Positions 1 to 22,688 of a stretch of 22,688 bases of DNA are shown one piece after another. The notes below the pieces were generated by a model. It worked only from the letters and a program-made list of their open reading frames with translations. It was not told the origin of the DNA and did not search any database. The first letter of the stretch is position 1. Every line of letters begins with the position of its first letter. Position numbers and translations under genes: made by a program. Source of the stretch: Thermodesulfobacteriota bacterium (GTDB lineage: Bacteria; Desulfobacterota; Desulfobulbia; Desulfobulbales; SURF-16); NCBI GenBank assembly GCA_039715015.1, contig JBDLIE010000041.1, forward strand, positions 1-22,688, given 5' to 3'.

Positions 1-108
1 GATGGTAAGCAGAAACTGTTTTGCTCTTTTCTTCACCCGATCATTGAGGTTGCTCCTTCTATTCGGGTGATGCTCATCCTGATCTGTTGCTTTTATCTGC
101 AGATGCAT
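1..108 (-). CDS. Possible N-terminus of a gene running off the left edge (partial)
   Basis: The minus-strand frame is open from ATG 108 (or GTG 36) to base 1: MHLQIKATDQDEHHPNRRSNLNDRVKKRAKQFLLTI. The basic-then-hydrophobic end resembles a signal/TM segment. Too short to confirm. Confidence 0.25.
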   Translation of the reverse strand, partial: MHLQIKATDQDEHHPNRRSNLNDRVKKRAKQFLLTI

Positions 109-543
109 GAAGCGCTTTTGGACATATCTTATAGTTCTTGATTTCTACCTGTCGGCCCTTCCCTATCTTGTTGGCGGATATGTTAAGATGGGTGAGGTTG
201 GTGCGGCGAGCTGCTGGAAACACTGTCCGAACTTAATGTTTTCAACCCGGTTTTATACTTTATGGCAGCCGGCTCCAACCTTATCTAGAGGTTGGTGTTG
301 CTCTATTAGCCTTTGTCGGATGGCAAGCTAGGTATGTTTCTAGATTGATGGGGTTTCTCTAGCTGTTTTTCGTGGCTTTAATCCTTGTCGCCTCACAAGG
401 GTTTCCCATGTCTCCACTTGATTGCCGTTGTTTTGGTCCCTCCAAGGGGGGCGGTCATCGTTCCTCTTGGCGAGAAATCTCGCCCTGGCTCTACAACTTT
501 TCTTTTTCTGCAAAGAGCACCAACGCTTTACGCTTTTTCATTT

Positions 544-1170
544 CTACCAAGCGTAGCCAACAAGCATGTCGACATGGAAGCCGCCGGCGTCAACCTCCTC
601 ATCATACATGTCGATCTCAGCTGAAGAGTAGCCAAGATTAACACCCACGTTGACATGGCGGGCAAAGGTCATATAGCAGCCCACAGAACCCCAACCGCCA
701 ACGCCAGTATCATCTTCGCTGTCTGTGTCGTGGTAGCTTCCAAAATAAAGATTGTCGGACTGGGTGATTTCCATCTCTCCATAGATGACGGCAAGCCCTC
801 CTGCCGCATAAATGTTAAAGCGTTCACCCAAGGGCCATATTTTCTTTAAGCCGAGATTGAGTTCAACCGTGGTGGCATCTTCGGCAAAATAGGTATAATA
901 ATAGTTGTTGCCAATCTCGTTGTCCTGATAGTCGGATTCGCTATCGTTTGAATAGATGAGGCTACCACTTAAAGATATGGGCCATGAATCCATGCCGAAG
1001 TCGGCCATTACACCTATTTCTACCTGGTCGTCAAAATCACCCCAGTCGCTATCGTCGAGCATCTTGACCCCCAGTAGAGCATTGACATTGCCCGTCCAGC
1101 CGGCAGCACAGACAAATGTCGGCATAAAAAAGAAAAGAAGCATTGCTGGGAGGAAAATTTGCTTTTTCAT
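544..1170 (-). CDS. Outer-membrane beta-barrel protein (small OmpA/OmpW-like porin fold)
   Basis: N-terminal signal peptide (MKKQIFLPAMLLFFFMPTFVCA), amphipathic Gly/aromatic beta-strands, acidic loops, C-terminal aromatic beta-signal (MLVGYAW), AGGAGAG RBS upstream. Confidence 0.85.
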   Translation of the reverse strand: MKKQIFLPAMLLFFFMPTFVCAAGWTGNVNALLGVKMLDDSDWGDFDDQVEIGVMADFGMDSWPISLSGSLIYSNDSESDYQDNEIGNNYYYTYFAEDATTVELNLGLKKIWPLGERFNIYAAGGLAVIYGEMEITQSDNLYFGSYHDTDSEDDTGVGGWGSVGCYMTFARHVNVGVNLGYSSAEIDMYDEEVDAGGFHVDMLVGYAW

Positions 1171-1217
1171 GACTCTCTCCTTGGCAAAGGTAAAGTAAGT
1201 TGGGTATGAATTTTATC

Positions 1218-1233
1218 TGATAATAAGTTATCA
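1218..1233. promoter_or_regulatory. Palindromic operator candidate TGATAA-N4-TTATCA upstream of the OMP gene
   Basis: tgataataagttatca has perfect 6-bp inverted arms, ~48 bp upstream of the OMP start codon. Half-sites resemble Fur-family boxes, but spacing is one base longer than the 7-1-7 consensus. Confidence 0.35.
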
Positions 1234-1472
1234 TATTACTCTATAAAGAGCCGGAAAAACATAGCTTCTCTAATTTGAAAAAATAAAGAACTTATGTGAG
1301 GCTCCCGATGTTTGAAGCCACATGAGTATGGCATGAGATCTTAATTTGTCTGTCTGAAGGTGCTTGTTTGATTACCTTCTTTTCCCTAGGCGGTTATCCT
1401 GCCGGGTTAGGGTAATAGACTATTTTGGCTTACCTTTCCCAAGATAGTCATTGATGCTACGGAGATATTCCT

Positions 1473-1733
1473 GTGTTACAAGATGAAAGCCTTTGGCTCC
1501 GGATCGCCCCTATCCCAGCTGCCAGCAACGATTTCCATGATTTGCAGGGGAGAGTCGCCCCGGGTCAGCGCGGCCGGGTTACTGTTCACCGGTTTGATCC
1601 CACCTTTCTTATTGTTAATCTGCCGGAAAGAGATACTGCAGAAGCCAGATCCATCGGTGATGGTGAGGCGGGACTGGCTGATACTACTCCGCTGGAATTT
1701 GCCGTCCCCCAGGACAGGCAGGGGGGGGATTGA
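1473..1733 (+). CDS. Hypothetical protein (86 aa), coupled to the downstream hydrolase
   Basis: GTG start preceded by GGAG; its TGA overlaps the hydrolase ATG (TGATG at 1731-1735). No recognisable motif. Confidence 0.4.
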   Translation: MLQDESLWLRIAPIPAASNDFHDLQGRVAPGQRGRVTVHRFDPTFLIVNLPERDTAEARSIGDGEAGLADTTPLEFAVPQDRQGGD

Positions 1734-2404
1734 TGGCGATGGATTTTAATTGTACTGAGGTAACCATCCCCTGTGAATGTGGTCAGCTGGAAGGCCGTCT
1801 TCTCTCTAAAAGTGATGCTCAGCAGGGGCCGGGCCTGATTATCTGTCCCCCCCATCCACTTCTGGCCGGCACCATGGACAATAATGTGGTTCAGGCCATT
1901 GCTCATGCCATGGTGGCCACCATGCCGGTCCTTCTCTTTAACTACCGGGCGGTTGGTAAAAGTAGTCATCCGCAGCCCGATTTGACGCTCTTAGAATATT
2001 GGCACGGCCTGGATGAGAGAAAGGAGTATGGGGCAGTTATACGTGAGGTGGGACAGGTCATGGAGTGGTCCCTGGGCTACTTTGCCGATTTCCATCTTCT
2101 CGGGTATTCGTTTGGTTCTTACATCGCCCTGCAAGCAATGAATAGCCAGGCGCTCTCCTATACTGCCATCAGCCCACCTCTGGCTGAGCATGATTTTTCA
2201 GCCTTGGAGAATTTGAAACGCCCTGGTTATGTTATTTTGGCAGAAAAGGATGAATTTCTTGAGGGCGCTGTCCAACAGGTGCCTGAAAACGTGCATTGCC
2301 TGCAGATTCTCAAGGGAGCGGATCATCTTTTCATCAAGAGGGAGGGGGAGGTTGCGGCTCGTGTCGCGGATTTTCTTCTGAATATTGAAAAAAGATCCTT
2401 GTGA
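1733..2404 (+). CDS. Alpha/beta-fold hydrolase (COG2945-like)
   Basis: CPPHPLLAGTMDNNVV (family HPHP-x-x-GG-x-M-x-N-x-VV motif), FNYR, nucleophile elbow GYSFG, C-terminal GADHLF catalytic His. Start could be TTG 1730, ATG 1733 or ATG 1739. Confidence 0.85.
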   Translation: MAMDFNCTEVTIPCECGQLEGRLLSKSDAQQGPGLIICPPHPLLAGTMDNNVVQAIAHAMVATMPVLLFNYRAVGKSSHPQPDLTLLEYWHGLDERKEYGAVIREVGQVMEWSLGYFADFHLLGYSFGSYIALQAMNSQALSYTAISPPLAEHDFSALENLKRPGYVILAEKDEFLEGAVQQVPENVHCLQILKGADHLFIKREGEVAARVADFLLNIEKRSL

Positions 2405-2558
2405 GGGAAGGCAGGCAGCCCTGGGCTTTTGTGTTCACAATTAGTTTCTTGTCTGTGGTGATTTTTCATTTCAGCCGCTTCCGCTGTCATTTGTCCCAAA
2501 AAGAATCAAACCAGAATCCCCTTTTGAAACCCGTTTGTCACTTTGCAGTAAGGCTTTG

Positions 2559-3923
2559 TTAGTTCTTTAGGGACTGAAGAGGCGCAGGGATACGGCCTCC
2601 TCGTCTGACAAATGTATCTGCCGATACCTGGCTCACTGCCATTACCGGAGCTTCCCCGAGGAGTCCGCCAAAATGGACAGAGTCACCTATGTCCTTGCCG
2701 GGGGCCGGGATTATCCGCGTCGCAGTCGTTTTATTGTTGGCGCAGCCAATCGCCATCTCGTCAGCTATAATGGCAGCCAGGGTCTCGGCGTTTGTTGTGC
2801 CGGGGATAGCTATCATGTCAAGGCCCACAGAGCAGACGCTGGTCATTGCCTCTAGTTTTTCAATGGTAATTGCACCAACTTTTGCCGCTTTGATCATGGA
2901 TGCATCTTCACTGACCGGTATGAAAGCGCCGGAAAGTCCGCCCACCGATGAAGAGGCAAAGAGGCCGCCCTTTTTGACGGCATCGTTAAGCATCATCAGC
3001 GCCGCAGTTGAACCGGGGGCACCGGGCATGGCAAGGCCCATGGTCTCTAGGATTTGGCCCACCGAGTCGCCCTCGGCAGGCGTAGGCGCAAGGGAAAGAT
3101 CGAGGTTGCCAAAAGAAACGCCAAGCTGTTTGGCTATCTTTTTACCAACCAGTTCGCCGGCCCTAGTAATCTTAAAAGCGCTCTTTTTGATCGCTTCAGC
3201 CACCTCGCCAAGGTCGGCATCAGGGCCGAGTTTTTCAAGGGCACGGCGGACTGCGCCAGGGCCGCTTACGCCAACGAGTATTGAGCTTTCGCTCTCTCCG
3301 GCTCCGTAGTATGCCCCTGCCATGAAGGGGTTGTCCTCCACGGGGTTGGCAAAGAGGACCAGTTTTGCGCAGCCGATGCCATCCTGCTTGGCAGTGCGCT
3401 CGGCAGCGTCTTTTATCACTTGGCTCATGGTGTAACAGCCATCCATGTTTATGCCCGCCTTGGTGGAAGCAAGGACAACCGAGGCGCAAAAACGCTGGGT
3501 AGTGGCCAGAACTTCCGGCATTGCCGCAATCAAGGCCCTGTCAATGGCTGTTTCACCCTTTTGGATCATGGCCGTGTAGCCGCCGACAAAGTCGACGCCA
3601 ATCTCTCCTGCCGCCCCATCCACGGCATGGGCAACCTCCACAAAGGCCGCAGGATCGGCCACGGGGACAACCTGGGAGATGGGGGTAAGGCTAATTCGTT
3701 TATTTACAATGGGCAGGCCATATTCATCCGCGACAAAGCTGGCTTTTTCGCTCAAGTTTGCGCCTTTTTTCAGGATTTTTTCGCGGACCTTGCGGGCGCA
3801 GACCGCGGGATCAGGGTCGGAACAATCAAAAAGAGAAATACCCAGGGTCACTGTCCTGATGTCCAGTTTGTCCTCGGCGATCATCCCTACCGTTTCAAGT
3901 ATCTCTTCATTGGTAAATTTCAT
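2559..3923 (-). CDS. UPF0210 / DUF711 PFL-family protein
   Basis: 454 aa with family motifs LDIRTVTLGISLFDC, EDNPFMAGA, DLSLAPTP, VGGLSGAFIPVSED, LEAMTSVCSVGLDM and C-terminal GGRIPAPLQSLKN; usual pairing with an upstream ACT gene. Confidence 0.92.
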   Translation of the reverse strand: MKFTNEEILETVGMIAEDKLDIRTVTLGISLFDCSDPDPAVCARKVREKILKKGANLSEKASFVADEYGLPIVNKRISLTPISQVVPVADPAAFVEVAHAVDGAAGEIGVDFVGGYTAMIQKGETAIDRALIAAMPEVLATTQRFCASVVLASTKAGINMDGCYTMSQVIKDAAERTAKQDGIGCAKLVLFANPVEDNPFMAGAYYGAGESESSILVGVSGPGAVRRALEKLGPDADLGEVAEAIKKSAFKITRAGELVGKKIAKQLGVSFGNLDLSLAPTPAEGDSVGQILETMGLAMPGAPGSTAALMMLNDAVKKGGLFASSSVGGLSGAFIPVSEDASMIKAAKVGAITIEKLEAMTSVCSVGLDMIAIPGTTNAETLAAIIADEMAIGCANNKTTATRIIPAPGKDIGDSVHFGGLLGEAPVMAVSQVSADTFVRRGGRIPAPLQSLKN

Positions 3924-3932
3924 GCCGTCTCC

Positions 3933-4223
3933 CTACACCCTGTGCATGTATTGGAAAACTTCCGAGTCCTGAACCGTCACAGTGAGAGACAGTTCTTTGA
4001 TCGACTCCTGGAGCTTGGTTGTGATCTCGGGCAGGCCGAGGCTTGATTTCACACGGTCGGCCAGGAGGGTCATGGCAAAAATTTCGTCATCAAGGATCTT
4101 CTGGTTAATGTCTATAATGTTGATATTGTTTTCAGCAAGAACGGTGGCTATTTTGGCAACGATCCCGACTTCATCCGTGCCGATTACGGTTACCACGATG
4201 CGTTTTTTATTCTTTCCCATCAT
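3933..4223 (-). CDS. ACT-domain protein (UPF0237-like)
   Basis: IVVTVIGTDEVGIVAKIATVLAENNINIIDINQ ACT signature and C-terminal VFQYMHRV; immediately upstream of UPF0210. Confidence 0.88.
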   Translation of the reverse strand: MMGKNKKRIVVTVIGTDEVGIVAKIATVLAENNINIIDINQKILDDEIFAMTLLADRVKSSLGLPEITTKLQESIKELSLTVTVQDSEVFQYMHRV

Positions 4224-4735
4224 TCATCCATCCTTTGTTGATGATAAATTTCTGAAATTTTCTCGGCAATTTCTTCCTGGTCGAGACCAACACAGTCAAT
4301 AACGAGTTCGGCATAGCGGTTATAAAGAGCCTGTCGTTCATTATATAAATCCATGAATGTCTGGCCCTTTGATCTGGCTATTCCACGGCTGCCGAAATTG
4401 TGAATTCGCTTTGTCAGTTCTTCATAGCCTACGTCCAGAAAAATGATTGTTGAAATGTCTTTTAGGTGATTCATTGCTTTTGCGCTGTAGACAGCACTGC
4501 CGCCTGTGGCAATGATGTGATGTGCAACATTGATTTTTAGGATTTCTTCTTCTTCGATCTTACGTAGATTGAGGTGATCGCTTTCATCGATTATTTGCTG
4601 TAATGATTTTTGGCGATTTATCTGGATCAGTATGTCTGTGTCAATAAAACCGCAGGCCAAAAACTTGGCCAGGATTATGCCGATGGTGCTTTTTCCTGCG
4701 CCAGGCATACCGATAAGTGTTAGATTTGATTTCAT
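4220..4735 (-). CDS. aroK: Shikimate-kinase-family P-loop kinase (substrate uncertain, see findings)
   Basis: Walker A GMPGAGKST, DTD, IIATGGS, LYNERQALY; stop overlaps the ACT start (ATGA, 4220-4223). Confidence 0.75.
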   Translation of the reverse strand: MKSNLTLIGMPGAGKSTIGIILAKFLACGFIDTDILIQINRQKSLQQIIDESDHLNLRKIEEEEILKINVAHHIIATGGSAVYSAKAMNHLKDISTIIFLDVGYEELTKRIHNFGSRGIARSKGQTFMDLYNERQALYNRYAELVIDCVGLDQEEIAEKISEIYHQQRMDE

Positions 4736-4882
4736 AAGATGATCTTATGCTCAACTGAACTCAGTCTTGTAGGGGCAGGCGACATGGAATAAAGGAGTCA
4801 TCTCTGGTTTCCATGTCTATTGATTTTACAGGAACTTAAACAACAAAGCCAAGAGAAGGCTTCATCCCGTTAATTATTATTT

Positions 4883-5075
4883 CTGATTACCATCGACCTT
4901 CAGCCGATTTTGATCATCATGGCAGCTAGGTGCTTGACCGGCTTGAAGTGTAGGAGCCCGCCCCTGCGGGCGATAGAGAGGCTATTTTTTCTTCAAGCCT
5001 TCCCCAATTCGCCCGCAGGGGCGGGCTCCTACGGTGTTTCGCTTCACAGGTGGCTGAAGGTCGATGGTAATCAGG
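4883..5075. mobile_element. MITE-like non-autonomous element with 23-bp TIRs and 8-9-bp target-site duplication
   Basis: ctgattaccatcgaccttcagcc (4883-4905) is the exact reverse complement of ggctgaaggtcgatggtaatcag (5052-5074). Direct repeat ttattattt flanks it at 4874-4882 and 5076-5084. No internal ORF. Confidence 0.75.
4950..5032. repeat. GTAG-family REP doublet (REPIN-like)
   Basis: gtaggagcccgcccctgcgggcga (4950-4973) and its exact reverse complement (5009-5032), 35-bp spacer. Each unit is GTAG plus the internal palindrome gcccgc-ccct-gcgggc. Confidence 0.85.
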
Positions 5076-5181
5076 TTATTATTTGAGTCTCTTTGGTTGA
5101 TGCCAAGAAACGAATATTTATAAACCAGCAAAGGGCAGCAGGCAGCTTGCACGTGAGGAAATCTCTTAGAGAGAGGAATGC

Positions 5182-6120
5182 CTACTCGATATTGGTGGAC
5201 GAGGTCAATAACGGCATTTTTTTAAGTAGGTCAGCCTGGTTTTTGAAGGTGAGGGTTAGAGAGATCTCATCTTTCTCAAAATAGGGGGAGTGTTGGACAG
5301 AGGCCCCTTGCGGGAGGTGAAGAGACCTGCAGAAATCCTTGAACTCCTGCTCGGCTTGGGAGAGGCGAGGAAATTGTTTTGCCTGGAGCCAGGCCATGAA
5401 GCGCGCTGTTTTTTGAGGGGTATTGAGGTCAGGGGTATTGAGGATCTCTTGACTTTGCTCACTGGCCAGAAAAGCGGCAATGGTTGTCTTGGAGCGGACA
5501 GCAACTTCCCTGCTGATCAAGGTTATCTTCTTTTGATTGCCCACCGAAAGTTTCAGGGCCATGATGATTTCAAAAAGGGCCATACGGTCGGTAAAGGAGA
5601 GTTTTTCCAGTTCCCAGGCAACTTTTGAATCCAGACTTCCAGCATGGAGTGACTCCTGGATTACCTCTTCGAGATTGTTTAGGCGCAGGAGCTTTTGGGC
5701 CTGATAGGGGTGGGCCTCAAGGCCAAGGAGGGGAAGAAAGCGGTGGGCCGCTTCGTCGAGGTCAAGCCAGGCGTTTATTTTCTGGAAGAAAATAGCCTGT
5801 TCAACCAGGCTAGGGGTTTTGGTGGCAATGAGCTCCTCAAGAAGCAGGGTGAAGGTCTCAAGGGGCGTAGCGCTCACCGGCAGCACTCGACATTCGCAGG
5901 TGTGGAAATGGAGTCTGCGAACGGCAAGGAGGCGACCTCTTCCCGCCATAATGCGATACCTTCCAGGTTCGACCTCATCGACAAGGGGCGGATGCAAAAT
6001 GCCCACTCTTTTGATGGAGGCGATAAGATGCTGTGGCGGCTCCAGGCAGGGGACTGGCTGCAGGAGGTAGGTCTCGTCCTGAAAATCTATTTCATTAATG
6101 GCCAGGGTGCTTAGTTGCAT
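5182..6120 (-). CDS. ParB/Spo0J N-terminal-domain protein (orphan ParB-like)
   Basis: LIASIKRVGILHPPLV and YRIMAGRGRLLA match ParB box I/II; followed by a helical HTH-like region (LLRLNNLEEVIQESLHAGSL). Confidence 0.8.
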   Translation of the reverse strand: MQLSTLAINEIDFQDETYLLQPVPCLEPPQHLIASIKRVGILHPPLVDEVEPGRYRIMAGRGRLLAVRRLHFHTCECRVLPVSATPLETFTLLLEELIATKTPSLVEQAIFFQKINAWLDLDEAAHRFLPLLGLEAHPYQAQKLLRLNNLEEVIQESLHAGSLDSKVAWELEKLSFTDRMALFEIIMALKLSVGNQKKITLISREVAVRSKTTIAAFLASEQSQEILNTPDLNTPQKTARFMAWLQAKQFPRLSQAEQEFKDFCRSLHLPQGASVQHSPYFEKDEISLTLTFKNQADLLKKMPLLTSSTNIE

Positions 6121-6191
6121 TGGTTCTCCTTAAGTGATAGCCATAAATACCTTGATCAGGCCGGTGCGGCAAGGTGAAAACGCAGCATTGC

Positions 6192-6220
6192 TTGCTGGAT
6201 AACGATGTGCTGGGTATGAT
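6192..6220 (+). promoter_or_regulatory. Candidate sigma70 promoter for the nucleotidyltransferase gene
   Basis: TTGCTG-17 bp-TATGAT, ending 26 bp upstream of ATG 6247. Confidence 0.4.
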
Positions 6221-6246
6221 AAAAATGTCAGCTGTTAATTCTTCCT

Positions 6247-7668
6247 ATGCCTAAACCTATGCAAGCCATCCTCGAAAAAATTGAAAGTCAGGCCCTATCA
6301 ATGGGCCGAGAGGTCTATGTGGTGGGTGGTGCTGTCCGTGATCTCCTTTTGGGGCGGCTGGCGCCAGACATTGATTTGGCCATAGATCGTGATGCCCTTG
6401 CCTTTGGTCGGCAGCTGGCCACCATTTTGCCTGGCAAATTTATCATTCTTGATGAAGGGGAAGGGGTTGGCCGACTTGTCTGTCACGGCCATGTTGTTGA
6501 TATTGCTGTCTTTAAAAATGAGTCGCAAACCATTGAAGAGGATCTGGTAAAGCGGGATTTCACCATAAACGCCATGGCCATCACCCTTGCTGATTGGCTT
6601 AGAAGAGAGTCTGCTCTTACCATTATCGACCCCTGCACTGGCCAGAAGGATATCCGGGATAGAGTAATCAGACTTGTCTATAAAGAGGCGCTGGAGGATG
6701 ACCCTTTGCGTATTCTCCGCGGTTTCCGTCTGCAGGCCTCCACGGGTTTTACTCTGGATCAAGATTTTGTCGATATGGCTGAGAGGGAGAAGAAACTTCT
6801 TGCCAAGCCTGCAGCTGAACGCATTACCTCAGAGCTTCATCTCATTTTTGATAGTTCACGGGCCTTTGAGATAGTTGGGGCCATGGCAAAAAGTGGTATC
6901 CTTGCCCAGGTCTGCCCGGAGATCATGAGCGGTTTAGGTGTGGAGCAACCTGCCAGTCATCATCTGGATGTCCTGGAGCATAACCTGGCGGCCCTACAGG
7001 CCATGGATGATATCATTATCAGGCCGGAGCATTATTTCCCCAAGTCTGCCACGGTTATGGCTGCCTATCTTGAAGGCCCCAGGCGACGACGATGGTTACG
7101 TTGGGCGGCGCTTTTCCATGATCTTGGCAAGCCTCCCACCCGAGCAACCAAAGAGGGGAGGATTACCTTCTACCAGCACGATCAGGTTGGGGCGCAGATT
7201 TTTAGGGATATGGCGAAACGATTAAGGTTTGCCAATATCGATATCGACAAGGTATCACTGCTGATCTCTCAGCACATGCGGCCCTTCCATCTCTGTAACA
7301 TCCTGCGCCAGGGACCGGTTTCGGCAAAGGCCTGTTTACGACTGGCAAAAAGTATTGGCGATGATCTCCCCGGCTTATTTCTTCTTGCCATGGCTGATAG
7401 TCTGGCTGGCCAGGGGGAGGCAAAGCCGCAGGACATGGAAAAAGAGCTGGCTCTTTTGTTTCAGCAGGTTCATCGGCAGGTTGAGGAGTTCATCGCTCCA
7501 GTTTTAACCGGGCCTCCATTGCTCACTGGTCATGATCTTATCAATGCCGGCTTTGCTCCCGGCCCTGCCTTTAAAAAAATACTGGATGATCTGCAACAGG
7601 CGCAGGTGGCCGGTGAAGTAGTGGGGCGGGCGGCTGCTTTCAAATGGCTTGAAGCGTTTAAGGAATAA
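6247..7668 (+). CDS. Class II tRNA nucleotidyltransferase (CCA/PAP family) with HD domain; probably CC-adding type
   Basis: VYVVGGAVRDLLLG..DIDL (motif A), EDLVKRDFTINAMA, DDPLRILRGFR, ERITSEL; HD domain HHLDVLEH...LFHDLGKP...HMRP; C-terminal LLTGHDL..G..PGP. Confidence 0.9.
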   Translation: MPKPMQAILEKIESQALSMGREVYVVGGAVRDLLLGRLAPDIDLAIDRDALAFGRQLATILPGKFIILDEGEGVGRLVCHGHVVDIAVFKNESQTIEEDLVKRDFTINAMAITLADWLRRESALTIIDPCTGQKDIRDRVIRLVYKEALEDDPLRILRGFRLQASTGFTLDQDFVDMAEREKKLLAKPAAERITSELHLIFDSSRAFEIVGAMAKSGILAQVCPEIMSGLGVEQPASHHLDVLEHNLAALQAMDDIIIRPEHYFPKSATVMAAYLEGPRRRRWLRWAALFHDLGKPPTRATKEGRITFYQHDQVGAQIFRDMAKRLRFANIDIDKVSLLISQHMRPFHLCNILRQGPVSAKACLRLAKSIGDDLPGLFLLAMADSLAGQGEAKPQDMEKELALLFQQVHRQVEEFIAPVLTGPPLLTGHDLINAGFAPGPAFKKILDDLQQAQVAGEVVGRAAAFKWLEAFKE

Positions 7669-7799
7669 GGAGTCTTTCTTTAATCATTTGACCTCAAATT
7701 TCCCCTCGTTGTAAGCTGATCTATAGACTTTTCGTGGCCGAAATATACTATTGCGGTGCACCCTAGAGAGCAGTGAATCTATCCTGCGCAGGAAGATCA

Positions 7800-10286
7800 A
7801 TGGCAACCTTGAGCAACAATAAAACGGACGAAGAGAAATTTTATCAACGTATTTTCGGTGAAACCACGGCTGAAAATATCAAAAAATGTCTGCACCACCA
7901 TCTCTTAAGCTCTCAGGGGCGTGATCCTGAGCGGGCCGGTCCACGTGACAATTATAAAGCGTTGGCGTATACCCTGCGTGATATCATGGTGGAGAAGTGG
8001 ATTAACACCCAGCAGCAGTATTATGATAAACATCAAAAACGGGTCTATTATCTCTCCCTTGAATTTCTCGTTGGTCGGTCGCTGGGCAATAGTCTGATTA
8101 ATCTGGGCCTTGTCGATGAAGTGACAGAAGCACTCCACGATCTGGGCTACAGTCTTGAAGAAATGCGCGAGCTTGAAGAAGATGCCGCCCTGGGTAATGG
8201 AGGTCTTGGCCGCCTGGCCTCCTGTTTTCTTGACTCTATCGCCACCCTTAAGGTGCCTGCCTATGGGTATGGCATCCGTTATGAGTATGGTCTTTTTTAC
8301 CAGAAGCTTATTGACGGTTTTCAGATGGAGAGCCCTGACAACTGGGTTCGTTACGGTACGCCCTGGGAGTTTAAACGCAGTCAATATCTCTTTCCGGTTC
8401 ATTTTTATGGCCGAGTTAACAGCTATATAGATAGCGGAGGCCGCTATCGGTCGAGATGGGTGGACACCGAAGACGTTATGGCCATGGCCTGCGATATGTT
8501 GGTCCCTGGATTTAACAATGATCATGTTATAAATATGCGTCTCTGGACTGCCAAGGCATCCCGTGAGCTTGATCTGGGTTTTTTTAATCAGGGTAAATAT
8601 ATCAGCGCAGTTCAGAGTAAGGTTGCTTCAGAAACCATCTCAAAGGTTCTTTACCCATCAGATATTATGGTGGAGGGCCAGGAGCTTCGCCTCAAGCAGC
8701 AATATTTTTTCGTGGCTGCCACCTTCCAGGATATTCTCCGGCGCTATAAGAAAAAACACGACACCTTTGATCTTTTTCCGGACAAGGTGGCGGTTCAACT
8801 TAACGACACCCACCCAGCCATTGCCATCCCCGAACTTATACGCATACTTGTTGATAATGAGTGCCTGGACTGGGAAAAGTCTTGGGATATTACGGTCAAG
8901 ACCTTTGCCTACACCAACCACACTCTGATGCCCGAGGCTCTTGAGACCTGGTCGGTTGAACTCATGGGCAGGGTGCTCCCTCGCCATATGGAAATCATTT
9001 ATGAGATCAATAAACGATTCCTTGATCTGGTTTCCGAAAAATTCCCCGGTGATGTCGGCAAAATCAAGGAACTTTCCATAATTGATGAGGAAAATGGCAA
9101 GAGGGTGAGGATGGCCCATCTGGCCATTGTTGGCAGTCACTCTGTGAACGGTGTTGCAGAGCTTCATACCCATCTTTTAAAGACCAGAATTTTCCCGACC
9201 TTTCATGGGCTCTATCCTGGTAAGTTCAATAATAAAACAAACGGCATTACCCCACGACGGTGGCTTCTTAAATGCAACTCAAAGCTGGCACGTTTGATCA
9301 CCGACGCCATCGGCCCAGACTGGATTACTGATCTTGATAGGCTGCGGGAGCTTGAAGGCTTTGTTGATGACTCCTCTTTTCTTGAGCAATGGCAGCAGGT
9401 GAAGTTTGCCAATAAGGAGCGACTCTTTAAAAAGATTACTGATTATTGTTGCGCCGACATTGATCCGAATTCTCTTTTCGATGTTCAAGTTAAGAGGATT
9501 CATGAGTATAAGCGCCAGCTTCTGAACTGCCTCCATATTATTTCTCTTTATATTCGCATCCTGAAAGATCCGGATTCAGTCAAGAACCCTGTTGTAAAGA
9601 TTTTTTCAGGTAAAGCGGCCCCTTCTTATATTCAGGCAAAGCTCATTGTTAAGTTGATATGCTCTGTGGCCCATGTCGTGAATAATGATCCTCGGGTAGC
9701 AAATAAACTGAAGATTTCCTTTGTCCCTAATTACAACGTTTCGAAAGCTGAGATGATTATTCCGGCTGCAGATCTCTCAGAGCAGATTTCCACAGCAGGT
9801 ACTGAGGCGTCTGGTACAGGGAACATGAAGTTTGCCCTTAACGGCGCCTTGACCATTGGAACCCTTGATGGTGCAAATATTGAGATCCTTGAAGAGGTTG
9901 GTAAGGAAAATATTTACATATTTGGTCTCACTGCTGAGGAGGCGGAGTTTGAGAAAAAACAGATGAGACGGACACCAGCTGTTATCTGTGCAGAAAATGA
10001 ACATGTTGCTGAAATTATAAATACTATTTCAAGCGGCGTTTTTAGTGATGGTGATCAGGATTTCTTTGGAGACATCACCAATAGTTTGATGAGTGAGCAT
10101 GACCAGTATCTCTTACTGGCGGATCTGGAATCGTACCTGCAGTGTCATGCTGTAGTTGAACAGGATTTCTGTGATAAGAAGAGTTGGACCCGCAAGTCTA
10201 TCTACAATGTGGCCCGGATAGGGAAATTTTCCAGTGATCGTTGTATTAAGGAGTATGCCCGGGATATCTGGGGCTTGGATGTGTAA
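7800..10286 (+). CDS. glgP: Glycogen/maltodextrin phosphorylase
   Basis: LGNGGLGRLASCFLDS, QLNDTHP, YTNHT, KTNGITPRRWL, KRIHEYKRQ and PLP-lysine motif EASGTGNMKF. ATG 7800 follows AGGAAG (the ORF track starts at GTG 7773). Confidence 0.97.
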   Translation: MATLSNNKTDEEKFYQRIFGETTAENIKKCLHHHLLSSQGRDPERAGPRDNYKALAYTLRDIMVEKWINTQQQYYDKHQKRVYYLSLEFLVGRSLGNSLINLGLVDEVTEALHDLGYSLEEMRELEEDAALGNGGLGRLASCFLDSIATLKVPAYGYGIRYEYGLFYQKLIDGFQMESPDNWVRYGTPWEFKRSQYLFPVHFYGRVNSYIDSGGRYRSRWVDTEDVMAMACDMLVPGFNNDHVINMRLWTAKASRELDLGFFNQGKYISAVQSKVASETISKVLYPSDIMVEGQELRLKQQYFFVAATFQDILRRYKKKHDTFDLFPDKVAVQLNDTHPAIAIPELIRILVDNECLDWEKSWDITVKTFAYTNHTLMPEALETWSVELMGRVLPRHMEIIYEINKRFLDLVSEKFPGDVGKIKELSIIDEENGKRVRMAHLAIVGSHSVNGVAELHTHLLKTRIFPTFHGLYPGKFNNKTNGITPRRWLLKCNSKLARLITDAIGPDWITDLDRLRELEGFVDDSSFLEQWQQVKFANKERLFKKITDYCCADIDPNSLFDVQVKRIHEYKRQLLNCLHIISLYIRILKDPDSVKNPVVKIFSGKAAPSYIQAKLIVKLICSVAHVVNNDPRVANKLKISFVPNYNVSKAEMIIPAADLSEQISTAGTEASGTGNMKFALNGALTIGTLDGANIEILEEVGKENIYIFGLTAEEAEFEKKQMRRTPAVICAENEHVAEIINTISSGVFSDGDQDFFGDITNSLMSEHDQYLLLADLESYLQCHAVVEQDFCDKKSWTRKSIYNVARIGKFSSDRCIKEYARDIWGLDV

Positions 10287-10314
10287 CATGGGCACCTTTT
10301 AGGGGTGCCCATGT
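10286..10314. terminator. Stem-loop between convergent glgP and comEA
   Basis: acatgggcacc-ttttagg-ggtgcccatgt, an 11-bp perfect inverted repeat directly after the glgP stop; no clear U-tract. Confidence 0.55.
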
Positions 10315-10360
10315 GATCCTCACTTATGTTCTGCACCATGGAAAAAATTTCCCAGGTAAG

Positions 10361-10612
10361 CTATTGCACCTCTACCTGATCTTGGATCTTCACCAAGAGT
10401 TTCTTGCCGATCCCTTTTACTCTTGTTAACTCATTTGTTGAAGAGAAATTGCCATGATCCGCTCTGTAGGTAATGATGGCAGAGGCCTTTGCAGGACCGA
10501 TCCCTGGTAATGATTCCAAGGTTTTTTGGTCAGCTGTATTGATGTTAACTCCGGCGATTGCTATCTGGGCCCAGAGCAGAAAGAGAGTGCATAGGCTTAA
10601 AAGTTTTTTCAT
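10361..10612 (-). CDS. comEA: ComEA-family helix-hairpin-helix DNA-binding protein
   Basis: Signal peptide MKKLLSLCTLFLLWAQIAIA, then VNINTA..LESLPGIGPAKA.AII.YR...G.F....L..VKGIG (two HhH motifs); GGAGGAG RBS before ATG 10612. Confidence 0.9.
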   Translation of the reverse strand: MKKLLSLCTLFLLWAQIAIAGVNINTADQKTLESLPGIGPAKASAIITYRADHGNFSSTNELTRVKGIGKKLLVKIQDQVEVQ

Positions 10613-11059
10613 AAAATACTCCTCCAATGAATTTGATTTGAAATATGGTGTTTGTGAAAGTGGTGCAGAGTGACATCATGAGAACTAATCGTTTTTATTG
10701 ATATTTATTTCTTACGAGTCTTGAACAACCTGCCATAGTTGTTGCGGTATGGTCAAGGTAAAAGTTAGGTGATTGTCTATTTATTTCTGCCGATATGGGG
10801 TATAAGCCCTTTGTGGGTGCGACAAATTGCCCCAATTTTAACAATCGCAACTTTTAAATTTTGACTTTAAAATAACTCCCTGTCGTTTTGTAGGTGCTGA
10901 ATGGTTGAGATCTTCTGTGTTTGTGCTATTAACTGTTTGCATTTTGTTTTAAAATTGCTAATCTTATTTTTATTGGCTGCTTCCGTGGATATAGCAAAGG
11001 AAACGTTGTTTTTTGTAGAATGAATAAAAGGCTTTTTATGAGCCGATGTAGAGGGGATT

Positions 11060-11260
11060 ATGGCAGAGGGAACTGTTAAATGGTTTAACGAGTCAAAGGG
11101 TTTTGGGTTTATTGAACAAGAAAATGGTAAAGATGTCTTTGTACACTTTTCCGCTATCCTGACCGAAGGCTTCAAGTCATTGAAAGAGGGAGAAAAGGTG
11201 AGTTTTGAGGTTGTTGATGGTCCTAAAGGTCCATCTGCTGCCAATGTCCAGAAAGTATAA
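11060..11260 (+). CDS. Cold-shock protein (CspA family), copy 1
   Basis: 66 aa, GTVKWFN..KGFGFI (RNP1), DVFVHFSAI (RNP2), GPKGP; GAGGGG RBS. Confidence 0.97.
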
Positions 11261-11283
11261 TTCTTTCTCTTTATAGACCGCAG

Positions 11284-11318
11284 AAAAAGCCCATTCGTTT
11301 GAATGGGCTTTTTTTTTT
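11284..11318 (+). terminator. Rho-independent terminator of csp copy 1
   Basis: aaaaagcccattc-gttt-gaatgggc followed by a 10-T run. Confidence 0.9.
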
Positions 11319-11377
11319 GCGTTGCTATTGTCTGGATATCAGCCATCTGTATAAGCTGTATGAGAGGGATTTTTACC

Positions 11378-12280
11378 ATGGAAGAACAACGCAGACAAAA
11401 AAGTATGCTGGCTGTTTATGTCGGTGTGGGAGCAAATGTCCTGCTTGCCGTTCTTAAGGCCAGTTTCGGAATCATCGGCTGTAGTCCGGCCTTGCTTGCA
11501 GATGGTATTAATTCAACCTCTGATGTGGCCTACGGTATAGTTGTTACAGTTTTTCTCAAGCTCTCCGGCAAGCCAGCTGACCATGAACATCCTTACGGTC
11601 ACGATCAGCTGGAAAGTATTGCCGCTGTCGTTGTAGGCGCTTTTGTAATAACAACTGCCATCGCGATTTTTTGGAACACTGTTAATAATGTCTATGAACT
11701 TTGGACAACCACCAGTGACTATGGCGGTGCCAGCATCCTGGCCTTCTGGGTGGCACTTTTTGCCATAGCTCTTAAGATCTGTCTAACTGTTTGGACATGT
11801 CTCATCGGCAGGCAGACAAAGAATAAAGCGGTTATCGCTCTTGCCCATGACCATCGAAATGATATTTTCGCCTCACTTGCTGCTGCGGTTGGTATTTTTT
11901 TTGGCCGGATGGGATATCCCTGGGTTGACCCCTTGGCTGGTACTGTTGTCTCTTTAATCATCCTTCATACCGGGATTGAGATCATCCGTTCCTCCACTGA
12001 GGACCTCATGTCCACCTTGCCTGGGAAGAAATTGGCAAAGGAGGTTAAAGATTTACTCGAGCCGCTTCCCGGCGTAAAGGCAGTTGAAGAGGTCCATGCC
12101 CATCGTTTTGGACCGTACCTTGTGGTGAACCTCGTCATAGGTGTTGATGGCAGTTTGACTGTCTCGCAGGGGGACGATATTGCGACTGAGGCAGAGTCTG
12201 CCTTGCTTGAGAATATAGAGTTTATGCGCAGGGTCTATGTTCACTACCATCCGGTGCTCCCCGAAGAACAGCCAATATGA
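11378..12280 (+). CDS. Cation diffusion facilitator (CDF) transporter, predicted Mn2+-type
   Basis: SPALLADGINSTSD (TM2), PADHEHPYGH, DHRND (TM5), WVDP and a C-terminal cytosolic domain ending YVHYHP. Start reassigned to ATG 11378 (GAGAGGG RBS) because the track's start at 11303 lies inside the terminator. Confidence 0.93.
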   Translation: MEEQRRQKSMLAVYVGVGANVLLAVLKASFGIIGCSPALLADGINSTSDVAYGIVVTVFLKLSGKPADHEHPYGHDQLESIAAVVVGAFVITTAIAIFWNTVNNVYELWTTTSDYGGASILAFWVALFAIALKICLTVWTCLIGRQTKNKAVIALAHDHRNDIFASLAAAVGIFFGRMGYPWVDPLAGTVVSLIILHTGIEIIRSSTEDLMSTLPGKKLAKEVKDLLEPLPGVKAVEEVHAHRFGPYLVVNLVIGVDGSLTVSQGDDIATEAESALLENIEFMRRVYVHYHPVLPEEQPI

Positions 12281-12347
12281 TATAATCATAGCCATTAAGT
12301 CATTGAAGGCATTTCAATAGGTTTTTGAGAAATAGAGCGGGGGGGAG

Positions 12348-13757
12348 ATGCTTATAGCTGCCAAGGTTGTTTTTTTTCTTCTCTGGATCAACCTGCTTCC
12401 GCCCCTTGCTCATCTGCTCTTTGGTAAGCGCTTTTCCTGGCCGCTGGATGGGGGGCTTCTTTTTTTTGACAATCAAGCTCTCTTTGGCAGCCATAAGACA
12501 ATACGTGGTGTTGTGGCCAGTGTTTTGGGAGGGGTAGTTGCCTCCTTTCCCCTTGGCATGCCGTTGTGGCTTGCTGCTCTGGCAGCTCTTTCGGCCATGG
12601 TTGGTGATTTGCTGTCAAGCTTCATTAAACGGCGTCTGCACAAAACACCTGGCAGTTCGATTTTCGTTCTGGATCAAATTTTTGAGGGTTTTTTCCCGCT
12701 TCTGCTTATAAACTGGTTTTCTCCATTACACTGGTGGCAATTTATTCTTGTTTTGTTGGTTTTTACTCCCCTTGCTTATCTGGGTGCTTGTTTCTGGCAG
12801 TATATTAGCTTCCATCCCCACCATGAAGATTACCCTCGGCTTATCCGGTCAACGGTTCGTTTCCGTGAGTGGCGTTCCTGTCATGAACCTTTGGCCCGTT
12901 GGCAGACTGTTCTAAATCTAACGAGTTTTCTTTCAGATCAAATTATCCTTACCTCGTTTTTTAAAATGATAGGACTTTACGCCAGAGGAGAGGCGAACGC
13001 CCTTGACGTGAAAGTTGAACAGCAGTCCTTCTGGCTTGAGGATTTGCCTCCTGCCTTTGATGGGTTGCAGATTCTGCTTCTTACAGATCTCCATCTCGAT
13101 GGCTTGAAAGGTTTAACGGATAAGATCATCAATAAACTGCAATCGTTAGAGGTGGATATCTGTCTGATCGGCGGTGATGTAAGGATGAAGACTTATGGGC
13201 CTATTGCCCCTTCCTTGCGCCATCTGCGTCGAATTATGGCTGTAGTTCGGTCCAGGGATGGAGTTTTCGGTGTCCTTGGCAATCATGACTGTATTGAGAT
13301 GACTCCTGATTTTGAAGAGACAGGGATCACCATGCTTATTAATGATTGCTGGCCTGTCAAAAAGGGTAGCGAGAGAATATGGCTTGTTGGGGTGGACGAT
13401 CCTCATTATTATAAGACACATAATGCCCCAAATGCATTTCGTGACATCCCGAAAGGTGAGAGTGTAATTTTTCTGGCCCATTCACCAGAGGCATATCAGG
13501 AGGCTGCCCACCAAGGAACATCTCTCTATCTCTGTGGTCATACCCATGGTGGTCAGATCTGTCTGCCTGGCAGTGGTCCTCTTTTTACAAATAGTAGAGC
13601 ACCTCGTTTCACCGCGTCTGGCAGATGGCAGTATAAATCTATGATGGGATACACAAGCAGGGGGGTGGGGCCTTCAGGTATACCACTTCGTTTTAACTGT
13701 CCTGGAGAAATTACCCTTGTCACCTTGCAGAAGGGGGCCCATAATTTATCATCTTAA
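12348..13757 (+). CDS. Fusion of a CDP-archaeol-synthase-like (CarS/DUF46) cytidylyltransferase domain and a calcineurin-like metallophosphoesterase (YkuE-like)
   Basis: The N-terminal ~150 aa are hydrophobic with INLLPP..PLDGG..F.D...FGSHKTIRG, GDLLSSFIKRRL and LDQ. The C-terminal part has TDLH, GGD, LGNHD, LAHSP, GHTHGGQ and SRGVG..PLRFNCPGEI. Confidence 0.85.
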   Translation: MLIAAKVVFFLLWINLLPPLAHLLFGKRFSWPLDGGLLFFDNQALFGSHKTIRGVVASVLGGVVASFPLGMPLWLAALAALSAMVGDLLSSFIKRRLHKTPGSSIFVLDQIFEGFFPLLLINWFSPLHWWQFILVLLVFTPLAYLGACFWQYISFHPHHEDYPRLIRSTVRFREWRSCHEPLARWQTVLNLTSFLSDQIILTSFFKMIGLYARGEANALDVKVEQQSFWLEDLPPAFDGLQILLLTDLHLDGLKGLTDKIINKLQSLEVDICLIGGDVRMKTYGPIAPSLRHLRRIMAVVRSRDGVFGVLGNHDCIEMTPDFEETGITMLINDCWPVKKGSERIWLVGVDDPHYYKTHNAPNAFRDIPKGESVIFLAHSPEAYQEAAHQGTSLYLCGHTHGGQICLPGSGPLFTNSRAPRFTASGRWQYKSMMGYTSRGVGPSGIPLRFNCPGEITLVTLQKGAHNLSS

Positions 13758-13870
13758 CAAGTGGGCGAGCGGAATGTTCAGAGAAGGTTTAACCAATGCA
13801 CTTGTTGACGTATGCTGTTTTTAATAGTAGCTGGTTGTCGATATTACGAAAATCTGAGATGGACTAAGTG

Positions 13871-14398
13871 ATGAGGTTTATACCAAATATTTTGTCGAGT
13901 TTGCGGCTTGTTATGGCCTTTGTCTTTCCCTTTGCACCTGAGAACTCCTGGATATGGCTTGTGTTTGCCAGCGGTTGTACGGATTTTCTTGATGGCTGGA
14001 TTGCCAGGCGCTGGCAGGTTGCAAGCTGGCAGGGCGGCCTTCTTGATGCAGTGGCAGATAAGACCTTTGTGCTTGTTGTTCTTCTTTCCATGGCGTGGGC
14101 CGGGAAGTTTTCATACTGGTTCATTCCTGTTCTACTTGCCAGAGATCTTACGGTGGCCTTTACTGCGGCCTATGCTTCGGTTTTGCGACTGTGGCATTCC
14201 TTTCAGGAAATGGATGCTCGTTGGTCCGGCAAAATTGCCACCGCTGGCCAGTTTTTGTTGTTTGTGGTTGTTCTTCTTTTTCCAGCCTATACAAAGCTGG
14301 TGCTTATCGTGGCGGTTCTCTTTAGTTCGGTTGCATCAATTGATTATGGCTGGCTCTTTGTGAAAGCCTTGCAGGATCGGGCCAGGAAGATGCGGTAG
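13871..14398 (+). CDS. CDP-alcohol phosphatidyltransferase (PgsA-like)
   Basis: IPNILSSLRL and the signature DFLDGWIARRW...GGLLDAVADK (DxxDGxxAR...GxxxDxxxD), ARD, GKIAT..Q. Start is ATG 13871 or GTG 13868. Confidence 0.9.
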   Translation: MRFIPNILSSLRLVMAFVFPFAPENSWIWLVFASGCTDFLDGWIARRWQVASWQGGLLDAVADKTFVLVVLLSMAWAGKFSYWFIPVLLARDLTVAFTAAYASVLRLWHSFQEMDARWSGKIATAGQFLLFVVVLLFPAYTKLVLIVAVLFSSVASIDYGWLFVKALQDRARKMR

Positions 14399-14529
14399 GT
14401 GTTTGCCTTCTTGTTTGTTGCCAGCAGGAAGTTGTTGAGTTTATGTGGTTTAAATGTGATATTCAATAAAAAATTATGTGAATTATATCCTTCATTCGAT
14501 TCAATCTTTAGCCCATTATATTTATAGAA

Positions 14530-15207
14530 ATGATTCCCTGGAAATTAGTTGATGCCACTCTGGTGCCCGATTCGTCCCACGAGCTTACCCTTCATAAAAG
14601 GGGGAATGAATTTTCCATTCGGATAGGGGGGGATGAGCTGATGAATAGTAGGGTGCATGGCTCTGAAGAGGCACTGGCAGAGCTGGCCTGTGCCCGTCTT
14701 GGGGAGATAGCCGAACCACGGGTTCTCGTTGGCGGCCTGGGTATGGGGTTTACTCTGTCTGCTGCCCTTGCCAGCCTTAATGGCGTCAGCCGGGTAGTTG
14801 TCGCTGAATTAATCCCTGCTGTGGTCAGCTGGAACCGTGGCCCTCTGGCTTCGTTTGCTGGAAATCCTTTAGCTGATGAGAGAGTGGTGGTGCGTGAGGT
14901 TGATGTAGCGCTTGTCCTGAAGGCAGAGAAAAGGGCATTTAATGCCATTTTGTTAGATGTGGATAATGGTCCTGAGGGTCTTACCCATACTGATAACGAT
15001 TGGCTTTACAGCGACGATGGCCTCCAGGCTGCATCGCAAGCCCTGCGGGCTGGAGGGGTGCTTGCTATCTGGTCGGCTAGTCGGGAAGATTCGTTTTTAA
15101 AACGTCTTCACCGGGTTGGTTTTCAGGTTGAGGAAAAGACGGTACGGGCCCGTGGTGGTAAAGGTGGAAGCCCTCATACTATTTGGCTGGCCACAAAGTC
15201 TTCTTAG
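14530..15207 (+). CDS. Spermidine-synthase-like SAM-binding protein (class I methyltransferase fold), function unknown
   Basis: ELMNSR..GSEEALA, motif I VLVGGLGMGFT, VVVAEL, ILLDVDNGP, LRAGGVLAIWS. Confidence 0.75.
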   Translation: MIPWKLVDATLVPDSSHELTLHKRGNEFSIRIGGDELMNSRVHGSEEALAELACARLGEIAEPRVLVGGLGMGFTLSAALASLNGVSRVVVAELIPAVVSWNRGPLASFAGNPLADERVVVREVDVALVLKAEKRAFNAILLDVDNGPEGLTHTDNDWLYSDDGLQAASQALRAGGVLAIWSASREDSFLKRLHRVGFQVEEKTVRARGGKGGSPHTIWLATKSS

Positions 15208-15288
15208 TACTTATTAGTCTTGGTAGCCGCCTGACTTGGCTATGCTTTCGTGTATTTTAAGCTTTTTTCTCATATCATATAGATTCTC

Positions 15289-15711
15289 ATGCTTCAGATT
15301 TCTCAGAACATCGCAATTCCAGAAGGTGAGATAGAACTATCAGCCATCCGCGCGCAAGGAGCCGGCGGTCAGAATGTTAATAAGGTTTCATCAGCGGTTC
15401 ATCTACGTTTTGATGTTCGTGGCTCCTCCCTTCCCGATTTCTATAAGAATAGACTCCTGCGCTTGTCTGATCGCCGACTTACCAAGAATGGTGAGGTGAT
15501 AATAAAGGCTCAGAAGTATCGGAGCTATGAAAAGAATCGTGAAGATGCCTTAGAGCGCTTACGAGGTATAATAAAGGGTGTTGCTGTGGTTCCTAAAAAA
15601 AGGAAGTCCACAAAAGCGACTTTTGCTTCGAAACAAAAAAGGCTTGATAGAAAAAGCCGGCGCGGCAAGGTGAAGTCCTTGCGACGCAAAGTCGGTAGGG
15701 GTGATTTGTAA
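15289..15711 (+). CDS. arfB: Alternative ribosome-rescue factor B (peptidyl-tRNA hydrolase YaeJ)
   Basis: RAQGAGGQNVNKVSSAVHLRFD with GGQ motif, NREDALERL, and a highly basic C-terminal tail. Confidence 0.95.
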   Translation: MLQISQNIAIPEGEIELSAIRAQGAGGQNVNKVSSAVHLRFDVRGSSLPDFYKNRLLRLSDRRLTKNGEVIIKAQKYRSYEKNREDALERLRGIIKGVAVVPKKRKSTKATFASKQKRLDRKSRRGKVKSLRRKVGRGDL

Positions 15712-15762
15712 ACAAAAAAAAGGGGCTGTTCCATTTCTGGAACAGCCCCTTTTTTTTGTTTA
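15709..15762. terminator. Bidirectional Rho-independent terminator between arfB and csp copy 2
   Basis: taaacaaaaaaaaggggctgttcca-tttc-tggaacagccccttttttttgttta, a perfect 25-bp inverted repeat giving a U-tract on both strands. Confidence 0.9.
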
Positions 15763-15774
15763 ACGTTCGGGATA

Positions 15775-15975
15775 TTACTGCTGAACTACATTTTCAGCGG
15801 CAGGTCCCTTGGGGCCTTCAACGATGTCGAAGGTTACGCGGGCGCCTTCCTGAAGAGATTTGAAGCCTTCGTTCTGGATAGCAGAAAAATGAACGAATAC
15901 ATCGTTGCCGCCATCCTGCTCAATAAAACCAAAACCTTTTGCATCGTTAAACCACTTAACTGTTCCTTCTGCCAT
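15775..15975 (-). CDS. Cold-shock protein (CspA family), copy 2
   Basis: 66 aa, [35 protein letters not shown]; 47/66 residues identical to copy 1 by manual alignment. Confidence 0.97.
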
Positions 15976-16858
15976 TGTGTACTACTCCTTTAAACTCAGA
16001 CCCTTCTGTAGGCCTTTTTTAATATGACCGATAAAACCTAAATTTATCGGCTGATAGTTTGGCTAGCCAAACTGAATTTGTTTTTTTCTACTTGGGGCGC
16101 AGTTCGCGCCTTTTTAAATCAATTGGTTGGTGTGGTGCAGAAAGTAGCGAGAGTAACAGTTGGATACTTCGATGGAAGGATAGGTTGGAACTGCTCTAGG
16201 TTCGGCGAGGTACACCGAACTTCTCTGTGTCTGCATCTTTAATTCATAAGTTCAAATCATTTTTGTCAATCTATACAGGTACATATGTAAGCTGTGTAAA
16301 GCTTAAACCTATAATGTGACGGATTTGCGTTCCTCTTGTGAAATGGGGTGTGTTTTGTATGTTGTCGCGCTTGTTGCCGGTAATGGTTGTTATGTTAAAA
16401 CTTTCAATCTGTTTTGTAGCTAATACTTTTTACCGACAGCTGACGAACCTAAAAAAGGAAACGTACGATGGGAAACTCAGGTGAAAAAAGATGCTATAAG
16501 TTTTTTTAAAAAATCAATATTTAACGTTAATCTTGATTTTTGTCTTTTGCAAGAAAAAATTATTAGTAACTTGTAAATTTTCTATGGCATTTCTGCCATC
16601 CTCTCAGAATGAAATGGGGAAAGGGGATAGTTGTTAGGTTTATTTTTTTTGCAAGTACAAGAAGGTAAAGATCTATTTTTGAGCGGTTTGATCTGCAGCG
16701 CTTAATCATCGGCACATGTGGAGGCGTGATCAACATAGTAAAAATCAAACTGGTTGTAAGGGATTTGCCAGGGATCGGCTGTTTATTTCAATGTTGTTGA
16801 GCAGAATTTGTAGGGATGTTTTTTGTCATTTTTCTCTCTTCACAGTTTGCGAGACTGT

Positions 16859-17383
16859 TTAGCTCTTGGCTAAAAAGGCATGCAGGGCCTTTTGGGCATC
16901 AACAACCTGGCGTCCCCATTGAAATGCAAAGGAGGCTGTCCAGTGAAAGACGGCACTGGCACGTTTGCCTTCCATATAAAGATCCAGACCTTTTCTGATC
17001 TCAAGATAGATGTTTTTCAGGTCGATTCTGATATCGTGCTGTTCTGGGACCTGCTTTTCATCGGATAATGGATCAATAACAGATTGAAAATTATGAAAGG
17101 GCAGGCTGTCAAAGCGTTGGGTAATTTCTAACGCTTCTCTGTGATGAAGGCCCAGGAGGTCAATATCCTCATAATGGGGCTCGACCTCAGGCAACAATAG
17201 GATTTGCTGATAGAGAGAAGAAAGAAGGTTGAGGGCGGAATAGATTTCATCCTCGTAATCTTCTGGGCCTATTTCAACCCACTTGCAAAACTCGTTGGCA
17301 ATTTCAGCAAAGGTAAGAATGGCCTCAAGTTCTTCAGTGATGAAAATATCATTGGGATCAAGGGCATGGTTTGGTGGTGCCAT
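16859..17383 (-). CDS. DUF5063-like acidic helical protein
   Basis: Pattern A.EFC.WVE...L..LY...LLLP...DL..IY..I..GL..Y...A...W..SF...WG......ALH, recalled as DUF5063. Confidence 0.7.
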   Translation of the reverse strand: MAPPNHALDPNDIFITEELEAILTFAEIANEFCKWVEIGPEDYEDEIYSALNLLSSLYQQILLLPEVEPHYEDIDLLGLHHREALEITQRFDSLPFHNFQSVIDPLSDEKQVPEQHDIRIDLKNIYLEIRKGLDLYMEGKRASAVFHWTASFAFQWGRQVVDAQKALHAFLAKS

Positions 17384-17425
17384 AGGTTTTAGGAGTTTTG
17401 CCGGGTTACGGTAAGGTGGAGAATA

Positions 17426-18199
17426 TTATTTTCTTCTCTTTAAAGTGGGGGCACCTGTGAGGACAAGCTGCAGCCAATCATAGCCAAAGGAAAGAAGGGA
17501 CAGGTCATCACGCTCAATGGAGCGTACCCGGGTAGCTGGCATTTTAAATTCAGCAAGAATGTTTTTGTCTCGCACATAGTCACGGAAGCCATCGATATTA
17601 TAGCTAACCAGAAAAGCAAGTTTTTGGCGCGGGCCAGCAACACCTTCACCAGCCCAGGGGCTGGTGGCAAAAATTGTATCCATCTCAGCCCAACGGTCTG
17701 CGTGACTATTATGAACCATGAGCTTCTGGTCACGGAGCCATTCCTTAACCGTCCATGTTTTGTCTTCAGCGTGGCCCTTGCAGTAGTCGTGGTTTGTCAG
17801 GAAGTAGAATTCGTCGGCTCGGCCCCGTGTCGCTGTACGGTCAACAGCACGTTCCAGGGGATACATACGACAGGCTGATGGTCTATTCTCATAGACTGAG
17901 CAGCCTTCCGGGCCCAGGAAGGGACAGGCGTTGACCGGGGTCATCTTCATCATAAGAGATGGAAAACTGGGATTGGGACCTTTAACCACATTAACGTACT
18001 TTTCCAGAAACTCATCAGAGCGGATGTTGAGGTGGTTTTTTAAGAGGATGATGTCATAGGGATAGAGGAGCATATCCACATTCCGGCAGCAGGTAAGCCA
18101 GCAGGAAACACCGGGATGGCAGGAGAAGGAAAAGGAGTCCTTGCCTAATGGCACCATACCGTCGGGGAATTTTTTTTCTTGTTTGTCAGCAGCGCACAT
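17426..18199 (-). CDS. YkgJ / UPF0153 cysteine-cluster (putative Fe-S or Zn) protein
   Basis: FSCHPGVSCWLTCC, CPFL...GCSVYENRPSACRMYPL, and a later YCKG cysteine. Confidence 0.85.
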   Translation of the reverse strand: MCAADKQEKKFPDGMVPLGKDSFSFSCHPGVSCWLTCCRNVDMLLYPYDIILLKNHLNIRSDEFLEKYVNVVKGPNPSFPSLMMKMTPVNACPFLGPEGCSVYENRPSACRMYPLERAVDRTATRGRADEFYFLTNHDYCKGHAEDKTWTVKEWLRDQKLMVHNSHADRWAEMDTIFATSPWAGEGVAGPRQKLAFLVSYNIDGFRDYVRDKNILAEFKMPATRVRSIERDDLSLLSFGYDWLQLVLTGAPTLKRRK

Positions 18200-18300
18200 T
18201 TTAATATCAGTTTAAAGCTGGCTTGAGCCGGTTAAAAGTAACAAGGTGTTTCGTTAATATAGACGCCTTCTTTACCATTTGCGCCCAGCCGGGTCAAGCG

Positions 18301-19956
18301 ATGCGATTTACCACATTTTTTTTTACTCTTTCTGTTTTTCTCTTTCTGTCGTTAGAAAATCTTCAGGCCCAAGATCTGGCCGCCTGGGTCGTTCGTTTTG
18401 ATATCGATTCCAGAGAAAAGATAGATGCCATCTGCTCCCAGGCCCAGCAAAACCGTTTTGACAGGTTGCTTGTTCAGGTGCGTGGCCGGGCTGATGCCTA
18501 TTATCAGAGCGATTTGGTGCCCAGGGCTGAAGACCTTGAGGCAGAGTTTGATCCTCTTGCTGAGGTACTTGCTAGATGCAAAAATATTGAAATCGATGCC
18601 TGGCTTAATGTCTACTATCTCTGGACCGGTGATACCCCTCCGTTAGACGAAGAACACCCTGCTTTGCGGAGGTCGTGGTTAATTAAGGACAACCAGGGGC
18701 GGCGGGTTGATACTTATAACGCCCTTGAGCAGAGTCAGCGTTGGATTGAAGGTATCTATGCTGATCCTGCTTCTGAGAAGTATCGGCGCTATTTCGTTGC
18801 TGCAGTTTTAGAGGTGGTGCGGAAATATCCTGTGGGCGGAATCCATCTCGATTTTGTTCGCTACCCTGGTTCTTTTTTTGGGGCCGGGGGGGGGCTGGCT
18901 CAGGTGTTTGAGCAGGAGTATGGTCTTGCGGTAAGGGGACTCCCAGAGAAGATCACCCGCCAGGATTTTGCTGCTTGGCTTAATGGCAGCTTGCCAGCTA
19001 ATGAGAGGCGGTTAATCACGGCCCGGCTTATCTGGGATTATCGGCGCGCAGCAGAGGTGAGTGAGCTTGTGGCCATGGTCCGCGCTGCTTTACAAAAAGC
19101 ACGGCCTGGTATTCGTCTCTCGGTCTCTGTTTTTCCTGATCCAGTGGAGGCCTTTTTGGACAAGGGCCAGGACTGGCCGGGCTGGCTTCGGTCCGGCATC
19201 GTTGATGAGCTCTTTGTTATGAATTATTTTGGAGATAAAAATCGGGTCCAGGCCCTTTATGATGAGGTCGTTCAGGTGGCCGGCAGTACTGCGAAGCTTT
19301 GGCTCGGCTTAGGGGCATACATTAAATCGCCGGATGATATCGCTGAAGAAATGTCCCTTTGTCTTGGTGGCAAGCAGGGCACTTGTTTCTTCAGTTTAGG
19401 GCATTTTCTCAGACAACGTAAATCGGTCCGAGCTTATGCCGATGTTGTCCGCAAGCAACAAAAGGTTGAGGAGGTTGTGCGAGGTGAAGGACGGATCAGC
19501 CATCTTGCCGGTGCTCTCCAACAAGTAAAGGCATGTTTGGCTGAATATAAAACCACAAGCTGTGAAGCTGAAGACAATTTACTGCACATGGGTAACGATC
19601 AGCGCCGCAGTCTTTTGGTAAATCACGAAACCAGCCGTCCATGGCTTGAATTGCGGGGGATCTTTAGATACATAAGCCCCTATGATGGCCTTGTAAGGGT
19701 GGAGGAGCAATTTAAGCTTGCCCGTGAGAGCTATGGACTTCTCCTGGAGGGGTTGCCTTTTGATGAGGTAGCACAGGATTATTCCCAGGCAGGGTCCCGT
19801 TATCATGGTGGTCTTTTGCCCCGCCGTTATCTGCGAAAGGGTGATAGGCTGGATGAGATTCTTGCAGAACTGGAACCGGGCCAGATTAGCCCGGTTATTC
19901 CAGTTCATAACGGTTTTTGGGTCTATCAGGTTGTTGACAAAGGAAGGCTGTGGTGA
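18301..19956 (+). CDS. Glycosyl-hydrolase-like family 10 (DUF187/YddW-type) protein with a C-terminal degenerate parvulin (PpiC) domain
   Basis: Signal peptide from ATG 18301; LLVQVRGRADAYY.S, FDPL, IDAWLN, GIHLDFVRYP, QDW..W...GIVD....MNY; C-terminal FDEVAQDYS..GS...GG.L...LEPGQISPVI..NGFWV. Confidence 0.8.
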   Translation: MRFTTFFFTLSVFLFLSLENLQAQDLAAWVVRFDIDSREKIDAICSQAQQNRFDRLLVQVRGRADAYYQSDLVPRAEDLEAEFDPLAEVLARCKNIEIDAWLNVYYLWTGDTPPLDEEHPALRRSWLIKDNQGRRVDTYNALEQSQRWIEGIYADPASEKYRRYFVAAVLEVVRKYPVGGIHLDFVRYPGSFFGAGGGLAQVFEQEYGLAVRGLPEKITRQDFAAWLNGSLPANERRLITARLIWDYRRAAEVSELVAMVRAALQKARPGIRLSVSVFPDPVEAFLDKGQDWPGWLRSGIVDELFVMNYFGDKNRVQALYDEVVQVAGSTAKLWLGLGAYIKSPDDIAEEMSLCLGGKQGTCFFSLGHFLRQRKSVRAYADVVRKQQKVEEVVRGEGRISHLAGALQQVKACLAEYKTTSCEAEDNLLHMGNDQRRSLLVNHETSRPWLELRGIFRYISPYDGLVRVEEQFKLARESYGLLLEGLPFDEVAQDYSQAGSRYHGGLLPRRYLRKGDRLDEILAELEPGQISPVIPVHNGFWVYQVVDKGRLW

Positions 19957-19978
19957 CATAGTTCCATAGGGGCAGCGC

Positions 19979-20983
19979 TTAGTCGCGCAGGTTCTTCTTG
20001 ATGCATTTTTTCCAGACTTCATTGGCAAATATTTTGTGCGTCTCGGTAGCTGGGTGCATCTCATCCCAGAAGACACTTGTTGATTTGAAGGGTACAGCCG
20101 TGCAGTTTTCTAGCAGAAAGGTCGCGGGAGGCTGAAAAAGGCAGCCGCTGGCTGGCCCTGTTCCAACATTGTTTGGCAAGTCATAGTCAGCTGGAGCGGC
20201 GAGGATTTTATTGAAAATGGTGAAGGCGTCAAAAAGAACCACCTTAGCTTCCGTGGTACTGTTTAAACTTTCAACGCCCTGGGCAAGTAGGTCGTTATGG
20301 ACATAGGTTAACTGGCTTAGAAGATCACATATTCCAAAGATGTTGCAGAATGGCGTTTGTCCCAGATCAGGAAGATTTCCAACCACCACCAGTTCGCCGC
20401 CATTATCTGTTATGGCTGCAGCCGCCTCCAAAATGTTTTTTGCGGCCAGAAAGGGATCTGGCTCTATACCTAAAGCAAGATTGTTAAAGTAGTCATTGGC
20501 GCCAGTCCACATAAAAAAGACGGTGTTATCAAGGCTCGCGTTGTTTTCCTCTACACCGGCGATATACTGCTGAACTTGTCCTAAAAGACCTGGAACGAGC
20601 ATCAGGCCAGGGGTGAGATTTTGTATGCCATTTTCCGATCCGCCATATCCATATGAAACGCTATCTGTGTTGAAATCAAAACCTTGGGTGGATGGTTTTA
20701 TGGCTACTTTAAGTTTGTGGGCTAAAAAATTAGAAACCACCGGACCGTTAGAAAAATTGCCACGGTCATAACGGGTTGCTGGTGGGATAACGAGCCCTGG
20801 AACGAGTAAGCCATCAGGAGTTGTTTGGAAATAAGATGCGGAAAGATCGTTGCCAATGTCAACCAGACTGTCTCCAAAAATAATCAGTTTCAATTTGTCT
20901 TCAGAGCTATGTGACGTAGCAAAACATGGTAATTGGATGGCAATGACTAATAGCAATATCCTAACAAGAGAGAAGCTTTTCAT
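19979..20983 (-). CDS. Secreted SGNH/GDSL lipase/esterase
   Basis: IFGDSLVDIGN (block I), FSNGP, WTGANDY (block III), NLPDLG.TP, FWDEMHP (block V). ATG 20983 has an AAAGGA RBS and is followed by a signal peptide. Confidence 0.9.
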   Translation of the reverse strand: MKSFSLVRILLLVIAIQLPCFATSHSSEDKLKLIIFGDSLVDIGNDLSASYFQTTPDGLLVPGLVIPPATRYDRGNFSNGPVVSNFLAHKLKVAIKPSTQGFDFNTDSVSYGYGGSENGIQNLTPGLMLVPGLLGQVQQYIAGVEENNASLDNTVFFMWTGANDYFNNLALGIEPDPFLAAKNILEAAAAITDNGGELVVVGNLPDLGQTPFCNIFGICDLLSQLTYVHNDLLAQGVESLNSTTEAKVVLFDAFTIFNKILAAPADYDLPNNVGTGPASGCLFQPPATFLLENCTAVPFKSTSVFWDEMHPATETHKIFANEVWKKCIKKNLRD

Positions 20984-21112
20984 GGCAATATCCTTTGGTT
21001 GATGAAAGAAAAATGAAATGGGCGGGTCAAGCAAAAAGAATTCCCCTGACAGAAGGTATCATTAGAGCGTTAAGGTTGCAAAAGAGTAGGGCGGGTATGA
21101 CTTGAGAATCGA

Positions 21113-21790
21113 TCAGATTAATTCCTTTATAATCTCTTGGGTTTTCATCATGGCCTCCAGATAAATGGAGTTTAATCGGCTAAAAAGGAAGAATGTCAGA
21201 AATAGGTTCTTCAATATGGCCCTGTTTTATGCCATGGTATAGAGAGAGGAGAGCCCAGATACGCAATCTGCTGGGCTTTGGAACCTGAATAACGAGATCG
21301 CCAAGTTCGTCGATGCCACATTGGGAATTATTTATGCGAGTAATGAGTTCTAATAAGAATAGTTCATTGTTTTGTAGGCATTGGGTGATGAGGATCTGCG
21401 GTTTAACAAAGAAATAAACTTAAAAGCGGTCAAAGACAAAGTGTAGACAAAGGCAGGCGTGGGGCTTGAACTTCCGTGACAACATCAGGGGCTGGATGTC
21501 TGTGGAAAAAGTTGGTGAAATTGATGAAGATCCGGCGGCCTCCAACAAGGCGCTTCATGCCGAATTCGAGAAAAGTATTGAGTACAGTAAGGTCTGTTGC
21601 AAGATTTCCTTCCGGGCTGGATTCAGGGTCTTGGTCATCATGATGAATAGAGCAAATCATAGCCATAAACGTTGTTGTGTCGGTATAAAATGGGCTGACG
21701 GCCAGCCTGAATGACTGCGGGCGGAGTATTCTTGAATGAAAAGTTGATAGGAGTTTTGCATTGAAAGATGAGATGAGCTGGCCAAGGCGT
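21113..21790 (-). pseudogene. Decayed EAL/HDOD (YuxH-like) signalling-protein gene
   Basis: Manual translation gives colinear fragments in different frames: GRQPILYRHNNVYGYDLLY / EGNLATDLTVLNTFLEFGMKRLVGGRRIFINFT / FDRF*VYFFVKPQIL..LLELITRINN..IDELGDLVIQ / RLRIWALL / EEPISDILP / IYLEAMMKTQEIIKELI*. The 5' boundary is approximate. Confidence 0.75.
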
Positions 21791-21855
21791 TTATATTACT
21801 CCTGTATTTTAAGCGATAGTATTAATTATAGCCCTGAGACAGTACCTGGCGGAAA

Positions 21856-22500
21856 TCAGGTTTTTGATAACCATTTTTTTCCTGGCTCAACACTAAAATG
21901 CATTTCATCTCCCTTAGTGGGATGACGGATATGCATTTCTCTGGCATGAAGAGCGATGGCATCATCTCCAAAGGGAAATGTTGAGCCGTATCGTTTGTCG
22001 CCAAGCAGAGGAAAGCCGTGATGGGCGAACTGAACCCTGATCTGGTGATAGCGACCAGTTATTAGGTGAATCTCGACAAGACTGATACCTTTTTGATAGC
22101 GAAGACGTTTAAAAGTAAGTTTGGACTCCTTGCCTTCTTCCGGTGCGACTACTTTTGAGTGAAATTTCTGCCGTTGAAGATAATCTGTCCATGAACCTTT
22201 TTGTGGTGTTTTCCCCTCCGCCTGAGCCCAGTATATTTTGCGAGGACGGTGGGTTCTTATTTCTGTAGAAAGTCGCGAGGCCGCCTTGGACGTCCGTGCT
22301 AAAACGACAACACCTGACGCAAGACGATCGAGGCGATGCACCAAGCCAAGATAAACATTGCCTGGTTTCCTGTACTTTTCCTTCAACCAAGCTTTAGCTT
22401 CGTCAAGTAACGTTGCCCGACCTGTGTGATCCCCCTGCACCAATTGGCCAGATGGTTTGTTTACCACAAGCAGGTGGTTATCTTGGTATATAATTTCCAT
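21856..22500 (-). CDS. RluA-family RNA pseudouridine synthase
   Basis: IIYQDNHLLVVNKPSG, VHRLDRLASG (catalytic Asp), TGRYHQIRVQ..G.PLLGD.RYG, LHA..HP. Confidence 0.93.
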   Translation of the reverse strand: MEIIYQDNHLLVVNKPSGQLVQGDHTGRATLLDEAKAWLKEKYRKPGNVYLGLVHRLDRLASGVVVLARTSKAASRLSTEIRTHRPRKIYWAQAEGKTPQKGSWTDYLQRQKFHSKVVAPEEGKESKLTFKRLRYQKGISLVEIHLITGRYHQIRVQFAHHGFPLLGDKRYGSTFPFGDDAIALHAREMHIRHPTKGDEMHFSVEPGKKWLSKT

Positions 22501-22555
22501 AAAAAAATTCTCCTCTCTTCGTCCTTAATATGCCGGAAAATTCTTAATTAGAAAA

Positions 22556-22688
22556 CATAAACCACCAGTTTTACTGGTGGGTCCTAGCTGTGCTAAGCCG
22601 GTAGCGTGGTGGTGACAAAAATTGCATACTTCCTTACCCTCCGAGAGGGTGACCTGAAGGGTAGAAGTAGGAGGTGATCCTCCCCCGA
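22556..22688 (+). mobile_element. Probable left end and 5' leader of an IS200/IS605-family element (tnpA expected just beyond the window)
   Basis: Subterminal hairpin ccaccagt-ttt-actggtgg (22562-22580) after cataaa, then a structured leader (22627-22669) adjoining a strong AGGAGGTG RBS. No transposase sequence lies within the window. Confidence 0.6.

Follow-up and report, generated by a model that had tools for sequence, protein, structure and literature searches.

Within the 22,688-nucleotide stretch of DNA analysed here (the window), one open reading frame encodes both a CarS-like membrane cytidylyltransferase domain and a metallophosphoesterase, and a co-oriented gene for a CDP-alcohol phosphotransferase (CAPT) lies downstream. 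The features are as follows.

12348..13757, + strand: fusion gene (P0001), 469 aa, CarS-like membrane cytidylyltransferase domain plus metallophosphoesterase
12348..12809, + strand: CarS-like domain, aa 1-154, five helices
12810..13043, + strand: aa 155-232 segment, joint plus helices, from predicted structure (pLDDT) and homology
13044..13733, + strand: calcineurin-like dimetal phosphoesterase, aa 233-462, YaeI/LpxG-like subfamily
13868..14398, + strand: CAPT (P0002), optional partner of the fusion

The initial annotation described a single reading frame joining a CarS-like domain to an intact dimetal phosphoesterase, and this description is confirmed, with the motifs intact. It also assigned the N-terminal domain to the CarS type rather than to CdsA. 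Profile searches agree: P0001 matches PF01864 (CarS family) at 51.7 bits, above the Pfam gathering cut-off of 22, and the CTP_transf_1 profile (CdsA, PF01148) gives no match on this protein. The domain has the five-helix CarS fold (residues 2-25, 52-69, 73-96, 108-124 and 129-154) with conserved cavity residues, and D34, K50, T51, R53, D87, S91, K94, R95, D109 and E113 are invariant or nearly so. Its closest known relatives are archaeal CarS proteins (A. pernix 5GUF; A. fulgidus CarS; PF01864, NF003114), from which it differs in its bacterial host and in its coupling to a phosphoesterase, by fusion or as a pair. Relative to the A. pernix enzyme (ApCarS), E60 is replaced by Arg (R53) and D125 by Glu one residue further on (E113). 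P0001 scores 70.4 bits against the CDP-archaeol synthase equivalog NF003114, below the cut-off of 148. CarS is regarded as a marker for the archaeal side of the lipid divide. The guess that databases may already hold this architecture was borne out, since similar proteins are present there under the label ‘CDP-archaeol synthase’.

The two domains are connected by a flexible joint (residues 156-163, pLDDT<50) and, after it, by three to four helices that extend to residue 232. From approximately residue 187, the fusion shares homology with the extension at the N terminus of the stand-alone phosphoesterase, and the phosphoesterase of split gene pairs can be aligned with the fusion starting at this residue. 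The segment spanning residues 155-232 probably has a membrane- or partner-binding role. The C-terminal domain adopts the calcineurin-like dimetal fold with a complete set of metal ligands (D247, H249, D277, N312, H378, H398, H400 and H313). Its top NCBIfam matches are E. coli YaeI (87.3 bits) and then Chlamydia LpxG (68.8 bits), both below the cut-offs of 188 and 350 (NF033458), respectively. The ligand series DxH, GD, GNHD, H and GHTH and a membrane-associated setting are common to this domain, LpxG and YaeI (YkuE-type). Unlike them, the domain has its own N-terminal extension and is missing GDxxDR; this LpxG motif reads GDVRMK here and GD-x-R-M/G-K in the family. For lipid A, this genome has LpxI elsewhere. 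Most structural neighbours of the domain are diesterases. An Akkermansia enzyme, reported on the basis of a weak assay to release phosphatidic acid, has ligands (H47, D76, H112, H181 and H203) spaced much like H249, D277, H313, H378 and H400 (PMC12808494). As judged from its sequence, the domain could be a phosphodiesterase, a monoesterase or a pyrophosphatase.

The genome, which is 99.99% complete, encodes CdsA, PgsA, PssA, PgpA and LpxI away from the locus. Its single PF01148 (CdsA) match is on contig C20 (196 bits), and its PgsA gene, on contig C8, scores 148.1 bits (TIGR00560 cut-off 109.1). GGGP synthase/PcrB (PF01884) was not found anywhere in the genome, and controls did match. Because a full housekeeping set is located elsewhere and GGGP synthase is missing, the locus is accessory and does not constitute an archaeol route. 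Both points had been made in the initial annotation, the second from the window and now genome-wide. The missing GGGP synthase also makes DGGGP an unlikely substrate of the CarS-like domain. PLD-type cardiolipin synthase was not found in the genome at E<=1e-50. A 479-aa membrane-anchored PLD-family protein on contig C8 (L190:1390-2829) carries two degenerate HKD-like motifs and gives only faint Cls matches.

The fusion query matches 96 of 301 genomes sampled from the class (E<=1e-40), of which 93 are counted as fusions, including a few broken or contig-end-cut copies, and three are phosphoesterase-only. The 25 matches among 401 genomes of the phylum sample comprise this genome, 19 others that are full-length, and five that are phosphoesterase-only. 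The named relatives belong to Desulfurivibrionaceae, Desulfobulbaceae and Desulfocapsaceae, and on this basis the host is assigned to Desulfobulbia. One fusion is split over two frames (G620:C90:17121-18481), and another match contains three stops (G679:C74:13748-14452).

A stand-alone, 160-aa version of the CarS-like domain is found in Alpha- and Gammaproteobacteria and Kiritimatiellae. Among the best 80 of 573 metagenome loci, retrieved with the CarS-like domain alone, 67 carry a gene for the same phosphoesterase subfamily tail-to-tail with the CarS-like gene, nine are without it, and four end within 150 bp. None of these pairs is co-oriented, and the stop codons lie -10 to +35 bp apart in 59 of the 67. 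Given this convergent orientation, the split genes are not co-transcribed. The 80 loci are close kin (median identity 59% for 55 split pairs) and not 80 independent events. The split pair is also present in two of three plasmid loci (Methylobacterium and Bosea, not Variovorax). In Methylobacterium nodulans ORS 2060, the split pair is MNOD_RS39840/RS39835. The trees of both domains separate the split from the fused forms as two clades (support 1.0) that are only 35% and 41% identical, and each clade retains the pairing. The phosphoesterase subfamily is also found without a CarS-like neighbour (L048, L049, L050, L051, L071 and L192); the CarS-like enzyme is seldom found without the phosphoesterase, whereas the converse sometimes occurs. 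The pair is a widespread, uncharacterised two-enzyme module that represents a variant of known lipid chemistry, and we found no paper on it within the limits of the literature searched.

Beside the module, no conserved glycosyltransferase, prenyltransferase or kinase was found in 128 clustered loci. Only two lipid partners recur in these loci, CAPT and a protein that carries an acyltransferase, and both belong to glycerolipid metabolism. A gene of ~950 aa with ACP, AMP-binding and acyltransferase parts adjoins the module at three loci unrelated to one another, of which one has the fused form and two have the stand-alone form (L014:7610-10459; L074:8908-11757; L124:3-2267, cut). Neighbours of the split pair vary (L076-L155, L074, L075), with stress-type ones being USP, BON, VIT1, trehalose-phosphate synthase and an extra groL.

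A CAPT orthologue is present in 64 of the 301 class genomes, 43 with the fusion and 21 without it; the Fisher test on this co-occurrence takes no account of kinship. In 26 class genomes from three families, the gene sits right next to the fusion in the same orientation (16 upstream, 10 downstream). In the other genomes with both genes, it is further off on the same contig (n=5) or on another contig (n=12). Among the 20 nearest loci, eight have CAPT, six with full flanks do not, and six are cut. Moreover, 50 of the 93 fusion genomes of the class are without CAPT, and it was not found for any of the 19 other fused loci in the phylum sample (nearby or genome-wide by query search) or in any of the 83 stand-alone CarS-like loci. 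The link is real yet optional, and is limited to part of one class. Thus the proposed association of CAPT with the fusion stands for those 26 genomes, in both gene orders, as an optional one, and the idea of all three activities as a core unit is not supported.

P0002 falls below the cut-offs of both the PgsA equivalog TIGR00560 (71.8 versus 109.1 bits) and the CMP-forming cardiolipin synthase family NF053678 (ClsA; 67.3 versus 240 bits). In S. aureus PgsA, residues K83, R110, R118 and K137 are described as binding the glycerol-3-phosphate group (PMC8640168). P0002 retains the four Asp residues, K65, R92 and K122; its version of the basic glycerol-3-phosphate pocket is incomplete, with K65 and R92 retained and the equivalents of R118 and K137 lost. 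Across 120 members of the CAPT family, Ala replaces R118 in 118 and K137 in 117, and Asp directly follows R92 in all 120. The genome's own PgsA has Arg, Lys and Glu at those three acceptor-site positions. Animal CMP-forming cardiolipin synthases are shown with RD, no such Arg, and SK-x-NT (PMC3378450 supplement 2), and P0002 agrees with this published alignment at three positions when compared by eye. By this comparison, P0002 appears to follow the RD, no-Arg and K-x-non-K-T pattern of the CRLS1/Sco1389 type. In contrast to that type, the P0002 clade is separate, Desulfobulbia-centred and often tied to the CarS-like fusion, usually occurs alongside PLD-type Cls, and scores below the ClsA cut-off. 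Some JGI records label CAPT orthologues ‘cardiolipin synthase (CMP-forming)’.

The RD pair and the two Ala residues suggest a non-phosphorylated acceptor such as phosphatidylglycerol (PG), and cardiolipin is the likely CAPT product on these sequence grounds. If so, no phosphate remains to be removed. The initial annotation had cast the phosphoesterase as a terminal PGP-type phosphatase, a role that is not supported, given the loss of the R118 and K137 equivalents and the presence of PgpA in the genome. PLD-type Cls occurs in 45 of 64 CAPT genomes and in 210 of 301 overall, which is the background rate, so CAPT is no replacement for PLD-type Cls across the class.

Sulfate reducers are reported to make alkyl ether lipids, and Ger is argued to convert finished PG and PE, not CDP-DAG (PMC11150832). 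Ether cores would thus need no special activating enzyme. A search of this genome found neither a large Ger/PlsA-type (DUF2229) protein nor an ElbD-size multidomain reductase, all PF07993 matches lying in frames <400 aa. Of 90 genomes selected by hand from the class sample, 80 were searched, and large DUF2229 proteins occur in 8 of the 40 with the fusion versus 15 of the 40 without it. With the protein absent here and no co-occurrence, the ether lipid product suggested earlier loses its footing; the ancestry of the CarS domain is its sole support here. On contig C1 (L158), three clustered genes encode two DUF2229 proteins and a BadFG ATPase with weak scores; the cluster is a split and diverged relative of either PlsA/Ger or the activators of CoA dehydratases.

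We tentatively favor the explanation that the fusion is an accessory two-enzyme shunt that recycles membrane lipid into CDP-lipid, from which cardiolipin is made if CAPT is present. The phosphoesterase would cleave a phosphodiester or pyrophosphate bond to yield a phosphatidate-type lipid-phosphate, which the CarS-like domain would re-activate with CTP to CDP-lipid. Where CAPT is present, CDP-lipid and PG would then probably give cardiolipin; at other loci, CDP-lipid would feed PgsA/PssA. This proposal builds on three domain families with intact catalytic motifs, the first two near-obligately paired and the third optionally linked, in a genome with a separate housekeeping pathway. The substrates, the step order and the cardiolipin product of the module are what we infer from these observations. 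Hydrolysis first is favored because the CarS-like enzyme is rarely alone and the phosphoesterase sometimes is, and because of the diesterase neighbours and the reported activity of the Akkermansia enzyme (PMC12808494). If the five helices and cytoplasmic loops are arranged as in ApCarS, for which reviews give the topology (PMC9385802, PMC7018664), then the phosphoesterase is on the CTP-site side and both active sites should face the cytoplasm.

An unlikely alternative is a cycle in which CDP-lipid made by the CarS-like domain is cleaved at its pyrophosphate by the phosphoesterase, giving lipid-phosphate and CMP and thereby buffering the CDP-lipid pool. LpxG, the second NCBIfam match at 68.8 bits, is described as a nucleotide-lipid pyrophosphatase (PMC4807358), and convergent split genes with nearly abutting stops (59 of 67 pairs, best 80 of 573 loci) would suit opposed activities. 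However, GD-x-R-M/G-K replaces GDxxDR, the LpxG score is far under 350, and opposed activities in a fixed 1:1 ratio on one polypeptide would waste CTP if they were not regulated; no regulatory domain was seen in the fusion. Less probable again is the linear route of the initial annotation, in which CTP activation is followed by head-group transfer by CAPT/PgsA and terminal dephosphorylation, possibly yielding an ether lipid. In 26 class genomes, spanning three families and both gene orders, the three activities lie side by side, and alkyl ether lipids do occur in sulfate reducers (PMC11150832), but most loci are without CAPT, CAPT is without two PgsA phosphate-binding residues, and PgpA is present. 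Moreover, PcrB/GGGPS, a large Ger/PlsA-type protein and an ElbD-size reductase were not found in the genome, Ger/PlsA-type proteins do not co-occur with the fusion (8/40 versus 15/40), and Ger is argued to act on finished PG/PE (PMC11150832). E. coli ynbABCD (CAPT, the CdsA paralogue YnbB, a hydrolase and a phosphatase) is the nearest known layout and carries like gene kinds, which speaks for this route. Like the present locus, it combines an accessory CTP transferase, CAPT and hydrolases with an intact housekeeping route (YnbB: PMC7018664). It differs in that YnbB is CdsA-family, the hydrolases have other folds, and CAPT is a fixed member.

An unusual substrate, such as a polyprenyl phosphate, a bulky lipid-phosphate, or an MPIase-precursor-like pyrophosphate-linked glycolipid that is built and trimmed, seems the least probable of these alternatives. 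Archaeal CarS is described as preferring isoprenoid chains and having wide grooves (PMC9385802), CdsA/YnbB are reported to produce GlcNAc-PP-DAG (PMC7018664), and such a substrate would explain why CdsA is insufficient. Against it, the 128 clustered loci have no conserved glycosyltransferase, prenyltransferase or kinase beside the module, and both recurring partners are glycerolipid enzymes.

Several points count against the recycling shunt. CdsA could re-activate ordinary phosphatidate, so a second enzyme would make sense only for a special substrate or under a special condition. The CarS enzymes characterised so far are reported not to take phosphatidic acid (PMC4244643, PMC9385802). The convergent layout of the split genes, the occurrence of PLD-type Cls in CAPT genomes at the background rate, and the scores of P0002, below the ClsA cut-off and slightly higher on PgsA, also speak against it. 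It is conceivable, but quite improbable, that the bacterial CarS branch and the phosphoesterase reclaim CdsA-refractory lipid-phosphates (ether, polyprenyl or bulky), giving an undescribed bacterial CDP-lipid and a non-standard cardiolipin-like lipid in Desulfobulbia. Should ordinary phosphatidate turn out to be the substrate, what is gained is a new accessory route of lipid remodelling and a correction to the databases, which label such bacterial proteins ‘CDP-archaeol synthase’ even though an archaeol pathway is missing from this host. The fusion reveals what a bacterial CarS-family enzyme is coupled to, and the single polypeptide, together with split versions in culturable Methylobacterium and Bosea, offers a testbed for CarS on bacterial lipids. 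It further suggests that an uncharacterised phosphoesterase subfamily acts on a lipid, and draws attention to CAPT as a candidate CMP-forming cardiolipin synthase of Desulfobulbia.

Other genes near the locus include a CDF cation transporter upstream of the fusion (11303-12280, +) and, downstream, a spermidine-synthase-like methyltransferase (14530-15207, +) and ArfB (15289-15711, +). These three are probably unrelated to the module because they are kept in the closest relatives only. At 18223-19956 (+), the window also encodes a GHL10 glycoside-hydrolase-like protein whose C-terminal match to a PPIC-type rotamase is weak.
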